This document shows positions 1 to 64,000 of a stretch of 64,000 nucleotides of DNA, one piece after another. The position numbers and the translations under genes are program-made. Every line of letters starts with the position of its first letter. Within the stretch, counting starts at the first letter, position 1. The notes beneath the pieces were generated by a model that saw only the letters and a program-made list of their open reading frames with translations, made no database searches and was not told the DNA's origin. The stretch is from Escherichia coli. Lineage in GTDB: Bacteria; Pseudomonadota; Gammaproteobacteria; Enterobacterales; Enterobacteriaceae. Location of the stretch: assembly GCF_003334315.1 (NCBI RefSeq), contig NZ_QOWR01000017.1; one strand, written 5' to 3'.

Positions 1-137
1 AAGTCGCTGTCGTTCTCAAAATCGGTGGAGCTGCATGACAAAGTCATCGGGCATTATCTGAACATAAAACACTATCAATAAGTTGGAGTCATTACCAGGG
101 AGATTAAATATTTGTCAGTTTATGTCAGTGCGGAAAA

Positions 138-278
138 CTAAAAATAAAACACATAGATCAGATCCATAATTGCCAACAATCCCCAGAGAAAAAGATAAAG
201 CATCAGATGCTCGCGAATATTATTGATGAGATAGTGCAACAGCCGACGCATTAAATACTCCTGTAAAAACGGCCTCAT
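138..278 (-). CDS. yceO: small protein YceO (46 aa)
   Basis: Minus-strand ORF read directly: ATG at 276-278, stop at 138-140, translation [46 protein letters not shown]; below the 60-aa cutoff of the ORF track; matches my recollection of YceO. Confidence 0.55.
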
Positions 279-290
279 TCTGGAGGCCGT
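265..290 (-). terminator. candidate rho-independent terminator downstream of solA
   Basis: 8-bp stem 269-276 / 283-290 (acggcctc / gaggccgt) followed on the minus strand by a T-run (plus aaaa 265-268); immediately after the solA stop at 299-301. Confidence 0.4.
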
Positions 291-298
291 AATGATGA

Positions 299-1417
299 TT
301 ATTGGAAGCGGGAAAGCCTGAATGGCGTCAAATCAAAATCGCTTTTTTTGTCTTGCGCAAAATCGGCAGCTATTTCCCCTAAAACTGACGCAAATTTAAA
401 ACCGTGCCCACTCAGGCCGGTAATGAGCAGTGTATTATCGTGGCCGGGTAGGGTATCGATAATAAAATCTTCGTCAGGCGAATTATCATAGGTGCAGGCA
501 GCGCCGTACAGGCAGCAACCGATACCCGGCAATACATTGCGCAAGAACGGGAAGGCTTCTGACCCATCACTGGCCACTTCCGCAAACGGAACACGTTCAT
601 CCGCTGAATGGATAACCTGGCCTCCGTTATGTTTGCCAATCTTCAACGCGTCGTTTTCTGCCGGAAAACCATAATATTGATCGCCATTGGGCAGTTCACC
701 GGTAAACGCCGGGAATTTATTCTTCACGCTATAGCGGCCATCGGCCTGATACCAGGCAAATACTTTGCGTACGGGCTGGACAGGCAGCTCCGGGAACAGG
801 TCTTTTACCCATGTTCCCGCGCAGACAATCGCTTTTTTCGCCTGATACTCACCGTCAGCCGTTTCAATAGTTACGCCATCATCGTCATGACGAATTGCGG
901 TGACCGGGCAGTTGAACAGTTGCGCACAGCCCGCTTCCTTCGCCAGTTGGATCCAGGTTTTAATCGCCAGTTCGCTGCGCAAAAAACCGGAATCAGTTTC
1001 AAATAAGCCGATGTAGTTGTCCGGGACGCGTATTTCCGGCCAGCGGGCCATAATCCCTTGCGCATCGAGCTTTTCAACGTTGAGTTGCCATTGTTCGGCG
1101 CTGTGGGCGACGTTGGCGAGAAATGTGGAATCAGCCGGGCCAAGGTTAATGACGCCAGAGCGTACAAAAATGGGATCTTCTTCGTTGTGGCGGGAGAGTT
1201 CATCCCACAGCGTTTGCGCGCGGAGGACCAGCGGGACATACTTTTCGCCTTCACCATAAGCATGGCGAATTAATCGCGTATCGCCGTGGTGGCTGCCGTG
1301 TTGATGCGGTGGCATATGGGCGTCGGTCATTAGCACGTTTAAACCGGCGCGGGTTGCATAATACCCGGCGGCAGCGCCTACGGAACCGCTGCCAATAATG
1401 ATGAGATCGTATTTCAT
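299..1417 (-). CDS. solA: N-methyl-L-tryptophan oxidase (FAD-dependent)
   Basis: 372-aa ORF; N-terminal dinucleotide-binding motif [15 protein letters not shown]; recognised sequence and neighbourhood. Confidence 0.93.
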
Positions 1418-1531
1418 TTTTTTCTCTCTGCTCTCATGGTTTAAGCAGAGTAATTAACTGAATGCAGATATACAACCCAGAAATGGTAAAGGCACCGGTG
1501 AGGTGCCTTTTGGGTGGATGGTCATGTCATG

Positions 1532-1786
1532 TTAATGACGCCGATACTCGTTTACCTGGAAATCACCGGATTCAATTTTGGCGATTCCTGCTTCTAATAT
1601 CGAAATAAATTGTCTGGCAACATCAGTGGTTAACCAGAGCGTCTGACCAACTTCAGTCCCTTCCTGCTCGGACTTATTTGGGGTCTGGTAGTGCAAACGC
1701 AACATCAGCGCATCATAGCTATCAACGGTGCTGATGTCCCACCCTACGAGCGGATGAGTCTGAATGACTTCATTATTTTTTTCCAT
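1532..1786 (-). CDS. bssS: biofilm regulator BssS
   Basis: ORF track 1532..1789; start trimmed to second Met (MEKNNEVIQ..., 84 aa). Confidence 0.85.
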   Translation of the reverse strand: MEKNNEVIQTHPLVGWDISTVDSYDALMLRLHYQTPNKSEQEGTEVGQTLWLTTDVARQFISILEAGIAKIESGDFQVNEYRRH

Positions 1787-2031
1787 CATGGCCCCCTAAT
1801 TCGTGTTACTAGACAACGTTATTCGAGGTTCAATGCGTTTTTATCTGAAGCAACTTCAGTATACCAATAAGTAAGGGTATTCACCGAATTTTTAAAGGGG
1901 GAAACAGATAAATTTCTGCTTTTAAGATTTATATGAACAATAAAACAGCATGTCATTCATATTTTTTTAGCATATTGTGCAATTATTTTGAGGAAGTGTA
2001 GAAATTTTGTACTCAAAATTCGTAAGTAAAA

Positions 2032-2063
2032 TAAAAAAGCCGGGGCGACCCGGCAAAAAAAAA
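2032..2063 (-). terminator. rho-independent terminator downstream of dinI
   Basis: GC stem gccggg(2039-2044)/cccggc(2049-2054) flanked by A/T runs on both sides. Confidence 0.5.
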
Positions 2064-2073
2064 TCACTGCATA

Positions 2074-2319
2074 TTATTCGCTGACAAACCAGTCATCGGC
2101 GCTTTCCCACGTTTCCTGGAGAATTTCACTAATGCGCTGTTTATCTTCTTTTGTCGCGCCAATAACCGATAAATTATTCGCTGCGGCATAACGTACCGAT
2201 ACGTGGCCTTCATTATCAGGAAACGCATACTGAATACGGCGGGAAAGTTCGCCAGCCAGGGCGTCAATAGCCCCAGCTGGCAATGGAGAAGTTTTCGCTA
2301 TGGTGACTTCAATTCGCAT
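2074..2319 (-). CDS. dinI: DNA damage-inducible protein I
   Basis: 81-aa protein MRIEVTIAKTSPLPAGAIDALAGELSRRIQ... beginning at the internal ATG (2317-2319) of ORF 2074..2451. Confidence 0.9.
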   Translation of the reverse strand: MRIEVTIAKTSPLPAGAIDALAGELSRRIQYAFPDNEGHVSVRYAAANNLSVIGATKEDKQRISEILQETWESADDWFVSE

Positions 2320-2338
2320 AATAGCCCCCTGTTGAATA

Positions 2339-2358
2339 TACTGGTTATTTATACAGGT
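2339..2358 (-). promoter_or_regulatory. LexA (SOS) box upstream of dinI
   Basis: Minus-strand ACCTGTATAAATAACCAGTA (CTGT-N8-ACAG core) about 20 bp upstream of the dinI start. Confidence 0.8.
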
Positions 2359-2392
2359 AAAATAACCTAATGACAACAGGAAGCTACGATTT

Positions 2393-3439
2393 TTATTGTT
2401 TAACGGACCAGCGTACCGTTTCCCCGGCGAGGAATGGCACCAGCGTGTCATCAGTCAGTGCGATGCTTTCAGCAACCTGTTGCTCTTCACGTACCAGTTC
2501 GATGAATGTGTCGTTGACCGGCAACCCATAGAACTGCGGGCCGTTTACAGAACAGAATGCTTCAAAGTGCTGCAAAGCATTCATTTCTTCAAAGACGGTA
2601 GCGTAACTGCCCAGCGCGGTTGGGGCGTTGAAGCAGCCCGCGCAGCCGCAACTGCTCTCTTTGCGATGACGTGCATGTGGCGCAGAATCCGTACCGAGGA
2701 ATACTCGATTAAAACCGCTGGCGACCAGTTCACGCAATGCCTGTTGGTGAATATTACGTTTGAGGATGGGTAGACAATACAGGTGCGGACGCACGCCTCC
2801 AACCAGCATATGGTTGCGGTTAAACATCAGATGCTGCGGAGTGATGGTGGCAGCCAGCCGTTCATTTCCGTCACGGACATAGTCGGCAGCATCTTTGGTG
2901 GTGATGTGCTCAAAAACGACTTTCAGCGCAGTCAGGCGCTGGCGCAGAGGTTCCATCACGCTTTCTATAAAGCGCGCTTCACGATCAAAAATGTCGATAT
3001 CTGCATGTGTCACTTCACCATGCACCAGTAGCGGCATACCGATTTTTTCCATGCGCTCAAGTACCGGCATGATTGCGTCAATTGACGTCACGCCGTGGCT
3101 GGAGTTAGTGGTTGCGTTTGCCGGGTAAAGTTTTGCAGCGGTGAACACGCCTTCGTTAAATCCGCGCTCCAGCTCATTAGGATCCAGCGAATCTGTTAAA
3201 TAACAGGTCATCAATGGGGTGAAATCGTGCCCGGCAGGTACGGCGTCAAGAATACGCTGGCGATACGCCACGGCAGCCTCAACGGTGGTCACGGGCGGAG
3301 CCAGATTGGGCATTACGATAGCCCGTCCATAAATTTCGCTGGTATATGGCACGACAGTTTTTAACATGTCGCCATCGCGGAGGTGAAGGTGCCAGTCGTC
3401 TGGGCGGCGGATCTTTAATACCTGGGATGGTGCAGTCAT
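2393..3439 (-). CDS. pyrC: dihydroorotase
   Basis: 348-aa ORF; metal-binding HxH motif ([10 protein letters not shown]) near N-terminus. Confidence 0.95.
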
Positions 3440-3490
3440 TAATCTCTATGCTCCGGCTGAAGGGATGTTTTTGCCGGACACAAAGGATAA

Positions 3491-3506
3491 GCGGAAACGT
3501 TTTCCT
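3491..3506 (-). promoter_or_regulatory. candidate PurR operator in pyrC promoter
   Basis: gcggaaacgttttcct resembles the PurR box consensus ACGCAAACGTTTGCGT; lies upstream of pyrC. Confidence 0.55.
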
Positions 3507-3513
3507 TTGCACG

Positions 3514-3539
3514 AAAAATAAAGGGCGCGAATGCGCCCT
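3514..3539 (-). terminator. rho-independent terminator downstream of yceB
   Basis: Stem agggcgc(3522-3528)/gcgccct(3533-3539), loop gaat, followed on minus strand by TTATTTTT. Confidence 0.55.
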
Positions 3540-3544
3540 CGTGA

Positions 3545-4105
3545 TTAATCAGTAAATGGAATGACAATTTCGCCTGGCTTCACTTCAATGCCTTTCGCCA
3601 GTTTTTTCGCCATTGCTTCGCCCTGGCTGCCATCTTCGCGCAGGACGTAAGCAGGTTGCTGGTTAAAGTAATTGCGTAATGCCTGGTTCAAATAGGGAAG
3701 CAACGTTTGCATCACCGTTTGCATTTTTTCCGGTTGTACCGTCGCATCGACCACTTCCATCTCTTTCAGGAAGATCGCACCTTTTTCTTTATCAAACACG
3801 GGCAGCGCTTTCAGCTTCAGTTTCATGGTCGCTTTCTGACTACCGAACAGGGAGTTCATGTCCAGATTGGCGTCTCCGGTTAGGGTAACCTTATTCGGCT
3901 CTTCGCGACCAATTTGGCTGGTCAGGTTTGTCAGAACAATATGGGCGTCAGCCACGCCGGGTAAACCGATATCTTTTGAGAAATTATTATGTTTCGCAAG
4001 CGACTGGTTAATTTCTTGTTCGGTGATGGTGTATTGGGTGAGTTGATTACAGCCAACGAGCAGGCCACTGACGATCAATGCAGCGGCAAATAAAAACTTG
4101 TTCAT
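3545..4105 (-). CDS. yceB: lipoprotein YceB (DUF1439)
   Basis: ORF 3545..4306 trimmed to Met of MNKFLFAAALIVSGLLVGC (signal peptide plus lipobox LVGC), 186 aa. Confidence 0.85.
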   Translation of the reverse strand: MNKFLFAAALIVSGLLVGCNQLTQYTITEQEINQSLAKHNNFSKDIGLPGVADAHIVLTNLTSQIGREEPNKVTLTGDANLDMNSLFGSQKATMKLKLKALPVFDKEKGAIFLKEMEVVDATVQPEKMQTVMQTLLPYLNQALRNYFNQQPAYVLREDGSQGEAMAKKLAKGIEVKPGEIVIPFTD

Positions 4106-4238
4106 GGTAGTCCTCGACATGAAATCTGCGTCAATATCCTGACACAACGCAGCATGTGTCACCAGCGATAAACTCGCCAGCAGAAAAAACTGAAAACGGC
4201 GGCAACCCGCGAATACAGGCTGCCGCGGCGGGTCAGGA

Positions 4239-4886
4239 TTAAATCGCCATTGATGATAACAAATTGATTTGTGTCTGTTTCGCCATATTATCGCGGTAAT
4301 CAGCAACGCGGCTTGGCCAGTTAATTCCGGCTACCAGCGTCAGATTACGCAGTAGCGGGAATAGCTGAATATCATCTTCCGAAAGTTCGCCATTCACGGC
4401 GTTCGGTTTGACGATCAGTTTGTCCAGCGCACGTAAATCATCGCTGATATTCTTAATCAGACCGTCAGAGTGGGCCAGCAGGTCGGCAAAATTACCCGCG
4501 CTGGCCTCTTTCTTGTCGACGAAATATTTGCGCGCGGCGGGAGTAGAAAACTCATCAAATGCCGATTTGGCAAAACGCGGCAACAGCAGTTTGTTGGCGT
4601 AGCCATTGACCTTGCGCAGCCACTCTTCAATGGCAGGGGAACGTTTGCCGGTCAGTAACGGTTTGCCGTCGAGTTTATCGACATAGTGAACGATGTCCAT
4701 GCTTTCTGGCATATAGCGGCTGTCATCTTTTTGCAGAATGGGAACCTGTTTTTGACCGACCATCCGGGTGGGTGTTTCTGCGTCGTCGTTGAGCAGAACA
4801 TGTAATTCGACGGGGATATTTTTCAGGCCGAAAATCATGCGGGCTTTGAGGCAGTAAGGGCAGTGATCGTAAATGTATAGCTTCAC
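4239..4886 (-). CDS. grxB: glutaredoxin 2
   Basis: 215-aa ORF with N-terminal CPYC active site (DHCPYCLKA). Confidence 0.93.
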   Translation of the reverse strand: MKLYIYDHCPYCLKARMIFGLKNIPVELHVLLNDDAETPTRMVGQKQVPILQKDDSRYMPESMDIVHYVDKLDGKPLLTGKRSPAIEEWLRKVNGYANKLLLPRFAKSAFDEFSTPAARKYFVDKKEASAGNFADLLAHSDGLIKNISDDLRALDKLIVKPNAVNGELSEDDIQLFPLLRNLTLVAGINWPSRVADYRDNMAKQTQINLLSSMAI

Positions 4887-4949
4887 GTGACTCTTCCATT
4901 TGGCTGTCAGTTCACTTTCAGTATGGAGGAGTCAGGGGGGAGTATCAAA

Positions 4950-6158
4950 TCAGGCGTCGCGTTCAAGCAAACGACGCGCGGCGCGTTTCTGGCTAAACTG
5001 CCAACCCAGCGCAAGGAAAGTGAAGATGCCAATAATGCCCAGCATCATCCACGGAAGCTCTGGCTGGTGCGCCGATTTGCCCAGGTCAAACAGCCAGCCG
5101 CCACCGATATAACCAATAGCGCCGCCAATCGCCAGACCCAGACGGCTAAACCCCATATAGCTGCCGCGAGCTCTTGCGTCCGCCAGCGAAGCACTTAAGG
5201 TTTCACGCGCAGGCTCGGCAATGATCGACCCGATATAAAACAGACAAATCAGGGTGAAAAGTTGTTGCAGGCCGCTGACCATGCCCACCGGCATCATGCT
5301 TAATGACATTATCAACAGCCCAGCCATCAACCGGTGTTCCAGGCGAAAATGCTTTTCACTCCAGCGGGCGATAGGATAGAGCAACGTTAACGACAGACAC
5401 GCTTCAATGGCATACATCCATTTAACGGCAGAGGGCGCGCCCGCCACGTCGTTGACCATAATTGGCAGCATCAGCATCACTTGAACAGCCAGCATGTAGT
5501 AACCCGCCAGCGTCAGGACATAGGTGACAAAACGCTTGTCGCGCATCACGCGGGTCATGCCTTCGCGAACGGGCGTGCGTACGGTGGAGAGTTTCCATGC
5601 CGGTAATAACCACGCATTGAACGCTGCACACAGTACAAACAAAACGGCCCCTGTGGCGCAGACCAGGCGAAAGTCGTATTGCAACAGCCAGCTCCCCAAC
5701 AATGCGCCAATGACCGCACCGGCACTGTCCTGCATCATCAACAGCGAGAAAAAACGACCACGTTGTTGTGGACGGATTAGTTTCACCACCAGCGCCGAAC
5801 GCGGCGGATCAAACAACGTGCCGCCGAGTCCCGAAAGCAGGCATGAAAACCACAATAGCCACGGTTCGTGGGCGATACCCATTGTGGCGAATCCGGCGGC
5901 ACGCATCAGCATACCGGTAACAATCATCGGTTTGGCACCAAAGCGGTCGGCAATTGCGCCGCCGAAAATACCCAGACCTTGCTGAATAAATTGGCGTAGA
6001 CCGAGAGCAATACCGACCATGACGGCGGCCCAGCCCATTTGATCAACGAAGCGGATAGAGATCAGCGGGAAGACAACAAAGAACCCCAGCACGACCAGCA
6101 TATTATCGATGAGCAGGAAATATTTACCCAGGTTCCTCGCCTGCGACACGCGGGACAT
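4950..6158 (-). CDS. mdtH: MFS multidrug transporter MdtH
   Basis: ORF 4950..6188 trimmed to [16 protein letters not shown] (402 aa); multi-TM hydrophobic protein. Confidence 0.9.
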
Positions 6159-6393
6159 TTCCCCTCCCGGGAAATAAAAGATGAGCACTTTCTATTCTGC
6201 ATTGCCGCTAAGACTTTTCCCATCACTTCGGGGACAATATTTTTTTATCAAAACGTCGCTTTGATAGAGAGTTTTTATCAAATATGTGAATAATGCAGAA
6301 AATGGCATTTTGGACTTTTCACAGGGTCTGGTTGCGCAGGTATAGTAATACTTACAGCGTATTAAAGACGTTACGGGAAGGAGTAGGTATAGA

Positions 6394-7636
<1,243 letters not shown>

Positions 7637-7637
7637 A

Positions 7638-8561
7638 GTGAAAAAATTACGTATCGGCGTAGTGGGATTAGGTGGCATTGCGCAAAAAGCGTGGTTACCG
7701 GTGCTGGCGGCAGCGTCTGACTGGACGTTACAAGGAGCCTGGTCGCCTACGCGCGCGAAAGCCCTGCCAATTTGTGAAAGCTGGCGCATTCCTTATGCCG
7801 ATTCGTTATCCAGCCTTGCCGCCAGTTGCGATGCGGTTTTTGTGCATTCCAGCACCGCCAGCCACTTTGACGTGGTCAGTACGTTACTCAATGCGGGGGT
7901 ACATGTCTGTGTCGATAAACCGCTGGCAGAAAATCTGCGCGATGCTGAACGGCTGGTGGAACTGGCAGCGCGGAAAAAACTGACGTTGATGGTCGGTTTT
8001 AACCGTCGTTTCGCACCACTCTACGGTGAGTTAAAAACGCAACTCGCCACCGCAGCCTCGCTAAGAATGGATAAACATCGTAGCAATAGCGTCGGGCCAC
8101 ACGATCTTTATTTCACGTTGCTGGATGATTATCTGCATGTGGTGGATACCGCGCTGTGGTTGTCGGGCGGCAAAGCCTCTCTGGATGGCGGTACGCTACT
8201 GACTAACGACGCTGGCGAAATGCTGTTTGCCGAGCACCATTTTTCGGCTGGTCCTTTGCAGATCACCACCTGTATGCATCGCCGTGCCGGAAGTCAGCGT
8301 GAAACCGTGCAGGCCGTGACTGACGGTGCGCTCATCGACATTACGGATATGCGCGAATGGCGTGAGGAGCGCGGGCAGGGCGTAGTGCATAAACCGATTC
8401 CTGGTTGGCAGAGTACGCTTGAGCAACGTGGGTTTGTCGGCTGTGCGCGGCACTTCATTGAATGTGTGCAAAACCAGATAGTTCCGCAAACCGCCGGCGA
8501 ACAGGCCGTGCTGGCGCAACGTATCGTTGACAAGATCTGGCGCGATGCGATGAGTGAATAA
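7638..8561 (+). CDS. yceM: Gfo/Idh/MocA-family oxidoreductase YceM (MviM)
   Basis: ORF 7605..8561 trimmed to GTG at 7638 (VKKLRIGVVGLGGIAQKA, Rossmann motif); start overlaps the yceH stop. Confidence 0.85.
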   Translation: MKKLRIGVVGLGGIAQKAWLPVLAAASDWTLQGAWSPTRAKALPICESWRIPYADSLSSLAASCDAVFVHSSTASHFDVVSTLLNAGVHVCVDKPLAENLRDAERLVELAARKKLTLMVGFNRRFAPLYGELKTQLATAASLRMDKHRSNSVGPHDLYFTLLDDYLHVVDTALWLSGGKASLDGGTLLTNDAGEMLFAEHHFSAGPLQITTCMHRRAGSQRETVQAVTDGALIDITDMREWREERGQGVVHKPIPGWQSTLEQRGFVGCARHFIECVQNQIVPQTAGEQAVLAQRIVDKIWRDAMSE

Positions 8562-8583
8562 ACCCTGTAACATCTGGCGGTAG

Positions 8584-10206
<1,623 letters not shown>

Positions 10207-10245
10207 CAATGCATTCCGGCCTGCAGTGCAGGCCGGAGATAATCT

Positions 10246-10662
10246 TCAGATCGAAATCTTTTTACCGCCGCGATGGGTTGTTGAGGTCTGACCGTTCGCC
10301 CCATATAGCGTCGGTTCCTGATGCGGTTTCAACATTTCCAGCGCCTGTTGATTGCGCTCAATCTGTCCTTCCAGTAACCAGCCGTTATGTTGATTCATTT
10401 GGCGTAGTTGCTGCGTTTTCACAGTAATTTCCTGCCAGCGTTGACTAATATCAACGCTATTTGCTGTATTGGGTTCTTTCCTGCGTAACTGTTCGAGGTA
10501 ATCCAGCGTCGCCAGCAGTGAGCTTTTTTGTTCTGTAATCCATTGCAACTGGCTGCCGTTGATCTGCCCCATAGAGAGATGTTGCTGCTCTTGATCCATT
10601 ACCGTTTTGAGATCGTTAAGCACAGCGGACATCTGGTCGAGGATCTCTGCAAGACGTGTCAT
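10246..10662 (-). CDS. flgN: flagellar export chaperone FlgN
   Basis: 138-aa ORF in flgAMN operon context. Confidence 0.92.
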   Translation of the reverse strand: MTRLAEILDQMSAVLNDLKTVMDQEQQHLSMGQINGSQLQWITEQKSSLLATLDYLEQLRRKEPNTANSVDISQRWQEITVKTQQLRQMNQHNGWLLEGQIERNQQALEMLKPHQEPTLYGANGQTSTTHRGGKKISI

Positions 10663-10666
10663 ACGA

Positions 10667-10960
10667 TCAGTTACTCTGCAAGTCTTGCTGCGCTTCGTTG
10701 ATCAGCGCATCGGCAATTTTGCCGGTGTCCATTTTTAGTTCACCGTTACGAATCGCCAGTTTTAACGCTTCGACACGTTCAAGATTGATATCACTGCTGC
10801 CGGGTTGCATCAGTTTTGCTTGCGCGTCGCTTAACGTCACACTGGTGCTGGTGGAGGCGGTTGTTTTTGCCGCCCGGCTGTTCGTTACCGGCGCGTCAGT
10901 GGTTTCGCGCGGTTGAACGGTGCTTACAGGCTTCAGAGGCGAAGTGCGATCAATACTCAT
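10667..10960 (-). CDS. flgM: anti-sigma-28 factor FlgM
   Basis: 97-aa ORF, Ser/Thr-rich N-terminus, adjacent to flgN. Confidence 0.93.
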
Positions 10961-11003
10961 GGTTTATTCCTCATTGAGGGCGCTTTTATCATGTGTTGCT
11001 TAT

Positions 11004-11030
11004 TTATCGGCAAGGGACGGGTAATCTTTA
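11004..11030 (-). promoter_or_regulatory. sigma-28 (FliA) class 3 promoter for flgMN
   Basis: Minus strand reads TAAA-N15-GCCGATAA exactly (plus ttta 11027-11030, ttatcggc 11004-11011), between flgA stop and flgM start. Confidence 0.8.
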
Positions 11031-11035
11031 ACAGC

Positions 11036-11695
11036 TTACAGGTTTATAAGAATATTCCCATCTGCATCAACAACGCCGCTGACTACCTGTCCCGATACCA
11101 TGCGCACCCGCGCATTCTGTGCGACGGCTGCATTGTTCAGCGCCTGACCTTCTGCGTTGGCGCTAAACCCATCACCGCTGGCGATCACATTGACGCGTTG
11201 TCCCGCTTTTACCCGCCATGCCTGGCGAAACTGGGTTAACTGGATAGGTTGATCGGGTGATAGATCGCGCAGGCTAATGGCATCAACAAGTTGATTGATA
11301 TCCAGCACCGTACGCGGTGGCAGGGTATCCAGCCGTCCGCGTTTCAGTTTGACATTGCCAGCTTCCAGCTTTCCTCCCCGCGCAATGGGCATCGCGGCAA
11401 CCACATAATTTCCTGTGGCCTGTACATTAACCTGTAAATATCGTTTGTCGTTACCGCAGCGTGCCAACACATTCACATTGCCCCACAGGCGGGAATTATT
11501 GCTCATCGAAAGCAATGGCTGCTCGCATGGCGGTAGTAGATTGGGCGCTGTACGAATAGAAACACGAACCTCATCACTTACCCCCGCGAGTTGGGCGCTA
11601 AAAAAGTTGTGCAATTGCGATGTGAGATTGCTCGCCGTACTTAACGGACTGAACAGTATCGCGATGATCGCCACGCTACGTTTTATTATCAGCAT
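11036..11695 (-). CDS. flgA: flagellar P-ring assembly chaperone FlgA
   Basis: 219-aa ORF with signal peptide, divergent from flgB. Confidence 0.92.
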   Translation of the reverse strand: MLIIKRSVAIIAILFSPLSTASNLTSQLHNFFSAQLAGVSDEVRVSIRTAPNLLPPCEQPLLSMSNNSRLWGNVNVLARCGNDKRYLQVNVQATGNYVVAAMPIARGGKLEAGNVKLKRGRLDTLPPRTVLDINQLVDAISLRDLSPDQPIQLTQFRQAWRVKAGQRVNVIASGDGFSANAEGQALNNAAVAQNARVRMVSGQVVSGVVDADGNILINL

Positions 11696-11849
11696 TTTCG
11701 CCCCCAGCCATTTCTACAACGTGAATTGTACCTGTCCGCAATGACCATCAACGGCATAAATAGCGACCCATTTTGCGTTTATTCCGCCGATAACGCGCGC
11801 GTAAAGGCATTTAAGCTGATGGCAGAATTTTGATACCTGCGGAGGAGAT
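11696..11849. promoter_or_regulatory. divergent flgA / flgB promoter region (class 2, FlhDC-dependent)
   Basis: 154-bp spacer between divergently oriented flgA and flgB; assignment by established knowledge of this operon pair, motif not delineated. Confidence 0.5.
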
Positions 11850-12266
11850 ATGCTCGATAAGCTCGACGCCGCCTTACGTTTTCAACAAGAGGCGCTCAAT
11901 CTGCGCGCCCAGCGTCAGGAAGTGCTGGCAGCAAACATCGCCAATGCCGATACCCCTGGTTATCAGGCGCGCGATATCGATTTTGCCAGTGAACTTAAAA
12001 AAGTCATGCAACGTGGACGGGATGCAACCAGTGTGGTTGCACTGACGATGACCTCAACGCAACACATTCCGGCGCAGGCGCTGACGCCTCCTACCGCAGA
12101 ACTGCAATACCGTATTCCGGACCAGCCTTCGCTTGACGGTAATACCGTCGATATGGATCGCGAACGCACCCAGTTTGCCGATAACAGCCTGCAATACCAG
12201 ATGAGCCTTAGCGCGTTGAGCGGGCAAATCAAAGGCATGATGAACGTTTTACAGAGCGGAAATTAA
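11850..12266 (+). CDS. flgB: flagellar proximal rod protein FlgB
   Basis: 138-aa ORF; first gene of flgBCDEFGHIJ. Confidence 0.95.
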
Positions 12267-12269
12267 CGG

Positions 12270-12674
12270 ATGGCACTGCTGAATATTTTTGATATCGCCG
12301 GGTCGGCGTTAACTGCCCAGTCCCAGCGCCTGAACGTGGCGGCCAGTAATCTGGCGAATGCTGATAGCGTGACCGGTCCCGATGGACAGCCATATCGGGC
12401 AAAACAGGTGGTATTCCAGGTTAACGCTGCACCAGGTGCTGCGACAGGCGGCGTAAAGGTTGCCGATGTTATAGAAAGTCAGGCCCCGGACAAACTGGTT
12501 TATGAACCGGGTAATCCGCTGGCAGATGCAAAGGGCTACGTAAAAATGCCGAACGTTGATGTTGTCGGAGAGATGGTTAACACCATGTCGGCGTCACGCA
12601 GCTATCAGGCCAATGTTGAAGTGCTCAACACGGTGAAAAGCATGATGCTGAAAACCCTTACGCTCGGTCAATAA
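12270..12674 (+). CDS. flgC: flagellar proximal rod protein FlgC
   Basis: 134-aa ORF, rod-protein N-terminal motif ([11 protein letters not shown]). Confidence 0.95.
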
Positions 12675-12685
12675 AGGAGAAAGCT

Positions 12686-13381
12686 ATGTCCATTGCGGTA
12701 ACCACCACCGATCCGACAAATACCGGCGTCAGTACCACCAGCAGTAGTTCGCTCACGGGCAGCAACGCCGCAGATTTACAAAGCAGTTTTCTGACTTTGC
12801 TGGTGGCGCAGCTGAAAAACCAGGACCCGACCAATCCAATGGAAAACAACGAGCTGACGTCGCAATTGGCACAAATCAGCACGGTCAGCGGGATTGAAAA
12901 ACTCAATACCACGCTCGGATCTATTTCCGGACAGATTGATAACAGCCAGTCGTTACAGGCCAGTAACCTGATCGGTCACGGCGTGATGATCCCCGGCACC
13001 ACTGTTCTTGCGGGAACCGGCAGTGAAGAAGGGGCTGTGACCACGACCACGCCGTTTGGTGTTGAGCTGCAACAGGCGGCAGACAAAGTTACGGCCACCA
13101 TCACCGATAAAAATGGCGCGGTTGTGCGCACCATTGATATTGGTGAACTGACCGCCGGAGTTCACAGTTTCACCTGGGACGGTACGTTGACTGATGGCAG
13201 CACTGCGCCGAACGGTTCTTACAATGTAGCGATTAGCGCCAGTAACGGTGGTACACAACTGGTTGCCCAGCCGCTGCAGTTTGCTCTGGTGCAGGGTGTG
13301 ATCCGCGGCAACAGCGGTAATACGCTGGATCTCGGCACTTACGGCACCACCACCCTCGACGAAGTACGGCAGATAATTTAA
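12686..13381 (+). CDS. flgD: flagellar hook cap (scaffold) protein FlgD
   Basis: 231-aa ORF in operon order. Confidence 0.95.
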   Translation: MSIAVTTTDPTNTGVSTTSSSSLTGSNAADLQSSFLTLLVAQLKNQDPTNPMENNELTSQLAQISTVSGIEKLNTTLGSISGQIDNSQSLQASNLIGHGVMIPGTTVLAGTGSEEGAVTTTTPFGVELQQAADKVTATITDKNGAVVRTIDIGELTAGVHSFTWDGTLTDGSTAPNGSYNVAISASNGGTQLVAQPLQFALVQGVIRGNSGNTLDLGTYGTTTLDEVRQII

Positions 13382-13405
13382 GCCTTCACATTTCAGGAGT
13401 CAGTC

Positions 13406-14614
13406 ATGGCCTTTTCTCAAGCGGTTAGCGGATTAAACGCTGCCGCCACCAACCTCGATGTTATTGGCAACAATATCGCCAACTCCGCCACCTACGGCTT
13501 TAAATCAGGCACGGCCTCTTTTGCCGATATGTTTGCCGGTTCGAAAGTGGGACTGGGGGTAAAAGTTGCCGGTATCACTCAGGACTTTACCGATGGCACG
13601 ACCACCAACACCGGGCGAGGTCTGGACGTTGCTATCAGCCAGAACGGTTTTTTCCGTCTGGTAGACAGCAACGGTTCGGTGTTCTACAGCCGTAACGGAC
13701 AATTTAAGCTGGATGAAAACCGTAACCTGGTGAATATGCAAGGTTTACAGCTGACGGGTTACCCGGCAACCGGTACGCCGCCGACTATTCAGCAAGGGGC
13801 GAATCCGACCAATATTTCGATCCCGAATACCCTGATGGCAGCGAAAACTACCACCACGGCATCGATGCAGATCAACCTGAATTCCAGTGATCCGCTTCCT
13901 ACTGTTACGCCATTCAGCGCCAGCAATGCGGATAGCTATAACAAAAAAGGTTCGGTGACTGTTTTCGACAGTCAGGGTAATGCTCATGACATGAGCGTCT
14001 ACTTTGTGAAGACCGGGGATAATAACTGGCAGGTCTACACCCAGGATAGCAGTGATCCAAACAGCATTGCGAAGACAGCGACAACACTGGAATTTAATGC
14101 TAATGGCACATTAGTGGATGGTGCGATGGCGAATAATATCGCAACCGGCGCAATTAACGGTGCAGAACCCGCCACGTTTAGTCTGAGCTTCCTCAACTCC
14201 ATGCAGCAAAATACCGGCGCTAACAATATTGTGGCAACCACCCAGAACGGCTACAAACCGGGCGATCTGGTGAGTTATCAAATCAATGATGACGGTACGG
14301 TTGTCGGCAACTATTCCAACGAACAAACCCAACTGCTGGGGCAGATTGTACTGGCGAACTTTGCCAACAACGAAGGTCTGGCATCCGAAGGCGACAACGT
14401 CTGGTCTGCGACGCAATCTTCTGGCGTGGCGCTGTTGGGGACAGCCGGGACGGGAAACTTTGGCACCCTGACCAACGGTGCGCTGGAAGCGTCCAACGTC
14501 GATCTCAGTAAAGAACTGGTCAATATGATCGTTGCCCAGCGTAACTATCAGTCTAACGCCCAGACCATCAAAACCCAGGACCAGATCCTCAACACGCTGG
14601 TTAACTTACGCTAA
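13406..14614 (+). CDS. flgE: flagellar hook protein FlgE
   Basis: 402-aa ORF in operon order. Confidence 0.95.
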   Translation: MAFSQAVSGLNAAATNLDVIGNNIANSATYGFKSGTASFADMFAGSKVGLGVKVAGITQDFTDGTTTNTGRGLDVAISQNGFFRLVDSNGSVFYSRNGQFKLDENRNLVNMQGLQLTGYPATGTPPTIQQGANPTNISIPNTLMAAKTTTTASMQINLNSSDPLPTVTPFSASNADSYNKKGSVTVFDSQGNAHDMSVYFVKTGDNNWQVYTQDSSDPNSIAKTATTLEFNANGTLVDGAMANNIATGAINGAEPATFSLSFLNSMQQNTGANNIVATTQNGYKPGDLVSYQINDDGTVVGNYSNEQTQLLGQIVLANFANNEGLASEGDNVWSATQSSGVALLGTAGTGNFGTLTNGALEASNVDLSKELVNMIVAQRNYQSNAQTIKTQDQILNTLVNLR

Positions 14615-14633
14615 TCGCTGACGGGATAGCTCA

Positions 14634-15389
14634 ATGGATCACGCAATTTATACCGCGATGGGAGCAGCCAGCCAGACACTGAATCAACAGGCGGTAACCG
14701 CCAGTAATCTGGCCAATGCCTCAACGCCCGGTTTTCGCGCGCAGTTGAATGCTTTACGCGCGGTGCCAGTGGAAGGGCTTTCTCTGCCCACGCGCACGTT
14801 GGTCACGGCGTCAACGCCGGGCGCAGATATGACGCCCGGCAAAATGGATTACACCTCGCGCCCGCTGGACGTCGCGTTGCAGCAGGATGGCTGGCTGGCC
14901 GTGCAGACCGCTGACGGCAGCGAAGGGTATACGCGTAATGGCAGCATTCAGGTTGATCCCACCGGGCAACTGACAATTCAGGGGCATCCGGTGATAGGCG
15001 AGGCTGGGCCAATTGCTGTGCCGGAAGGGGCGGAAATCACTATTGCTGCCGATGGCACAATCTCGGCGCTCAATCCGGGCGATCCGGCAAATACGGTTGC
15101 GCCAGTAGGGCGTCTTAAACTGGTGAAAGCCACGGGCAGCGAAGTGCAGCGCGGTGACGACGGCATTTTTCGTTTAAGCGCAGAAACCCAGGCCACGCGT
15201 GGGCCGGTACTGCAGGCAGATCCAACCTTGCGTGTGATGTCGGGGGTTCTGGAAGGCAGTAACGTCAATGCCGTTGCGGCAATGAGCGACATGATTGCCA
15301 GCGCGCGGCGTTTTGAAATGCAGATGAAGGTGATCAGCAGCGTCGATGATAACGCAGGCCGTGCCAACCAACTGCTGTCGATGAGTTAA
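14634..15389 (+). CDS. flgF: flagellar proximal rod protein FlgF
   Basis: 251-aa ORF in operon order. Confidence 0.95.
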   Translation: MDHAIYTAMGAASQTLNQQAVTASNLANASTPGFRAQLNALRAVPVEGLSLPTRTLVTASTPGADMTPGKMDYTSRPLDVALQQDGWLAVQTADGSEGYTRNGSIQVDPTGQLTIQGHPVIGEAGPIAVPEGAEITIAADGTISALNPGDPANTVAPVGRLKLVKATGSEVQRGDDGIFRLSAETQATRGPVLQADPTLRVMSGVLEGSNVNAVAAMSDMIASARRFEMQMKVISSVDDNAGRANQLLSMS

Positions 15390-15415
15390 TTGAAAGGATA
15401 CATGACAAGTATAAG

Positions 15416-15515
<100 letters not shown>

Positions 15516-15542
15516 AAGAAGACATATGCACTTTGTCACTAA

Positions 15543-16343
<801 letters not shown>

Positions 16344-16395
16344 GGCTTAACCGGTGGCAGGTTCACCGGTTTACTGATTTTTGAAGATGATAGCC

Positions 16396-17094
16396 ATGCA
16401 AAAAAACGCTGCGCATACTTATGCCATTTCCAGCTTGTTGGTGCTTTCACTAACCGGCTGCGCCTGGATACCCTCCACGCCGCTGGTGCAGGGGGCGACC
16501 AGTGCACAACCGGTTCCCGGTCCGACGCCCGTCGCCAACGGTTCTATTTTCCAGTCTGCTCAGCCGATTAACTATGGCTATCAACCGCTGTTTGAAGATC
16601 GTCGACCACGCAATATTGGCGATACGCTGACCATCGTGTTGCAGGAGAACGTCAGCGCCAGCAAAAGCTCCTCTGCGAATGCCAGCCGTGACGGTAAAAC
16701 TAATTTTGGCTTTGATACTGTGCCGCGCTATTTGCAGGGGCTGTTTGGTAACGCTCGTGCCGATGTCGAAGCCTCCGGTGGTAACACGTTCAACGGAAAG
16801 GGCGGGGCCAATGCCAGCAATACCTTTAGCGGCACGTTGACGGTGACGGTTGACCAGGTACTGGTCAACGGCAACCTGCATGTGGTGGGTGAAAAACAGA
16901 TTGCCATTAATCAGGGTACCGAATTTATTCGCTTCTCTGGCGTGGTTAATCCACGCACTATCAGCGGCAGCAATACCGTACCGTCTACTCAGGTGGCGGA
17001 TGCGCGCATTGAATACGTAGGCAATGGCTACATTAACGAAGCGCAAAATATGGGCTGGTTGCAGCGTTTCTTCCTTAACCTGTCGCCAATGTAA
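16396..17094 (+). CDS. flgH: flagellar L-ring lipoprotein FlgH
   Basis: ORF 16381..17094 trimmed to ATG at 16396 ([22 protein letters not shown], lipobox); 232 aa. Confidence 0.9.
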
Positions 17095-17105
17095 GTGAGG
17101 CTGTG

Positions 17106-18203
17106 GTGATTAAATTTCTCTCTGCATTAATTCTTCTACTGGTCACGACGGCGGCTCAGGCTGAGCGTATTCGCGATCTCACCAGTGTTCAGGGGGTAAG
17201 GCAAAACTCACTGATTGGCTATGGTCTGGTGGTGGGGCTGGATGGCACCGGTGACCAGACAACCCAGACGCCGTTTACCACACAAACGCTTAATAACATG
17301 CTCTCACAGCTGGGAATTACCGTTCCGACGGGCACCAATATGCAGCTAAAAAACGTCGCTGCGGTAATGGTGACAGCGTCACTTCCTCCGTTTGGACGTC
17401 AGGGGCAAACCATCGATGTGGTGGTTTCTTCCATGGGAAATGCCAAAAGCTTGCGTGGAGGTACGTTGTTGATGACACCGCTTAAGGGCGTTGACAGTCA
17501 GGTGTATGCGCTGGCGCAGGGCAATATTCTGGTTGGCGGCGCAGGAGCCTCCGCTGGCGGTAGCAGTGTTCAGGTTAACCAACTGAACGGTGGACGGATC
17601 ACCAATGGTGCGGTTATTGAACGTGAATTGCCCAGCCAGTTTGGCGTCGGGAATACCCTTAATTTGCAACTTAACGACGAAGATTTCAGCATGGCGCAGC
17701 AAATCGCTGACACCATCAACCGCGTGCGTGGATATGGCAGCGCCACCGCGTTAGATGCGCGGACTATTCAGGTGCGCGTACCGAGTGGCAACAGTTCCCA
17801 GGTCCGCTTCCTTGCCGATATTCAGAATATGCAGGTTAATGTCACCCCGCAGGACGCTAAAGTAGTGATTAACTCGCGCACCGGTTCGGTGGTGATGAAT
17901 CGCGAAGTGACCCTCGACAGCTGCGCGGTAGCGCAGGGGAATCTCTCAGTAACAGTTAATCGTCAGGCCAATGTCAGCCAGCCAGATACACCGTTTGGTG
18001 GTGGACAGACTGTGGTTACTCCACAAACGCAGATCGATTTACGCCAGAGCGGCGGTTCGCTGCAAAGCGTACGTTCCAGCGCCAGCCTCAATAACGTGGT
18101 GCGCGCGCTCAATGCGCTGGGCGCTACGCCGATGGATCTGATGTCCATACTGCAATCAATGCAAAGTGCGGGATGTCTGCGGGCAAAACTGGAAATCATC
18201 TGA
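17106..18203 (+). CDS. flgI: flagellar P-ring protein FlgI
   Basis: 365 aa from GTG at 17106 (tandem GTG codons at 17103 and 17106); signal peptide. Confidence 0.9.
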
Positions 18204-19144
18204 TGATCAGCGACAGCAAACTACTGGCAAGTGCGGCCTGGGATGCGCAATCACTCAACGAACTAAAGGCGAAAGCGGGCGAAGATCCGGCGGCAAATAT
18301 CCGTCCGGTGGCCCGTCAGGTGGAAGGGATGTTCGTGCAGATGATGTTGAAAAGCATGCGCGACGCTTTACCAAAAGATGGCCTATTCAGCAGCGAGCAC
18401 ACTCGCCTGTATACCAGTATGTATGACCAGCAGATTGCCCAACAGATGACGGCGGGCAAAGGTCTGGGGCTTGCAGAGATGATGGTTAAACAGATGACGC
18501 CAGAACAACCATTGCCAGAGGAGTCCACGCCAGCAGCACCGATGAAATTCCCGCTCGAAACTGTGGTGCGTTATCAAAATCAGGCGCTTTCGCAGCTGGT
18601 GCAAAAGGCCGTGCCACGTAACTACGATGATTCGCTGCCGGGTGACAGTAAAGCATTCCTCGCGCAACTCTCGCTGCCCGCCCAACTGGCAAGCCAGCAA
18701 AGCGGTGTGCCACATCATTTGATCCTCGCTCAGGCGGCACTGGAATCTGGTTGGGGGCAACGGCAAATCCGCCGCGAAAACGGCGAGCCGAGCTATAACC
18801 TGTTTGGTGTCAAAGCCTCTGGCAACTGGAAAGGGCCAGTTACTGAAATCACCACGACTGAATATGAAAACGGCGAAGCGAAGAAAGTAAAAGCGAAGTT
18901 TCGCGTCTACAGCTCGTATCTGGAAGCCTTGTCGGATTACGTTGGGCTGTTAACGCGTAACCCGCGCTACGCCGCCGTGACGACCGCCGCGAGTGCGGAA
19001 CAGGGGGCGCAGGCCCTACAGGACGCGGGCTATGCCACCGATCCTCACTATGCCCGCAAACTCACCAACATGATTCAGCAGATGAAATCGATAAGCGACA
19101 AGGTGAGCAAAACCTACAGTATGAACATTGATAATCTGTTCTGA
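18203..19144 (+). CDS. flgJ: flagellar rod cap / peptidoglycan hydrolase FlgJ
   Basis: ORF 18173..19144 trimmed to ATG at 18203, which overlaps the flgI stop (TGATG); 313 aa. Confidence 0.9.
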   Translation: MISDSKLLASAAWDAQSLNELKAKAGEDPAANIRPVARQVEGMFVQMMLKSMRDALPKDGLFSSEHTRLYTSMYDQQIAQQMTAGKGLGLAEMMVKQMTPEQPLPEESTPAAPMKFPLETVVRYQNQALSQLVQKAVPRNYDDSLPGDSKAFLAQLSLPAQLASQQSGVPHHLILAQAALESGWGQRQIRRENGEPSYNLFGVKASGNWKGPVTEITTTEYENGEAKKVKAKFRVYSSYLEALSDYVGLLTRNPRYAAVTTAASAEQGAQALQDAGYATDPHYARKLTNMIQQMKSISDKVSKTYSMNIDNLF

Positions 19145-19146
19145 AT

Positions 19147-19176
19147 AACTCAAGTCCGGCGGGTCGCTGCCGATAA
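19147..19176 (+). promoter_or_regulatory. candidate sigma-28 promoter for flgKL
   Basis: Exact -10 GCCGATAA at 19169-19176; the -35 is a weak match. Confidence 0.45.
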
Positions 19177-19209
19177 TACTCTGTAATTGAAGGCTTATAA
19201 GGAACCTCC

Positions 19210-20853
19210 ATGTCCAGCTTGATTAATAACGCCATGAGCGGACTGAACGCGGCCCAGGCGGCGTTAAATACGGCAAGTAATAATATCTCCAGCTATAACG
19301 TTGCCGGATATACCCGCCAAACCACTATTATGGCGCAGGCCAATAGCACGTTGGGCGCTGGCGGCTGGGTTGGCAATGGTGTCTACGTTTCTGGTGTGCA
19401 GCGTGAGTATGATGCGTTTATTACCAACCAGTTACGTGCGGCGCAGACGCAAAGTAGCGGTCTGACTGCCCGCTATGAGCAGATGTCGAAAATCGACAAT
19501 ATGCTCTCCACCAGTACCTCTTCGCTGGCAACACAGATGCAGGATTTCTTCACCAGCCTGCAAACGCTGGTGAGTAACGCGGAAGACCCGGCAGCGCGCC
19601 AGGCGCTGATTGGGAAATCAGAAGGATTGGTGAATCAGTTTAAAACCACCGATCAATATCTGCGCGACCAGGACAAACAGGTCAATATCGCGATAGGTGC
19701 CAGCGTTGATCAGATCAACAACTACGCTAAACAAATTGCCAGCCTGAACGATCAAATCTCGCGCCTGACAGGCGTGGGGGCAGGGGCGTCACCTAACAAT
19801 CTGCTGGATCAACGCGATCAACTGGTGAGCGAATTAAACCAGATTGTTGGTGTAGAAGTCAGCGTTCAGGATGGCGGCACTTATAACATCACGATGGCCA
19901 ATGGTTACTCACTGGTTCAGGGAAGTACGGCGCGGCAACTGGCGGCAGTTCCTTCCAGCGCTGACCCTTCTCGTACGACTGTCGCTTATGTTGATGGGAC
20001 GGCAGGCAATATTGAGATCCCGGAGAAATTACTGAATACCGGGTCGCTGGGCGGCATTCTGACATTCCGTTCTCAGGATCTGGACCAGACGCGTAATACG
20101 CTTGGACAACTGGCGCTGGCATTTGCCGAGGCTTTCAACACCCAACACAAAGCCGGATTTGATGCTAACGGCGATGCCGGTGAAGATTTCTTTGCTATCG
20201 GTAAGCCCGCGGTTCTGCAAAACACGAAAAACAAAGGTGACGTTGCGATCGGTGCCACGGTAACTGATGCCTCCGCGGTACTGGCGACAGATTACAAAAT
20301 CTCGTTCGATAATAATCAGTGGCAGGTCACCCGCCTTGCCAGCAATACCACTTTTACGGTGACGCCGGATGCCAACGGTAAAGTGGCATTTGATGGTCTG
20401 GAGTTGACGTTTACAGGAACGCCTGCCGTTAACGACAGCTTCACGCTGAAACCAGTAAGTGACGCCATCGTCAACATGGATGTATTAATCACCGACGAAG
20501 CGAAAATAGCGATGGCGAGCGAAGAAGATGCGGGTGATAGCGATAACCGCAACGGTCAGGCCCTGCTGGATCTGCAAAGCAACAGTAAAACGGTGGGCGG
20601 TGCGAAATCCTTTAACGACGCTTATGCCTCGTTAGTGAGTGATATCGGTAATAAAACCGCGACGTTGAAAACCAGTAGCGCCACGCAAGGTAATGTGGTG
20701 ACGCAGCTTTCCAATCAGCAGCAGTCGATTTCCGGTGTCAATCTCGATGAGGAGTACGGAAATCTGCAACGTTTTCAGCAGTATTACCTGGCGAATGCGC
20801 AGGTTCTGCAGACGGCAAACGCGATTTTTGATGCGCTGATTAACATTCGCTAA
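19210..20853 (+). CDS. flgK: flagellar hook-filament junction protein 1 (HAP1)
   Basis: 547-aa ORF. Confidence 0.95.
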   Translation: MSSLINNAMSGLNAAQAALNTASNNISSYNVAGYTRQTTIMAQANSTLGAGGWVGNGVYVSGVQREYDAFITNQLRAAQTQSSGLTARYEQMSKIDNMLSTSTSSLATQMQDFFTSLQTLVSNAEDPAARQALIGKSEGLVNQFKTTDQYLRDQDKQVNIAIGASVDQINNYAKQIASLNDQISRLTGVGAGASPNNLLDQRDQLVSELNQIVGVEVSVQDGGTYNITMANGYSLVQGSTARQLAAVPSSADPSRTTVAYVDGTAGNIEIPEKLLNTGSLGGILTFRSQDLDQTRNTLGQLALAFAEAFNTQHKAGFDANGDAGEDFFAIGKPAVLQNTKNKGDVAIGATVTDASAVLATDYKISFDNNQWQVTRLASNTTFTVTPDANGKVAFDGLELTFTGTPAVNDSFTLKPVSDAIVNMDVLITDEAKIAMASEEDAGDSDNRNGQALLDLQSNSKTVGGAKSFNDAYASLVSDIGNKTATLKTSSATQGNVVTQLSNQQQSISGVNLDEEYGNLQRFQQYYLANAQVLQTANAIFDALINIR

Positions 20854-20864
20854 GGGGAGATAAG

Positions 20865-21818
20865 ATGCGTTTCAGTACACAGATGATGTACCAGCAAAAC
20901 ATGCGTGGTATCACCAATTCTCAGGCAGAATGGATGAAGTACGGCGAACAGATGTCGACGGGTAAGCGAGTCGTTAACCCTTCTGACGATCCCATTGCTG
21001 CATCACAAGCCGTAGTTCTCTCCCAGGCACAGGCGCAAAACAGCCAGTACACGCTGGCGCGTACTTTCGCCACTCAAAAAGTGTCACTGGAAGAGAGTGT
21101 ACTTAGCCAGGTCACCACTGCTATCCAGAATGCTCAGGAAAAAATTGTCTACGCCAGCAATGGCACCTTGAGTGACGATGACCGGGCCTCGCTGGCTACG
21201 GATATTCAGGGGCTTCGTGACCAGTTGCTGAATCTGGCAAACACCACTGACGGTAACGGGCGCTACATTTTTGCCGGTTATAAAACAGAGACTGCGCCGT
21301 TTAGCGAAGAGAAAGGGAAATACGTCGGTGGAGCAGAAAGTATTAAGCAACAGGTCGATGCTTCGCGTTCGATGGTGATAGGACATACGGGTGACAAAAT
21401 TTTCGACAGTATTACCAGCAACGCAGTAGCGGAGCCAGACGGTAGCGCTTCTGAAACCAATCTTTTTGCCATGCTGGATAGCGCCATCGCAGCCCTGAAA
21501 ACGCCGGTCGCGGATAGCGAAGCGGATAAAGAAACCGCCGCTGCGGCGTTAGATAAAACCAACCGCGGACTGAAAAACTCGCTGAACAATGTCCTGACCG
21601 TTCGCGCGGAATTAGGCACGCAGCTGAACGAACTGGAGTCGCTGGATTCATTAGGTAGCGATCGCGCTTTAGGGCAAACGCAGCAGATGAGCGATCTGGT
21701 TGATGTGGACTGGAATGCAACTATTTCATCTTACATCATGCAGCAAACGGCATTGCAGGCATCGTATAAAGCATTTACCGATATGCAGGGATTGTCGCTC
21801 TTCCAGCTCAACAAATAA
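20865..21818 (+). CDS. flgL: flagellar hook-filament junction protein 3 (HAP3)
   Basis: 317-aa ORF. Confidence 0.95.
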   Translation: MRFSTQMMYQQNMRGITNSQAEWMKYGEQMSTGKRVVNPSDDPIAASQAVVLSQAQAQNSQYTLARTFATQKVSLEESVLSQVTTAIQNAQEKIVYASNGTLSDDDRASLATDIQGLRDQLLNLANTTDGNGRYIFAGYKTETAPFSEEKGKYVGGAESIKQQVDASRSMVIGHTGDKIFDSITSNAVAEPDGSASETNLFAMLDSAIAALKTPVADSEADKETAAAALDKTNRGLKNSLNNVLTVRAELGTQLNELESLDSLGSDRALGQTQQMSDLVDVDWNATISSYIMQQTALQASYKAFTDMQGLSLFQLNK

Positions 21819-21859
21819 GCTCGCTTTAAAACATATCATGAAACTGGGTATGTTTTGTC

Positions 21860-21897
21860 TGCCTGCTCTGGGATCGCCGGGGCGGGCATTTTTTTGC
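21860..21897 (+). terminator. candidate terminator in flgL 3' UTR
   Basis: Imperfect stem tgcctgc/gcgggca (one G-U pair) with a large loop, followed by TTTTTTT at 21890-21896. Confidence 0.45.
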
Positions 21898-21964
21898 CTA
21901 TTTTGCATTGTTGGTTAGCAAGGATGCCATTCGATGAATTTTAATATGTTGATTCAAAGATGAA

Positions 21965-21993
21965 ATAAAAAAGCCCTGGCAGTTACCAGGGCT
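21965..21993 (-). terminator. rho-independent terminator downstream of rne
   Basis: 8-bp stem agccctgg/ccagggct, loop cagtta, followed on minus strand by TTTTTTATTT. Confidence 0.65.
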
Positions 21994-22013
21994 TGATTAC
22001 TTTGAGCTAATTA

Positions 22014-25000
22014 TTACTCAACAGGTTGCGGACGCGCAGGAGCGGCAGAGGCATGATGTGTTGCCGTATGACCACCTGCGGCACCTTTACCTTCGAAGGC
22101 AAAAGTAGGGCGCTGCCAGTCACTGTGACGCGGTGCCTCCGGAACATATTCCGGTGCTGGAGCGCGCGTCATTGGCGCGGTAGCGTGGTTATGCTCAACG
22201 GTGACCTCAGGTTCGACCGCAGCTACCGTTTCAACTTCTGCTGCGACTTCAGCGACTACTGGCGCGGCAGGTTGAGCAACAACTTCAGGTTCAGCAACTA
22301 CAACCTCAGCAGTTTCGACAACTTCTTCAATATCTGCCGTCTCTTCCTGCGGTTCAACCACCGGTTCTGCTTGTTCTGCAACTTCCTGGGCTACGGCAAC
22401 ATCAGACTCGGTAATCACCTGCGGCTGTTCAGTTACCGCGGCAGCGATCACTTCAGGATGCGTCGTTTCAACCACTTCCGGTTGCGGTTCGGCAACCTGA
22501 ACGGGGGCTTCTACGACACCGGCCACTTCTTCAACAACTGGCGCGCTAACAACCGGTTCGATAGCGGCGGCGACAGGGACCTCAGTCACCATCGGCTGCA
22601 CATGTACTTCTTCCTGTTCGCGCTGCTCTTCAACCTGTACATCTTGCGGACGTACAATTGGATAGCGGATCCAGACTTTGCCAGAGGCCAGTTCCGGAGA
22701 CGCGCACGCTACGGTCAACGGCATTGGCGACTGGGTTGGATAACGCTCGTCACGATAGCGACGACGACGCTGACCACTTACGCGCAGGTGACGAGGCGAG
22801 CGGCGAGAACGACGCGGCATGCCACCGTTGTCACGGTTATCAGCATTGTTCTCTTCTTGCTGTTCTGGTGCAGTTTGCGCTACGACTGGCAGCGGGACTT
22901 TCACCAGTTCTGTGCGTGGAGCTGGCGCTTCCTGAACAATTGGTTCGGCAGCGATAGTTTCTTCAACCACCGGTGCGACTACCGCTTCTTCGGCTACGCT
23001 TTGCTCGTAACGCACTTTCTGATTGAGCTGACGCTGTTTACGACGCGGCTGAACCGGACGTACACGTTCTTCCTGTTCGGTTTCCTGAACAGATTGCTCT
23101 TCAACATTCAGCGCCTTCGCTTCTTGTTGCGCCTGACGTTTATCATCATTACGGCGGCGGCTACGTTCACGACGCGGCGCTTGCTGCTCGTCGGCGGTAC
23201 GCGCTTTTTCCGTTACCTCAGCCTGCTGACGGCTCTCACGCGTCTCGGCAGTCTGCTGCTGTGCCTGGCGACGATTACGACGGTTTTCTTCGCGATTATC
23301 GCTGCCTTCAGTACGTTCACTACGGGTGTCGCGGCGCTCATTACGGTCACGGCGGTTGTTCTGACGAGGCTTGCGACGATCCTGTTGACGTTCCGGTTTC
23401 GCTTCTGCTTTCGGTGCTGGTTGCTCGGTCGGTTTGGTTTCTTCACCACCGCTGAACAGCGCTTTCAGTGCGCCGAAGAAGCGGCTCAACAGCCCAGGTT
23501 GTGCAGGAGCTGCTGGTGTTGCCGGTGCAGCTTTCGGTGCTGGAGCTACAACAGGCGCGGCAGGTTCAGCTGGCGTTGGCGCAGGCGGCACATCCGGCAT
23601 GGCAAAGGTTGCCAGCGCAGGTTGTTCCGGACGCTTACGTTCAGCGAACTCTTCTTCAGACGGCAGCGCCATCGCTTCTTCATGCAGCTTCGGCAGCATG
23701 TAGCTTAAGGTTGGGGTTTCTTCCCCTTTACGCACGCGCAGCACGTGGTAGTGCGGGGTTTCCATCTGATCGTTTGGCACAATTACACAGCGCACACCGT
23801 CCTGACGAGTTTCAATGGCATTTACCGCAGAACGTTTTTCATTCAGCAGGTAAGAAGCGATTGGCACAGGAACAATGGCGTGAACTTCCTGGGTGTTCTC
23901 TTTCAGCGCTTCTTCTTCGATCAGACGCAGAATAGAGAGCGACAGCGATTCGTTGTCACGCACGGTGCCAGTACCAGAACAACGCGGACAAACGTGATGA
24001 CTGGATTCACCCAGTGATGGGCTCAGGCGCTGACGGGACATTTCCAGCAGGCCAAAGCGAGAAATATGGCTGATTTGAATACGCGCACGGTCCTGACGCA
24101 CCGCTTCACGCAGACGGTTTTCTACCGCACGCTGGTGGCGTACTGGCGTCATGTCGATGAAGTCGATAACAATCAGGCCGCCGAGGTCACGCAGGCGCAG
24201 CTGACGAGCAATCTCATCGGCAGCTTCGAGGTTAGTGTTAAACGCGGTTTCTTCGATATCGCCGCCGCGGGTCGCGCGTGCGGAGTTGATGTCGATGGCC
24301 GTTAACGCTTCGGTGCTGTCGATAACAATGGAACCACCAGACGGCAGACGAACTTCACGCTGGAAGGCGGACTCGATCTGTGACTCGATCTGGTAGTGGC
24401 TGAACAGCGGGATCTCGCCGGTGTACAGTTTGATTTTGCTGCTGAAATCCGGGCGACCTAATGCAGCGATATGCTGACGTGCCAGTTCGAGCACTTTCGG
24501 GTTATCGATAAGGATTTCGCCGATGTCCTGACGTAAGTAATCGCGGAATGCGCGAACGATTACGTTGCTCTCCTGATGAATCAGGAACGGGGCCGGGCGG
24601 CTTTCAGCGGCTTTTTTGATGGCTTCCCAGTGTTTCAGACGGAAGCTTAAATCCCATTGCAGCGCCTCAGCAGATTTGCCGACGCCAGCGGTGCGCACGA
24701 TAAGCCCCATGCCTTCCGGCAGTTCAAGGCTTGCCAGTGCTTCTTTTAATTCGGTACGGTCGTCGCCTTCGATACGGCGAGAAATGCCACCCGCGCGCGG
24801 GTTGTTCGGCATCAGAACCAGATAGCTACCCGCCAGACTGATAAAGGTGGTTAATGCCGCGCCTTTGTTGCCGCGCTCTTCTTTATCGATCTGAACAATG
24901 ACTTCCTGACCTTCACGCAACACATCTTTAATGTTGGGACGACCATGAGCACTGTAGTTAGCAGGGAAATATTCGCGGGCAATTTCTTTTAGTGGGAGGA

Positions 25001-25199
25001 AACCGTGACGTTCAGCGCCGTAATCAACAAAAGCAGCTTCCAGACTCGGTTCAATGCGGGTGATTTTACCTTTGTAGATGTTTGCCTTTTTCTGCTCGTG
25101 CCCTGGACTTTCGATATCCAGGTCATACAGACGCTGCCCATCTACAAGGGCAACGCGCAACTCTTCCTGCTGAGTTGCGTTGATTAACATTCTTTTCAT
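22014..25199 (-). CDS. rne: ribonuclease E
   Basis: 1061-aa ORF: N-terminal catalytic half, then Arg-rich and acidic/Pro-rich low-complexity scaffold half. Confidence 0.96.
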
Positions 25200-25560
25200 C
25201 GTAACTTACTCATTATTCTTACATTGACGACTAAGCTGCGGGCAAAGTAACGCCTTTCCGGGTGTGAACCGATGGCCTCGTGTCTAGTCGCGTCGCCAAC
25301 CTCACGGTTATCGTCAGCTCAAAGAGGCGCAGAGTGTCGGTTGCCCGTTTTTCATGCGGAAAAACAGCGCAATTATCAAAGAAACAGACTGGGTATTACT
25401 CTCCAGAAATATTTCCATCTACCGGTAAGGACTGCAACCCGCAGCCCGCTAACTGCCTGAAAGATCAATACGTCTTACGCCATTGCTGCGTGGATGATCG
25501 GTCGGGCAAAATGGGTTATTCCGTAAAATTTCTTGTTTTAACAAGGATGGACACGGAAAC
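25200..25560 (-). promoter_or_regulatory. rne 5' leader (autoregulatory UTR)
   Basis: Long untranslated region upstream of the rne start; established knowledge that the rne leader is long and RNase E-responsive; boundaries approximate. Confidence 0.5.
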
Positions 25561-25771
25561 GGCCTCATTATTCCACTGCAAGCCTTGTTATAGCAAGATG
25601 ACTTTTACCATTTATCACCCGCTTACTCACAGTTTTTTCACTTCTTGCTGGTGATTGGTTTAATAACCATCAATAAAGTGATCACGCAGTGAAGTAATAA
25701 GGTGCAAAAGTAAATATAAGCATAGAAAAATGAGTGGCGCGAATCCTGTTGGCTAATTAGAATCGCCAACC

Positions 25772-40193: not shown

Positions 40194-42383
40194 TCAGAAT
40201 TGATACGTGCCGGTAATGCTGAAATTACGCGGTGTGCCGTAGACGATAGAACCTTCCACGTTGGTATCGTAGGTTTTGTCGAACAGGTTATTGACGTTCC
40301 CCTGTAACGAGAAGTTTTTCGTCACCTGGTAGCGGGTGAAGAGATCCACCAGCGCGTAGCTACCTTGCTCGGCGCGGAAGGTGCCATACGGCGTCACGGT
40401 GTCGGTATACACGCGATTTTGCCAGTTAACACCACCGCCGACCGTCAACTCTGGCATGACAGGCAACCGATAGCTGGTGAACATTTTAACCGTGGTGCGT
40501 GGCAGATTAGGATTAACGGCGTTTCCTTCGTTATCCTCTGCAATATAGCGCGTTGCGCCAAATGTCAGCTGCCAGTTGTCGGTAATTGCGCCGTTGAGTT
40601 CAAATTCCACCCCTTTACTGACTGTCCCATCCACCGCTTTATAGGCGGTTTCGCCGTTGCTGCCGGGGATAGGTGTACCGGTGGACTGAGCGACATTATC
40701 CTGCTCAATACGGAAGATGGCTAACGTGGTGGTCAGACGGCTATTCATCCAGTCCGATTTCAGACCCAGCTCGTAGTTGTTACCGGTGATTGGAGCCAGA
40801 TATTTGCCTGAACTGTCACGATCATTTTGCGGCTGGAAAATAGAGGTATAGCTGGCGTAGGTCGACCAGTTGTCATTGATGTCAAACACCAGACCAGCGT
40901 AAGGCGTGGTGTGGTTTTTCTCCATGCTGTAAGTCAGCGTATCAACCCGCCAGTTGGTATAACGTGCGCCGAGGATCAGATGCAGCGGATCGGCAAGGGT
41001 GACACGAGTGGCAGCATATAACGATTTCATATGTGTGGTATCGTCCTGCGCCAGGCTCTGTGGTGACCAGTCGGTTTGTGGGAAATTGCCATTAAAGTTG
41101 TAGAAACTGCCAATTTCATCCGGGAAGATGTTGGCCCATGAACTGAAGTAACGATTGTTTTGTTTGCTGTAACTGCCACCAAACATTAGATTGTGCTGAC
41201 GACCAAACAATTCATAACTACCGTCAGCGAACAAATCCAGCGCATCAACTTTACGTTTGCCACTGTTCCAACCGGTGCCGCCGACATAATCAAAGCCAGG
41301 TCCATAATTACTGTATGGCCCAACCAGCATACCATCCGCTTTGTTTACATAGGCATCGACATACATCATTTTGCTGTCAAATTCGACTTCAGAGTGGGTG
41401 GCATTCAGTGTCGCTTGCCAGGTATCAGCAAACTGCTGCTTCAGGGTCATAAAGACCTTGTTGATCTCTTTATCGTTGTACGCCCAGTCAGGTGCGGTAC
41501 TGCGTGCGCGATCGTAACTGTTGCTGCTGCCATCAGTATTCCAGCGCGGTAAACCGCCCCAGGTAGGGCTATTAACATCAATGCGCTGATATTCGTAACC
41601 GGCTGAAAGCGTCGTAAGATCGCCTAAATCAGCATCGACAATGCCCGAGAAGAAGGTCTTTTCACTGTTGTAGCGGTCCAGCCATGAGTCGTTATTCTGG
41701 TAGCCGCCGACAATTCGCGCGCGGATTTTACCGTCTTCGGTGAGTGGGCTTTGTAAATCCGCCACATACCGTTCTTTGTTCCAGCTACCGTATTCCGCCG
41801 AGACATCGCCTTTAAATTCACGACTGGTCGCGTGTTTTCGAACCATATTAATTGCCGCAGATGGATTACCCGTCCCGGTCATGAGTCCTGTCGCGCCACG
41901 CACTACTTCTACGCGTTCAAAGAGTGCCATATCAGAAAGTGCGTCGCCCAGATTCCAGCGCGATTCAAAATAGGTGGGGATACCATCAACCATATAGTTA
42001 TCGATCTGGAATCCGCGGGAATAATAAAGAGCACGATCGGAATCCGCCTGACTTTTGCTGATCCCCAGCGTGTTTTCCATCACTTCGCCCAGCGTTTGTA
42101 ACTGCTGATCTTCCATCCGCTGCTGGCTAACAATAGTGACCGACTGAGGAATATCACGTTGAGTCATCTGCATTTTGGTACCCGCAGAGGTAGACGTTAC
42201 GCTGTAATCATTTTCGCCATCATCTGGAGCTGTGGCTGAACCCTCAACAATCACCGTTTCTTCAGTGGCTGGTGCAGCAAAAGCGGCAGAAGGTAATAGT
42301 GCCAGTGCTATGCAACCGGCAAGTAGTGACGGTTTGGTGATGGCTTGATATTGATTATCCCTGTTAAATTGTGTTGAAAGCAT
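40194..42383 (-). CDS. fhuE: TonB-dependent ferric coprogen / rhodotorulic acid receptor
   Basis: 729-aa ORF with signal peptide and C-terminal aromatic residue (ends YQF). Confidence 0.94.
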   Translation of the reverse strand: MLSTQFNRDNQYQAITKPSLLAGCIALALLPSAAFAAPATEETVIVEGSATAPDDGENDYSVTSTSAGTKMQMTQRDIPQSVTIVSQQRMEDQQLQTLGEVMENTLGISKSQADSDRALYYSRGFQIDNYMVDGIPTYFESRWNLGDALSDMALFERVEVVRGATGLMTGTGNPSAAINMVRKHATSREFKGDVSAEYGSWNKERYVADLQSPLTEDGKIRARIVGGYQNNDSWLDRYNSEKTFFSGIVDADLGDLTTLSAGYEYQRIDVNSPTWGGLPRWNTDGSSNSYDRARSTAPDWAYNDKEINKVFMTLKQQFADTWQATLNATHSEVEFDSKMMYVDAYVNKADGMLVGPYSNYGPGFDYVGGTGWNSGKRKVDALDLFADGSYELFGRQHNLMFGGSYSKQNNRYFSSWANIFPDEIGSFYNFNGNFPQTDWSPQSLAQDDTTHMKSLYAATRVTLADPLHLILGARYTNWRVDTLTYSMEKNHTTPYAGLVFDINDNWSTYASYTSIFQPQNDRDSSGKYLAPITGNNYELGLKSDWMNSRLTTTLAIFRIEQDNVAQSTGTPIPGSNGETAYKAVDGTVSKGVEFELNGAITDNWQLTFGATRYIAEDNEGNAVNPNLPRTTVKMFTSYRLPVMPELTVGGGVNWQNRVYTDTVTPYGTFRAEQGSYALVDLFTRYQVTKNFSLQGNVNNLFDKTYDTNVEGSIVYGTPRNFSITGTYQF

Positions 42384-42439
42384 TTGAAATCTCTTGGTTT
42401 ATGTTGTCGTCAGGCTCATGCCGGAGGAGGGTGATGAGC

Positions 42440-42500
42440 GATTATATTTAGTGTGCGAATAATTTTGTTTGTAAATGCAAATGAGAAATATACGCATTCA
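42440..42500 (-). promoter_or_regulatory. candidate Fur-regulated promoter region of fhuE
   Basis: AT-rich region upstream of fhuE with partial matches to GATAATGATAATCATTATC; not precisely delineated. Confidence 0.3.
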
Positions 42501-42716
42501 TATTTGTCATGTAAACCAAACAGAGAATGTCTTTTCAGCGCATTCGCAGGCAGAAATGGGAATAATGGCGATATATACGGCAGCAAAACGATTTTTTGCT
42601 TAAGAAATCGTGAGTTAAGGTTGAAAGAGCAGGTTTAACTCGACCATACTCTATACTCGCAGTGTGGCGCGGCGTAGCATGGCGCAACGCATGGCTATTT
42701 GAAAAAGGAAAATGTC

Positions 42717-43076
42717 GTGGCAGAAGAAACTATATTCAGCAAAATTATTCGTCGTGAGATCCCCTCCGATATCGTCTACCAGGATGATCTGGTAACGGCG
42801 TTTCGCGATATTTCGCCGCAAGCGCCAACGCATATTCTGATCATTCCGAATATCCTCATTCCGACTGTGAACGACGTCTCAGCTGAGCATGAGCAGGCGC
42901 TGGGACGCATGATCACCGTAGCGGCAAAAATTGCTGAGCAAGAAGGTATTGCCGAAGATGGCTATCGTCTGATCATGAATACCAACCGCCATGGCGGACA
43001 AGAGGTTTACCACATCCATATGCACTTGTTGGGTGGCCGTCCGCTGGGACCAATGCTGGCGCATAAAGGTCTGTAA
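42717..43076 (+). CDS. hinT: purine nucleoside phosphoramidase (HIT family)
   Basis: 119 aa from GTG 42717 ([16 protein letters not shown]...), histidine-triad motif HIHMHLL. Confidence 0.9.
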
Positions 43077-43078
43077 CG

Positions 43079-43456
43079 ATGAGAAAAGGATGCTTTGGGC
43101 TGGTGTCTCTGGTGTTGTTACTGCTGGTGGGCTGTCGTTCACATCCGGAAATTCCGGTGAATGATGAGCAATCGCTGGTGATGGAGTCATCTTTATTGGC
43201 TGCGGGCATCAGTGCAGAAAAGCCCTTCCTTTCGACGTCTGATATTCAACCTTCAGCATCCTCAACGCTTTATAACGAAAGGCAAGAACCCGTTACCGTT
43301 CATTATCGTTTTTACTGGTATGACGCCAGAGGGCTGGAGATGCATCCTCTGGAAAGGCCACGCAGCGTTACCATTCCCGCACATTCGGCGGTAACGCTGT
43401 ACGGCAGCGCCAATTTTCTGGGGGCGCACAAAGTCAGACTTTATCTATATTTGTAA
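43079..43456 (+). CDS. ycfL: lipoprotein YcfL (DUF1425)
   Basis: 125-aa ORF with lipobox LLVGC. Confidence 0.85.
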   Translation: MRKGCFGLVSLVLLLLVGCRSHPEIPVNDEQSLVMESSLLAAGISAEKPFLSTSDIQPSASSTLYNERQEPVTVHYRFYWYDARGLEMHPLERPRSVTIPAHSAVTLYGSANFLGAHKVRLYLYL

Positions 43457-43469
43457 GGGGTGAATCTTG

Positions 43470-44091
43470 ATGACAAAAATGAGTCGCTACGCCTTGATTA
43501 CCGCGCTGGCGATGTTTCTCGCCGGGTGTGTGGGGCAACGTGAACCTGCACCGGTAGAAGAAGTGAAACCAGCGCCGGAACAACCAGCCGAGCCACAACA
43601 GCCTGTCCCCACAGTGCCCTCGGTGCCGACGATCCCGCAGCAGCCAGGCCCAATTGAGCACGAAGATCAAACTGCACCGCCTGCGCCGCATATTCGCCAT
43701 TATGACTGGAATGGCGCAATGCAGCCGATGGTCAGTAAGATGCTTGGGGCTGACGGGGTGACTGCGGGTAGCGTCCTGCTGGTTGATAGCGTTAACAACC
43801 GTACTAACGGTTCGCTGAATGCCGCAGAAGCGACCGAAACGCTGCGAAATGCGCTGGCTAATAACGGGAAATTTACCCTGGTTTCCGCCCAGCAACTGTC
43901 GATGGCGAAGCAACAGTTAGGTTTGTCGCCGCAGGACAGTTTAGGCACCCGTAGTAAAGCCATAGGCATTGCCCGCAATGTCGGCGCTCATTACGTGCTG
44001 TACTCCAGCGCCTCTGGCAACGTTAACGCTCCGACCCTACAAATGCAGCTGATGCTGGTGCAGACGGGCGAAATTATCTGGTCAGGTAAAG

Positions 44092-44111
<20 letters not shown>
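43470..44111 (+). CDS. lpoB: penicillin-binding protein 1B activator LpoB
   Basis: 213 aa from ATG 43470; lipobox LAGC followed by Pro-rich linker. Confidence 0.88.
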
Positions 44112-45952
<1,841 letters not shown>

Positions 45953-45974
45953 CCCTGGCTTATGTGAGGAAGCG

Positions 45975-46517
45975 ATGATTATCTATTTACACGGTTTTGA
46001 CTCTAACAGTCCGGGTAACCACGAGAAAGTCTTACAATTGCAGTTTATTGACCCGGATGTACGCTTGATAAGCTACAGTACGCGGCATCCGAAACATGAT
46101 ATGCAGCATCTGCTTAAAGAAGTGGACAAAATGTTGCAACTGAACGTTGACGAGCGTCCGCTAATTTGCGGCGTTGGCTTGGGCGGATACTGGGCGGAAC
46201 GGATTGGTTTTCTTTGCGACATCCGCCAGGTGATCTTCAACCCTAATTTGTTCCCTTATGAGAACATGGAAGGCAAGATTGATCGCCCGGAAGAGTATGC
46301 CGATATTGCCACTAAGTGTGTGACCAACTTCCGTGAGAAGAATCGCGATCGTTGCCTGGTGATTTTGTCGCGTAATGATGAAGCGCTTAACAGCCAGCGG
46401 ACATCTGAAGAGTTGCATCATTATTACGAGATTGTCTGGGACGAAGAGCAGACGCACAAATTCAAGAATATCTCCCCGCATTTACAGCGCATTAAAGCGT
46501 TCAAAACCCTCGGGTAA
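45975..46517 (+). CDS. ycfP: UPF0227 esterase-like protein YcfP
   Basis: ORF 45918..46517 trimmed to [18 protein letters not shown] (180 aa). Confidence 0.85.
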
Positions 46518-46528
46518 ATGCCCTCGTC

Positions 46529-46645
46529 GCATCAGGTAACCTTGCCGGTACCTGATGCGCTCCGAATTCTGTGGGTCGGATAAGGCGTCCACGCCGCATC
46601 CGACAGTCGAGCATCAATGCCTGATGCGCTTCTTATCAGGCCTAC
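46529..46645. repeat. REP/BIME cluster (ycfP-ndh spacer)
   Basis: Three palindromic units: gcatcaggtaaccttgccggtacctgatgc, gtcggataaggcgtccacgccgcatccgac, gcctgatgcgcttcttatcaggc. Confidence 0.75.
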
Positions 46646-46916
46646 CGAACGCCCTGCATACACCCCTCACTCTATATCACTCTCACAAATTCGCTCAAAT
46701 AATAAACAATAAACTCTGTTTTTTGATCTCACCCGGTAAAGTCGCCTATCTTTTCAGCAACAAAACTTGATTAACATCAATTTTGGTATGACCAATGCAC
46801 CATTCATGTTATTCTCAATAGCGAAGAACATTTTCATTGCTGTAACCTGTTGTTAATTAAGAGCTATGTTAATAACCATTAATTAACAATTGGTTAATAA
46901 ATTTAAGGGGGTCACG

Positions 46917-48221
46917 TTGACTACGCCATTGAAAAAGATTGTGATTGTCGGCGGCGGTGCTGGTGGGCTGGAAATGGCAACACAGCTGGGGCATAAGCTG
47001 GGACGCAAGAAAAAAGCCAAAATTACGCTGGTCGATCGTAACCACAGCCACCTGTGGAAACCGCTGCTGCACGAAGTGGCGACTGGCTCGCTTGATGAAG
47101 GCGTCGATGCGTTGAGCTATCTGGCCCATGCGCGCAATCATGGTTTCCAGTTCCAGCTGGGTTCCGTCATTGATATTGATCGTGAAGCGAAAACAATCAC
47201 TATTGCAGAACTGCGCGACGAGAAAGGTGAACTGCTGGTTCCGGAACGTAAAATCGCCTATGACACCCTGGTAATGGCGCTGGGTAGCACCTCTAACGAT
47301 TTCAATACGCCAGGTGTCAAAGAGAACTGCATTTTCCTCGATAACCCGCACCAGGCGCGTCGCTTCCACCAGGAGATGCTGAATTTGTTCCTGAAATACT
47401 CCGCCAACCTGGGCGCGAATGGCAAAGTGAACATTGCGATTGTCGGCGGCGGCGCGACGGGTGTAGAACTCTCCGCTGAATTGCACAACGCGGTCAAGCA
47501 ACTGCACAGCTACGGTTACAAAGGCCTGACCAACGAAGCCCTGAACGTAACGCTGGTAGAAGCGGGAGAACGTATTTTGCCTGCGTTACCGCCACGTATC
47601 TCTGCTGCGGCCCACAACGAGCTAACGAAACTTGGCGTTCGCGTGCTGACGCAAACCATGGTCACCAGTGCTGATGAAGGCGGCCTGCACACTAAAGATG
47701 GCGAATATATTGAGGCTGATCTGATGGTATGGGCAGCCGGGATCAAAGCGCCAGACTTCCTGAAAGATATCGGTGGTCTTGAAACTAACCGTATCAACCA
47801 GCTGGTGGTGGAACCGACGCTGCAAACCACCCGCGATCCAGACATTTACGCTATTGGCGACTGCGCGTCATGCCCGCGTCCGGAAGGGGGCTTTGTTCCG
47901 CCGCGTGCTCAGGCTGCACACCAGATGGCGACTTGCGCAATGAACAACATTCTGGCGCAGATGAACGGTAAGCCGCTGAAAAATTATCAGTATAAAGATC
48001 ATGGTTCGCTGGTATCGCTGTCGAACTTCTCCACCGTCGGTAGCCTGATGGGTAACCTGACGCGCGGCTCAATGATGATTGAAGGACGAATTGCGCGCTT
48101 TGTATATATCTCGCTATACCGAATGCATCAGATTGCGCTGCATGGTTACTTTAAAACCGGATTAATGATGCTGGTGGGGAGTATTAACCGCGTTATCCGT
48201 CCGCGTTTGAAGTTGCATTAA
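46917..48221 (+). CDS. ndh: NADH dehydrogenase II (NDH-2)
   Basis: 434 aa from TTG 46917 ([17 protein letters not shown], Rossmann fold) with SD aagggg 7 nt upstream; no in-frame ATG available upstream. Confidence 0.9.
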
Positions 48222-48234
48222 TCGACGTACACTG

Positions 48235-48320
48235 GCGGATGTGGCATAAACGCCTCATCCGCCCTGGACAAATGGTACGAGCGGTAGGCCTGATAAGACG
48301 CGTTAAGCGTCGCATCAGGC
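48235..48320. repeat. REP-like palindromic elements (ndh-ycfJ spacer)
   Basis: ggcggatgtggcataaacgcctcatccgcc and gcctgataagacgcgttaagcgtcgcatcaggc. Confidence 0.65.
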
Positions 48321-48447
48321 ATTCCTTCAGACTCCTCCGAATCATTAAGTATTTCCAGCCATTCCCGCGCTTTTCATCTTCTGTCTGATAGCTGCTTTTC
48401 TCCTTCGCTTGCATGATTGGCATAACTGCAAAGAAGGAGGTGTTCCC

Positions 48448-48987
48448 GTGAATAAATCAATGTTGGCGGGTATCGGGATTGGTGTCGCAGCTGCGCTGGG
48501 CGTAGCGGCAGTGGCCAGTCTGAACGTGTTTGAACGGGGCCCGCAATACGCTCAGGTTGTTTCTGCAACCCCAATCAAGGAAACGGTTAAAACACCGCGT
48601 CAGGAGTGTCGCAACGTCACAGTGACCCATCGTCGACCGGTGCAGGATGAAAATCGCATTACCGGGTCGGTGCTCGGCGCTGTTGCTGGCGGCGTGATAG
48701 GGCATCAGTTTGGTGGTGGTCGCGGTAAAGATGTCGCCACTGTTGTGGGGGCGCTGGGTGGTGGATATGCCGGTAACCAGATCCAGGGCTCTCTCCAGGA
48801 AAGCGATACTTACACGACTACGCAACAGCGTTGTAAAACGGTGTATGACAAGTCAGAAAAAATGCTCGGTTATGATGTGACCTATAAGATTGGCGATCAG
48901 CAGGGCAAAATCCGCATGGACCGCGATCCGGGTACGCAGATCCCGCTAGATAGCAACGGGCAACTGATTTTGAATAACAAAGTATAA
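48448..48987 (+). CDS. ycfJ: glycine-zipper membrane protein YcfJ
   Basis: 179 aa from GTG 48448 with SD aggagg at 48435-48440. Confidence 0.85.
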   Translation: MNKSMLAGIGIGVAAALGVAAVASLNVFERGPQYAQVVSATPIKETVKTPRQECRNVTVTHRRPVQDENRITGSVLGAVAGGVIGHQFGGGRGKDVATVVGALGGGYAGNQIQGSLQESDTYTTTQQRCKTVYDKSEKMLGYDVTYKIGDQQGKIRMDRDPGTQIPLDSNGQLILNNKV

Positions 48988-49009
48988 CAAGGCTGTACTC
49001 TGCAATTTG

Positions 49010-49043
49010 GCCCCTCATTCGCTCAGGCTGAGGGGCTTTTTTT
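49010..49043 (+). terminator. rho-independent terminator downstream of ycfJ
   Basis: Stem gcccctca/tgaggggc followed by TTTTTTT. Confidence 0.6.
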
Positions 49044-49048
49044 GCGAC

Positions 49049-49681
49049 TTATTTCACCAGTTCGGGCCATAAACGCAAAGTCGTTCCGGCAATCTGCATC
49101 AGTTTTTCCAGCGATGCACCTTCGCGTGCGCTGATCGACATCCCCTGAATAATACAATTAAGGAATTCTGCCAGATGTGTCACGTCACAGTGGGGCGGGA
49201 TTTCCCCGCGCGCTTGTCGTTGACATAAAAACTGCTGCAAAGTGCGCTCTTGCATCGCATGGCGTGATTTCAACGTATTGGCGATATCTCCTGAATCTGG
49301 GGAGAGGGTGGTGCAGTTGTTGATCATGAAGCAGCCTGCCGGGGTGTCTTTGCTGGTAAAGCAGTTGGCGATGGCAGCAAAATAGTCAGCCAGCGCAGAC
49401 TCCACGCTTTTCTCTTCACAAAACAGCTGTGCTTCATGCTTAGCGGCAAAACGATCGATATAGCGGTCGAGAACGGCACGAAATAACCCCTCTTTGTTGG
49501 TAAATTCCGCGTATAGCGTGGGCGCTTTGGCTCCGGTCGCTTCGACGAGGTCCGCAAGAGAAGTCGCTTCATAACCGTGTTGCCAGAACAATTTCATGGC
49601 CTTATCAAGCGCGGCATCCCTGTCGAACACTTTTGGGCGGCCACGGCTTTTTTTTACACATTGTGTTGAGTCAGTTGCCAT
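49049..49681 (-). CDS. comR: TetR-family transcriptional repressor ComR (YcfQ)
   Basis: ORF 49049..49759 trimmed to MATDSTQCVKKSRGRPKVFD (210 aa); N-terminal TetR HTH. Confidence 0.85.
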   Translation of the reverse strand: MATDSTQCVKKSRGRPKVFDRDAALDKAMKLFWQHGYEATSLADLVEATGAKAPTLYAEFTNKEGLFRAVLDRYIDRFAAKHEAQLFCEEKSVESALADYFAAIANCFTSKDTPAGCFMINNCTTLSPDSGDIANTLKSRHAMQERTLQQFLCQRQARGEIPPHCDVTHLAEFLNCIIQGMSISAREGASLEKLMQIAGTTLRLWPELVK

Positions 49682-49837
49682 GATGCCGTTGTACCTGGTG
49701 ACTGTGAATGAAAGGTTATTATAAAAATAATCACCTCCGTTCACCAGTCCAGATCCCATAAAAATAATTGCTTTCTATTTAACTGAAATTTAAAGATTTT
49801 TAAATTAATTAATGATTGTTATAAAAAATATCTTGTA

Positions 49838-49853
49838 TGTGATCCAGATCACA
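49838..49853 (+). promoter_or_regulatory. perfect CRP-type palindrome upstream of bhsA
   Basis: TGTGA-TCCAGA-TCACA read directly; sits 69 bp upstream of the bhsA ATG. Confidence 0.5.
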
Positions 49854-49921
49854 TCTATCATTTAGTTATCGATCGTTAAGTAATTGCTTACGACGTCATT
49901 CATCTGCATAAGGCCACTATT

Positions 49922-50179
49922 ATGAAAAACGTAAAAACCCTCATCGCTGCGGCGATTTTAAGCTCCATGTCATTTGCCAGCTTTGCGGCTGTCGAAGTTC
50001 AGTCAACGCCAGAAGGCCAACAAAAAGTCGGTACAATCAGTGCTAACGCGGGGACAAATCTGGGATCGCTGGAAGAGCAGCTGGCGCAAAAAGCGGATGA
50101 GATGGGCGCAAAATCTTTCCGTATTACTTCTGTAACCGGTCCGAATACCCTCCATGGAACAGCAGTAATTTATAAATAA
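49922..50179 (+). CDS. bhsA: multiple stress resistance protein BhsA (YcfR)
   Basis: 85-aa ORF with signal peptide. Confidence 0.9.
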   Translation: MKNVKTLIAAAILSSMSFASFAAVEVQSTPEGQQKVGTISANAGTNLGSLEEQLAQKADEMGAKSFRITSVTGPNTLHGTAVIYK

Positions 50180-50218
50180 GCATTAACCCTCATTAATGCC
50201 TGCTACTGCTGATTTTTT

Positions 50219-50252
50219 CCCCGCGACATGCCGTGTCGCGGGGATTTTTTTT
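50219..50252 (+). terminator. rho-independent terminator downstream of bhsA
   Basis: 10-bp stem ccccgcgaca/tgtcgcgggg followed by TTTTTTTT. Confidence 0.7.
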
Positions 50253-50261
50253 ATCCAGGAT

Positions 50262-51227
50262 TTACAGAGTTTGTGGGCTCACTTGATGACGGCGGACATC
50301 CACCGGCATCCCGGAACGGACATCCATCACATGTTGCATCACTTCAGCGTCAGTTTGTGCTGCATCTTTAAATGATTGCATTGCGCTATTCAGCGTAATT
50401 GGCAGCAGCTGCGGATCGTCATCAATCTTCTCTGACAGCGGCTGATGTACTTCAACCAGACGCGCACCGTTTGGTTCGGCAGAGACTTTTATCGGAGTGT
50501 TGATGATATTCACTTTGGTGCCTGGGGTGACCTGGCTAAAGAGTGTTTTGATATCGTCATCCCGCAGACGAATACAGCCAGAACTTACCCGCATGCCAAT
50601 GCCAAAATCGGCGTTCGTACCATGAAGCAAATAAACGCCGCCATAGGCCGCCAGACGAATCGCATGATGGCCCATTGGGTTATCCGGTCCAGCCGGCACT
50701 ACCGCAGGCAACTCAATTCCCTGTGCTTTATAACGGGCGCGGATGTTTGCCGTTGGCGTCCAGGTTGGGTTTGCACGTTTGTCTGAAACGGTGGTCACCA
50801 TTGTCGGTGTCAGCGTGTCACCACCTAACTGACCAATACCTATTGGATACACGGTTACCGAATTTTTACCCGGCGGGTAGTAATAGAGACGCAGCTCCGC
50901 AATGTTGATCACAATGCCTTCGCGCGGCGCGTCTGGAAGTAGGGTTTGCAACGGGATCGTTAACACGCTGCCCGCGCGCGGTACGTAAGGATCAACGCCG
51001 GGGTTAGCCTGTAACAGAGCGAGAAAGCCGACGTTATATTTTTTGGCGATGGCTTCCAGAGAACCACCGTCATTTTCCACCACATGAAATTTGTTTTCGC
51101 CAACCAGACGACTGCCCGCTGGCGGCAGCGGCCAGGTGTTGGCTTTTGCCGGTAGCGCCAGCGCCACGGCAGCGGCGAACGTAAAAAACGTTAGCCAGCG
51201 AGAAAAACGCGTTTTGATCATCACCAA
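50262..51227 (-). CDS. ldtC: L,D-transpeptidase LdtC (YcfS)
   Basis: 321-aa ORF with signal peptide; exact start among MVM uncertain. Confidence 0.88.
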   Translation of the reverse strand: MVMIKTRFSRWLTFFTFAAAVALALPAKANTWPLPPAGSRLVGENKFHVVENDGGSLEAIAKKYNVGFLALLQANPGVDPYVPRAGSVLTIPLQTLLPDAPREGIVINIAELRLYYYPPGKNSVTVYPIGIGQLGGDTLTPTMVTTVSDKRANPTWTPTANIRARYKAQGIELPAVVPAGPDNPMGHHAIRLAAYGGVYLLHGTNADFGIGMRVSSGCIRLRDDDIKTLFSQVTPGTKVNIINTPIKVSAEPNGARLVEVHQPLSEKIDDDPQLLPITLNSAMQSFKDAAQTDAEVMQHVMDVRSGMPVDVRRHQVSPQTL

Positions 51228-51367
51228 AAATCCATAATAAATATAAGGTTATTGTAATAAACAGATAAGCCTGAATTATGGATGGTGACAGTGTCGGATA
51301 GTGCAGGGAAGTGCAAAGAATTTGTAAATGTTGCAGATGGGGGCGCAGAAACGCCCCCGATTTACCA

Positions 51368-54300
51368 TTAAGCGATCGCGTTCTCTTCCAGTTCACGCAT
51401 AAACTGGCGTACCCATTCGATACGCGTTTTCCGCTCACTCAAATCCTGAATAAATTTCAGGCGCGTCGGACCATCAAGGCGGTAATGCTGCGGCTGTTTT
51501 TGCAGCAAACCAATCAACCAGGCCGGATTAACGTGATTCTTCTCGGCAAATTCGATCACCCCGCCTTTCTCATTACCTTCCAGCTTCCTGATCCCCAGTT
51601 TCTGCGCTTGCTGGCGCAGACGGGCAATATCCAGCAGGGTACGCGCCGGATCTGGCAGCAGGCCGAAGCGATCGATAAGCTCGACTTTGATCTCTTCCAG
51701 TTCGTTTTCCGTTTTGGCGCTGGCAATACGTTTGTAGAACGACAGACGCGTGTTCACGTCAGGGATGAAATCATCTGGCAATAGCGACGGCATCCGCAGC
51801 TCGACTTCTGTTTGCTGGCTGGTGAGATCTTCCAGCGACGGCTCGCGTCCGGCTTTCAGTGCATCGACGGCGTTTTCCAGCAACTCCATATACAGCGAGA
51901 AACCGATGGTTTCCATTGAGCCGCTTTGTTCTTCGCCAAGCAGTTCACCCGCGCCGCGAATCTCCAGATCGTGCGTTGCCAGCGCAAAACCTGACCCGAG
52001 ATCTTCCAGCGAGGCAATTGCTTCAAGACGTTTTTGTGCATCGGTAGTCATCGCTTTTGGATGCGGTGTCAGCAACCATGCATATGCCTGATGATGCGAA
52101 CGTCCGACGCGACCGCGTAACTGGTGCAGCTGCGCCAGACCGAAGTGATCCGCGCGTTCAATGATAATAGTGTTGGCTGTCGGGATGTCGATCCCGGTTT
52201 CGATAATGGTTGTACAAACCAGCACGTTGAAACGTTGATGATGGAAATCATTCATCACCCGTTCCAGTTCGCGCTCGCGCATCTGCCCGTGACCGATGGC
52301 GATCCGCGCTTCTGGCACCAGTTCTGCCAGCCGTTCGGCGGCTTTCTGAATGTTTTCCACATCATTGTAGAGATAATAAACCTGTCCTCCGCGCAAAATT
52401 TCACGCAGGATCGCCTCCCGGACCACCATGCTGTCATACTCACGGACAAAGGTTTTAACTGCCAGACGACGGGCGGGCGGCGTGGCGATAATCGACAGGT
52501 CACGCATTCCGCTCATTGCCATATTCAGCGTACGTGGGATCGGCGTTGCAGTAAGCGTCAGAATATCCACGTTCGCGCGCGTCGCTTTAATGCGCTCTTT
52601 ATGACGCACCCCGAAGCGGTGTTCTTCATCGACAATCAGCAGGCCTAAATCTTTAAACTTGACGTCACTTTGCAGCAGTTTGTGCGTACCGATCAGAATA
52701 TCGATTTTCCCTTCCGCCACTTCCGCAAGGATTTGCGTCTGCTCTTTGGCGCTGCGGAAACGGGAGATCATTTCGATACGTACCGGCCAGTTGGCGAAAC
52801 GGTCGCGGAAGTTGTCGTAATGCTGCTGCGCGAGAAGGGTGGTAGGCACCAGCACCGCCACCTGCTTGTGGTTATCTACTGCCAGGAAAGCTGCGCGCAT
52901 CGCCACTTCTGTTTTACCAAAGCCAACATCGCCGCACACCAGACGATCCATTGCCAGCGGCTGACACATGTCGCTAAGTACCGCATTAATGGCCTGCGCC
53001 TGATCCGGCGTGGTTTCAAACGGGAAGCTGTCGCAGAACAACTGATACTGCTCACGATCGTGTTTAAACGCGAAGCCCTCTTTGGCGGCGCGTTGCGCGT
53101 AGATATCCAGCAATTCCGCCGCCACATCACGCACTTTTTCCGCCGCTTTCTGCCGCGCGCGTGACCACGCATCGCCGCCAAGTTTATGCAGCGGGGCGTT
53201 TTCTTCCGCGCCACCTGCGTAACGGCTAATCAGATGCAGTGACGACACCGGAACATACAGTTTGGCGTCGTTGGCATAGGTGAGCATCAGATACTCGCCA
53301 GTAATGCCACCCGCTTCCAGCGTGGTCATTCCGGCATAACGACCGACGCCGTGCTCCAGATGGACCACCGGCTGACCAATATGCAGTTCCGCAAGGTTAC
53401 GGATCAGTGTATCGGGGTTGATGGTGCGGCGAGAATCCTGACGACGACGGGCAACGCGTTCACCGAGCAGATCGCTTTCGCAAATCAGCGCCAGATTACG
53501 CACCGTATCGACAAAACCATGTTCGGCAGCGCCAATCATCAGATAACGCCCACGGTCGCTGGCTTCATCAAGACGCATAATGCGTTGCGGAGCAATTTTA
53601 ATTCGTGCGAGCAGTTCACCCAGCGCTTCACGGCGACCTTCACTTTCTACCGAGAACACCACCGGACCGTCGAAAGTCTCGAGGAACTTACGCAGCGCAT
53701 CCAGCGGCGCTTTTTGTTGTGCCTGAACGGCCAGGTCTGGCAGTTTCTGGAAACCTAAATTGGCATTCGCGGCTTTTGTCGGTAAATGTTCAGTTTTTAG
53801 CTGCACCCGGGGCCAGTTTTTCAGCTCTGAGAAGAGCTCGTCCACCCGCAGCCAGAGCGATTGTGGTGGCAACAGCGGGCGCATCGGATCGACGCCGCGA
53901 TTCTCAAAACGCGCCAGCGTGTCAGCCTGGAAACGTTCGGCACTGGTTTCCAGATCGCCAGTATTCACGAGCAAGGTATTGGCAGGGAAATAACTGAACA
54001 GCGGCGGCAGTGGTTCGCTGAAGAACAATGGCTGCCAGTACTCGATCCCGGCAGGTAATGTGCCTTTACTCACTTGCTGGTAAATATGTTCTGGATCGCG
54101 CTTCACTTCGAAGGTATCGCGCCACTGGCTGCGGAACAGTTCAATTGCCGCTTTATCGGTCGGAAATTCGTGCGCGGGCAGCAGATTGATCGCTTCTACT
54201 TCCTCCAGCGTGCGCTGGCTGTCGACGTCAAACACCCGCAGGCTGTCGATTTCATCATCAAAGAAATCAAGACGATAAGGCAGCTCACTCCCCATCGGGA

Positions 54301-54814
54301 AGAGATCCAGCAACGCGCCGCGCGTGGCGTATTCGCCGTGCTCCATCACCTGGTCAACATGGCGATAACCGGCGCTGTCCAGTTGGGTTCGTAATGCATC
54401 TCGTGACAGGCGCTGACCTTTTTTCATCACCAGCGCATGACCGTGGAGAAAACTGTGTGGGCAAACGCGCTGCATAAGCGTATTCACCGGAACAATCAGT
54501 ACGCCACGCTGCATCGTCGGTAGCTGGTAAAGGGTGGAAAGGCGCGAGGAGATAATGTCCTGATGAGGCGAAAAACTGTCGTAGGGAAGAGTTTCCCAGT
54601 CCGCCAGATTCATCACCATTTGATCGGTAAACTGGCTGATTTCATCATGCAAACGCAGAGCATTTTGCATATCTGGTGCAATGAGTACCACCGGACCGGC
54701 GTGACGTTCGGCAATTTCCGCTACCAGCGTTGCACAGGCTGCGCCGGTTAACTCGCCCAGCAGACGCTGCTCACCCGCTTTGACGGGCAGCGTATAACGA
54801 TATTGTTCAGGCAT
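51368..54814 (-). CDS. mfd: transcription-repair coupling factor
   Basis: ORF 51368..54877 trimmed to MPEQYRYTLPVKAGEQR (1148 aa); helicase Walker A GFGKTEVA and DEEH box. Confidence 0.93.
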   Translation of the reverse strand: MPEQYRYTLPVKAGEQRLLGELTGAACATLVAEIAERHAGPVVLIAPDMQNALRLHDEISQFTDQMVMNLADWETLPYDSFSPHQDIISSRLSTLYQLPTMQRGVLIVPVNTLMQRVCPHSFLHGHALVMKKGQRLSRDALRTQLDSAGYRHVDQVMEHGEYATRGALLDLFPMGSELPYRLDFFDDEIDSLRVFDVDSQRTLEEVEAINLLPAHEFPTDKAAIELFRSQWRDTFEVKRDPEHIYQQVSKGTLPAGIEYWQPLFFSEPLPPLFSYFPANTLLVNTGDLETSAERFQADTLARFENRGVDPMRPLLPPQSLWLRVDELFSELKNWPRVQLKTEHLPTKAANANLGFQKLPDLAVQAQQKAPLDALRKFLETFDGPVVFSVESEGRREALGELLARIKIAPQRIMRLDEASDRGRYLMIGAAEHGFVDTVRNLALICESDLLGERVARRRQDSRRTINPDTLIRNLAELHIGQPVVHLEHGVGRYAGMTTLEAGGITGEYLMLTYANDAKLYVPVSSLHLISRYAGGAEENAPLHKLGGDAWSRARQKAAEKVRDVAAELLDIYAQRAAKEGFAFKHDREQYQLFCDSFPFETTPDQAQAINAVLSDMCQPLAMDRLVCGDVGFGKTEVAMRAAFLAVDNHKQVAVLVPTTLLAQQHYDNFRDRFANWPVRIEMISRFRSAKEQTQILAEVAEGKIDILIGTHKLLQSDVKFKDLGLLIVDEEHRFGVRHKERIKATRANVDILTLTATPIPRTLNMAMSGMRDLSIIATPPARRLAVKTFVREYDSMVVREAILREILRGGQVYYLYNDVENIQKAAERLAELVPEARIAIGHGQMRERELERVMNDFHHQRFNVLVCTTIIETGIDIPTANTIIIERADHFGLAQLHQLRGRVGRSHHQAYAWLLTPHPKAMTTDAQKRLEAIASLEDLGSGFALATHDLEIRGAGELLGEEQSGSMETIGFSLYMELLENAVDALKAGREPSLEDLTSQQTEVELRMPSLLPDDFIPDVNTRLSFYKRIASAKTENELEEIKVELIDRFGLLPDPARTLLDIARLRQQAQKLGIRKLEGNEKGGVIEFAEKNHVNPAWLIGLLQKQPQHYRLDGPTRLKFIQDLSERKTRIEWVRQFMRELEENAIA

Positions 54815-54941
54815 AACGGTTGTCAGATTCTCGTTAGGATATGCCTCAACATATGGGGGCATATCTCTGATAAGCAATGCTGTTCATTATCCGTAATCGA
54901 CATGGTTTAGCAAATTGAATCGCCCCGGCTGGGGCGATGGC

Positions 54942-56006
54942 TTAGCGGGAGTAACTGACGGCAGCGGGCAGTGAAGGCGGGGAGAACAACAGATCGCTGA
55001 ATGCACGCTGTGAAAGTTTTCTTACCAGCAAGCCCGCAACAGTACAGATGAACAAACTGACAAAGGGATAAACCAGCAGGAGTGTCAGTTCGACTTGCGG
55101 CGACCAGCGTGCTGCGTTCATTTGCGCAAGCAGAGTTAAGCTGAATATTTCAACCAGAATGCGATGGGTGGTGTAGATAGCAATGGTGTTGGAGCCAATC
55201 ACATTCAGCAGGCTGGTGGAGCGCATACCGAATCGTTGCTCGTATTGATAAAACAGCTTCATGATCACCACAATCGATACCAGCGACAACAGCAGCGAGA
55301 TAGTAAACAACCAGGCACCGACCGCCAGAACGGTAAGCAAAGAAGCCATCAGCAGATGGCGGCGCAACGGCACCTCTTTAACACAGGTCATTATTGTTGC
55401 GCCAAACCATGCGCCAAGGCTGTAATAAGGCAAATTGCGGATCACACTGTTCATTCCCCACCACGGCGTGGGAACGAAATTAACCGCCACACTCAGCAGT
55501 ACAAACAAGGCGAATAGTGGCAGCGCCAGACGGCTAAAAATTTTACATACCACGAAATAGACAATTAACGCATACAGATACCACAAGCTGGTGCTGGCGG
55601 TGATCATCCCGTGCAGGAACTCACCGGTGGAATCGGCATAAGCGGCATTGCTTAAATCGCGCTCAGGTGCCAGCCACTGGTTCAGCGCACTTAACGCCAG
55701 CCACTGCACCACGCCCCAAAGCGCCAGCACCCAGAAGATGTTCCAGATCCGTTTATCGAGACAATTTCCCCACGGTACGCTGTCGATATAGCGGCGAATC
55801 AAATAGCCGGATATAAAGAAAAAAACCGGCATACGAAAGGGGGCAAGGTAAAGATTGAAATAGATCCAGCATTTGCTCAGGACTTCCGATAACGGATGCT
55901 GAAAAGTGGTCAGATGCGGATAAAAGGTAATGACCGAGTGATAAATCACCACCAGACAAATACATAACCCTTTGATCTGGTTAATCCATAGCTCTTTTTG
56001 TTTCAT
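54942..56006 (-). CDS. ycfT: inner-membrane acyltransferase-family protein YcfT
   Basis: 354-aa multi-TM ORF. Confidence 0.82.
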   Translation of the reverse strand: MKQKELWINQIKGLCICLVVIYHSVITFYPHLTTFQHPLSEVLSKCWIYFNLYLAPFRMPVFFFISGYLIRRYIDSVPWGNCLDKRIWNIFWVLALWGVVQWLALSALNQWLAPERDLSNAAYADSTGEFLHGMITASTSLWYLYALIVYFVVCKIFSRLALPLFALFVLLSVAVNFVPTPWWGMNSVIRNLPYYSLGAWFGATIMTCVKEVPLRRHLLMASLLTVLAVGAWLFTISLLLSLVSIVVIMKLFYQYEQRFGMRSTSLLNVIGSNTIAIYTTHRILVEIFSLTLLAQMNAARWSPQVELTLLLVYPFVSLFICTVAGLLVRKLSQRAFSDLLFSPPSLPAAVSYSR

Positions 56007-56156
56007 CAGGACAACACGCTCTTTTTTAATTTACATGCGGTTGATCCTGCGGGTTATGACCCGAGGTGTAATGGGTATCTGTCTGTATTGGATGATTTTT
56101 CAGATTAAGATCAGGCGGCAAGATTGATGATAAAACATGGCAATTTAGCCGATTGA

Positions 56157-59405
<3,249 letters not shown>

Positions 59406-59433
59406 AGGCAGTACATTAAAACAAGGAGCGGCA

Positions 59434-60345
59434 ATGTATTACGGGTTTGATATTGGTGGAACAAAAATTGCGCTTGGCGTGTTTGATAGCGGTCGGCAGT
59501 TGCAGTGGGAAAAGCGGGTGCCGACACCGCGTGACAGCTATGACGCATTTTTAGATGCAGTGTGTGAGCTGGTAGCTGAAGCTGACCAACGTTTTGGCTG
59601 TAAAGGTTCTGTCGGCATCGGTATTCCGGGAATGCCGGAAACAGAAGATGGTACGCTGTATGCCGCCAATGTCCCCGCTGCCAGCGGTAAACCGCTGCGT
59701 GCCGACCTGAGCGCACGTCTTGATCGCGATGTACGCCTTGATAACGATGCCAACTGTTTTGCCCTTTCAGAAGCCTGGGATGATGAATTTACTCAATATC
59801 CACTGGTGATGGGGTTGATTCTCGGCACCGGTGTTGGCGGCGGGCTGATTTTCAACGGCAAACCGATTACCGGTAAAAGCTACATTACCGGCGAGTTTGG
59901 CCATATGCGTCTGCCGGTTGATGCGTTAACCATGATGGGGTTGGATTTCCCGTTACGCCGCTGCGGCTGTGGTCAGCATGGCTGCATTGAAAATTATCTG
60001 TCTGGTCGCGGTTTTGCGTGGCTGTATCAACACTATTATCATCAACCGTTGCAGGCTCCCGAAATTATTGCGCTTTATGATCAAGGCGATGAGCAGGCAA
60101 GGGCGCACGTTGAGCGTTATCTGGATTTATTAGCGGTTTGTCTGGGAAATATCCTGACCATCGTTGACCCTGACCTGGTCGTCATTGGTGGTGGCTTATC
60201 GAATTTCCCGGCAATCACAGCGCAACTGGCGGACAGGCTGCCTCGTCATCTCTTACCTGTAGCTCGTGTTCCGCGCATTGAACGCGCGCGCCACGGTGAT
60301 GCGGGAGGAATGCGTGGTGCGGCCTTCCTACATCTAACCGATTAA
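59434..60345 (+). CDS. nagK: N-acetyl-D-glucosamine kinase
   Basis: ORF 59374..60345 trimmed to [15 protein letters not shown] (303 aa), ROK-family motif. Confidence 0.9.
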
Positions 60346-60360
60346 ACAACAGAGGTTGCT

Positions 60361-61200
60361 ATGCTGTCGCGTCGGGGTCATCGGTTAAGTCGTTTTCGTA
60401 AAAATAAACGCCGCCTGCGCGAGCGTTTGCGTCAGCGTATTTTTTTCAGAGATAAAGTGGTGCCGGAAGCAATGGAAAAACCAAGAGTACTCGTACTGAC
60501 AGGGGCAGGAATTTCTGCGGAATCAGGTATTCGTACCTTTCGCGCCGCAGATGGCCTGTGGGAAGAACATCGGGTTGAAGATGTGGCAACGCCGGAAGGT
60601 TTCGATCGCGATCCTGAACTGGTGCAAGCGTTTTATAACGCCCGTCGTCGACAGCTGCAGCAGCCAGAAATTCAGCCTAACGCCGCGCATCTTGCGCTGG
60701 CTAAACTGCAAGACGCCCTCGGCGATCGCTTTTTGCTGGTGACGCAGAATATCGACAACCTGCATGAACGCGCAGGTAATACCAATGTGATTCATATGCA
60801 TGGGGAACTGCTGAAAGTTCGTTGTTCACAAAGTGGTCAGGTTCTCGACTGGACAGGAGACGTTACCCCAGAAGATAAATGCCATTGTTGCCAGTTTCCG
60901 GCACCCTTGCGCCCGCACGTAGTGTGGTTTGGCGAAATGCCACTCGGCATGGATGAAATTTATATGGCGTTGTCGATGGCCGATATTTTCATTGCCATTG
61001 GCACATCCGGGCATGTTTATCCGGCGGCTGGGTTTGTTCACGAAGCGAAACTGCATGGCGCGCACACCGTGGAACTGAATCTTGAACCGAGTCAGGTTGG
61101 TAATGAATTTGCCGAGAAATATTACGGCCCGGCAAGCCAGGTGGTGCCTGAGTTTGTTGAAAAGTTGCTGAAGGGATTAAAAGCGGGAAGCATTGCCTGA
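60361..61200 (+). CDS. cobB: NAD-dependent protein deacylase (sirtuin) CobB
   Basis: 279-aa ORF with [10 protein letters not shown] Rossmann motif and Zn-binding cysteines; in-frame internal ATG at 60472 would give a shorter form. Confidence 0.92.
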
Positions 61201-61260
61201 TGCACTACGCTTATCAGGCCTGCAAGGGGACGCAATTAATTGAATTTGCGGGTTTTGTGG

Positions 61261-61290
61261 GCCGGATAAGGCGTTCGCGCCCCATCCGGC
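61261..61290. repeat. REP element (cobB-ycfZ spacer)
   Basis: Palindrome gccggataaggcgttcgcgccccatccggc. Confidence 0.7.
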
Positions 61291-61319
61291 ATAATACACG
61301 CGCACTTTTCCGGCCTCTT

Positions 61320-62107
61320 TTATCGTTTACTCGTCAATAACAATGCGGCAATAAACGTACAGACACCAATTAGCCCTGCCCAGAGTGGCGATATTCTGGT
61401 AATCGCAAAGCTATTATCGATATACAAACATAAAGCCTGATAACCCATATTGGCAATAGTCATCGCCACTGCAAATTTTAACGCATAAATAAAACGAGTC
61501 GTGTAGTAAAAGATCCTGGAAAATAAGATAAACGTCGCAGCCCAGGCGATAAAACCTAATGTGTTGGTGCTGCCGGGGGGAGCATTTTCATGCTGTTGTC
61601 CTGGATGCGGATAATACGTTAGTGGCGGCGTCGATTGTTTTAATATCTGTGCTTGTAGAACAGCCAATGCATTATTGATTCCCTGATACCAGAGATCTGC
61701 ATTTAAATAAGCCAGCGTGTGATTTTCTATCAGAAGGCCGAGATGTTTATCGTCCAGACCACTTTCAACCTGGCCGTTGGTGATCATAATTAACCGTGGT
61801 TCGCGGGTAGTAAATAGTAACAGAACACTTCCTTTTACATCACTCAATGAAGATGACGCATGCGCCAGCATCGCTTTACCATTTTGTCTGAGACTGGCTT
61901 CATTATTAATGTCGGGTAAAACCACAATAAACGGTGCAATTCCCGTTTGTTGGCGAAAAAGCTCGGCTTATGCGCGATCTCTTCAGCATCTGGTACAGTA
62001 CCGGTAACGTCCGTAAAAAGTGTCTTCATTATTGGAATTAATGGCTTGCTGGCTGCTGTCAGAGGCAGGAGTATCAGTAAACTGAGCAGTATAATGAATT
62101 TTTTCAT
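61320..62107 (-). pseudogene. ycfZ: inner membrane protein YcfZ, apparently frameshifted
   Basis: One gene split into ORF 61844..62107 (87 aa) and ORF 61320..61925 (201 aa) in adjacent frames; junction at 61962-61970 in a 2-nt homopolymer; restoring one base gives a continuous 262-aa protein. Confidence 0.7.
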
Positions 62108-62565
62108 GGGCGGGACTTCCGTTTCCTGCGTGATTTTTTAGAGGAGGGCATACTTATTAATAAACCGACGGCGATAAAAATAACGCCCATAATGCCGATA
62201 AACCCCCATTTAAAAAAATTAACCCACGGGTTATTTATCTCAGCCTTTTCAGGATGCCCGGGAGAATAATAAACATTAACTTTATCGCCTTCGCTGTCTT
62301 CATAAAAATCGCTGCCGATACTCGAATTGAAAATTAGCGTGTAATCTGGCGTCGGTCGAAAGGCAACGACGGGATACCACGAACCATCTTTACCCGTGCG
62401 ATGAGAATGACTGGAGTGCCAGACGGTATCAACAATGACGCCTTCGGTATGAATCGCGTCTTTGCTATAGGTGAACTGGTTATAAAAGACAACAACAGAA
62501 ATGAGGATCAGTACCAGACCGATACCGAGGAATATACGAAAGAAAACTTTACTGTCCTGACTCAT
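62104..62565 (-). CDS. ymfA: inner membrane protein YmfA (DUF3592)
   Basis: ORF 62104..62574 trimmed to [12 protein letters not shown] (153 aa); stop overlaps the ycfZ start. Confidence 0.82.
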
Positions 62566-62584
62566 TAGCCACATCCTTGCTAAC

Positions 62585-62613
62585 TAAAAAACGGGCGGTA
62601 ATACCACCGCCCG
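62585..62613 (-). terminator. rho-independent terminator downstream of potD
   Basis: Stem cgggcggt/accgcccg followed on minus strand by TTTTTT. Confidence 0.65.
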
Positions 62614-62622
62614 CTTGCTGAA

Positions 62623-63669
62623 TTAACGTCCTGCTTTCAGCTTCTGATAATACTCTTCATAAATGCTGCTGGCTGCGCCAACGTCATTCTGCCATTCGCC
62701 ATTTTTAATGGTTTCAGCATCCGGGTAGAGCGTTTTATCGTTCGCCACTTCCGGGCTTAACAGCTTACGCGCCGCAAGGTTTGGCGTTGGATAACCGATA
62801 GTTTCGGCAACCTGTTTTGCCACATCCGGGCGCAGCAGGAAGTTGATCAATTTCAGCGCGCCTTCTTTGTTTTTGGCATTTGCCGGGATCGCCAGGCTGT
62901 CCATCCAGAAAATGCCGCCTTCTTTCGGCCATACCACGTCAATTGGCGTACCCGCCTGGCGTGCAACGAAAGCAGAACCGTTCCAGATCATGCCGAGGTT
63001 AACTTCGCCTTCCATGTACGGGTTAGCCGGGTTATCGGAGTTAAAGGCTGCCACGTTTGGCATCAGTTTTTTCAGCTCGTTATATGCAGCTTCAATCTCT
63101 TTCGGATCGGTGGTGTTACCGGAGTAGCCCAGCTTACGCAGCGCCATCTGGAACACTTCACGGGCATCGTCGGTCAACAGCAGGCTGCCTTTGTACTCAG
63201 GCTTCCACAGATCGGCCCAGCTGGTGACAGATTTCGGATCCACCGCATCACCGTTAACACCAATCGCCGTCGCACCCCAGATATACGGAATGGAGTAATC
63301 GTTATTCGGGTCAAACGGCTTATTGAGCATGTCTGGATCGAGATTGCTGAAGTTCGTTAACTTCGACTTGTCGATCTTCTGGATCATCCCTTCTTTACGC
63401 ATTTTATCGACGTAATAGGTTGAAGGAACCACCAGGTCATAGGCACCGTCTTTGTACGTTTTCAGCTTGGCATACATGGTTTCGTTCGACTCGTAAGTCG
63501 AATAGATAACCTTAATACCGGTTTCTTTGGTGAACTGTTCAAGCAGTCCTGGCGGCACGTACTCGGTCCAGTTGTAGAAATACAGCGTGTTGTTGTCATC
63601 GGCGTGAGCGGCGCTCATGCCCAGTGCCAGAGCACCCGCCGCGAGCAGGTGGCGTGACCATTTTTTCAT
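62623..63669 (-). CDS. potD: spermidine/putrescine periplasmic binding protein
   Basis: 348-aa ORF with signal peptide. Confidence 0.95.
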   Translation of the reverse strand: MKKWSRHLLAAGALALGMSAAHADDNNTLYFYNWTEYVPPGLLEQFTKETGIKVIYSTYESNETMYAKLKTYKDGAYDLVVPSTYYVDKMRKEGMIQKIDKSKLTNFSNLDPDMLNKPFDPNNDYSIPYIWGATAIGVNGDAVDPKSVTSWADLWKPEYKGSLLLTDDAREVFQMALRKLGYSGNTTDPKEIEAAYNELKKLMPNVAAFNSDNPANPYMEGEVNLGMIWNGSAFVARQAGTPIDVVWPKEGGIFWMDSLAIPANAKNKEGALKLINFLLRPDVAKQVAETIGYPTPNLAARKLLSPEVANDKTLYPDAETIKNGEWQNDVGAASSIYEEYYQKLKAGR

Positions 63670-64000
63670 TTAACGTCCCCTGTGTTACCTTTCGTTTTAT
63701 CACGAGCAATAAGCTGGCTGGCAATAACCATCACCAGCGACAGCACCAGTAATATGGTTGCCAGCGCGTTAACTTCCGGCGATACGCCGACTTTGACCAT
63801 CGAATAAATTTTTAACGGCAGAATTTCATAACTTGGTCCGGTGACGAACGAAGAAACTACCACATCGTCCATCGACAGGGTAAAGCTTAACACCCAGCCC
63901 GCCGCCACCGCTGGCATTGCCAGTGGCAGAATGATTTTTCGCAGAATGGTAAATTCGCTGGCACCGAGATCTTTCGCCGCTTCCAGCATCCGCACGTCAA
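63666..64000 (-). CDS. potC: spermidine/putrescine ABC permease PotC (3' part; gene runs past the window edge)
   Basis: C-terminal part of a membrane-permease ORF; stop overlaps the potD start (ATGA). Confidence 0.85.
   Translation of the reverse strand, partial: DVRMLEAAKDLGASEFTILRKIILPLAMPAVAAGWVLSFTLSMDDVVVSSFVTGPSYEILPLKIYSMVKVGVSPEVNALATILLVLSLVMVIASQLIARDKTKGNTGDVK

Follow-up and report, generated by a model that had tools for sequence, protein, structure and literature searches.

The hairpin that follows solA in Escherichia coli is real and conserved. Most likely it is an ordinary hairpin of the terminator type, and the small-protein gene behind it, yceO, is annotated nine codons too long in K-12. 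We analysed it in a 64,000-nt stretch of E. coli DNA (assembly GCF_003334315.1, contig NZ_QOWR01000017.1), hereafter the window. Taking anatomy, comparative sequence and published transcript data together, we consider it probable that the hairpin is a leaky terminator of solA that a ribosome finishing solA can suppress, that yceO is expressed by read-through, and that its product is the 37-amino-acid protein begun at an ATG beyond the stem rather than the 46-amino-acid protein begun inside it. The features are collected in Table 1; adding 1119169 to a window position gives the MG1655 position, at which solA occupies 1119468..1120586 and the annotated yceO CDS (b1058, 46 aa) 1119307..1119447. 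The DNA of the K-12 derivative MC1061 is identical over a 96-nt aligned stretch.

Table 1 Features of the solA–yceO region in window coordinates.
Feature	Position	Strand	Remarks
solA (N-methyl-L-tryptophan oxidase) CDS	299..1417	minus	ORF list; RefSeq annotation of identical DNA
solA stop TAA	301..299	minus	
solA–hairpin spacer TCATCATT	between TAA 301..299 and 290	minus	8 nt
Hairpin ACGGCCUC-CAGAAU-GAGGCCGU	290..269	minus	5' arm 290..283, loop 282..277, 3' arm 276..269
Short U-tract UUUUU, then ACAGGAG	265..269	minus	U269 doubles as stem closing pair (with A290)
Hairpin ATG, yceO start in the K-12 MG1655 annotation (b1058, 46 aa)	276..278	minus	
Shine–Dalgarno AGGAG	258..262	minus	6 nt 3' of the hairpin, 6 nt 5' of the conserved ATG
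Conserved yceO CDS, 37 aa plus stop	138..251	minus	start ATG 251..249, stop 140..138
46-codon yceO ORF	138..278	minus	ORF list
IS1 element end	1..97		~40 nt past the yceO stop; given as context

A stable hairpin directly follows solA

An earlier note on this DNA had described a 46-aa yceO reading frame whose ATG falls inside a G+C hairpin, placed immediately downstream of the solA stop and followed by a T-run. The sequence confirms this arrangement, with a gap of 8 nt between the stop and the hairpin and a short run of only five U. Written as DNA on the minus strand, the hairpin is ACGGCCTC-CAGAAT-GAGGCCGT, followed by TTTT-A, and six of the 8 bp in its stem are G–C pairs. The annotated ATG straddles the loop and the stem: A278 and U277 are the last two loop bases, and G276 opens the 3' arm and pairs with C283. 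The hairpin folds at −14.5 kcal/mol (z-score of −3.67), a stability equalled by 1 of 200 dinucleotide shuffles, and the same structure is kept when it is folded in a 161-nt context. A competing pairing between the Shine–Dalgarno sequence and the CCUCC of the 5' arm was rejected, as it contributes weak outer pairs in the minimum free energy (MFE) structure only and is absent from the centroid.

The hairpin lies downstream of the co-oriented solA, and on the opposite strand it has no following T-run. Our terminator scan, which asks for at least five T in the eight bases after a stem, makes no call at the solA hairpin because the U-run is short and its first U is paired to A290; an intrinsic terminator would be expected to carry some 7–9 nt of U-rich sequence there. 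An Rfam scan of window positions 1..2500 returned two chance-level matches, neither of them at the hairpin.

The hairpin is conserved across Enterobacteriaceae

Scanning one genome per species gave 80 yceO loci (L011–L090) from more than 25 enterobacterial genera, 76 of them distinct. In 78 loci solA lies directly upstream of yceO, with spacers of 40–133 nt, and 75 of these 78 spacers contain a hairpin whose stem has 6 bp or more, the median z-score of the spacer fold being −2.9. Within Escherichia the stem is kept, with six core pairs invariant, and the loop varies among CAGAAT, CAAAAT, AATCAT and TAAATT, all A/T-rich and ending in T. Aligned across genera, the hairpins yield a seven-pair consensus with compensatory changes at five of the seven pairs (for example, C–G in 34 sequences versus U–A in 15, and U–A in 27 versus C–G in 20). 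The sequences for this alignment were selected with a hairpin finder, a choice that tilts the counts in favour of pairing, and 96% of its cells are paired; double changes occupy 72 cells, against 22.9 ± 6.7 in shuffles. Covariation of the observed strength was reached in none of 500 shuffles, and shifting the 3' partners cut pairing to 28–54%.

Spacing is conserved on both sides of the helix. From the solA stop to the G+C core the median distance is 9 nt, with 59 of 69 loci at no more than 12 nt, and the end of the core lies 16–32 nt from the yceO start in all loci. The U-content 3' of the stem is more variable: Escherichia, Citrobacter and most Enterobacter-group genera carry 5–8 U directly after the stem, and at least five U in nine bases are found in 51 of the 78 orthologues, with three or fewer in 17.

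Klebsiella and Raoultella (L038, L071, L075–L077, L084, L087 and L089) have a different arrangement. Their hairpin, GGCCUC/GAGGCC, lies 19–40 nt upstream of yceO and is preceded by a run of 6–8 A with no U's after it, as if oriented against antisense transcription; a further G+C-rich hairpin separates it from the solA stop.

The hairpin as a proposed leaky, ribosome-suppressible terminator

We propose that the hairpin at 290..269 would act as a weak, leaky intrinsic terminator ending the solA transcription unit, and that yceO would be the promoter-distal gene of a solA–yceO unit attenuated by this internal terminator. As the hairpin directly precedes the yceO ribosome-binding site, yceO mRNA would have to come from read-through of the hairpin. 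A ribosome finishing solA would be expected to hinder folding and favour read-through, because the 5' arm starts 8 nt after the stop, and polymerases uncoupled from translation would terminate there. In the read-through mRNA, the refolded hairpin would leave the Shine–Dalgarno sequence and the AUG free.

A measured precedent exists for the middle step. When Li et al. (2016) shortened the gap between a stop codon and the tR2 terminator from 28 to 5 bp, termination fell from about 90% to below 10%, and in their system tR2 functioned fully only beyond 27 nt (PMC4824070). The 8-nt distance between the solA stop and the hairpin falls inside that range of ribosome repression (PMC4824070), and the 8–9 nt spacing kept across genera fits a terminator that would be leaky when translation of solA keeps step with transcription.

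Published transcript data speak to this region in several ways. The Term-seq tables of Adams et al. (2021) hold no 3' end in MG1655 1,119,200–1,119,699, an interval that includes the hairpin; low solA expression or Rho-dependent termination within solA could account for the missing end. SMRT-Cappable-seq and TERMITe have no entry for yceO transcript ends. A bicyclomycin-sensitive Rho region listed by Adams et al. (2021) maps to MG1655 1120419 (about window 1250), some 165 nt into solA, with a ratio of 2.7 and a P value of 2e-6 (PMC7815308), and much of the transcription that enters solA in LB may never reach yceO. Chromosomally encoded YceO-SPA has been estimated at at least 10,000-fold below pBAD-induced levels (PMC12529367). 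Very low YceO in LB and the Rho region in solA are both consistent with a leaky terminator.

In the same neighbourhood, the bssS terminator hairpin (window 1473..1533; GGCACC...GGUGCC, then UUUACCAUUU) lines up with a strong primary Term-seq 3' end, mapped to MG1655 1120652 (window 1483).

Because 17 of the 78 orthologues have three or fewer U after the stem, and because Klebsiella and Raoultella carry an A-run before their hairpin, termination may be neither the sole nor the universal role of the structure. This leaves some room, in our view a small but not negligible amount, for the hairpin being mainly an RNA-stability or processing element, either a barrier to 3' exonucleases for solA or a 5' stem-loop guarding a processed yceO mRNA; solA and yceO would then be fully co-transcribed and their levels would differ by segmental decay. 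Such a role would suit a covarying stem that is kept even where the U-tract is absent, the short U-tract of E. coli and the lack of a reported Term-seq 3' end at the hairpin. However, U's directly after the stem in 51 of 78 loci are the canonical layout of a terminator, and an exonuclease barrier should leave a stable 3' end too, of which none is reported.

Probable transcription of yceO through the hairpin

Between the hairpin and the conserved yceO start there are only 17 nt, and scans for sigma-70-like sites upstream of yceO on the yceO strand found none. Two sequences were considered by eye as −10 elements, AATAAT at the solA stop and CAGAAT in the loop, and both were rejected for want of a usable −35. 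The 3' end of solA gave no indication of an embedded element either: synonymous-site variability over its last 24–36 codons was 0.76–0.87, against a mean of 0.77, and an embedded promoter or other element was rejected because synonymous-site entropy is not lowered. Given that there is no room for a promoter, no sigma-70-like site and no constraint on the synonymous sites at the solA 3' end, yceO is probably transcribed through the hairpin. The earlier note had held that yceO would be expressed only from solA read-through, and the read-through part of that claim stands as plausible in view of the 17-nt gap, the lack of a promoter-like site and the same layout in 78 loci.

A promoter within the solA 3' end or the hairpin itself, with CAGAAT as its −10, would instead make yceO expression independent of solA, with the hairpin either belonging to the yceO leader or situated just ahead of its start. 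Two transcriptome papers list yceO among changed genes and not solA, which hints weakly at separate regulation, and the A/T-rich, T-ending loops of Escherichia are in keeping with a −10 element. We nevertheless regard a dedicated promoter as quite unlikely: no site passes the sigma-70 scan, inspection finds no acceptable −35 at 16–18 nt upstream of CAGAAT or AATAAT, the last 24–36 solA codons vary at synonymous sites as much as codons elsewhere, and loops outside Escherichia are not −10-like.

yceO very likely starts beyond the hairpin

The conserved start of yceO is very likely the ATG at 251..249, a judgement based on comparison of sequences. This second in-frame ATG, Met10 of the 46-aa form, lies nine codons (27 bases) past the hairpin ATG and 17 nt past the stem, and a read-through RNA reaches it in the order UUUU-A, CAGGAG, UAUUUA, AUG CGU CGG. 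It is preceded by AGGAG with a 6-nt spacer, for which the predicted anti-Shine–Dalgarno duplex is −6.9 kcal/mol; the hairpin ATG has no Shine–Dalgarno sequence (−1.7 kcal/mol). Opening the 30-nt initiation footprint in the read-through transcript is predicted to cost 13.6 kcal/mol at Met10 and 18.0 kcal/mol at the hairpin ATG, making the latter about 4.4 kcal/mol dearer to open. The cost at Met10 is itself fairly high, and a contribution to it comes from pairing, in both MFE and centroid structures at the first ~17 codons of the 37-aa form (window 200..251), between the GCGUCGG that follows the AUG and a CUGAUGC about 45 nt downstream. The AGGAG, invariant or nearly so in Escherichia, and the Met10 ATG both fall on the 3' side of the helix and stay unpaired in the centroid of the 161-nt context, contrary to the earlier suggestion that the start codon and its Shine–Dalgarno sequence are sequestered in the stem.

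Family data place the start at the same position. RefSeq/PGAP gives a 114-nt, 37-aa 'YceO family protein' CDS beginning at Met10 in every PGAP genome examined, the K-12 derivative MC1061 among them, and Pfam PF10968 (DUF2770) matches with an E-value of 3e-22, its model positions 1–36 of 36 falling on residues 10–45 of the 46-aa form; an NCBIfam scan of the 46-aa protein returned no family. The 37-aa start is thus already reflected in current RefSeq and Pfam models. At the Met10 position, 71 of the 76 distinct loci have ATG and the remaining 5 GTG, and the protein begins MRR in 61 of 76. Protein searches likewise retrieved many 37-aa Escherichia entries beginning MRR, and relatives of 50–70% identity carry occasional N-terminal extensions that are unrelated to one another. 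Within the nine codons upstream of Met10, an in-frame stop occurs in 25 of 76 loci, compared with 36 and 24 of the 76 in the two remaining frames; stops at this neutral rate indicate that the reading frame there is not kept open. An in-frame ATG within 27 nt upstream of the conserved start, with no stop between, is nothing unusual, as 19 of the 76 distinct loci have one.

Even within Escherichia the hairpin ATG is not maintained. E. marmotae has a 1-nt insertion (+1) between AGGAG and ATG that puts it out of frame, TTG replaces it in three lineages (E. whittamii, Escherichia sp. E1V33 and SCPM-O-B-8794), and in E. coli S87 a TAA interrupts the frame immediately ahead of Met10. Read as codons, the 3' arm and the U-tract fully account for the 'RPFL' residues of the extension. 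The hairpin ATG is most likely an incidental in-frame ATG and not the true yceO start; it could have arisen where the final U of the loop meets the first G of the 3' arm. The K-12 model of 46 aa would then be an over-extended ORF, and yceO would encode a small membrane protein of 37 aa, translated from the AGGAG at 262..258. The earlier note's choice of ATG 276–278 as the start is thus at odds with Pfam, RefSeq and the 76 distinct loci, and the control of yceO translation by structure that it had drawn from this choice finds no footing in an ATG that is unconserved within the helix and has no Shine–Dalgarno sequence.

Some observations could be read as favouring the hairpin ATG as a real or additional start. 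In most E. coli it shares the frame of Met10 and no stop intervenes (an 81-nt region is identical in 4,065 of 5,414 genomes); E. albertii, Escherichia sp. MOD1-EC7003 and E. coli E69 likewise have it in frame. At the corresponding place in the hairpin, some of the Citrobacter freundii group carry an ATG or GTG in frame, and the K-12 reference retains the 46-aa model. The only experimental peptide from the extension, of 11 residues, has been detected from a pBAD24 clone of the annotated 46-aa ORF (PMC12529367), but this is uninformative about the native start because the construct supplies its own ribosome-binding site. Top-down detection of YceO has been reported with the proteoform unstated (PMC12529367). 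A start used only with the stem open, its 46-aa product coupled to solA translation (for example, by a ribosome that ends at the solA stop 21 nt upstream, unwinds the 5' arm and re-initiates), is very unlikely, given an ATG that is unconserved, has no Shine–Dalgarno sequence and carries the highest opening cost, in a family whose upstream frame takes stops at the neutral rate and whose Pfam and RefSeq models leave the extension out.

For native yceO, our literature search found no start-site profiling, transcription start site, or intact or proteoform mass. The gene is absent from the main text of Weaver et al. (2019), and the supplements of Nakahigashi (2016) have no entry for it.

Sequence variation around yceO

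The A/T-rich stretch near yceO seems to be a repeated target of IS1. In a query spanning 60..420, the first ~37 bases match IS1 transposase loci on many replicons, and the IS1 terminal inverted repeat ends at window 97; native strains have a 260-nt yceO–yceJ spacer. In other strains IS1 lies inside yceJ, or inside yceO, where it yields fusion proteins (P0055 and P0110, ending ...GNDSNLLIVFYVQIMPDDFVMQLHRF).

The 3' half of the coding region also varies. Two metagenome contigs (L006 1660..1773 and L007 944..1057) carry a mosaic yceO allele, identical to E. coli from the end of solA across the hairpin to about codon 20 and strongly diverged in the 3' half (P0062, 73% identity), a pattern that suggests recombination inside the 114-nt gene. 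Many E. coli variants affect the 3' half (138..200), some with frameshifted C-termini (...FLVFRTDIN, ...SFPH) and others with in-frame LY-repeat expansions (MLYLYLFLW, MLYLYLYLFLW) at the CTTTAT/CTTTTT stretch. These C-terminal variants reflect either slippage-prone sequence or assembly errors.

Implications

The main value of these findings is for annotation. Synthetic peptides and expression clones based on K-12 b1058 use the 46-aa YceO, and an incorrect N-terminus has consequences for tagging, for overexpression constructs and for the choice of mass-spectrometry targets. The solA–hairpin–yceO arrangement is also a clean, conserved natural example of a terminator-type hairpin within ribosome reach of a stop codon, and its layout would be usable as a model for how translation sets read-through into a small-protein gene. 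One could go further and see in it a translation-gated switch, with YceO made only under active SolA translation and, in E. coli, re-initiation at the hairpin AUG (a 46-aa proteoform) as a possible addition. We think such a switch unlikely; if it did operate, the linkage of solA and yceO would point to a partnership between an oxidase and a small membrane protein.

Comparison with known systems

YceO is a member of the DUF2770/YceO family, with a full-length Pfam match and a basic N-terminus followed by one hydrophobic segment. In an alignment of 17 YceO sequences, N10, N11, R13, W23 and D30 (37-aa numbering) are invariant, the Asp lying inside the hydrophobic segment. Across Enterobacteriaceae yceO is nearly always immediately downstream of solA, and in Yersinia the spacing is about 1 kb. 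To our knowledge this tight linkage has not been described before, and it may hint at a functional link to SolA.

Operon-internal partial terminators set unequal expression of neighbouring genes, as in rpsU–dnaG–rpoD and at the rplL–rpoB attenuator. The solA hairpin resembles them in lying between two genes of like orientation that leave no space for a promoter, and in having a very scarce distal product; it differs in that co-transcription of solA and yceO is something we infer. The likeness to a stop-proximal terminator suppressed by the ribosome, such as tR2 (PMC4824070), extends to a G+C-rich stem-loop followed by U's, placed 8 nt after a stop codon and with a co-oriented gene next. Compared with the tR2 series (PMC4824070), termination and read-through at the solA hairpin are what we infer, and its U-tract has only five U and is missing in some orthologues.

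With sequestering hairpins, such as RNA thermometers and those of translationally coupled phage genes, the solA hairpin shares an AUG inside a stable stem-loop. In contrast to these systems, the conserved start is a different AUG, which lies with its Shine–Dalgarno sequence outside the helix, and no alternative structure was found. The K-12 gene model matches the over-extension of genes by longest-ORF annotation: it takes the in-frame ATG furthest upstream and so has 46 aa; the family profile and RefSeq take Met10, the one with the Shine–Dalgarno sequence. From that class it does not differ at all; it is a textbook case, and its sole oddity is that the spurious ATG lies inside a terminator-type hairpin.

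What the first reader, a model, noticed from the sequence alone, without database searches (positions are those of the whole stretch)
6242..6282. Direct and inverted TTTTTATCAAA repeats in the mdtH-rimJ divergent promoter spacer
tttttatcaaa occurs twice (6242-6252 and 6272-6282), and the first copy forms an inverted repeat with tttgataga (6260-6268): TTATCAAA-N7-TTTGATAG. This looks like a dimeric regulator site between the divergent mdtH and rimJ genes; I cannot assign it to a known regulator.
Basis: seen in the sequence. Interest (0 to 1): 0.2.

Follow-up and report, generated by a model that had tools for sequence, protein, structure and literature searches.

The report
Conserved upstream element of mdtH/rimJ promoters
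The two TTTTTATCAAA repeats are real and lie in a strongly conserved stretch of DNA between the start sites of an E. coli efflux-pump gene (mdtH) and a ribosome-modifying gene (rimJ); this is most likely an ordinary promoter-upstream control element whose binding partner is still unidentified.

Summary
TTTTTATCAAA occurs at 6242-6252 and 6272-6282, and TATCAAA/TTTGATA form an inverted repeat. The window is E. coli. Published start-site mapping puts the mdtH TSS at 6186 (-) and the rimJ TSS at 6354 (+), so the repeats lie in untranscribed DNA between two divergent sigma-70 promoters.

Comparison of about 80 Enterobacteriaceae species changes the picture. Copy 1 sits inside a 21-bp block, GACAATATTTTTTTATCAAAA (6233-6253). 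Its 17-bp core is identical in 68 of 75 species, with pairwise identity 0.99 against 0.37-0.44 for neighbouring spacer. The core also survives in Yersinia and Serratia, always 39-40 bp from the mdtH -10 element.

Copy 2 and the right inverted-repeat arm are less conserved (0.81-0.84). They are absent in Yersiniaceae and deleted in Kluyvera and Intestinirhabdus. The exact 11-mer duplication exists in only 5 of 75 genomes.

The A/T tract matches the distal UP-element consensus at -48 to -58 of the weak mdtH promoter. No recalled regulator consensus fits. My best reading is an UP-like or activator site for mdtH, partly shared with rimJ. A specific unknown regulator remains a serious rival. This is an ordinary kind of element and of modest interest.

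The parts
6233..6253 (.). Block A, GACAATATTTTTTTATCAAAA. It is a nearly invariant 21-bp block containing repeat copy 1. It lies at -47..-67 of the mdtH TSS and -121..-101 of the rimJ TSS.
   Evidence: Pairwise identity is 0.972 across 75 species, and 58 of 75 are identical. It is single copy in all 5426 E. coli genomes.
6233..6249 (.). 17-bp core, the quasi-palindrome GACAA-N7-TTATC. It reads GATAA-N7-TTATC in Yersinia and Serratia. Its A/T tract matches UP-element subsites.
   Evidence: It is identical in 68 of 75 Enterobacteriaceae and conserved in 6 Yersiniaceae loci plus L169.
6242..6252 (+). Direct repeat copy 1, TTTTTATCAAA.
6260..6269 (.). Block B, TTTGATAGAG.
   Evidence: Pairwise identity is 0.805, and the GAT and GAG positions are 90-100% conserved. 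It is absent in Yersiniaceae and deleted in Kluyvera and Intestinirhabdus.
6272..6282 (+). Direct repeat copy 2, TTTTTATCAAA, also called block C. It lies at -82..-72 of rimJ and -86..-96 of mdtH.
   Evidence: Pairwise identity is 0.838 and the consensus is T.T.ATC(A/G)AA.
6217..6222 (-). mdtH -35-position hexamer, TGGGAA. It matches the consensus at 3 of 6 positions and is conserved as TTTTCCCA on the + strand.
   Evidence: The position is derived from the TSS.
6194..6199 (-). mdtH -10 hexamer, CAGAAT, at -13..-8.
   Evidence: The distance to block A is 39-40 bp in 69 of 69 loci.
6186..6186 (-). mdtH transcription start site, NC_000913.2:1124577.
   Evidence: Kim et al. 2012, PMC3415461, supplementary file 2.
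6318..6323 (+). rimJ -35 hexamer, TTCACA.
6341..6346 (+). rimJ -10 hexamer, TATAGT.
6354..6354 (+). rimJ transcription start site, NC_000913.2:1124745.
   Evidence: Kim et al. 2012, supplementary file 2.

Best explanation
The repeats are part of a roughly 50-bp, indel-free, conserved upstream regulatory module (6233-6283) lying between two divergent sigma-70 promoters.

Its core is block A (6233-6253). Block A sits at -47 to -67 of the mdtH promoter, which has a weak core (TGGGAA-17-CAGAAT). I infer that its A/T tract (AAAAAAATATTGT on the mdtH strand) acts as an UP-like element. It would dock the C-terminal domain of the RNA polymerase alpha subunit, possibly together with a still unidentified activator that reads the invariant GAC and ATC flanks. 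That would stimulate transcription of mdtH.

The T-run plus ATC half of the block is also kept upstream of rimJ at near-integral numbers of helical turns. It probably contributes to rimJ expression as well.

What is shown: the sequence features, their conservation, their spacing and their position relative to mapped TSSs. What is inferred: alpha-CTD or activator binding and its effect on transcription.

My confidence that this is a functional cis-regulatory element is about 0.9. My confidence in the UP-like mechanism specifically is about 0.45.
For: Mapped TSSs place block A immediately upstream of the mdtH -35 position. The -35 hexamer matches the consensus at only 3 of 6 positions, which is typical of promoters that need upstream help.

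The mdtH-strand sequence at 6244..6234, AAAAATATTGT, matches the distal UP core AAAWWTWTTTT at 10 of 11 positions. It lies at -58..-48, against the canonical -57..-47. Only 10 hits at one mismatch or fewer exist on both strands of the 64-kb window, and 3 of them are in block A.

Among about 30 recalled consensus patterns, only the UP patterns beat shuffles of the spacer, at P about 0.02-0.06.

The distance from block A to the mdtH -10 is 39-40 bp in 69 of 69 Enterobacteriaceae loci. It is 40 bp in Yersinia and Serratia, although the intervening -35-region sequence differs there. The distance to rimJ elements varies from 40 to 129 bp.

Where mdtH is lost, in Kluyvera, the mdtH-proximal part GACAATA decays.

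Y. pestis tolerates a T-run 2 bp shorter. That fits an A-tract function better than a fixed-spacing dimer site.

The core 17-mer has pairwise identity 0.989, against 0.37-0.44 for flanking spacer.
Against: An UP element read through the minor groove should tolerate A/T-for-A/T changes. It also does not explain the invariant GAC and ATC flanks, or the conserved AAAA extending to -67.

The proximal UP subsite at -46..-38 is G/C-rich and variable. In the canonical register the distal match is only 8 of 11.

The T-run plus ATCA is retained and conserved in five Kluyvera species that lack mdtH. The block therefore cannot serve mdtH alone.

Blocks B and C are conserved within Enterobacteriaceae, and an UP element does not explain them.

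The UP consensus was recalled from memory (Estrem et al. 1998, 1999). No binding or expression experiment exists for this site.
Confidence: 0.45

Rival explanations
1. The module is an operator for a specific, still unidentified oligomeric transcription factor. Two similar 17-bp dyads of the form GA(C/T)-N11-ATC lie at 6233-6249 and 6263-6279, 30 bp apart and so on roughly the same helical face. Equivalently, hexamers GACA / TATCAA / TTGATA / TATCAA recur at exact 15-bp intervals. A dimer-of-dimers would bind these and co-regulate mdtH and rimJ.
For: Every position of block A is invariant, including the non-A/T flanks. The palindrome is perfect in Yersinia and Serratia, GATAA-N7-TTATC.

The GAT and ATC positions of the second dyad are 90-100% conserved. 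There are no indels between the elements in 75 species.

The module centre, about 6271, lies at -85 and -83 of the two TSSs. The repeated unit extends to 15 of 21 identities, GA.A.....TTTTTATCAAA.
Against: No recalled regulator consensus fits better than chance. This covers CRP, FNR, Fur, IHF, Fis, Lrp, LexA, ArcA, PhoP, CpxR, ArgR, PurR, Cra, the marbox, LsrR and others.

No regulator gene is adjacent. Conservation of the two dyads is very unequal, 0.99 against about 0.8.

The second dyad is absent in Yersiniaceae and is deleted in Kluyvera and Intestinirhabdus without loss of rimJ. Y. pestis changes the dyad spacing by 2 bp.

No second copy of the site exists in E. coli genomes.
Confidence: 0.33
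2. The module is a site for a nucleoid-associated protein such as Fis, IHF, Lrp or H-NS, or it is intrinsically curved A-tract DNA. Either would give rimJ growth-phase control like that of a ribosomal promoter.
For: A rimJ reporter behaves like ribosomal promoters, being switched on when growth resumes (PMC3918108).

Three WATCAA cores of the IHF consensus are present. The T-runs at about 6243, 6274 and 6316 are roughly in helical phase. The ATC of block A lies 3.8-12.3 near-integral turns from the rimJ -10 in six lineages.
Against: The TTR part of the IHF consensus is absent or not conserved. The Fis and Lrp consensuses do not beat shuffles, and no G-N13-C frame exists.

Copy 2's T-run is not an A-tract in most genera, for example TTCTC and TATTC. 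Degenerate nucleoid-protein sites and curvature do not require 17 invariant positions.

The helical-phase pattern is only suggestive. I estimate P at about 0.06-0.2.
Confidence: 0.1
3. The module is the operator of LsrR, the autoinducer-2 quorum-sensing repressor, which is reported to repress mdtH directly.
For: His-tagged LsrR shifted a probe spanning 6160-6393, and mdtH mRNA rose in an lsrR mutant of an avian pathogenic E. coli strain (PMC7597812).
Against: The shift needed 1-8 micromolar protein, with only self-competition as a control. The probe is the whole spacer, so the site is unmapped.

The canonical boxes of the lsrR-lsrA spacer, TGAACA-N21-TGTTCA, which I read directly from the K-12 sequence, have no counterpart here. 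The best match has 4 of 12 mismatches, no better than shuffles.

Motifs reported as essential at cysN, TCCG and GGAAAA, point to the mdtH -35 region (GGGAAAA, 6221..6215), not to the repeats.
Confidence: 0.04
4. The repeats are chance repeats in an A/T-rich spacer and have no function.
For: Five 11-mer direct repeats within 60 bp occur in this 64-kb window alone. The 17-mer core occurs many times by chance in low-GC metagenomic DNA. The exact duplication is limited to Escherichia and one Citrobacter.
Against: Conservation is 0.97-0.99 across genera, where neighbouring spacer is at 0.37-0.44. Spacing is fixed. The core is retained across two families.
Confidence: 0.02

Closest known systems
UP element of rrnB P1 and other sigma-70 promoters (consensus nnAAAWWTWTTTTnnAAAAnnn, -59 to -38; recalled from Estrem et al. 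1998, 1999)
   Same: It is an A/T-rich tract directly upstream of the -35 position of a mapped promoter. It matches the distal subsite core at 10 of 11 positions and matches AAAAAARNR at 9 of 9. Its distance to the core promoter is fixed across species.
   Different: The register is 1-2 bp upstream of canonical. There is no A/T-rich proximal subsite. Conservation extends to -67 and includes invariant G/C-containing flanks. The gene is a minor efflux pump, not a highly expressed gene.
Interrupted-dyad operators of dimeric or tetrameric regulators, for example the LysR-type T-N11-A boxes and the NodD ATC-N9-GAT box (recalled)
   Same: The core has the form GA(C/T)-N11-ATC with an A/T-rich centre. 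A second similar dyad lies 30 bp away. It sits in a divergent promoter region.
   Different: No LysR-type or other regulator gene is adjacent. The centres lie at -55 and -85, not -65 and -35. The T-N11-A pattern carries almost no information. The second dyad is dispensable in several lineages.
IHF site (WATCAANNNNTTR, recalled)
   Same: TATCAA occurs three times, at 6246 (+), 6266 (-) and 6276 (+). An A/T tract adjoins the first copy.
   Different: The TTR element is missing or not conserved at all three sites.
LsrR boxes of the lsrR-lsrA spacer (TGAACA-N21-TGTTCA, read)
   Same: It lies in a divergent promoter region, and LsrR is reported to shift the spacer in an EMSA.
   Different: There is no sequence resemblance, and the reported binding is unmapped and needs micromolar protein.
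Fur box (GATAATGATAATCATTATC, recalled)
   Same: The Yersinia and Serratia form begins GATAAT and ends TTATC.
   Different: The arms are 2 bp closer together. The best 15-mer Fur match in the E. coli spacer has 4 of 14 mismatches.

Membership tests
UP element (alpha-CTD binding site) | A/T-rich sequence matching the distal subsite consensus (AAAWWTWTTTT or AWWWWWTTTTT) | tested here: met
   6244..6234 (-) reads AAAAATATTGT, 10 of 11. 6236-6246 (+) reads AATATTTTTTT, 11 of 11 to AWWWWWTTTTT. Such matches are rare in the window and P is about 0.02 in spacer shuffles.
UP element (alpha-CTD binding site) | Location at about -57 to -47, just upstream of the -35 element of a real promoter | tested here: met
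   With the published mdtH TSS at 6186 the match lies at -58..-48. In the exact canonical register it is 8 of 11. The spacing to the -10 is constant at 39-40 bp in two families.
UP element (alpha-CTD binding site) | A/T-rich proximal subsite at -46 to -38 | tested here: not met
   6224-6232 is G/C-rich and variable, with pairwise identity 0.43.
UP element (alpha-CTD binding site) | Stimulation of transcription that depends on the alpha C-terminal domain | not testable with these tools
   This needs in vitro transcription or reporter assays.
   TATCAAA/TTTGATA is 7 of 7 in E. coli but 4-7 of 7 across 75 species. The left arm is invariant and the right arm has identity 0.8. The alternative dyad GAYAA-N7-TTATC within block A is conserved, but its spacing changes in Y. 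pestis.
   About 30 recalled consensuses, including the marbox, are no better than shuffles.
LsrR operator | TGAACA-N21-TGTTCA-type box as in the lsr spacer | tested here: not met
   The lsr spacer was read. The best match in the mdtH-rimJ spacer has 4 of 12 mismatches, and 52% of shuffles do as well.
LsrR operator | Direct binding of LsrR | not testable with these tools
   The literature EMSA is positive only for the whole spacer at 1-8 micromolar protein.
IHF site | WATCAA core followed by NNNNTTR | tested here: not met
   The core is present three times, but the TTR is absent or variable.
FNR/CRP-type site | TTGAT-N4-ATCAA or TGTGA-N6-TCACA spacing | tested here: not met
   The half-sites are 9 or more bp apart and in the wrong relative order. 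The best matches have 3 mismatches and do not beat shuffles.
MarA/SoxS/Rob marbox | AYNGCACNNWNNRYYAAAY | tested here: not met
   There is no hit with 3 or fewer mismatches inside 6159-6393.
Structured RNA element | Transcribed and folded, or matching a known RNA family | tested here: not met
   The region lies upstream of both TSSs. There is no Rfam match at E of 1 or below. The fold z-score is 0.13.

The most novel reading that the evidence does not exclude
Block A and its partial duplicate would be the operators of an as yet unassigned, highly conserved Enterobacterales DNA-binding protein. That protein would couple expression of an efflux pump (mdtH) with a ribosome-maturation and acetylation operon (rimJ-yceH).

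One concrete candidate is YceH itself. It is the DUF480 protein encoded directly downstream of rimJ in Enterobacteriaceae and in most Yersiniaceae loci examined. Its solved structure (PDB 5VYV) has no assigned function. Its weak fold neighbours are winged-helix regulators of the Fur, PerR and MarR families, plus ScpB (the model was of low confidence). I put YceH specifically at about 0.03 probability.
Probability: 0.1. Interest if true: 0.5.

Novelty: new member of a known kind. Interest (0 to 1): 0.27.

Why it matters
mdtH encodes a fluoroquinolone efflux pump. rimJ encodes a ribosomal-protein acetyltransferase and 30S assembly factor. In the literature I could search, no paper mentions the two genes together, and the only reported interaction with the spacer is an unmapped LsrR gel shift.

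The 17-bp block is as conserved as the core promoter elements across two bacterial families. That makes it a precise, cheap target for mutagenesis or pull-down experiments. Such experiments could explain how this pump is switched on, and whether pump and ribosome-modifier expression are linked.

It is nonetheless a conventional promoter-upstream element in a well-studied genome, not a new kind of system.

Tried and rejected
Known-regulator assignment: I scanned the spacer with about 30 consensus sequences recalled from memory. These included CRP, FNR, Fur, IHF, Fis, Lrp, LexA, ArcA, DnaA, PhoP, CpxR, ArgR, PurR, Cra, H-NS, NsrR, OxyR, MetJ, TyrR, NarL, KdpE, SdiA, AraC and the NodD type, plus the marbox. 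Only the UP patterns stood out, along with, marginally, a DnaA-like box outside the repeats.

LsrR: I fetched the K-12 lsrR-lsrA spacer and found no similarity to the mdtH-rimJ spacer.

Alternative promoters using TTGATA as a -35, and sigma-28, sigma-E or sigma-54 promoters: I checked these by eye. No conserved -10 lies at the right spacing, and no extra TSS is in the Kim et al. table.

RNA or cruciform structure: there is no Rfam hit and the fold z-score is 0.13.

Regulon search: the 37-mer around block A is single copy in all 5426 E. coli genomes. A metagenome scan for GAYAATATTTTTTTATCB returned more than 120 mostly chance hits in low-GC organisms, and only one further mdtH-rimJ locus.

Literature: no paper contains both mdtH and rimJ. 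ChIP-exo and Reg-Seq papers and their supplements had no entry for mdtH, rimJ or yceH. One search was badly designed and wasted.

Helical phasing of block A relative to rimJ is suggestive only.

YceH as regulator: the structure model was of low confidence (pLDDT 65). It gives only weak winged-helix resemblance, so this remains speculation.

Klebsiella TSSs for the orthologous genes were not found in the held supplement.

Full report
**1. The observation**

The window is E. coli. An 801-bp stretch around the finding matches all 5426 complete E. coli genomes, and the flanking genes are annotated mdtH (- strand) and rimJ (+ strand). The mdtH start codon is at 6158..6156 and the rimJ ATG at 6394, so the spacer is 6159-6393, 235 bp.

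TTTTTATCAAA occurs at 6242-6252 and at 6272-6282. These are the only two copies in the window, against 0.05 expected. TATCAAA (6246-6252) and TTTGATA (6260-6266) are perfectly complementary with a 7-nt gap.

An 11-nt direct repeat within 60 bp appears in 0.35% of dinucleotide shuffles of the spacer. However, five such pairs exist in the window, so the repeat alone is only mildly unusual.

**2. Position relative to transcription**

The supplement of Kim et al. 2012 (PMC3415461) lists two relevant start sites:
- An mdtH TSS at NC_000913.2:1124577 (-), with a 28-nt leader.
- A rimJ TSS at 1124745 (+), with a 40-nt leader.

Both upstream sequences printed there match the window. They place the TSSs at 6186 (-) and 6354 (+). 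The core promoters are therefore:
- mdtH: TGGGAA (6222..6217), a 17-bp spacer, then CAGAAT (6199..6194).
- rimJ: TTCACA (6318-6323), a 17-bp spacer, then TATAGT (6341-6346). The consensus scan also found this one.

The repeats lie between the two -35 elements in DNA that is not transcribed. Copy 1 is at -56..-66 of mdtH and -112..-102 of rimJ. Copy 2 is at -86..-96 of mdtH and -82..-72 of rimJ.

No Rfam family matches the region. The strand has no unusual folding, with a z-score of 0.13.

**3. Phylogenetic footprint within Enterobacteriaceae**

A scan of one genome per species returned 80 rimJ loci. They cover Escherichia, Salmonella, Citrobacter, Klebsiella, Raoultella, Enterobacter, Kosakonia, Kluyvera, Leclercia, Trabulsiella, Phytobacter and others. 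Nearly all have divergent mdtH.

Copy 1 is embedded in a 21-bp block, GACAATATTTTTTTATCAAAA (6233-6253).

| Segment | Window coordinates | Mean pairwise identity |
|---|---|---|
| Block A, 17-bp core | 6233-6249 | 0.989 (68 of 75 identical) |
| Block A, 21-mer | 6233-6253 | 0.972 |
| Adjacent spacer segments | 6223-6232, 6254-6259, 6283-6294 | 0.37-0.44 |
| Block B, TTTGATAGAG | 6260-6269 | 0.81 |
| Copy 2 | 6272-6282 | 0.84 |

In blocks B and C the invariant positions are mainly GAT, GAG and T..ATC.AA.

There are no indels between 6233 and 6283 in any of the 75 species. The exact 11/11 duplication exists in only 5 genomes, with 8-10 of 11 in the others.

**4. Which gene does the block belong to?**

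The distance from block A to the mdtH -10 is 39 or 40 bp in 69 of 69 scorable loci. The distance to the rimJ -35 region is 83-86 bp. Within the family both distances are fixed.

Natural rearrangements break the tie:
- **Kluyvera** (five species) has lost mdtH and grxB, so yceB is the upstream neighbour. There, blocks B and C are deleted and GACAATA has decayed. TTTTTTATCACAATGCA is kept and conserved.
- **Intestinirhabdus** keeps mdtH. It keeps AATATTTTTTAT at the usual distance from TTTTCCCA but has lost blocks B and C.
- **Escherichia sp. ESNIH1** (locus L077), by contrast, carries a deletion of about 40 bp that removes the rimJ -35 region; its spacer is 192 bp against the usual ~235.

I recalled the Y. 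pestis MdtH sequence and confirmed it at 100% identity. With it I fetched Yersinia, Serratia and Edaphovirga loci. In these:
- mdtH and rimJ are again divergent neighbours, except in Y. enterocolitica, which is rearranged.
- The core survives as GA(T/C)AATATTTTTTTATC, followed by GTCAATAYGTTA instead of AAAA.
- Blocks B and C are absent.
- The core lies 40 bp from the element CAAACT, which aligns with the E. coli -10 CAGAAT. The sequence at the -35 position is different there (CTATCG).
- Its distance to the rimJ -10 is 107-129 bp, against 94-95 in Enterobacteriaceae.

The ancestral, positionally constrained partner of block A is therefore the mdtH core promoter.

The T-run plus ATC half also seems to matter for rimJ. 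It persists in Kluyvera without mdtH. In six lineages it lies 3.8, 4.95, 5.1, 9.0, 10.2 and 12.3 helical turns from the rimJ -10. That pattern is near-integral but statistically only suggestive.

**5. What could bind it?**

I scanned the spacer with about 30 regulator consensuses recalled from memory, plus the marbox. Only the UP-element patterns beat shuffles:
- AWWWWWTTTTT, 0 mismatches, at 6236-6246 (+), P about 0.02.
- AAAAAARNR, 0 mismatches, at 6246..6238 (-), P about 0.06.
- The full UP core, 2 mismatches.

The distal UP core AAAWWTWTTTT with one mismatch or fewer has only 10 hits on both strands of the window. Three of them are in block A. The mdtH-strand hit, AAAAATATTGT at 6244..6234, lies at -58..-48. 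That is one base from the canonical -57..-47, next to a -35 hexamer that matches the consensus at only 3 of 6 positions. This is the classical setting of an UP element.

Points against a pure UP element:
- The proximal subsite is G/C-rich and variable.
- The invariant GAC and ATC flanks, and the absence of any A/T-for-A/T change in the T-run, are more than minor-groove reading by alpha-CTD should require.

The core is also a quasi-palindrome. It reads GACAA-N7-TTATC in Enterobacteriaceae and is perfect, GATAA-N7-TTATC, in Yersinia and Serratia. A second dyad of the same form (GAT-N11-ATC, 6263-6279) lies 30 bp away in Enterobacteriaceae. Equivalently, GACA / TATCAA / TTGATA / TATCAA recur every 15 bp. 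This keeps a specific oligomeric regulator as a serious rival.

That rival is weakened by several facts:
- The two dyads are very unequally conserved.
- The second dyad is lost in several lineages.
- Y. pestis has a T-run 2 bp shorter.
- No adjacent regulator gene exists.
- There is no second copy of the site in E. coli.

**6. Literature**

No held paper mentions mdtH and rimJ together.

LsrR was reported to shift a probe that is the entire spacer (6160-6393). This needed 1-8 micromolar protein, with self-competition only. The same paper reports that LsrR represses mdtH (PMC7597812). QseB did not shift the same probe (PMC7102498).

I read the canonical LsrR boxes in the K-12 lsrR-lsrA spacer, TGAACA-N21-TGTTCA. 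Nothing similar is present here. Motifs reported as essential for LsrR at cysN, TCCG and GGAAAA, would point to the mdtH -35 region rather than to the repeats.

A rimJ reporter behaves like ribosomal promoters during exit from lag phase (PMC3918108). ChIP-exo and Reg-Seq papers had no entry for these genes.

**7. Verdict**

The repeats are real and lie in a functional, conserved upstream regulatory module. My confidence in that is about 0.9.

It is the 17-21-bp block A, positioned at a fixed distance upstream of the weak mdtH promoter.

The most likely mechanism is UP-like recruitment of the RNAP alpha subunit to the A/T tract, possibly with an unidentified activator that reads the flanks. A secondary contribution to rimJ is probable. 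I put this at about 0.45. A specific unknown regulator binding two dyads is the main rival, at about 0.33. LsrR, nucleoid proteins or curvature, and chance are less likely.

This is a new, uncharacterised member of a well-known kind of element. Interest is modest. The block is a sharply defined target for a simple experiment.

**8. Speculative extension**

YceH is encoded just downstream of rimJ in Enterobacteriaceae and in most Yersiniaceae loci examined. It is a DUF480 protein with solved structures but no known function. A low-confidence model gives only weak similarity to winged-helix regulators and to ScpB. Nothing links it to the site except synteny. I give this about 3%.

Noticed in passing
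window 6247-6249 and 6224-6233; loci L091 and L092: Two of 5426 E. coli genomes carry insertion sequences in this spacer. ISApl1 (IS30 family) sits directly after block A's ATC in NZ_OX442407.1, with 6247-6249 duplicated. IS1A sits between the mdtH -35 and block A in NZ_CP063511.1, with 6224-6233 duplicated. These are natural mutants that separate block A from one or the other promoter.
   Followed up: partly
window 6285-6293 (- strand): TGTGAATAA is the complement of TTATTCACA. That is a full match to the relaxed DnaA-box consensus TTWTNCACA and one mismatch from TTATCCACA. It lies just downstream of copy 2. It is conserved in Escherichia and Citrobacter but not in Salmonella or Klebsiella.
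   Followed up: partly
window 6212-6222 and 6313-6323: GACTTTTCCCA covers the mdtH -35 position on the opposite strand. GACTTTTCACA is the rimJ -35. They are same-strand direct repeats 101 bp apart, and both are conserved as TTTTC(C/A)CA across genera. A 16-nt imperfect inverted repeat, TGTGAATAATGCAGAA / TTTTGGACTTTTCACA (6285-6300 and 6308-6323), also ends on the rimJ -35.
   Followed up: no
loci L035, L045, L046, L062, L071 (Kluyvera): Kluyvera species lack both mdtH and grxB between yceB and rimJ. They retain a decayed relic of the mdtH promoter region. K. ascorbata (L046) also seems to lack the rimJ -10 region.
   Followed up: partly
loci L012, L016, L034, L038, L055, L072, L078, L079; aligned to window ~6176: Insertions of about 20-200 bp, G/C-rich and REP-like in appearance, occur only on the mdtH 5'-UTR side of the spacer. 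They never occur between the two core promoters. The distance from the mdtH start codon to block A ranges from 75 to 284 bp.
   Followed up: no
locus L082 (Y. pestis / pseudotuberculosis type), 417-1122: yceH was not called as a gene and no intact ORF is listed. Yet tblastn aligns YceH residues 1-215 in one frame with about 20 extra columns. It may be a disrupted or mis-called gene. The same locus has the T-run of block A shortened from 7 to 5.
   Followed up: partly
locus L085 (Y. enterocolitica), upstream of mdtH: Homology to other Yersinia spacers stops right at the putative mdtH -10 region. An inverted repeat, TATAGTTTG...CAAACTATA, marks the breakpoint. rimJ is not within 1 kb and block A is absent. 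This suggests an insertion or rearrangement.
   Followed up: no
window 6385-6392 and 6338-6345: AGGTATAG occurs twice. One copy overlaps the rimJ -10 (TATAGT). The other lies immediately before the rimJ start codon in the Shine-Dalgarno region.
   Followed up: no

Follow-up and report, generated by a model that had tools for sequence, protein, structure and literature searches.

At this locus, flgL and rne converge on a spacer at positions 21819-22013 of the window, the 64,000-nt stretch of Escherichia coli DNA analysed here. The spacer length of 195 bp proposed in a first-pass annotation of the sequence was borne out by the ends of the two open reading frames (21818 and 22014) and by annotated matches. 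A 401-nt query spanning the spacer had matches in all 5426 complete E. coli genomes, many at 100% identity, and the features annotated under the identical matches were flgL and rne. The upstream part of the spacer corresponds to the small RNA FlgO, and each of the two genes is followed by a terminator of its own (Table 1).

Table 1. Features of the flgL-rne region, with positions in the window
Feature	Position	Strand	Basis or remark
Sigma-28 promoter-like site TCAAGTCC-N11-GCCGATAA in the flgJ-flgK gap	19150..19176	+	consensus scan, 13/16; flgK starts at 19210
flgL CDS (317 aa), parent gene of FlgO	20865..21818	+	list of open reading frames; RefSeq annotation under identical matches
FlgO small RNA (78 nt), MG1655 flgO b4826	21818..21895	+	MG1655 annotation, alignment, covariance model, published Northern blot and Hfq co-immunoprecipitation
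Variable 5' leader ending in a conserved U-tract	21818..21826	+	AGC here, AUU in K-12
SL1, 11-bp stem (21827-21837 with 21847-21857), loop AUGAAACUG (21838-21846)	21827..21857	+	fold
SL2, Rho-independent terminator stem-loop of flgKL and 3' hairpin of FlgO	21860..21888	+	terminator scan; fold
U7 tail, termination point and presumed binding site for the Hfq proximal face	21889..21895	+	sequence
Spacer between both terminators	21896..21960	none	unconserved between genera
Same stretch, site of a GNAT/DUF1778 gene pair in other genomes	21896..21960		spacer interrupted in about 13% of E. coli genomes, by this gene pair in E. coli 042
rne Rho-independent terminator	21961..21994	-	stem 21994-21971, then UUUUAUUU; terminator scan and fold
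rne CDS (RNase E, 1061 aa), convergent with flgL	22014..25199	-	list of open reading frames; RefSeq annotation

Terminators and the flgO gene between flgL and rne

Both strands of the spacer carry a G+C-rich hairpin with an immediately following U-run, the hallmarks of Rho-independent terminators, and the one on the minus strand lies downstream of the rne stop codon. The stem of the plus-strand hairpin, SL2, has 12 pairs as RNA (8 G-C, 1 A-U, and 3 G-U) closed by a 5-nt loop, and its T-run is invariant in an alignment of 62 homologous sequences. The first-pass annotation had described an imperfect hairpin and T7 run at 21860-21897; hairpin and run are real, and SL2 looks imperfect as DNA only, because the irregular positions are G-U wobbles. 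On the minus strand, the terminator scan returned a 10-pair hairpin at 21994-21971 followed by TTTTATTT. This hairpin, made of 9 Watson-Crick pairs and 1 G-U pair, starts 20 nt past the rne stop codon, and it is the terminator of rne. Its earlier description as a strong 8-bp hairpin at 21972-21993 with a T-run thus had the hairpin and the U-run right and slightly undercounted the pairs. Both hairpins are real features beyond chance: the plus-strand RNA of 21819-21897 folded with -31.4 kcal/mol (z = -5.45) and the minus-strand RNA of 21955-22013 with -21.3 kcal/mol (z = -5.35), and in each case none of 200 shuffled sequences did as well. We rejected the bidirectional use of either terminator, as the reverse orientations have no proper U-run. 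The arrangement resembles that of other convergent gene pairs with back-to-back Rho-independent terminators, in that two opposed hairpins with U-runs lie about 75 nt apart, one per gene. It differs from a plain pair of convergent terminators in that the terminator on the flgL side also forms the 3' portion of a small RNA that is conserved.

The RefSeq annotation of MG1655 contains an ncRNA gene, flgO (b4826, 'small RNA FlgO'), at 1140986-1141063, whose first base is the last one of the flgL stop codon. When we aligned MG1655 with the window, flgO fell on 21818-21895 with 75 of 78 nucleotides identical and differences at FlgO nt 2, 3, and 61. A comparison with published flagellar sRNA coordinates, proposed in the first-pass annotation, therefore ends in equal coordinates, and the statement in that annotation of a sigma-28-dependent FlgO derived from the flgL 3' UTR proved correct (Melamed et al. 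2023, eLife, PMC10578931), as did its placing of the RNA's 3' end at the first hairpin and T-run. It had also stated that the boundaries cannot be set from sequence alone; for K-12 they are known, and the RNA starts with the A that closes the flgL stop codon and ends within the U7 run. Consistently, the cloning primer SM041 starts at that last A and SM042 lies at window positions 21915-21937 (PMC10578931), and a sRNA catalogue based on RIL-seq gives the same FlgO coordinates. A covariance model built from 62 homologues, the window sequence among them, scored the window FlgO with 77.5 bits (E about 6e-16). Rfam 15 had no match overlapping FlgO (21818-21895) even at E <= 1, and a FlgO family is absent from this release; the Rfam matches in the spacer, asX2 at 21901-21994 (+) and BSnc120 at 21950-22011 (-), were at chance level (E about 0.5-1). 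We conclude with a probability of about 95% that positions 21818-21895 on the plus strand are flgO, encoding a 78-nt Hfq-binding sRNA, a statement that covers identity and biogenesis together. The locus thus holds an already described and annotated sRNA, FlgO, plus the rne terminator, and the match shows that the K-12 flgO annotation transfers cleanly to a non-K-12 strain.

The window and MG1655 share the locus, strand, length, two hairpins, U7 tail, and convergent flgL-rne context of FlgO. The differences are GC in the window instead of UU in K-12 at FlgO nt 2-3 (window 21819-21820), adjoining the mapped 5' end, and C instead of U at nt 61 (window 21878), so that a G-U pair in the terminator stem becomes G-C. 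Because of the change at nt 2-3, the exact 5' end assigned to the window FlgO is an extrapolation and could differ from that in K-12. An exact-match search with a 61-mer across the 5' part of FlgO found the window allele in 2929 and the K-12 allele in 1127 of the 5426 E. coli genomes. Hence, GC at nt 2-3 is the majority state in E. coli, and the published FlgO experiments were all done with a minority version.

Downstream of FlgO the sequence is far less constant. When we compared flgL 3' loci, the DNA past the FlgO U-run could not be aligned between genera, and in ∼691 of the 5426 complete E. coli genomes (∼13%) the match to the window breaks directly after this U-run. In E. coli 042 (locus L002, 3116-3990) the spacer is replaced by minus-strand genes for a GNAT-family acetyltransferase and a DUF1778 protein, a pair that looks like a toxin-antitoxin pair. 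This strain retains FlgO, with a T6 run, and also the rne terminator. Upstream of rne, at 25224-25560 (-), we observed a full-length match (260 bits) to rne5 (RF00040), the autoregulatory element of the RNase E 5' UTR.

Two further candidates were examined and rejected. A 31-bit match of the covariance model at 50183-50251 (+) covers the terminator half only (CCCCGCGAC...GTCGCGGGG with U8) and has SL1 deleted; it is a generic terminator following an 85-aa open reading frame (49922-50179) and not a second copy or paralogue of FlgO. A small open reading frame beginning at the ATG in the SL1 loop (21838) has no Shine-Dalgarno sequence, its frame overruns the terminator, and other genera have TTG, CTG, or TGG in place of the ATG.

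Biogenesis and Hfq binding

The expression of FlgO has been characterised in K-12. It originates in the flgL 3' UTR, and Northern blots of a fliA mutant show a strong drop in its level; a 5'-phosphate-dependent exonuclease depletes it, showing that it is a processed RNA, and it runs as a doublet of ∼75 nt (PMC10578931). FlgO ranks fourth among the most Hfq-enriched RNAs, while among the four sigma-28 sRNAs it has the fewest RIL-seq targets, and its overexpression changed neither flagella number nor motility (PMC10578931). An independent Hfq-CLASH study also found the flgL 3' UTR to be TEX-sensitive and bound to Hfq, with one read ending in ...GGGCGGGCATTTTTTT. For the strain of the window, sigma-28 dependence, processing, and Hfq binding are to be expected from the 96% identity to the K-12 sequence and the intact structure. 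The U7 tail and a U-rich tract ahead of the terminator are features that may serve Hfq binding.

The flgKL transcript that yields FlgO probably starts at the promoter-like site between flgJ and flgK, judging from the match of this site to the consensus. A consensus scan, which a promoter could escape, returned no sigma-28-like site around position 21818, where FlgO begins, and a similar scan, with the same caveat, returned no sigma-70-like site within 21000-23000. These results agree with the published model in which FlgO arises by cleavage of the flgKL mRNA and not from a separate transcription start. Across the window, the closest fit to the sigma-28 consensus lies elsewhere (TAAAGATT-N11-GCCGATAA, 15/16, 11030-11004 on the minus strand), upstream of a 97-aa open reading frame (10667-10960, minus strand) in the expected place of flgM.

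From these observations we propose the following pathway. The flgKL genes would be transcribed from flagellar promoters, among them the sigma-28 site ahead of flgK, and transcription would stop at the terminator formed by SL2 and the U7 run. The mRNA would then be cleaved at or just past the flgL stop codon, probably by RNase E-type processing, a nuclease we suggest from the making of other 3' UTR sRNAs. The released 3' fragment, consisting of the leader, SL1, a short U-rich linker, the terminator hairpin, and the U-tail, would be bound and stabilised by Hfq. Such a route would place FlgO with FliX (from the fliC 3' UTR), CpxQ, SdhX, GadF, and MalH, which are likewise excised from mRNA 3' ends, promoter-less, and bound to Hfq, and which share the Rho-independent terminator of the parent transcript. 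These RNAs differ from FlgO in having defined seeds and validated targets. Moreover, they are of the type with an open 5' seed, whereas the conserved single-stranded element of FlgO is a hairpin loop.

The authors of the K-12 study proposed that FlgO occupies Hfq, by titration or by recruiting another protein, rather than pairing with mRNAs (PMC10578931). Its very strong Hfq enrichment with few partners (PMC10578931) is consistent with this proposal, as are the U-rich linker and U7 tail, which have the appearance of a classical Hfq-binding module. However, titration would require neither a specific loop sequence nor an overexpression that remains silent, as it did for motility and flagella (PMC10578931), and we consider this role of FlgO unlikely.

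Conservation of the upstream hairpin

The hairpin upstream of the terminator, SL1, was absent from the earlier annotation. Its 11 pairs are A/U-rich and enclose the 9-nt loop AUGAAACUG. For the analysis of conservation we scanned for FlgL with one genome per species, which gave 69 loci, Salmonella not being represented among them. A two-hairpin module that begins at the stop codon and ends with the U-run, ∼77-83 nt in all, lies behind flgL in numerous enterobacterial genera, including Escherichia, Citrobacter, Kluyvera, Atlantibacter, Cedecea, Kosakonia, Leclercia, Lelliottia, Trabulsiella, Franconibacter, Silvania, Dryocola, and Pluralibacter, among others. The module is missing after flgL in Pseudocitrobacter and Hafnia among the 69 loci, and SL1 is altered in two loci. 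One of the FlgO loops differs in Salmonella according to the authors of the K-12 study (PMC10578931). Two sequences carry labels from outside the Enterobacteriaceae: a 280-bp contig filed under Arthrobacter agilis (L072) has no difference from the flgL end and FlgO of E. coli K-12, and in a sequence labelled Chryseobacterium sp. 18061 (L041) the flgL-FlgO locus is of enterobacterial type. In both cases the public assembly would seem to be contaminated or mislabelled.

We aligned 62 distinct sequences, which together represent about 20 enterobacterial genera, and counted pairs for a specified structure. Standard pairs were formed in 93.8% of the alignment cells, compared with 28-53% when the partners were slid against each other; 14 of 20 pairs had changes on both sides, and not one of 500 shuffles reached any of the five measures. 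Changes on both sides occurred in 9 of the 11 SL1 pairs, and the SL1 stem varies freely, for example from AACAUAUC/GGUAUGUU to GGGCGUGUC/GGACACGC. For SL2, compensatory changes were present in 5 of the 9 core pairs, and 97.5% of the cells were paired. RNAalifold, run without guidance, recovered the same two helices. Hence, the fold, the covariation counts, and RNAalifold all give FlgO two hairpins, the second being the terminator with its U-tail. In the SL1 loop, the core GAAAC is conserved in at least 90% of the sequences.

In Intestinirhabdus alba (locus L026, 3454-3592), ∼60 nt with an extra G+C-rich hairpin separate the flgL stop codon from the module, which is intact and scores 79.9 bits in the covariance model. 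The module is therefore independent of an abutting stop codon. Taken together, the conservation pattern of SL1 and its loop argues for selection on more than termination, with the caveat of the loop reported to differ in Salmonella.

This pattern bears on the simplest explanation of the locus, according to which the spacer holds two convergent terminators and nothing else, and the ∼78-nt RNA is a stable remnant of flgKL decay that is bound to Hfq through its U-tail and has no function. The silent overexpression of FlgO, the scarcity of reproducible RIL-seq partners, and a low score for sRNA-likeness in a RIL-seq classifier (0.07-0.15) all agree with such a remnant. But SL1 is not needed for termination and yet has compensatory changes in most of its pairs across about 20 genera, its loop core is conserved, and Intestinirhabdus keeps the whole two-hairpin module in spite of the insertion after the stop codon. 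We therefore doubt that FlgO is a mere remnant.

SL1 and the terminator could also act in cis, as a 3' UTR structure that sets the stability or the processing site of the flgKL mRNA, with the released RNA being incidental. The position of the module directly past the stop codon, which is kept in nearly all genera, is compatible with a role in cis, and structured 3' ends are known to shield mRNAs from 3' exonucleases. However, the terminator hairpin alone would shield the 3' end, and an action in cis explains a conserved stem and not a conserved loop sequence. The rank of FlgO in Hfq enrichment, fourth, also speaks against it (PMC10578931), and in our view a purely cis-acting module is quite improbable.

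Our best guess is that FlgO is a trans-acting RNA with the nearly invariant SL1 loop as its recognition surface, serving either as a seed for a few mRNAs, with gatC as the foremost candidate, or as the place where a partner protein binds. We favour a sequence-specific interaction because the SL1 loop is conserved in sequence, and consider a pure by-product of termination less likely. The results that speak against a function in trans are those from K-12, namely the unchanged flagella and motility upon overexpression and a target set smaller than those of the other three sRNAs (PMC10578931).

A candidate pairing with gatC

The top RIL-seq partner of FlgO, and the sole one present in four conditions, is gatC. 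Between FlgO nt 21-41 (AUGAAACUGGGUAUGUUUUGU) and nt 1244-1264 of the gatC coding sequence, within its 3' part, 20 of 21 pairs are possible. The score for ungapped pairing was 39, compared with 24.3 +/- 2.7 (maximum 32) in 86 chunks of equal size from the window, but this contiguity-based score was picked after the duplex had been seen. The RNAduplex energy was not discriminating, with 44 of 100 shuffled FlgO sequences pairing as well with gatC. The pairing would also need SL1 to open, and the loop difference reported for Salmonella likewise counts against it. Two other listed RIL-seq partners lie in the window, and neither the ptsG 5' UTR (ptsG, 38701-40134) nor flgA had complementarity to FlgO above background.

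The abundance of the target could offer another origin for the FlgO-gatC chimeras. In MG1655 (locus L073, 2169000-2179000), gatC is annotated as a pseudogene and gatR, encoding the repressor of the operon, is split by IS3E. The interruption of gatR derepresses the gat operon in K-12, making its expression constitutive, and the sheer abundance of gat mRNA may thus explain the RIL-seq chimeras. The gatC site is invariant in four divergent E. coli alleles, but this is uninformative because the site sits in a conserved coding stretch, ∼70 nt of which are invariant. The pairing is not discussed in the main text of the K-12 study (PMC10578931). We therefore present the predicted FlgO-gatC pairing as a lead, not a demonstration, and hold it only tentatively. 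The fuller proposal, that FlgO regulates by base pairing, which its nearly invariant SL1 loop (AUGAAACUGG) would nucleate towards the 3' end of the gatC coding sequence, is to our mind a possibility with the odds against it.

Overall, selection acts on the upstream hairpin of FlgO and on the loop of this hairpin in many enterobacterial genera, which argues for a sequence-specific function of this RNA, and a concrete pairing with gatC is now available for testing. If it holds true, the pairing would couple the expression of late flagellar genes to the galactitol PTS, and the motility assays in which FlgO had no phenotype would have assayed the wrong phenotype.

Follow-up and report, generated by a model that had tools for sequence, protein, structure and literature searches.

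Introduction

The 5' leader of the rne mRNA is reportedly an autoregulatory element in E. coli, as described by Jain and Belasco in 1995, Diwa et al. in 2000 and Schuck et al. in 2009. In literature cited in PMC10989929 and PMC8361080, RNase E is described as binding the hp2 stem-loop of its own E. coli leader and speeding the decay of rne mRNA, an autoregulation that keeps RNase E at a set level. The leader is 361 nt long (PMC10989929), and that of E. coli is the founding member of the Rfam family rne5. On the opposite strand lies yceQ (b1085), whose coding sequence is still present in the K-12 RefSeq record under the product name "DUF2655 domain-containing protein YceQ".

The phantom nature of yceQ is already in the literature, as are all the essentials of the account given here. 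Ribosome profiling gave no reads on yceQ in three conditions, which represent only a few laboratory conditions, and yceQ alleles are disrupted in some strains and tolerate transposon insertions (Price et al. 2016, PMC5053530). Goodall et al. (2018, PMC5821084) placed the rne promoter within yceQ and found many TraDIS insertions there, in a single orientation only, and by CRISPRi an effect was obtained only from guides oriented to block rne (Rousset et al. 2018, PMC6242692). A strain with a nonsense mutation in yceQ codon 8 is viable (PMC10249474); the transposon, CRISPRi and nonsense results together show that a YceQ protein can be dispensed with. At three yceQ serine codons, recoding that is synonymous for yceQ cannot enter the genome, and the Syn61 project redesigned the region because it is the 5' UTR of an essential gene (PMC7614783, PMC12799115). 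Deletion of "yceQ" would, by this literature, be lethal only through loss of the rne promoter and leader. Two further phantom ORFs, ypaB over the nrdA promoter and yaaY over a 5' UTR, likewise cover the regulatory region of an essential neighbor (PMC6242692, PMC12799115), and in all of these cases essentiality and recoding trouble are explained by the neighboring gene. Unlike them, yceQ is antisense to an unusually long structured leader.

Results and Discussion

We analyzed the rne-rluC region within a 64,000-nt stretch of E. coli DNA (RefSeq assembly GCF_003334315.1, contig NZ_QOWR01000017.1; hereafter the window), for which an earlier sequence-only reading had noted a plus-strand ORF antisense to the rne leader. 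We are highly confident that the rne-rluC spacer is a dense regulatory region of the essential rne gene and that the opposite-strand yceQ ORF is an accidental open frame. The features on which the analysis turns are as follows (window positions).

22014..25199, minus strand: rne coding sequence (RNase E, 1061 aa; ORF list and K-12 record)
25772..26731, plus strand: rluC coding sequence (319 aa; ORF list and K-12 record)
25200..25771: divergent rne-rluC spacer, 572 bp
25200..25560, minus strand: rne 5' UTR from promoter P1, 361 nt (the Rfam match starts at 25560, and the -10 hexamer ends 7 nt upstream)
25224..25560, minus strand: full-length match to Rfam RF00040, rne5 (RNase E 5' UTR element), 260.1 bits
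25519..25558, minus strand: 5' stem-loop, leader nt 3-42 (helices 1-4)
25453..25509, minus strand: second stem-loop, leader nt 52-108, with the invariant GCAGCAAUGGCGUAAGACGU at its top (invariant columns, helices 5-8)
25233..25447, minus strand: large multi-branched 3' domain, leader nt 114-328 (helices 9-16)
25567..25596, minus strand: rne promoter P1, with -35 TTGCTA (25596..25591), an 18-nt spacer and a TGn-extended -10 AATAAT (25572..25567)
25612..25632: putative double DnaA box TTATCACCC-gc-TTACTCACA, upstream of the P1 -35 and within the ORF
25280..25654, plus strand: 124-codon ORF with a GTG start (ORF list), judged to be a chance, non-coding frame
25334..25654, plus strand: yceQ (b1085) coding sequence as in K-12 MG1655, GTG start, 106 aa (NC_000913 1144502..1144822, offset 1119168)
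25322..25327, plus strand: Shine-Dalgarno-like AAGAGG, 6 nt before GTG 25334 (anti-SD duplex -5.8 kcal/mol)
25580..25582, plus strand: ORF codon AAG, TAA in Citrobacter and most other genera, in the non-critical spacer of P1
25758..25763, plus strand: conserved TAGAAT, the likely -10 of rluC, 8 nt before ATG 25772

Over 7001 compared positions, 13 differences separate the window from K-12 MG1655, and the rne-rluC region was matched in all 5426 complete E. coli genomes. A genome scan of species representatives with the RNase E N-terminus yielded 80 Enterobacterales loci, in 79 of which rne and rluC diverge across a spacer of roughly 546-720 bp. The sequence-only reading had put the spacer of the window at about 570 bp, close to its measured length, and had equated it with the rne 5' leader region; this is true of the 361 bp that make up the P1 leader and not of the rest of the 572 bp, which holds promoters and DNA sites. 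Beyond rluC, the small RNA SraB (RF00077) was detected beside yceF in E. albertii and Citrobacter loci (L003:154-321, L007:148-315, L012:20-187); because the K-12 annotation also has SraB next to yceF, synteny is conserved over the wider region.

The leader of the window is the founding member of rne5 itself and differs from it in nothing of note. The match to RF00040 covers model positions 1-333 of 333, scores 260.1 bits against a gathering score of 180 (E = 3.7e-82) and lies directly 5' of rne on the same strand (rne ATG at 25199, minus strand), in agreement with the earlier placement of the ORF antisense to the leader. The same arrangement was found in 19 of 20 phylogenetically spread Enterobacterales loci, with rne5 at or above the gathering score, and the stem-loops, including the invariant top of hp2, and the covariation across Enterobacterales are common to the family and to the window. 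The second stem-loop (25453..25509) is, in our reading, hp2, which Diwa 2000 and Schuck 2009 reportedly describe as the RNase E sensor. Read on the other strand, its complement encodes the conserved "QYVLRHCC" of the YceQ pseudo-protein. The helices of the 3' domain are 88-99% paired, except helices 11 and 12, and carry many compensatory changes. The invariant hp2 top (GCAGCAAUGGCGUAAGACGU) also contains, in the hp2 loop on the minus strand (25479..25487), a mini-ORF AUG-GCG-UAA, whose overlap with the RNase E binding site is probably a coincidence.

To measure covariation, we aligned the 80 leaders (the window and 79 loci) by MAFFT independently of any structure model and projected the Rfam consensus structure (84 pairs) onto the alignment. 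Standard pairs occupied 90.1% of cells, as compared to 34-43% when the 3' partners were slid by 1-3 columns; both sides had changed in 41 of the 84 pairs, and double-change cells numbered 363, as against 68-127 in the slid controls. Not one of 500 shuffles reached the observed value for four of five measures, and 3 of 500 did so for the fifth, further pair types. Because the minimum free energy of the leader is not exceptional (z = -0.66), we dropped thermodynamic stability as uninformative, and the case for leader structure rests on covariation, not on thermodynamics. Among 40 Enterobacteriaceae-like species, nucleotide diversity was 0.146 in the leader and 0.361 at third codon positions of rne. 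Purifying selection in the spacer acts at the nucleotide level, on the covarying RNA structure, the P1 hexamers and the DnaA boxes, and none is seen at the protein level. The sequence-only reading had suggested weighing conservation of the leader structure against that of the ORF, and across the 80 Enterobacterales the leader covaries and the ORF shows no coding signature.

The same leaders yielded an unrelated observation. Eight loci (L005, L008, L010, L012, L021, L023, L024 and L050; e.g., L012:2156-2281), belonging to some Citrobacter, Pseudocitrobacter, Pluralibacter and Kluyvera, carry a 108-128-nt insertion at the same unpaired leader junction (after window 25418, leader nt ∼143), and their leaders still exceed the rne5 threshold. 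The inserted sequence is ERIC-like, matching the ERIC core at 82% over 40 nt, and recurs as a dispersed repeat in E. coli genomes, which have a median of 5 full-length intergenic copies each. In two Citrobacter the insert is 126 nt long, a multiple of three, and stretches the phantom ORF to 146 aa.

Upstream of the leader, P1 matches the sigma-70 hexamers at 9 of 12 positions, and its -10 ends 7 nt before 25560; the position of the hexamers therefore places the +1 at about 25560 and yields the published 361-nt leader. Both hexamers are invariant in the sampled Enterobacterales. The ORF covers leader nt 1-281, all of P1 and the double DnaA box, so that the claim of an overlap with the rne promoter was well founded: the sigma-70-like promoter at 25596..25567 (minus strand) lies inside the ORF. 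The double DnaA box occurs as an exact match once in the window, and its two boxes fit TTWTNCACA with 6 and 8 matches out of 9 positions. It coincides with a published DnaA ChIP-seq peak, whose K-12 position 1144772 corresponds to window 25604 (PMC11317965). The box pair is nearly invariant in Escherichia, Citrobacter, Enterobacter, Kosakonia, Phytobacter and Mangrovibacter, and is absent from the sampled loci of Serratia, Yersinia, Dickeya, Pantoea and Photorhabdus; as a pattern of sequence conservation, this suggests that DnaA may be tied to RNase E expression specifically in Enterobacteriaceae.

The ORF itself is as had been described in its coordinates (25280..25654, plus strand, 124 aa, present in the ORF list) and in its identification with the position at which databases place yceQ, since b1085 corresponds to window 25334..25654. 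The two share locus, strand, frame and stop and differ only in that the ORF of the first reading uses an upstream GTG at 25280 and is 18 codons longer. Two details were mistaken. The start had been given as ATG, and both the start at 25280 and the annotated start at 25334 are GTG; and the supposed lack of a convincing Shine-Dalgarno is borne out at 25280 (anti-SD duplex -3.3 kcal/mol, i.e., no Shine-Dalgarno) and not at 25334, which is preceded by AAGAGG (-5.8 kcal/mol). These errors leave the conclusion unchanged. We rejected Shine-Dalgarno strength as a coding discriminator, because the true neighbors rne (-2.2 kcal/mol) and rluC (+0.2 kcal/mol, no Shine-Dalgarno) are weaker than the phantom start at 25334. 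When the spacer was shuffled with its dinucleotides preserved, an ORF of at least 124 aa appeared in 1.4% of shuffles, both strands counted; the yceQ ORF is thus longer than in 98.6% of shuffles, a point against reading it as an artefact, and such a length is unusual for a single spacer and unremarkable genome-wide. In the 30 E. coli RefSeq records listed, PGAP called no CDS at the yceQ ORF, and only rne, rluC and IS1 were annotated under the match.

Tracking the frame across Enterobacterales showed that 25280..25654 is intact at full length only in E. coli and E. albertii, and that nearly all other genera have in-frame stops within it, indels that are not multiples of three, or both. Because codon 25580..25582 is TAA in most genera and AAG in Escherichia, the long Escherichia ORF arose from loss of a stop. 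Counted from GTG 25334, the TAA gives an 82-aa ORF, and the 82-aa "DUF2655" proteins of Salmonella and Citrobacter terminate in ...LFHC exactly at this codon. Protein database "homologues" amount to only 32 clusters of ragged length (68-156 aa) and partial coverage. ORFs of at least 100 aa were found on the antisense strand in 17 of 80 species and on the rne strand in 1 of 80; we rejected this excess as coding evidence because it reflects a single shared stop-free frame through an invariant core. The long ORFs of other genera all pass this core in one frame, and outside it frames switch between lineages; neither of the remaining two frames stays open through the core (7 and 69 codons). The core of the pseudo-protein corresponds to the hp2 top and UUAGCGGGCUGCGGGUUGCAG read on the complementary strand, as its conserved C-terminal "YSK...IYHP.THS" does to the P1 -35 hexamer and the DnaA boxes. 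What looks like a conserved "peptide" is the complementary reading of RNA and DNA elements that do not vary, and the pseudo-protein seems conserved across genera because the leader RNA is conserved.

Tests for a coding signature were uniformly negative. Diversity in the yceQ frame was 0.180, 0.142 and 0.179 at the three codon positions (Kruskal-Wallis p = 0.37), whereas rne codons 1-299, the positive control in the same species, gave 0.036, 0.009 and 0.361 (p = 1e-127). In a gap-free alignment with Citrobacter R56 the dN/dS of the ORF was 1.07, and its "dS" of 0.096 was eight to twenty times lower than that of rne (0.76) and rluC (1.87), which indicates that constraint is equal on all codon positions. 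The codon-usage log-odds of the ORF was -0.20, as compared to 0.335 ± 0.10 for 47 real genes of the window and -0.06 ± 0.20 for spurious ORFs inside genes, and its GC1 was 0.40 rather than 0.64-0.72. A Pfam-A search with the ORF gave no match even at E ≤ 10, an NCBIfam search gave none, and the PDB held no relative. The evidence indicates that YceQ/DUF2655 is not a protein family at all. Codon periodicity, dN/dS, codon usage, frame breaks and covariation thus all agree with the earlier judgment that the ORF is more likely an annotation artefact than a gene.

Nucleotide-level constraints (the rne5 RNA, the P1 hexamers and the DnaA boxes) freeze the spacer sequence, and one of the three antisense frames by chance meets no stop along the invariant core. 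The ancestral TAA was removed in Escherichia by two substitutions within the P1 spacer, leaving 124 open codons. We infer that the ORF owes its existence to this chance frame and that the "essentiality" of yceQ and its "conservation" across genera both stem from the opposite-strand rne leader and promoter, and YceQ protein is in all likelihood neither made nor needed. By position, the yceQ TCG and TCA codons fall in leader helices or junctions or beside the P1 -10; which three of the serine codons are the recoding-intolerant ones we infer from their spacing.

A slight residual uncertainty, which we put at a small fraction of the whole, concerns a condition-specific young gene or a functional antisense transcript. 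It is highly improbable that yceQ is a real young gene, confined to Escherichia or, in its 82-aa form, to an Escherichia-Citrobacter-Salmonella clade, and translated from GTG 25334 via AAGAGG in unsampled conditions. Such a gene would fit the annotation of yceQ in K-12 and the Shine-Dalgarno-like motif 6 nt upstream of the annotated start; however, that motif overlaps the complement (25324..25328) of a covarying leader helix arm that pairs with 25275..25279 (helix 15, in which one pair is UA 49 times and CG 30 times). No stop interrupts frame 25334-25580 in Escherichia and some Citrobacter, nor, judging by the 82-aa database protein, in Salmonella, but retention of the ORF at nucleotide identities of at least 90% is expected without selection. 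Set against the improbable length of the ORF (shuffle p = 0.014) are its dN/dS of about 1 with no codon periodicity, a codon usage below that of the average spurious ORF, the lack of any plus-strand sigma-70-like promoter site in 25100..25900, and the viability of the codon 8 nonsense allele (PMC10249474). Ribosome footprints, which the sequence-only reading had named as refuting evidence, are absent as well, with zero profiling reads (Price et al. 2016, PMC5053530). A related idea, to which we give almost no credence, is that loss of the TAA at 25580..25582 in Escherichia, together with AAGAGG before GTG 25334, produced a very young de novo gene with low or special-condition translation from an antisense transcript of the rne leader; were this true, its expression would be inversely coupled to rne transcription.

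It is also very unlikely, to our mind, that a non-coding plus-strand transcript, antisense to the rne leader, pairs with it and affects rne expression as a divergent "excludon", the ORF being irrelevant. ExcludonFinder reports 16 divergent excludons present in at least 50% of 58 MG1655 transcriptomes, and rne-yceQ is one of them (PMC12288877), but this call may merely reflect the overlap of the rne 5' UTR with an annotated CDS, and we set it aside as evidence of antisense transcription because it may be an annotation artefact. The failure to find a plus-strand sigma-70-like site in 25100..25900 weighs against such an RNA too, as does the lack of a fitness effect from CRISPRi guides on the yceQ coding strand (PMC6242692). 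Nor is the rluC mRNA a source: rluC is among the known leaderless genes (PMC8794815), so its transcript begins downstream of the ORF and does not cover it. We therefore retain the reading of yceQ as an accidental open frame over the rne promoter and leader.

This finding itself yields no new biology, and its practical value is one of annotation hygiene, as yceQ persists in the K-12 reference and in older essential-gene lists and its annotation has misled essentiality screens and genome-recoding designs. The locus clearly illustrates the way in which a conserved structured RNA can lend the ORF opposite it the look of a conserved protein family, and three simple tests (codon-position diversity, dN/dS and frame tracking) unmask such mimicry.

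Two observations concern the rluC-proximal part of the spacer. Blocks TTAAGCAYAGAAAAATGAGTGGCGC and TATTTAGAATCGCC (25716..25740 and 25755..25767) are conserved in most Enterobacterales, and the 13 nt between them vary freely. The latter block contains the likely -10 of the leaderless rluC, and the former could be an upstream promoter element of rluC or a distal rne promoter. IS1A interrupts the spacer in at least two E. coli genomes (L002, which is E. coli M217, and NZ_OW967975), flanked by a 9-bp target duplication (25713..25721). The site is upstream of both genes, ∼50 bp from the rluC ATG and ∼155 bp from the rne P1 start, and the element parts P1 from the distal spacer, where further rne promoters have been reported.

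Follow-up and report, generated by a model that had tools for sequence, protein, structure and literature searches.

Opposed ArcA boxes as the probable origin of a paired AT-rich octamer and of an RNase III-cut hairpin in the Escherichia coli ndh leader

Background

The DNA just upstream of the ndh coding sequence of Escherichia coli holds the self-complementary octamer TTAATTAA twice within a short AT-rich block. A first-pass annotation of the stretch of E. coli DNA analyzed here (64,000 nucleotides, referred to as the window) had regarded this block, upstream of the coding sequence, as carrying sites for a regulator that recognizes AT palindromes, had named FNR, Fis and IHF as the proteins to be footprinted there, and had placed the start of ndh at a TTG codon. 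The locus raises the question of which protein reads the two octamers, whether they act in the DNA or in the transcript, and where translation of ndh begins. The original observation is real but ordinary: the region belongs to the well-studied E. coli ndh gene, and its initiation codon, promoter, ArcA site and RNase III site have each already been published for exactly this sequence.

Methods

Positions are given in window coordinates, obtained by subtracting 1,119,168 from E. coli K-12 MG1655 genome coordinates (NC_000913.3); positions 46432-47132 correspond to 1165600-1166300 of that genome, with no differences. The orthologue sample was composed of the ndh loci of 80 Enterobacteriaceae species plus the window, giving 81 loci with 73 distinct sequences. 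A more distant sample held three Erwiniaceae and Shimwellia; the protein matches listed all had at least 84% identity, and Yersinia, Serratia and Vibrio fell outside. ArcA sites were scored using a weight matrix derived from 114 other boxes published by Park et al. 2013, the ndh box being excluded. The RNase III data were those of Gordon et al. 2017, whose reads were mapped to NC_000913.3.

Results and discussion

The ndh locus and its translation start

The gene neighbourhood is nagZ, ycfP, ndh, ycfJ, and an 86-nt query spanning the element gave matches of at least 95% identity in 5425 of 5426 complete E. coli genomes. The features of the region are listed in Table 1.

Table 1. Features of the ndh promoter, leader and coding region in window coordinates
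Feature	Position	Strand	Source or remark
FNR site I TTGATTAACATCAA	46767..46780 (centre -50.5)	.	Myers et al. 2013; highly conserved; outside the interval of the finding
Pndh transcription start	46824 (genome 1,165,992)	+	PMC10301672
Leader RNA hairpin, imperfect inverted repeat	46843..46896	+	24 pairs; loop 46868-46871; +20 to +73
Weaker ArcA-like box TTGTTAATTAAGAGCTAT, opposite orientation	46850..46867	+	Matrix score; headed by first octamer
First TTAATTAA	46853..46860	.	+30 to +37 of transcript
Three-direct-repeat ArcA site TTATTAACCAATTGTTAATTAATGGTTATTAA	46869..46900 (+46/+77)	-	Park et al. 2013; spans 'ttggttaataa'
Strong ArcA-P box TTGTTAATTAATGGTTAT	46872..46889	-	Park et al. 2013 Table S3; matrix 18.9 bits; contains second octamer
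RNase III-dependent coverage gap	46875 (genome 1,166,043)	+	Gordon et al. 2017 Table 1; hairpin apex
Second TTAATTAA	46879..46886	.	+56 to +63 of transcript
Shine-Dalgarno sequence TAAGGGGGT	46904..46912	+	Direct reading; G run ends 5 nt before TTG
TTG initiation codon	46917..46919	+	RefSeq start; genome position 1,166,085
ndh CDS (NADH:quinone oxidoreductase II, 434 aa)	46917..48221, stop codon included	+	ORF, RefSeq annotation

Read directly, the codons following TTG 46917 are ACT ACG CCA TTG AAA AAG, giving M-T-T-P-L-K-K, and the N-terminus of mature Ndh is presumably Thr-Thr-Pro. The choice of this TTG by the first-pass annotation was borne out: RefSeq places the start there, Young et al. 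1981 (Eur J Biochem 116:165) have 'UUG initiation codon' in the title of their paper, and a start codon occupies the position in all 81 loci. The weak TTG is retained in 68 of these Enterobacteriaceae loci. Seven loci, those of Kluyvera and its relatives, have ATG, and six, from Raoultella, Yokenella and a few others, have GTG; the position is fixed and the codon itself variable.

Other in-frame codons were considered as the ndh start. TTG 46890, which lies inside 'ttggttaataa', is also in frame with ndh and is where the listed open reading frame begins, a fact that had gone unmentioned. This codon lacks a Shine-Dalgarno sequence and is in frame in just 30 of the 81 orthologues; it sits within an invariant CAATTGG, and small indels shift its frame among loci. 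In 55 of the 81 loci there is no alternative in-frame start upstream of the ndh start. The in-frame TAA that had been reported at 46884-46886 is present, 33 nt 5' of TTG 46917, and constitutes the last three bases of the second octamer. Downstream, further in-frame candidates are TTG 46929, GTG 46941 and ATG 46974. A start at ATG 46974 would cost the protein its GGGAGG dinucleotide-binding motif, and since the solved NDH-2 structures align to Ndh from residue 4-7 onward this codon was excluded.

The run 'aagggg' does precede TTG 46917, but at a distance of 6 nt instead of the 7 nt first given. Judging from the known anti-Shine-Dalgarno sequence, TAAGGGGGT could form nine contiguous pairs with the 3' end of 16S rRNA, one of them G.U, and its G run ends 5 nt before the start codon in 69 loci and 4 nt before it in the other 12. 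Translation from UUG 46917 would be served by the unusually long Shine-Dalgarno sequence UAAGGGGGU. What marks a UUG-initiated gene was found across the 81 loci, namely a Shine-Dalgarno sequence at a working distance, a conserved start position and upstream alternatives whose frame is not conserved. As with other non-AUG starts in E. coli, the UUG of ndh is accompanied by a strong Shine-Dalgarno sequence, here 5 nt before it, and, going by the title of Young et al. 1981, ndh is among the earliest documented UUG starts in this organism. The ndh start at 46917 is settled and was already known in 1981.

The octamers lie in the transcribed leader

The octamer stretch turned out not to be upstream promoter DNA. 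Counted from the transcription start at 46824, it occupies transcript positions +30 to +77, and the interval singled out in the first-pass annotation corresponds to the 3' two-thirds of the ndh leader, which is 93 nt long, plus the start codon. The hexamers of Pndh (PMC10301672) are TTGGTA (-35, 46783-46788) and TATTCT (-10, 46810-46815), separated by a spacer of 21 bp, and the start at 46824 fits the value of -50.5 given for the centre of the FNR site. A simple sigma-70 promoter scan of 46480-46980 gave no match, the 21-bp spacer being outside what the scan allows.

Two copies of TTAATTAA were confirmed in the leader, at the coordinates of Table 1 and not at 46855-46862 and 46880-46887 as first reported, and 'ttggttaataa' is present at 46890-46900. 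Over the whole window the octamer occurs 4 times where 1.13 occurrences would be expected, and none of 100 shuffles reached 4. The leader is poor in G+C (29%, and 21% across 46843-46904), and on this ground the repeat could be taken for a functionless chance product of an AT-rich leader; however, when the 93-nt leader was dinucleotide-shuffled 20,000 times, two or more copies turned up at a frequency of just 0.001. Moreover, in the 81 Enterobacteriaceae loci the block 46842-46900 is conserved to the same degree as the core promoter (46762-46815), whereas the first 18 nt of the leader, like the hairpin loop, vary freely. This pattern of conservation already refutes a chance origin, to which we assign virtually no probability.

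The octamers belong to the arms of one long inverted repeat, which had been missed. Its arms, each of 25 nt and imperfectly matched, run from 46843 to 46867 and from 46872 to 46896. Being self-complementary and present twice, TTAATTAA might serve as an operator for a dimeric regulator of AT palindromes such as FNR, and 46879-46888 does share 9 of 10 positions with the actual FNR site. On the other hand, FNR binds upstream, at -50.5, and not at the octamers (Myers et al. 2013), and the best match by inspection to the FNR consensus TTGAT-N4-ATCAA within 46850-46919, TTAATTAACAATTG, agrees in 4 of 5 positions of the left half and 1 of 5 of the right. In the orthologues the first octamer is preceded by an invariant TTG and the second followed by an invariant CAA; as read from the sequence, these flanks extend the octamers into ArcA half-boxes and not into longer octamer-centred palindromes. 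An operator of this palindromic kind is in our judgement very improbable. A second FNR site of ndh lies at -94.5, also upstream.

Two ArcA boxes facing each other

In an ArcA box, TGTTAA-like elements recur as direct repeats at a distance of 11 bp (Lynch & Lin 1996; Park et al. 2013), and TTGTTAATTAA is a classic ArcA box. The documented binder of the block, ArcA-P, recognizes such direct repeats, at variance with the proposal of a protein that reads AT palindromes. Two things give the octamers their palindromic look: TTAATTAA forms the self-complementary junction in the middle of a classic ArcA box, (W)GTTAATTA(W), and there are two such boxes turned toward one another. In broad terms the prediction of a protein-bound AT-rich stretch holds. 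It was mistaken about the type of site and about the regulators it named, left out ArcA-P, and overlooked that the stretch is transcribed.

Park et al. 2013 list the ndh box as 'ttgttaattaatggttat' on the minus strand with 18.7 bits, under a ChIP peak (ChIP-chip and ChIP-seq), and their supplement gives 3.6, 12.5 and 8.0 bits for the three repeats of TTATTAACCAATTGTTAATTAATGGTTATTAA. The second octamer lies in the very site listed there, without any difference. When the window was scanned with our matrix, the minus-strand box at 46872-46889 ranked first of 127,966 positions; a second register of it (46883-46900, minus strand) ranked second with 13.3 bits, and the opposed plus-strand box at 46850-46867 ranked seventh with 11.7 bits. 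On the same matrix the known ArcA boxes score 9.3 bits at the lowest and 16.0 bits at the median, and the minus-strand box of ndh is within their range. The plus-strand box, TTGTTAATTAAGAGCTAT, has a perfect first repeat and, in E. coli as in most genera, a poor second one. It is absent from the published ArcA list and, compared with published ArcA operators, might represent either a single-repeat site or an auxiliary one. Rolfe et al. 2012 found that ArcA-P represses ndh transcription in vitro and predicted ArcA sites at +36, +52, +57, +66 and +68 of ndh.

The two boxes differ in how they are conserved. Across the 73 distinct orthologues no high-information position of the minus-strand box (3-6 and 14-17) varies, and such variation as it has falls on the least informative positions 8, 12 and 13 (Spearman 0.49, p = 0.04). 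Its score is 15.7 bits or more in each of the 81 loci, from 16.5 to 19.6 bits in the three Erwiniaceae and 12.3 bits in Shimwellia. The plus-strand box ranges from 9.6 to 21.7 bits across the orthologues, with a median of 12.9, and the relation between conservation and information is not significant (Spearman 0.24): its first repeat is kept, and its second repeat departs from the pattern, with the key T replaced by C in 50 of 73 sequences.

We conclude that the two copies of TTAATTAA are very probably the centres of opposed ArcA-P boxes in the leader of ndh, that translation starts at UUG 46917, and that the hairpin formed by this leader is cut by RNase III. In the proposed mechanism, two (W)GTTAATTA(W) boxes in opposite orientation, a strong downstream box and a weaker upstream one, would both be occupied downstream of the transcription start. 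Phosphorylated ArcA bound at +27 to +77 would repress ndh when the quinone pool is reduced, likely by blocking promoter clearance or elongation. FNR bound upstream, and the nucleoid proteins IHF and Fis with overlapping footprints, would act alongside ArcA-P. As with most ArcA sites, the downstream box of ndh serves in repression and overlaps the promoter or lies past it.

ArcA alone does not account for all the conservation in the block. The low-information spacer positions of both boxes are nearly invariant in the 73 orthologues, the 5' arm of the repeat is conserved although the second repeat of the plus-strand box has C in place of its key T in most of them, and the variable positions of the 5' arm show mostly transitions that keep G.U or A-U pairing. 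These results suggest an extra constraint on the block, either RNA pairing or overlapping IHF/Fis sites.

The leader hairpin and RNase III

The inverted arrangement of the two boxes makes the leader RNA fold into a hairpin, which would be largely a by-product of operator symmetry. The core of the hairpin is perfect over 12 pairs (46849-46860 with 46879-46890). The fold has an energy of -17.2 kcal/mol (z = -4.72), and none of 200 shuffles folded as well. RNAalifold recovered the same helix from the 81 sequences, with a covariation term of -0.24 kcal/mol. RNase III substrates have a transcribed stem of at least about 20 bp, a length exceeded by the 24 pairs of the ndh leader. Gordon et al. 2017 tabulate a site 'intergenic ycfP-ndh' at which the wild type gave 0 reads and the mutant deleted for rnc 108, and cleavage in vitro is scored 'Y' in the same report, for a substrate (46521-47279) that also held the upstream REP hairpins. 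The mechanism would thus run from the inverted boxes to an AU-rich hairpin of the leader and to its cutting by RNase III in vivo.

These data also bear on the possibility that the block is primarily an RNA element, in which selection acts on the hairpin (46843-46896) for a role that it has in its own right, the ArcA boxes being secondary; RNase III processing might, for example, reshape the 5' end and tune the weak UUG translation, or another RNA-binding factor might be involved. Such an element could coexist with the ArcA explanation. The high stability of the fold for its composition, its recovery by RNAalifold and the reads seen at the apex in the rnc mutant are all in agreement with it, as is the conservation of the 5' arm beyond what the ArcA matrix demands. 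Over the 73 distinct sequences, 94.4% of the cells of the helix are paired. The pair 46857/46882 occurs as U-A, U.G and C-G in several genera; the compensatory C-G was found in 5 sequences, with U.G intermediates, at this one pair of the 24, and 3 of 500 shuffles reached that count. Four further variable pairs alternate only between Watson-Crick and wobble pairing. Among the more distant relatives, Erwinia and Pantoea still have the hairpin, in imperfect form.

Against a primary RNA element, 13 of the 24 pairs never vary and are uninformative either way. The covariation score was 0.068 compared with a shuffled mean of 0.070, and four of five whole-structure measures, among them the number of covarying pairs, did not exceed the shuffles, the count of compensatory cells being the exception. 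The pair 46857/46882 is mismatched in 12 sequences, and at 46864/46875 a C.A mismatch was seen in 50 of the 73. A search of Rfam with the hairpin matched no family and gave just chance microRNA-like matches with E around 1-10, and Gordon et al. 2017 describe the RNase III cut as being without effect on the stability of the ndh transcript. Furthermore, two inverted protein sites give a hairpin automatically. A block that is first of all an RNA element therefore appears rather unlikely to us, and opposed ArcA boxes are preferred as the origin of the repeat. Reading the block in DNA or in RNA is not separated by the Erwiniaceae and Shimwellia sample because ArcA box and hairpin both persist there.

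As in the rnc and pnp leaders and the other sites of Gordon et al. 2017, the 5' UTR of ndh has a long stem, an RNase III-dependent gap at the apex and a transcript that was cleaved in vitro, according to the entries of that study. Cleavage destabilizes the mRNA in the case of the rnc and pnp leaders, whereas for ndh the same study gives the transcript stability as unchanged. The stem of ndh also differs from those leaders in being nearly pure A-U and in that its sequence is at the same time a DNA operator.

IHF, Fis and a possible double role of the block

The second candidate for the extra constraint is a platform for IHF and Fis (and HU), by which the DNA would be bent downstream of the start and open-complex formation repressed, the octamers being no more than AT-rich parts of these sites. 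IHF and Fis reportedly leave footprints at about +26 and about +51, respectively, overlapping the AT-rich block. An IHF-like core, TAACAACAGGTTA, is found at 46843-46855 on the minus strand, centred at +26, with its mirror image at 46884-46896. Binding of HU and IHF at the ndh promoter is cited in the literature, and the occupancy of ndh seen by IPOD-HR is attributed partly to IHF. However, the IHF pattern with one mismatch had 123 matches in the 64 kb, too many to count as evidence; sites of degenerate binders are not expected to stay invariant over 60 bp in 80 species; and the invariant positions coincide with the GTTA cores of the ArcA boxes. A block that is chiefly such a platform is possible but doubtful, and we keep to the opposed ArcA-P boxes, with IHF and Fis acting alongside.

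As a more speculative step, the 54-nt palindrome may be doubly coded, as an operator for ArcA (with IHF/Fis) in the DNA and, in the RNA, as a hairpin that is itself selected and that, through its processing by RNase III or through a further factor bound to it, adjusts the weak UUG translation. We consider this combination unlikely, although it would explain the invariant spacers, the wobble-preserving transitions of the 5' arm and the pair that takes U-A, U.G and C-G states. No link between the ArcA site and the RNase III site was found in the searchable literature. For annotation these results are of little consequence. They advise caution with an 'AT palindrome' spotted by eye, which can be two opposed direct-repeat boxes that automatically give a leader hairpin. 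The wider question is whether the same 54 bases serve as DNA repressor site and as RNA processing signal for a respiratory enzyme held at low dosage through a weak, conserved start codon.

Green, Guest and co-workers (1994-2004) described sites for FNR, IHF and Fis in this same promoter; the FNR sites are upstream, outside the block, and none of the three proteins reads TTAATTAA as a palindrome. As a separate observation, GTTAATAACCATTAATTAAC agrees by eye with about 10 of the 19 positions of the Fur consensus.

Promoter-proximal sites

The element TTTGGTATGACCAAT, located at the -35 region of ndh, was found to be nearly invariant, with a mean conservation of 0.99 over the 81 species. It fits the PdhR box (ATTGGT-N3-ACCAAT) reported for ndh. 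Occupancy of this region in IPOD-HR data has likewise been assigned to PdhR.

The scan with the ArcA matrix also revealed an ArcA-like box that corresponds to an ArcA site predicted at -57, to which Rolfe et al. (2012) refer. In published ChIP-seq data the ArcA peak is centred at about window position 46848, between this box and those of the leader. Neither of the other two copies of the leader octamer TTAATTAA was among the top ArcA-matrix matches in the window scan; the one at 49805-49812 lies just outside the 5' end of a TetR-family ORF (49049-49759, minus strand).

Features of the ndh region and further octamer copies in the window
Feature	Position	Strand	Remark
REP-type repeats	46574-46642	both	between ycfP and ndh; match naRNA4
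Terminator-like match	46611-46627		within the REP repeats
ArcA-like box	46760-46777	minus	10.4 bits with the ArcA matrix; overlaps FNR site I
TTTGGTATGACCAAT	46782-46796		overlaps the ndh -35 hexamer
Start-codon hairpin	46910-46922		five pairs, GGUCA/UGACU
TTAATTAA copy	34138-34145
TTAATTAA copy	49805-49812

Upstream, the palindromic repeats between ycfP and ndh matched the Rfam family naRNA4 (RF02564) on either strand, with 56.5 and 52.5 bits, slightly below its gathering score of 59.5. They contain the only terminator-like match of this intergenic region.

Leader variation within E. coli

At least two haplotypes of the ndh leader occur in E. coli, differing at positions 46868 and 46877. The GTDB representative strain E69 carries C in the hairpin loop at 46868 and T at 46877; the latter provides an additional A-U pair in the leader hairpin and makes the ArcA box more similar to the variant commonly found in other genera. 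Identity over the 86-nt element was 95-99% in 1059 of 5425 genomes. In the K-12-derived laboratory strain ER1709 the promoter and leader are identical to those of the window, despite the annotation of ndh (locus L001, 1918-3221) as a frameshifted pseudogene in RefSeq.

Start codon of ndh

A small hairpin can form at the UUG start codon, with the first U in its 3-nt loop and the following UG in the stem, where the two final G residues of the Shine-Dalgarno sequence are also paired. Such a structure might further dampen initiation, and similar pairing is possible in species using ATG or GTG as the start codon. The Shimwellia blattae locus (L085, 640-730) lacks the equivalent of 46912-46921, including the TTG, and its ndh starts at an ATG in the codon matching Leu5 (46929), indicating that the first four Ndh residues are dispensable. 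Several 430-residue database entries reflect this type of start or a similar call.

Follow-up and report, generated by a model that had tools for sequence, protein, structure and literature searches.

In all probability the palindrome TGTGATCCAGATCACA, which lies in the spacer between comR and bhsA in the Escherichia coli DNA analysed here (a window of 64 kb), is a cAMP-CRP site positioned inside the sigma-70 core promoter of bhsA, and the effect of bound CRP there is most likely repression of bhsA. The CRP site and the repression of bhsA by CRP are already recorded in the literature and in databases. The geometry of the promoter, the negative response of bhsA to cAMP and the sign of regulation given in the databases agree on repression, and the site accompanies bhsA throughout the enterobacterial genera that we compared.

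The spacer measures 240 bp from the annotated comR start (49681) to the bhsA ATG (49922), and the last base of the palindrome is found 69 positions 5' of that ATG, just as the initial annotation of this DNA had placed it. Of 5426 complete E. coli genomes, 5425 have the comR/bhsA locus, and in 5259 of 5423 E. coli genomes a 60-bp core of the spacer (49826-49885) shows an identity of 99% or more. Compared with MG1655 over 2.5 kb, the window itself shows ~98.7% identity and so represents a different strain. At the other end of bhsA, positions 50152-50251 are identical to bhsB, a small RNA of the MG1655 annotation; this stretch overlaps the 3' end of bhsA and a GC-rich hairpin/T-run terminator that is common to the convergent gene ldtC.

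Identity and strength of the CRP site

The motif TGTGA-N6-TCACA occurs in perfect form at a single place in the window, and that place is TGTGATCCAGATCACA at 49838-49853; the match to both CRP half-sites is thus as exact as was originally claimed for it. The chance expectation is a mean of 0.05 perfect matches, with one match appearing in 5 of 100 dinucleotide-preserving shuffles. The two arms, ATGTGATC and GATCACAT, make up a perfect 8-bp inverted repeat with a gap of 2 bp. Haycocks et al. 2015 (PMC4287617, Table 1) list 106 further CRP ChIP-seq sites, and a symmetric position weight matrix that we derived from these gives TGTGATCCAGATCACA 21.40 bits of a maximum of 21.95. All 106 of the in vivo sites score below it (best 20.09, median 12.95 bits), and its core departs from the consensus of the matrix, TGTGATCTAGATCACA, in one central base of low information content. 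Both pentamers are perfect in only 8 of the 107 ChIP-seq sites, so the remark in the initial annotation that such a match is rarer than most functional CRP sites holds. Two GATCs are found in 4 of those 107 sites. The half-sites of TGTGATCCAGATCACA do each overlap a GATC, as had been noticed, and the two are present because the site matches the extended CRP consensus TGTGATC..GATCACA.

Two other explanations for the palindrome were considered and set aside. Its being a product of chance was ruled out by the shuffle counts together with the matrix score. A role as a hairpin or terminator was rejected, given a position upstream of the mapped transcription start site (TSS) and 8-bp arms separated by 2 nt.

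The runner-up to TGTGATCCAGATCACA on the CRP matrix within the window reaches 12.26 bits. The five next-best matches (11.3-12.3 bits) lie at 13036-13051, 38550-38565, 9393-9408, 42866-42881 and 26060-26075, and all five score just under the median of the in vivo ChIP-seq sites.

At the full 22-bp size of a CRP site, the bhsA sequence, GTATGTGATCCAGATCACATCT, agrees at 18 of 22 positions (counted by hand) with AAATGTGATCTAGATCACATTT, which we take to be the 22-bp CRP consensus. The synthetic consensus CRP site ICAP also has the sequence AAATGTGATCTAGATCACATTT. The 16-bp cores at bhsA and in ICAP are alike but for a C in place of T at a central position of little information, and each has two GATCs; the two sites differ in their flanks, which are GTA/TCT at bhsA and AAA/TTT in ICAP, and in that the bhsA site is a natural one that appears to be used for repression.

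CRP has been found on this sequence in vivo. In ETEC H10407, ChIP-seq of CRP gave a peak at 1274886 that was assigned to ycfQ/bhsA with TGTGATCTGGATCACA as its site, the reverse complement of TGTGATCCAGATCACA (PMC4287617 Table 1); these occupancy data are from ETEC and not from K-12, and the sequence of the site is identical. A compilation of EcoCyc/RegulonDB data lists bhsA in an incoherent type-2 feed-forward loop, with CRP as repressor and ComR as the second regulator (PMC6121374). The same study reports transcript levels in a cyaA tolC strain supplied with rising concentrations of cAMP, where the log2 values for bhsA relative to no cAMP were 0, -0.24, -0.42, -0.96, -1.09, -1.66, -1.74 and -1.94 (PMC6121374 supplementary file 1). 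The decrease in bhsA mRNA is monotonic and nearly four-fold. In addition, a CRP-engineering study profiled bhsA in a panel of 444 genes (PMC3585226), and a study of the Dam methylome labels it 'regulated by CRP-cAMP' (PMC5155068). No crp-bhsA or crp-comR row was found in the PPTP-seq supplements (PMC10505187), and the main text of the CRP SELEX paper (Shimada 2011) does not mention ycfQ, ycfR, bhsA or comR.

The initial annotation knew of no description of CRP control at bhsA and saw in the palindrome a possible unexploited regulatory input. Neither suggestion is supported: the same sequence is listed in PMC4287617, CRP repression of bhsA is compiled in PMC6121374, and the gene already stands on record as a CRP-repressed target. 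The identification of the sequence as a CRP site, on the other hand, is borne out by the matrix score, by ChIP-seq in ETEC, by the response to cAMP and by conservation.

Architecture and conservation of the bhsA promoter

The bhsA promoter has been mapped by 5' RNA-seq (Druzhinin et al. 2015, PMC4488433 Tables S5/S7/S8) and has the sequence atatcttgtatgtgatccagatcacatctatcatttagttAtcg from -40 to +4. Its +1 A is 54 nt 5' of the ATG and was mapped in late stationary phase only (PMC4488433), which leaves room for a further bhsA promoter that is active under other conditions. Since the TSS is at 49868, the CRP site falls between the -35 and -10 elements of bhsA (Table 1): the 16-mer shares one base, the last, with the -35 hexamer and stops 2 bp short of the -10 hexamer. 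The promoter was missed by a strict promoter scan because its -35 element matches at three of six positions only; it was placed by a relaxed scan in combination with the mapped TSS.

Table 1. Positions of genes, promoter elements, known or candidate protein-binding sites and GATCs in the comR-bhsA region of the window
Feature	Position	Strand	Remarks
comR (ycfQ) CDS, TetR-family repressor	49049-49681	-	210 aa
Candidate comR -10, invariant perfect TATAAT	49718-49723	-	Predicted TSS ~49711
Invariant A-tract TTATAAAAAA	49819-49828	+	bhsA -49 to -40
bhsA -35 hexamer TTGTAT	49833-49838	+	Placed from the mapped TSS; 17-bp spacer
Full CRP-size 22-bp site GTATGTGATCCAGATCACATCT	49835-49856		Sequence read directly
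CRP-binding 16-mer TGTGATCCAGATCACA	49838-49853		bhsA -30 to -15, centre -22.5
First GATC, promoter-distal half-site	49841-49844		Escherichia group only, 4/74 distinct spacers
Second GATC, promoter-proximal half-site	49847-49850		bhsA -21 to -18; 74/74 distinct spacers
bhsA -10 hexamer TATCAT	49856-49861	+	
26-bp imperfect dyad, probable ComR operator	49860-49885		Spans the bhsA TSS; invariant core TATCGATCGTTAA (49867-49879); dyad conserved on both arms
bhsA TSS, +1 A	49868	+	PMC4488433
Third GATC, in the putative ComR dyad	49871-49874		71/74 spacers
bhsA (ycfR/comC) CDS	49922-50179	+	85 aa

The comparative set consisted of 80 ComR loci, with one genome per species, from Escherichia, Citrobacter, Salmonella, Enterobacter, Lelliottia, Leclercia, Kosakonia, Trabulsiella, Yokenella, Phytobacter, Pluralibacter, Siccibacter, Cedecea, Buttiauxella and other genera. 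In each of the 73 loci with a divergent bhsA, which represent ~20 genera, the best match to the CRP matrix in the spacer is located 68-76 bp before the bhsA ATG, with scores of 12.7-21.4 bits. The 74 distinct spacers hardly vary in GTGA (49839-42) and GATCACA (49847-53) but do vary at 49843-46, and beyond Escherichia the complementarity of the two arms is limited to GTGA/TCAC. Complementarity that is restricted to GTGA/TCAC around a variable centre is the signature of CRP and not that of a TetR-type operator. Four loci have comR without bhsA as its neighbour, and upstream of comR they have neither a CRP site nor the ATCGATCG core; these elements therefore belong to the bhsA promoter.

In Kosakonia sacchari SP1 we found two comR-bhsA pairs on different contigs (loci L065 and L080, whose ComR proteins are 75% and 69% identical to the query). 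Both pairs have a strong CRP site of their own, equally far from bhsA; the duplication in that strain thus covers the regulatory module as a whole.

The elements around the CRP site show their own patterns of conservation. The -10 hexamer of bhsA is TATCAT or TATGAT in 63 of the 74 spacers; the -35 element in other genera is mostly TTGACG and is located one base further upstream, giving an 18-bp spacer. The A-tract TTATAAAAAA upstream of the -35 hexamer resembles a proximal UP element as far as its sequence can suggest, and it may offset the weak -35 of Escherichia (TTGTAT). In Escherichia the sequence of the -10 region (49854-49861) is TCTATCAT, in which -14 is T and -13 is C; in most other genera the base at -13 is T. 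The T at -14/C at -13 context is favoured by sigma-S promoters. At the start site, the base at -1 is T (49867) and the TA at -1/+1 is invariant in 74 of 74 spacers. About 70-85% of bhsA transcripts in stationary phase begin at -1 through primer-dependent initiation with a UA nanoRNA (PMC4488433); the invariance of the TA may be due to primer-dependent initiation, to an operator, or to both.

The imperfect dyad that spans the TSS is the probable operator of the TetR-family protein ComR, to judge from its sequence. It is conserved in ~20 genera, and its left edge, 62 bp before the bhsA ATG, fits the ComR site ~60 bp upstream of comC that is cited from Mermod 2012 in a review (PMC10141476). The literature examined does not define the ComR operator at base resolution. 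The bhsA promoter was de-repressed by knock-down of comR in PPTP-seq data (PMC10505187 supplement).

These features suggest a mechanism for the control of bhsA by CRP. When cAMP is high, a CRP dimer would be bound at the site, which takes up the -35/-10 spacer, and its presence there would keep RNA polymerase off the promoter, resulting in repression of bhsA. We infer from this arrangement that repression is direct and operates through steric occlusion of RNA polymerase; the response of bhsA to cAMP could in part be indirect, for example via ComR or RpoS. ComR, at its probable 26-bp operator over the TSS, would be a second and independent repressor, such that CRP would provide an input of carbon status and ComR an input of copper or stress. 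With CRP and ComR both repressing, bhsA would therefore be held off by two independent repressors.

Promoters at which CRP represses from a site over the core promoter include cyaA P2 and gal P2. They resemble bhsA in having a canonical TGTGA-N6-TCACA in or over the -35/-10 region and in the lowering of transcription by cAMP-CRP. The bhsA promoter differs from them in that its site is wholly in the 17/18-bp spacer (centre -22.5), comes close to the ideal consensus and has a probable ComR operator beside it, directly over the TSS. The class I and class II promoters, exemplified by lac (-61.5) and galP1 (-41.5), share with bhsA both CRP itself and the DNA motif, whereas at bhsA the site is at -22.5 and the response to cAMP is negative.

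Alternative roles for the palindrome

A perfect CRP motif upstream of bhsA might be expected to serve as a class I or class II activator site and so to provide an unexploited positive CRP input, a position that the initial annotation thought possible on condition that transcription begins close to the gene. The mapped TSS, 54 nt before the ATG, instead places the centre of the motif at -22.5 within the core promoter, away from the -41.5 of class II and the -61.5, -71.5, -82.5 or -92.5 of class I promoters. The relaxed scan detected nothing like a -10 hexamer 3' of 49861 from which class I or class II spacing, such as -41.5 or -61.5, would result. Given also that bhsA mRNA falls as cAMP rises and that CRP is entered in the databases as a repressor here, activation is already largely refuted, and we regard it as extremely improbable. 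A role as the operator of ComR, in place of or besides that of a CRP site, seems only slightly less so. Operators of TetR-family proteins are palindromes near the promoters that they regulate, ComR represses both bhsA and itself, and the 8-bp arms of TGTGATCCAGATCACA are perfect in E. coli. Outside Escherichia, however, just GTGA and TCAC are complementary, which suits CRP and not a TetR dimer; CRP occupies the palindrome in vivo; and the dyad at 49860-49885, with its invariant core over the TSS, is a much better candidate. Conserved symmetry of both arms, which is a feature of TetR operators, is seen in that dyad and not at 49838-49853. It is thus highly unlikely that TGTGATCCAGATCACA is a ComR operator.

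Another view is that TGTGATCCAGATCACA acts mainly on comR, with CRP either repressing that gene or activating a minus-strand promoter that starts at ~49805 in a class-II-like manner. The feed-forward type to which bhsA has been assigned entails repression of comR, too, by CRP in EcoCyc/RegulonDB, the ChIP-seq peak was given to ycfQ as well as to bhsA, and ycfQ mRNA is raised in glucose-limited and in stationary cultures (PMC5974110). A weak minus-strand -10 sequence, AATCAT (49817..49812), would put the site at ~-40.5. This hexamer is poorly conserved (0.64), however, and the best candidate for the comR -10, TATAAT (49723..49718), puts the CRP site at ~-134.5; moreover, the CRP site is gone from the loci where comR lacks bhsA as a neighbour. 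We consider a main action on comR to be unlikely, although less so than activation of bhsA or operator function for ComR.

The candidate comR -10 is part of an invariant block, ATTATAAAAATAAT (49717-49730), the reverse complement of which contains TATAAT and which is situated ~37 bp upstream of the comR ATG. A conserved CCAGT is found nearby at 49744-49748. The region around ATTATAAAAATAAT is likely, on these sequence features, to be the comR core promoter; the supplements to the 5' RNA-seq study list no TSS for comR (PMC4488433).

GATC sequences and Dam methylation

Of the two GATCs in the half-sites, the second occurs in every spacer and its mirror counterpart, the first, in only 4 of 74 (Table 1). 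The preference of CRP is weak at the second GATC: GA precedes 21 of 77 perfect TCACA half-sites in vivo, and G at position 10 of the site contributes 0.61 bit. Thus the preference of CRP itself does not fully explain why this GATC is invariant. A need for one half-site of maximal affinity could do so. The second and third GATCs are 24 bp apart and bracket the -10 element and TSS of bhsA, and the comR-bhsA spacer of the window has four GATCs in total. The spacer also contains a direct repeat, TCCAGATCCCAT and TCCAGATCACAT, with its copies 95 bp apart. The GATC of the upstream copy is present in 1 of the 74 spacers, and we treated the repeat as a chance occurrence because its upstream copy is not conserved.

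Published methylome data bear in part on the proposal in the initial annotation that protein binding and methylation could interfere with each other at the GATCs in the half-sites, and the relevance of these GATCs to Dam is supported. One non-coding GATC at bhsA shows a SMRT signal that shifts with the age of the culture on both strands (ZK126 CP017979, 1072523/4), with q-values of 0.05-0.07 (Westphal et al. 2016, PMC5155068 Table S2), and it is among 66 sites in the genome with an age-dependent signal (PMC5155068). When we sought to place the flagged GATC by way of W3110 coordinates and the distance to the yccS GATC, no exact match was obtained, the nearest offsets being 10-40 bp off. In the literature searched, that methylome survey (PMC5155068) is the only source in which bhsA/ycfR appears together with Dam or SeqA, and a study of undermethylated promoters in Salmonella does not mention the locus. 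It is reasonable to suppose that CRP and Dam could interfere with each other at bhsA, where bound CRP may hinder Dam at the first and second GATCs.

A GATC within the binding site of a regulator is also a feature of systems in which the regulator protects the GATC from methylation, namely CRP at mtlA and at other sites in methylase-protection and SMRT surveys, Lrp at pap, OxyR at agn43 and Fur at sci1. The GATC upstream of bhsA, with its population-level change in methylation, is tabulated alongside mtlA in PMC5155068. The Lrp/pap, OxyR/agn43 and Fur/sci1 systems have heritable ON and OFF states and methylation-sensitive binding; the comparison with bhsA is based on the placement of its GATCs and on an apparent change in methylation at one GATC.

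A more elaborate scheme would make the bhsA promoter a Dam-sensitive switch, in which occupancy by CRP or ComR blocks methylation and in which methylation or hemimethylation, for example via SeqA, feeds back on binding or on promoter strength. The presence of the second GATC in every spacer despite the weak preference of CRP, the near-universal third GATC at its distance of 24 bp across the -10 element and TSS, and the inclusion of a GATC upstream of bhsA among the age-dependent SMRT sites are consistent with such a switch. The q-values in that survey are modest, the Salmonella study is silent on the locus and the invariance of the second GATC could reflect a single half-site of maximal affinity; we therefore give the switch a low probability, somewhat below that of a main action on comR. 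It is, to the same slight degree, conceivable that the second and third GATCs have been kept for a Dam-dependent layer of control, for example through methylation blocked by occupancy or through hemimethylation or SeqA after replication. Were such a layer to exist, it would explain the conservation of the second GATC beyond the base preference of CRP.

Our findings confirm that catabolite control reaches bhsA, a gene with roles in stress, biofilm and copper permeability, by way of a very strong CRP site. What they add is an explicit anatomy of its promoter, in which a UP-like A-tract is followed by the -35 element, the CRP site in the spacer, the -10 element, the TA start and a ComR-type dyad. 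This arrangement is conserved over ~20 enterobacterial genera, and the element travels with bhsA and not with comR. The additional conservation of the second GATC is the sole added point that could open a new question, that of Dam-linked control of a stress promoter.

Follow-up and report, generated by a model that had tools for sequence, protein, structure and literature searches.

In the current study, we analysed a window of 64,000 nucleotides of Escherichia coli DNA (the whole stretch, not the gene alone) and conclude, with a probability of roughly 0.9, that its cobB gene yields two NAD+-dependent deacylase isoforms, the short one (CobB-S) being made from an internal promoter and the long one (CobB-L) carrying a ligand-responsive N-terminal tail. 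The existence of two isoforms is secure; the route to CobB-S is less certain. E. coli has CobB as its main lysine deacetylase, and as the sole one known in the papers cited here. Since the biology of its two starts has been published and is part of the K-12 reference annotation, the observation itself adds nothing new; a comparative footprint around the second start codon and two lineages without a start at codon 38 are mildly new. As a positive control, cobB also demonstrates that real dual-start genes are recoverable from sequence alone.

Identity of the gene and its annotation

The gene lies in the E. coli chromosomal order lolE-nagK-cobB. The region 59400-61300 was matched in all 5426 complete E. 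coli genomes, and strain CP53 is 100% identical to the window over this interval. RefSeq annotates cobB in CP53 from the upstream ATG (840 nt, WP_000952737.1), and in MG1655 it assigns two CDS to b1120, NP_415638.3 (1179520-1180359) and YP_010051180.1, named 'CobB-S' (1179631-1180359). Mapped between MG1655 and the window, the long start falls at 60361 and the 'CobB-S' start at exactly 60472. The cobB of K-12 (b1120) is thus the same gene as that of the window, which represents another E. coli strain, and nothing of substance differs: there is one synonymous base in 840 nt and the proteins are identical.

Pfam SIR2 (PF02146) matches residues 48-221 of the long form over the full model (1-180) with an E value of 5.8e-54. 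The NCBIfam equivalog NF001755 (PRK00481.1-5) reaches 599.8 bits (cutoff 318) and aligns residues 1-275 to positions 1-275 of its 278-position profile; the isolated 37-residue peptide alone aligns to positions 1-36 (E 8.9e-12), so that the long architecture is the curated definition of the family. In a 35-species alignment, G48 A49 G50 I51 S52, H147 G148, C155, C174, C176 and C177 are invariant. We take GAGIS to be the nucleotide-binding motif and the His of HGE/HG to be the catalytic one, and the four Cys presumably form the Zn-site. These family matches and the annotated 'CobB-S' start of MG1655 bear out the original prediction that the gene is cobB, with a sirtuin core from ATG 60472. The E. 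coli CobB chains 6RXJ and 1S5P are identical to the window protein from residue 39/40 onward; PDB chains of CobB begin at that point, and none of the solved structures contains the extension. The features of the locus are collected in Table 1.

Table 1. Features of the nagK-cobB region, in window coordinates, with the evidence for each
Feature	Coordinates	Strand	Basis
nagK (N-acetylglucosamine kinase), upstream partner in the nagK-cobB unit	59434..60345	+	RefSeq on identical CP53 DNA and MG1655; open frame
Reported CobB-L promoter interval, -417 to -30 from ATG1, within nagK	59944..60331	+	PMC6209979 deletions; coordinates converted
Shine-Dalgarno AGAGG for ATG1, 5 nt upstream	60351..60355	+	Sequence; anti-SD duplex -6.5 kcal/mol
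cobB long CDS (CobB-L), 279 aa, stop included	60361..61200	+	ORF; RefSeq WP_000952737.1 / NP_415638.3; NF001755
Arg-rich N-terminal extension, 37 codons, CobB-L only	60361..60471	+	Sequence; 80/80 loci; dN/dS 0.14; NF001755 positions 1-36; AF2
BPROM-predicted -35/-10 for a CobB-S promoter in extension-coding DNA, +51 to +83	60411..60443	+	PMC6209979; coordinates converted
Candidate CobB-S initiation or promoter signal, codons 26-43 around ATG2	60436..60489	+	Reduced pS; low RNA structure
cobB short CDS (CobB-S), 242 aa, stop included, from ATG2	60472..61200	+	MG1655 YP_010051180.1

Two in-frame starts and a basic N-terminal extension

The two start codons first proposed for cobB, ATG 60361-60363 (ATG1) and ATG 60472-60474 (ATG2), are found at these positions in one frame, 111 nt or 37 codons apart, and the context that had been quoted for the second, aagcaATGgaaaaa, is present at 60467-60480. 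A second in-frame ATG is uninformative when taken alone, because a further in-frame Met occurs at codons 2-60 in 79% of the window's 56 long ORFs.

The composition of the segment between the two starts is far less common. The ORF 60361-61200 encodes 279 aa and opens with a 37-residue peptide that holds 12 R and 3 K versus 3 D/E, giving a net charge of +12 and a pI of 12.0, in agreement with the claim that the upstream start adds a strongly basic extension. At least 15 K+R occurred in 11 of the 16,667 37-aa windows taken from the 56 long ORFs, and these came only from cobB and from one ORF of 1061 aa. The latter, which runs from 25199 downward on the minus strand and reaches up to 16 K+R, is the sole other ORF matching the basicity of the CobB tail; we take its N-terminus to resemble that of RNase E. 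With the extension, the calculated pI of CobB is 7.8 (CobB-L) versus 5.4 (CobB-S), and the calculated masses are 31.46 versus 26.72 kDa.

In the AF2 model, residues 2-28 form one helix with a low pLDDT of about 45-58; a disordered linker occupies residues 29-42 and leads to a confident core, an arrangement in keeping with a flexible polycationic tail. An amphipathic helix was also considered and set aside as no more than weakly indicated, given a modest hydrophobic moment (at most 0.45) and the low pLDDT of the modelled helix.

Conservation of the extension and of the second start

When only the core was used as query against a single genome of each species, we obtained 80 Enterobacteriaceae loci, and the extension was found in all 80 of them, with a nearly invariant centre beginning RFR[KR]. 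An alignment of 35 sequences shows R4, R8, L9, F12, K16, R17, R22-R26, F28 and F29 as invariant, including two of the three residues implicated in c-di-GMP binding (R8 and R17). The column variability of the extension is 0.106, 0.093 and 0.292 at codon positions 1, 2 and 3, a codon periodicity, and its Nei-Gojobori dN/dS of 0.14 compares with 0.04 in the core. Its presence in 80/80 loci, this periodicity and the dN/dS of 0.14 mark the extension as genuinely coding; it is under purifying selection, with a constraint weaker than that on the core.

The second start is nearly as widely kept. Codon 38 is ATG in 75 of the 80 species, GTG in three (Citrobacter) and a non-start codon in two. In one of these two, Yokenella regensburgei (L053:1501-1503), the Met38 position is GTA and an ATG occurs five codons upstream, at codon 33; in the other, an uncultured Klebsiella MAG (L069:1501-1503), it is ATA and codons 31-38 hold no ATG, GTG or TTG. 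Judging from their codons, these two lineages may make CobB-L alone or use a shifted start.

The extension has a pS of 0.531, lower than that of all 165 core windows of the same size (range 0.607-0.743). The pS dips near each of the starts, at codons 2-13 for ATG1 and at codons 26-43 for ATG2, with values of 0.49-0.50 at the latter compared with a core median of 0.665. This is the pattern expected from overlapping initiation or promoter signals, and it can be taken as suggestive only, because the windows slide over one another and related species are not independent. Within the same region, a rare Arg codon, AGA, directly follows the conserved Phe-Phe (60439-60453) in 65/80 species; a second AGA/AGG is common two codons further on, and the other Arg codons of the extension are mostly CGN. 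In E. coli, the stretch at 60439-60453 contains a T7 run, and 15-25 nt ahead of ATG2 there is a purine-rich tract. The T7 run (U_UUU_UUC) followed by the rare AGA was considered as a programmed -1 frameshift site and discarded, since the perfect heptamer occurs in only 18/80 species and much of the seeming synonymous conservation at this place is due to two-fold degenerate codons.

Initiation signals at the two starts

With an anti-SD duplex of -6.5 kcal/mol, ATG1 ranks within the top quarter of the window's long-ORF starts. For ATG2, the best duplex reaches -3.6 kcal/mol, compared with a median of -2.6 and a strongest-quartile boundary of -3.6 for random ATGs; a Shine-Dalgarno sequence at ATG2 is essentially absent or unconvincing, as its pairing does not exceed what the best quarter of random ATGs reach.

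ATG2 lies in unusually weakly structured RNA. The 70 nt around it fold with -7.3 kcal/mol versus a shuffle mean of -12.1 (z +1.84), and 196 of the 200 shuffles fold at least as well. Averaged over 81 loci, the mean-MFE profile has its minimum just upstream of ATG2 and a second low in the ATG1 region. Low structure is not unique to ATG2, as two core positions (+183 and +297) are about as open.

Published isoforms and the upstream DNA that they require

The original two-isoform description was made in Salmonella by Tucker and Escalante-Semerena (2010; J Bacteriol 192:6200), according to later papers that cite it. From bioinformatic inspection, AbouElfetouh et al. (2014; PMC4335977) expected E. 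coli to have both isoforms, like Salmonella. Western blots by Umehara et al. (2018; PMC6209979) subsequently showed CobB-L (279 aa) and CobB-S (242 aa), which differ in the upstream DNA that they require. In a 2026 NAR paper, an anti-CobB antibody revealed proteins of 31.5 and 26.7 kDa in extracts of MG1655 (PMC12926920), and our calculated masses agree with these sizes. The western blot that had been proposed for resolving the two isoforms has therefore been published already, and the statement in the original prediction that long and short CobB forms had been described proved accurate, being supported by the RefSeq CDS pair of MG1655 and by both of the latter studies.

The deletion mapping of Umehara et al. 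used plasmid-borne, C-terminally His-tagged cobB in DH10B, read out by western blot. Both isoforms were obtained when 1218 or 417 nt of upstream DNA were included, CobB-S alone with 30 nt or with the bare long ORF, and neither with the bare short ORF (PMC6209979). From this outcome on plasmids, transcription for CobB-S would have to begin within the extension-coding DNA, +1 to +111, to which that study assigned the CobB-S promoter; the -35/-10 elements placed there are a BPROM guess. Two in-frame starts thus stand as first proposed, and the single message that the proposal implied has to be qualified, since the deletions indicate that CobB-S needs +1 to +111, which has been read as a second promoter (PMC6209979).

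Our scan of 59350-61400 with a sigma-70 consensus gave 0 hits versus 1.8 expected by chance, so that neither the internal promoter nor the one in nagK gains support at the sequence level, and the same scan found no intrinsic terminator-like site directly after cobB. The TRAINSPOTTER supplements mention neither cobB, b1120 nor P75960, and the available portion of the Cappable-seq supplementary text gives no coordinates near cobB in either K-12 numbering.

Proposed origin of the two isoforms and alternative explanations

We propose that CobB-L (279 aa, 31.5 kDa) is translated from ATG 60361, with its good Shine-Dalgarno sequence, on transcripts beginning in or upstream of nagK, and that CobB-S (242 aa, 26.7 kDa) is translated from ATG 60472 on a separate transcript with a short leader, which the published deletions assign to a promoter inside the 111 nt of extension-coding DNA. 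The sirtuin catalytic core is complete in both isoforms. We infer in this scheme the exact internal promoter and start site, the contribution of the long mRNA to CobB-S and how the isoforms divide their physiological roles.

An account that dispenses with a dedicated promoter, in which CobB-S would arise mainly by internal initiation at ATG2, in an unstructured and SD-independent region of the nagK-cobB or cobB-L transcripts that carry both starts, appears unlikely to us. It draws on the unusually open RNA around ATG2, a property conserved across species, on the absence of a consensus promoter from the extension in the sigma-70 scan, and on an earlier reporter study which, as cited in PMC6209979, found the segment -400 to +151 of cobB to be without promoter activity; the synonymous constraint at ATG2 is also as compatible with a translation initiation region as with a promoter. 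It is difficult to reconcile, however, with the production of CobB-S without CobB-L by the long ORF with or without 30 nt of upstream DNA and with the failure of the bare short ORF to give any product, and reviews credit Salmonella with two transcription start sites. The internal promoter and internal initiation can coexist, and the latter may contribute to CobB-S.

The two remaining explanations are effectively excluded. That CobB-S is a proteolytic fragment of CobB-L is very improbable: western blots alone cannot tell processing from initiation, and the linker at residues 29-42 is predicted to be disordered and would therefore be accessible to proteases, but CobB-S is made by constructs without detectable CobB-L (PMC6209979), 78/80 species have a start codon at position 38 whereas the residues just before it vary, and both the synonymous constraint and the open RNA centre on ATG2. 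Even less credible is an over-annotated upstream ATG, with the 242-aa core as the only protein made. Every crystal structure starts at residue 39/40 and the Pfam domain at residue 48, as would be expected in that case; the coding character of the extension across all 80 species, the strong Shine-Dalgarno sequence at ATG1, the coverage of the extension by a curated NCBIfam model, the 31.5-kDa band obtained with an anti-CobB antibody in MG1655 extracts (PMC12926920) and the ligand-binding phenotypes limited to the long form all contradict it.

We tentatively consider a dual use of the 111 nt of extension DNA, which would encode the tail and in addition supply CobB-S with its promoter, with an SD-independent region for initiation, or with both. 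This idea is possible rather than probable. If it were true, its footprint would be the lowest pS of the gene, centred on codons 26-43, together with the conserved AGA in the purine-rich tract and the conserved open RNA, and the GTA of Yokenella and the ATA of the Klebsiella MAG would be natural variants with CobB-L only or with a shifted start. Such a dual use would merely refine a known system.

Function of the extension

Several properties have been attributed to the extension. Polyphosphate (KD 48.8 nM) and dsDNA are bound by CobB-L only, and polyphosphate inhibits this isoform (PMC12926920). Binding of c-di-GMP, which inhibits deacetylation, depends on residues 1-37 and specifically on R8, R17 and E21. 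In Salmonella, the extension of CobB is reported to bring about oligomerisation and Zn2+ binding. N-terminal acetylation of CobB-L by YiaC/NatA lowers its activity.

On this basis, the 37-residue tail would be flexible, probably helical and polycationic, and would enable the long form alone to bind c-di-GMP, polyphosphate and DNA, to self-associate and to become N-alpha-acetylated, and most of these tail-dependent interactions and modifications would lower the deacetylase activity of CobB-L. As the tail is confined to the long form, CobB-L could be regulated or localised through it, and CobB-S would be insensitive to these ligands. The choice of isoform would then set the response to c-di-GMP and polyphosphate and the capacity to associate with DNA, and would tie the control of the acetylome to signalling by second messengers and under starvation, a link that in the 2026 study extends to DnaA and the initiation of replication (PMC12926920).

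Comparison with other systems

The closest counterpart is the cobB of Salmonella enterica, for which papers citing the 2010 study describe CobB-L (273 aa) and CobB-S (236 aa), also with a 37-residue Arg-rich extension and with both isoforms active, as well as two transcription start sites. The two Salmonella loci in our set (L023 and L024) have a 37-residue extension followed by MENPRV. Codons 37 and 38 are adjacent ATGs in Salmonella, whereas E. coli has GCA-ATG, and the C-terminus of Salmonella CobB is 6 residues shorter than that of E. coli.

Full-length and N-terminally shortened proteins are also made from in-frame starts in infB (IF2 alpha/beta), cheA (long/short) and clpB, where the N-terminal segment adds a binding or regulatory property and the shorter protein arises by internal initiation on a single mRNA. 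The cobB data differ from these cases in favouring a separate promoter inside the coding sequence (PMC6209979). The N-terminal extensions of eukaryotic sirtuins are likewise non-catalytic and serve to localise the enzyme, to bind ligands and to regulate it post-translationally, but they are unrelated in sequence to the CobB tail and their isoforms arise via splicing, while the CobB tail has just 37 residues and is polycationic.

Neighbouring features

The mechanical ORF of nagK, taken from TTG 59374, overlaps lolE, whose stop is at 59405; the RefSeq start, ATG 59434 (MYYGFDIGG...), is 60 nt downstream of this TTG. An Rfam match to STnc500, a Salmonella Hfq-bound RNA, at 60259-60470 (13.9 bits, E 0.61) was rejected as a chance match because both Salmonella cobB loci give none.

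REP-type imperfect palindromes, GCCGGATAAGGCG...CGCCCCATCCGGC, lie just past the cobB stop at 61247-61315, where the REP-derived Rfam family naRNA4 matches below threshold (32.4 bits versus a gathering score of 59.5). Further downstream, ycfZ (minus strand, 61320-62107) reads GGCTTATG at 61965-61972 versus GGCTTTATG in MG1655 and CP53, a 1-nt deletion that shifts the frame and splits the gene into the ORFs 61320-61925 and 61844-62107; this could be a true pseudogene of the strain or a sequencing error.

Among other E. coli strains, the match to E1433 ends at query base 1116 (about window 60515, within cobB), which suggests that its cobB is rearranged or interrupted. Strain 13E0780 has an IS621 insertion at the locus, and BAP1 carries an IS1 in nagK, which is annotated there as two ROK-family fragments.

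Follow-up and report, generated by a model that had tools for sequence, protein, structure and literature searches.

YcfZ and its mentions in the literature

The closest described counterpart of the locus considered here is the intact YcfZ of Escherichia coli K-12 (b1121, YCFZ_ECOLI, WP_000713462.1), whose gene occupies the same place in the genome and has the same nucleotides save one base. Neither YcfZ nor its neighbour YmfA found a match in NCBIfam or PADLOC, and a phmmer search of the PDB returned no solved structure related to YcfZ by sequence. A relationship can be drawn to the TPM family (PF04536), which is named after TLP18.3, Psb32 and MOLO-1. Searching the literature, we found no functional study and no experimental data on YcfZ; the names ycfZ and b1121 appear in lists only. 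The gene is listed as 'homologous to virulence factor' (PMC3091784) and as part of a 'virulome' (PMC9787326), it was variably present by hybridisation (PMC2749873), it was a hit in a CRISPRi placental-barrier screen (PMC12940985), and some of the phage-resistant mutants obtained from an avian pathogenic strain carried mutations in it (PMC12057083).

In the window, by which we mean the whole stretch of 64,000 nucleotides of E. coli DNA analysed here, ycfZ is split into two reading frames. We conclude with high confidence that ycfZ (b1121) has become a pseudogene here, of recent origin and inherited clonally, through the loss of one A:T pair at codon 48.

The ycfZ locus and its reading frames

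The listing of open reading frames (ORFs) gives two overlapping ORFs on the minus strand, one of 87 aa (61844..62107) and one of 201 aa (61320..61925), which share 82 nt; these are the coordinates at which the original prediction had placed them. The features of the locus are as follows:

61320..62107, minus strand: ycfZ pseudogene, from the native ATG to the native stop (788 nt; the intact gene has 789)
61968..61969, minus strand: position of the lesion, with AA in place of the AAA of intact alleles, located by allele alignment and whole-region comparisons
61844..62107, minus strand: truncated frame from the native ATG, 87 aa, ending at TGA
61320..61925, minus strand: residual ORF of 201 aa in the original downstream frame, from an internal GTG that is codon 62 of intact YcfZ
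61968..61970, minus strand: TAA closing the downstream frame just 5' of the junction
62104..62565, minus strand: ymfA (DUF3592), upstream operon partner, intact in the window
60361..61200, plus strand: cobB, neighbouring gene, convergent with ycfZ

The TGA of ymfA overlaps the ATG of ycfZ (ATGA; junction CCCATGAAAA), and the gene order potD-ymfA-ycfZ, converging on cobB, matches that of annotated relatives. The disrupted gene thus lies exactly where an orthologue of YcfZ (b1121) is expected, between ymfA and cobB and downstream of potD. As regards ymfA itself, the mechanically called ORF starts from an ATG at 62574 (156 aa), while the RefSeq form comprises 153 aa and starts at 62565.

The sequence around the lesion reads CATAAGCCGAG on the minus strand (61972..61962). 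When one A is added to it, an ORF of 789 nt is obtained, encoding 262 aa, and this restored translation is 100% identical over its full length to WP_000713462.1, the product of the annotated intact ycfZ CDS of strain 720632; that a single extra A would fuse the two frames into a protein with the length of intact YcfZ had been proposed from the sequence and was borne out. An entry of the protein collection also has exactly the restored sequence, 'Inner membrane protein YcfZ ... YCFZ_ECOLI' being one of its names. Direct alignment places AAA in the intact alleles opposite AA in the window; the affected codon is codon 48 (AAA, Lys), and one A:T pair is gone. Comparing a 931-base region with the closest intact alleles gave 99.9% identity over a 932-base span, which fits a single gap, and L005 and L019 agree on this. 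With one base as the sole difference, chance plays no part in the match to the intact alleles. The rest of ycfZ is unchanged relative to the intact allele of the closest relatives and, since no further change has built up in the gene, its inactivation must be recent and the pseudogene young.

The downstream frame was predicted to run back to a stop at 61968-61970, and a TAA is indeed found at 61970..61968. The overlap of both frames is therefore a stretch of 124 nt (61967..61844), and because this TAA bounds it, any rescue of the frame is confined to 61967..61844. Within the 87-aa ORF, residues 1-47 are native and include the hydrophobic segment 5-23 as well as about 25 residues of the mature part, whereas residues 48-87 are out of frame and constitute 40 unrelated residues up to the TGA. 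The earlier impression that both ORFs read as plausible membrane protein consequently does not hold for the last 40 residues of the shorter ORF.

Occurrence of the disrupted allele

A probe of 61 nt centred on the junction matched 4,269 complete-genome records. The exact AA junction was present in nine of them, belonging to eight strains, and missing from the other 4,260, a carrier being counted only if identical over all 61 nt, so that carriers with an additional nearby SNP would be missed. The remaining best matches, including that of K-12 MG1655, span 62 bases, one above the probe, as the AAA allele does, and the longer 62-base context is also found in unrelated strains, for example K-12 MG1655, E. 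coli C and J53. E. coli as a rule has the intact AAA allele, from which the disrupted one is set apart by an indel, as a pseudogene would be. The arrangement in two ORFs is accordingly not native to the reference strains; its presence there as the native state would, according to the original prediction, have refuted the frameshift.

The carrier strains were isolated from different hosts: RCAD0514 from a duck in China, AHM9C68I and AHM9C61I from chicken, JX21CE33 (two records) likewise from chicken, 2017.13.01CC from a human in Viet Nam, 30EVA2 from a human in Singapore, 23CRST042 from a human and ES6 from a bullfrog. In addition, the draft assembly GCA_001268345.1 agrees with the window in every one of 3,606 bp (100% identity) and has the deletion too. 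In the three carriers whose annotation was checked (RCAD0514, 2017.13.01CC and 30EVA2), RefSeq (PGAP) labels the same allele as a pseudogene, 'ycfZ, TPM domain-containing protein, frameshifted', and every sampled close relative inspected that lacks both the junction and an IS1 in ycfZ is annotated with a single frame of 789 nt. The frameshifted ycfZ allele is thus already known, as public annotation flags it in sister strains.

The frameshift-specific 87-aa product is absent from the protein collection and could not be used for counting carriers; we think that, where two ORFs overlap, gene callers discard the shorter one.

Other disruptions of ymfA-ycfZ and the question of selection

On 170 public contigs, an ORF with exactly the 201-aa sequence has been called as a 'hypothetical protein'. 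It is not specific for the allele of the window, as the eight places examined (L006 to L013) show at least six different lesions upstream of it:

AAA to AA, the allele of the window: L006
T5 to T6 in CACTTTTTACGG: L007 and L010
T5 to T4 in the same run, CACTTTTTACGG: L011
T5 to T4 in GAGCTTTTTCGC: L008 and L012
deletion of 11 bp: L009
end of an IS1: L013

For most of these other lesions, 14-15 SNPs in 3.6 kb separate the background from the window, and the lesions are for this reason regarded as independent events. Furthermore, in complete genomes near-identical to the window, all of them with the AAA background, IS1 has inserted at five different sites across ymfA-ycfZ (L014-L018; window equivalents 61768/61780, 61799/61807, 62011/62020, 62145/62153 and 61429/61437). 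The strains concerned are 2018-02-2CC, WCHEC050613, 2017.02.04CC, 600029 (at the 3' end of ymfA) and N18-04097, and in the 2.3 kb fetched their genomes are otherwise identical to the window, the AAA/AA base aside. The metagenome contig L013 has the same IS1 site, 62020, as one of them.

The pair of genes is also unusual in other respects. With a GC content of 0.43 in comparison to 0.516 for the window, ymfA and ycfZ (61320-62574) are AT-rich; they are unusually diverged within E. coli, 664 records showing only 80-90% nucleotide identity, and by megablast 577 of the 5,426 genomes have no match to ymfA-ycfZ, while five matches lie on plasmids. Judged from these sequence comparisons, ymfA-ycfZ gives the impression of an accessory or horizontally exchanged gene pair within a core region. 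The further frameshifts and IS1 insertions found in ycfZ suggest dispensability, and the gene as a whole resembles an accessory one that can be spared and is disrupted now and then.

It could be argued that the inactivation of ycfZ was selected, for example to evade a phage, toxin or host factor that acts through this envelope protein, and is not a matter of neutral decay. The independent IS1 hits on ycfZ or ymfA at five sites in near-identical backgrounds would speak for this, as would the at least four other frameshift alleles on other backgrounds and the spread of the deletion lineage over hosts and countries. Such disruptions are rare, though: nine deletion records and about seven IS1 records among approximately 4,850 genomes with the gene are what would be expected for a dispensable gene in a huge sample. 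Moreover, IS1 favours AT-rich targets, and the region is AT-rich (see above). A mutation in ycfZ was also seen among the phage-resistant mutants of the avian pathogenic strain (PMC12057083), but the authors of that study state that mutations seen only once may be hitch-hikers. Since ycfZ is disrupted in well under 1% of the genomes, we see no evidence of selection, and adaptive loss seems to us an unlikely explanation. A slightly less likely one still is the more general proposal that inactivation strikes ymfA-ycfZ repeatedly in those commensal and multidrug-resistant E. coli that are close to K-12, and that the loss of this envelope protein with its TPM domain would be of advantage to them, for example where a phage or toxin uses it; the basis of the proposal may be seen in one spreading clone with a 1-bp deletion, IS1 at five sites and several other frameshifts. 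Should it be true, the function of this uncharacterised gene, a regular entry in lists as a 'putative virulence factor', could be approached for the first time.

Clonal inheritance or sequencing error

The original prediction had offered two explanations for the split gene, a pseudogenising mutation or an error of sequencing. The latter would mean that the strain truly has AAA and that the assembler lost one base of the homopolymer. Single-base homopolymer indels are the commonest artefact of long reads, and an example that resembles such an error was met among the disrupted ycfZ sequences: in 3.6 kb, L008 (LR134228.1) has three 1-bp gaps but not a single mismatch, and this suggests that its gaps are homopolymer errors of long-read sequencing. 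This record also has a truncated ymfA. In the window, however, the run is only three bases long, and the same allele was obtained from eight other strains by different laboratories as well as in the draft assembly mentioned above.

The genomic background of the carriers points in the same direction. When a flanking stretch of 25 kb was compared with 5,431 records, eight of the nine carrier records were within the top 20, for a second 25 kb the best single-piece matches were carriers, and the carriers all come from the window's own tight lineage. A systematic error is unlikely, because the allele is confined to this one clone while unrelated strains are listed with one extra base in the same context. 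The allele also nests perfectly with an independent substitution in fabF, 28 kb from the lesion (position 33893; G in the window, A in the derived state): the derived base occurs in eight of 5,389 records, and all eight are deletion carriers. Clonal inheritance follows from every record with the fabF SNP also carrying the ycfZ deletion. The deletion without the fabF SNP is found in the window and in ES6, the latter being the carrier record missing from the fabF list; this nesting of the SNP within the carriers fits descent, with the deletion first and the fabF change later in a sub-lineage. A SNP in pabC (34150), considered as another marker of the carrier clade since carriers have T and two non-carriers have C, was discarded as uninformative: T is present in 1,827 records and is the common state.

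A comparison over 63.9 kb with TOE3, a near-identical genome that lacks the deletion, revealed eight SNPs, one in-frame deletion of 9 bp and one 1-bp indel. As the lesion in ycfZ is this sole 1-bp indel, the assembly of the window is not prone to homopolymer errors. To a sequencing or assembly error as the explanation we give almost no credence; on the evidence of the sequences compared, the deletion appears to be genuine and inherited. The shared allele, its restriction to one lineage, the nesting of the fabF SNP and the lack of other 1-bp indels decide between the two explanations offered at the outset in favour of a real mutation.

Some further differences set the window strain apart, and among the 5,426 complete genomes there is no exact match to the window. 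Six SNPs (at 796, 7967, 8479, 15730, 29118 and 51994) distinguish the window from both 30EVA2, a carrier, and TOE3, a non-carrier. By the fabF marker, the window strain would branch near ES6 at the base of the carrier clade, because the window lacks the SNP common to eight of the nine carrier records. In ycfT (54942..56006, minus strand), which encodes a protein of the acyltransferase family, a 9-bp in-frame deletion at 55644-55651 lies between GGCATTG direct repeats and removes three residues from YcfT (SNASNA to SNA; 354 aa in comparison to 357). The best 40 genomes listed span nine more bases here, as the longer form of ycfT does, and the four genomes inspected base by base have this longer form; the deletion looks private to the window strain. 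Bases 1-96 of the window have the sequence of an IS1 end and are the same as the IS1 ends in L013-L018. Both of the closest relatives, 30EVA2 and TOE3, align to the window only from base 97 onwards, a position that, by coordinate arithmetic, is intergenic between yceO and yceJ in TOE3. The window strain seems to have an IS1 in this yceO-yceJ intergenic region, which is absent from 30EVA2 and TOE3.

Consequences for the protein

The restored YcfZ matches the Pfam profile TPM_phosphatase (PF04536) with residues 41-152 (E = 2.1e-6, 28.2 bits; model positions 13-123 of 125), and it contains two strongly hydrophobic segments of 19 residues, a signal-like one at the N-terminus (5-23) and another one at 242-260. 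Against this background, the following course of events may be proposed. The AAA of codon 48 would have lost one A:T pair in a single event, in the recent ancestry of a small lineage of E. coli that by now has reached poultry, humans and a frog. Read from the native ATG, the sequence leaves the frame after Lys47/48 and runs into a stop after 40 unrelated residues, so that the product from the native start is devoid of nearly all of the TPM domain (41-152) and of all C-terminal hydrophobic segments.

Regarding the 201-aa ORF, no Shine-Dalgarno sequence precedes its internal GTG in the upstream 20 nt (CGGGAATTGCACCGTTTATT). Because the GTG start lacks a ribosome-binding site, this ORF is probably not translated; if it were translated after all, the product would be without the N-terminal export segment and would miss 21 residues at the beginning of the domain match. 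The net effect is likely a loss of YcfZ function, as the frameshift precedes nearly all of the TPM domain and the C-terminal hydrophobic region. A polar effect would not be expected, since the ymfA-ycfZ pair ends with ycfZ, which is convergent with cobB.

Recoding, split gene and phase variation

Two overlapping frames may also be a means of expression. A programmed or leaky -1 frameshift within the 124-nt overlap might restore a near-full-length, functional YcfZ; the shift required is indeed -1, the relaxed motif C UUU UUC is present within the overlap (61961..61955), and slippage there would yield a protein that is three residues off the wild type (KPSFF in comparison to KAELF). Nevertheless, the overlap contains no perfect X XXY YYZ heptamer, only this relaxed CTTTTTC, and inspection of the sequence upstream of the motif revealed no Shine-Dalgarno-like stimulator. 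The 96 nt downstream fold with a minimum free energy of -21.8 kcal/mol, in comparison to a mean of -19.9 for shuffled sequences (z = -0.60), and 48 of the 200 shuffles fold equally well. The arrangement in two frames is not conserved either, as 4,260 of the 4,269 matching records lack the junction of the window, and the same T run sits in another frame of the intact gene, so that the motif was not selected for slippage. Programmed -1 frameshifting was therefore rejected, on the grounds of the missing slippery heptamer, the lack of a significant downstream structure and the lack of conservation, and a functional protein restored by recoding is highly improbable. A trace of near-full-length protein might conceivably arise at the weak, near-slippery C UUU UUC (61961..61955).

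Equally improbable in our estimation is a split gene, in which both ORFs would be expressed, each giving a functional polypeptide of its own. It is true that both are open and that the longer one has been called on the 170 contigs mentioned above. However, the 87-aa product retains only 47 native residues, while the 201-aa ORF starts at a GTG without a ribosome-binding site, does not encode the hydrophobic segment of the N-terminus and leaves out the first 21 residues of the match to the TPM domain; in addition, the arrangement is a recent derivative of the intact gene without any compensatory changes. A split functional gene was hence considered and rejected. A phase-variable locus was likewise rejected, since a tract of A3 in the intact alleles and A2 in the window is too short, and no mixing of on and off states was seen within the clone, where every record with the derived fabF SNP has the deletion and the off state is stably inherited.

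Implications

The frameshift in ycfZ, taken as the young pseudogene described above, is an ordinary one that matters little. The pattern of two ORFs is nonetheless a true marker of a strain lineage and not a defect of the assembly, and the sequence of the window can be trusted at ycfZ. In combination, the AA allele and the fabF SNP could mark a clone found in poultry, humans and a frog. Attention should also be drawn to 'virulome' screens, which, being based on presence or absence, would score the inactivated ycfZ as present in the carrier strains. The repeated natural knock-outs indicate that ycfZ is dispensable in these strains.

Comparison with known systems

The window's locus shares with dnaX and with insAB' of IS1 the presence of two overlapping frames on one strand, the downstream one at -1, but differs from both in having no slippery heptamer, no stimulatory structure and no conservation among relatives. 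Among the members of the TPM family (PF04536), the restored YcfZ takes its place by a modest match to the model (28.2 bits over residues 41-152). In comparison to the intact YcfZ of K-12, the window lacks one A in codon 48, and its product ends at 87 aa. The closest likeness is to the carrier strains: both the allele and its junction are identical to those of RCAD0514, 2017.13.01CC, 30EVA2, AHM9C68I/61I, JX21CE33, 23CRST042 and ES6, whereas the window differs from the carrier records by six private SNPs, by its private 9-bp deletion in ycfT and by the absence of the fabF SNP that eight of the nine records have.
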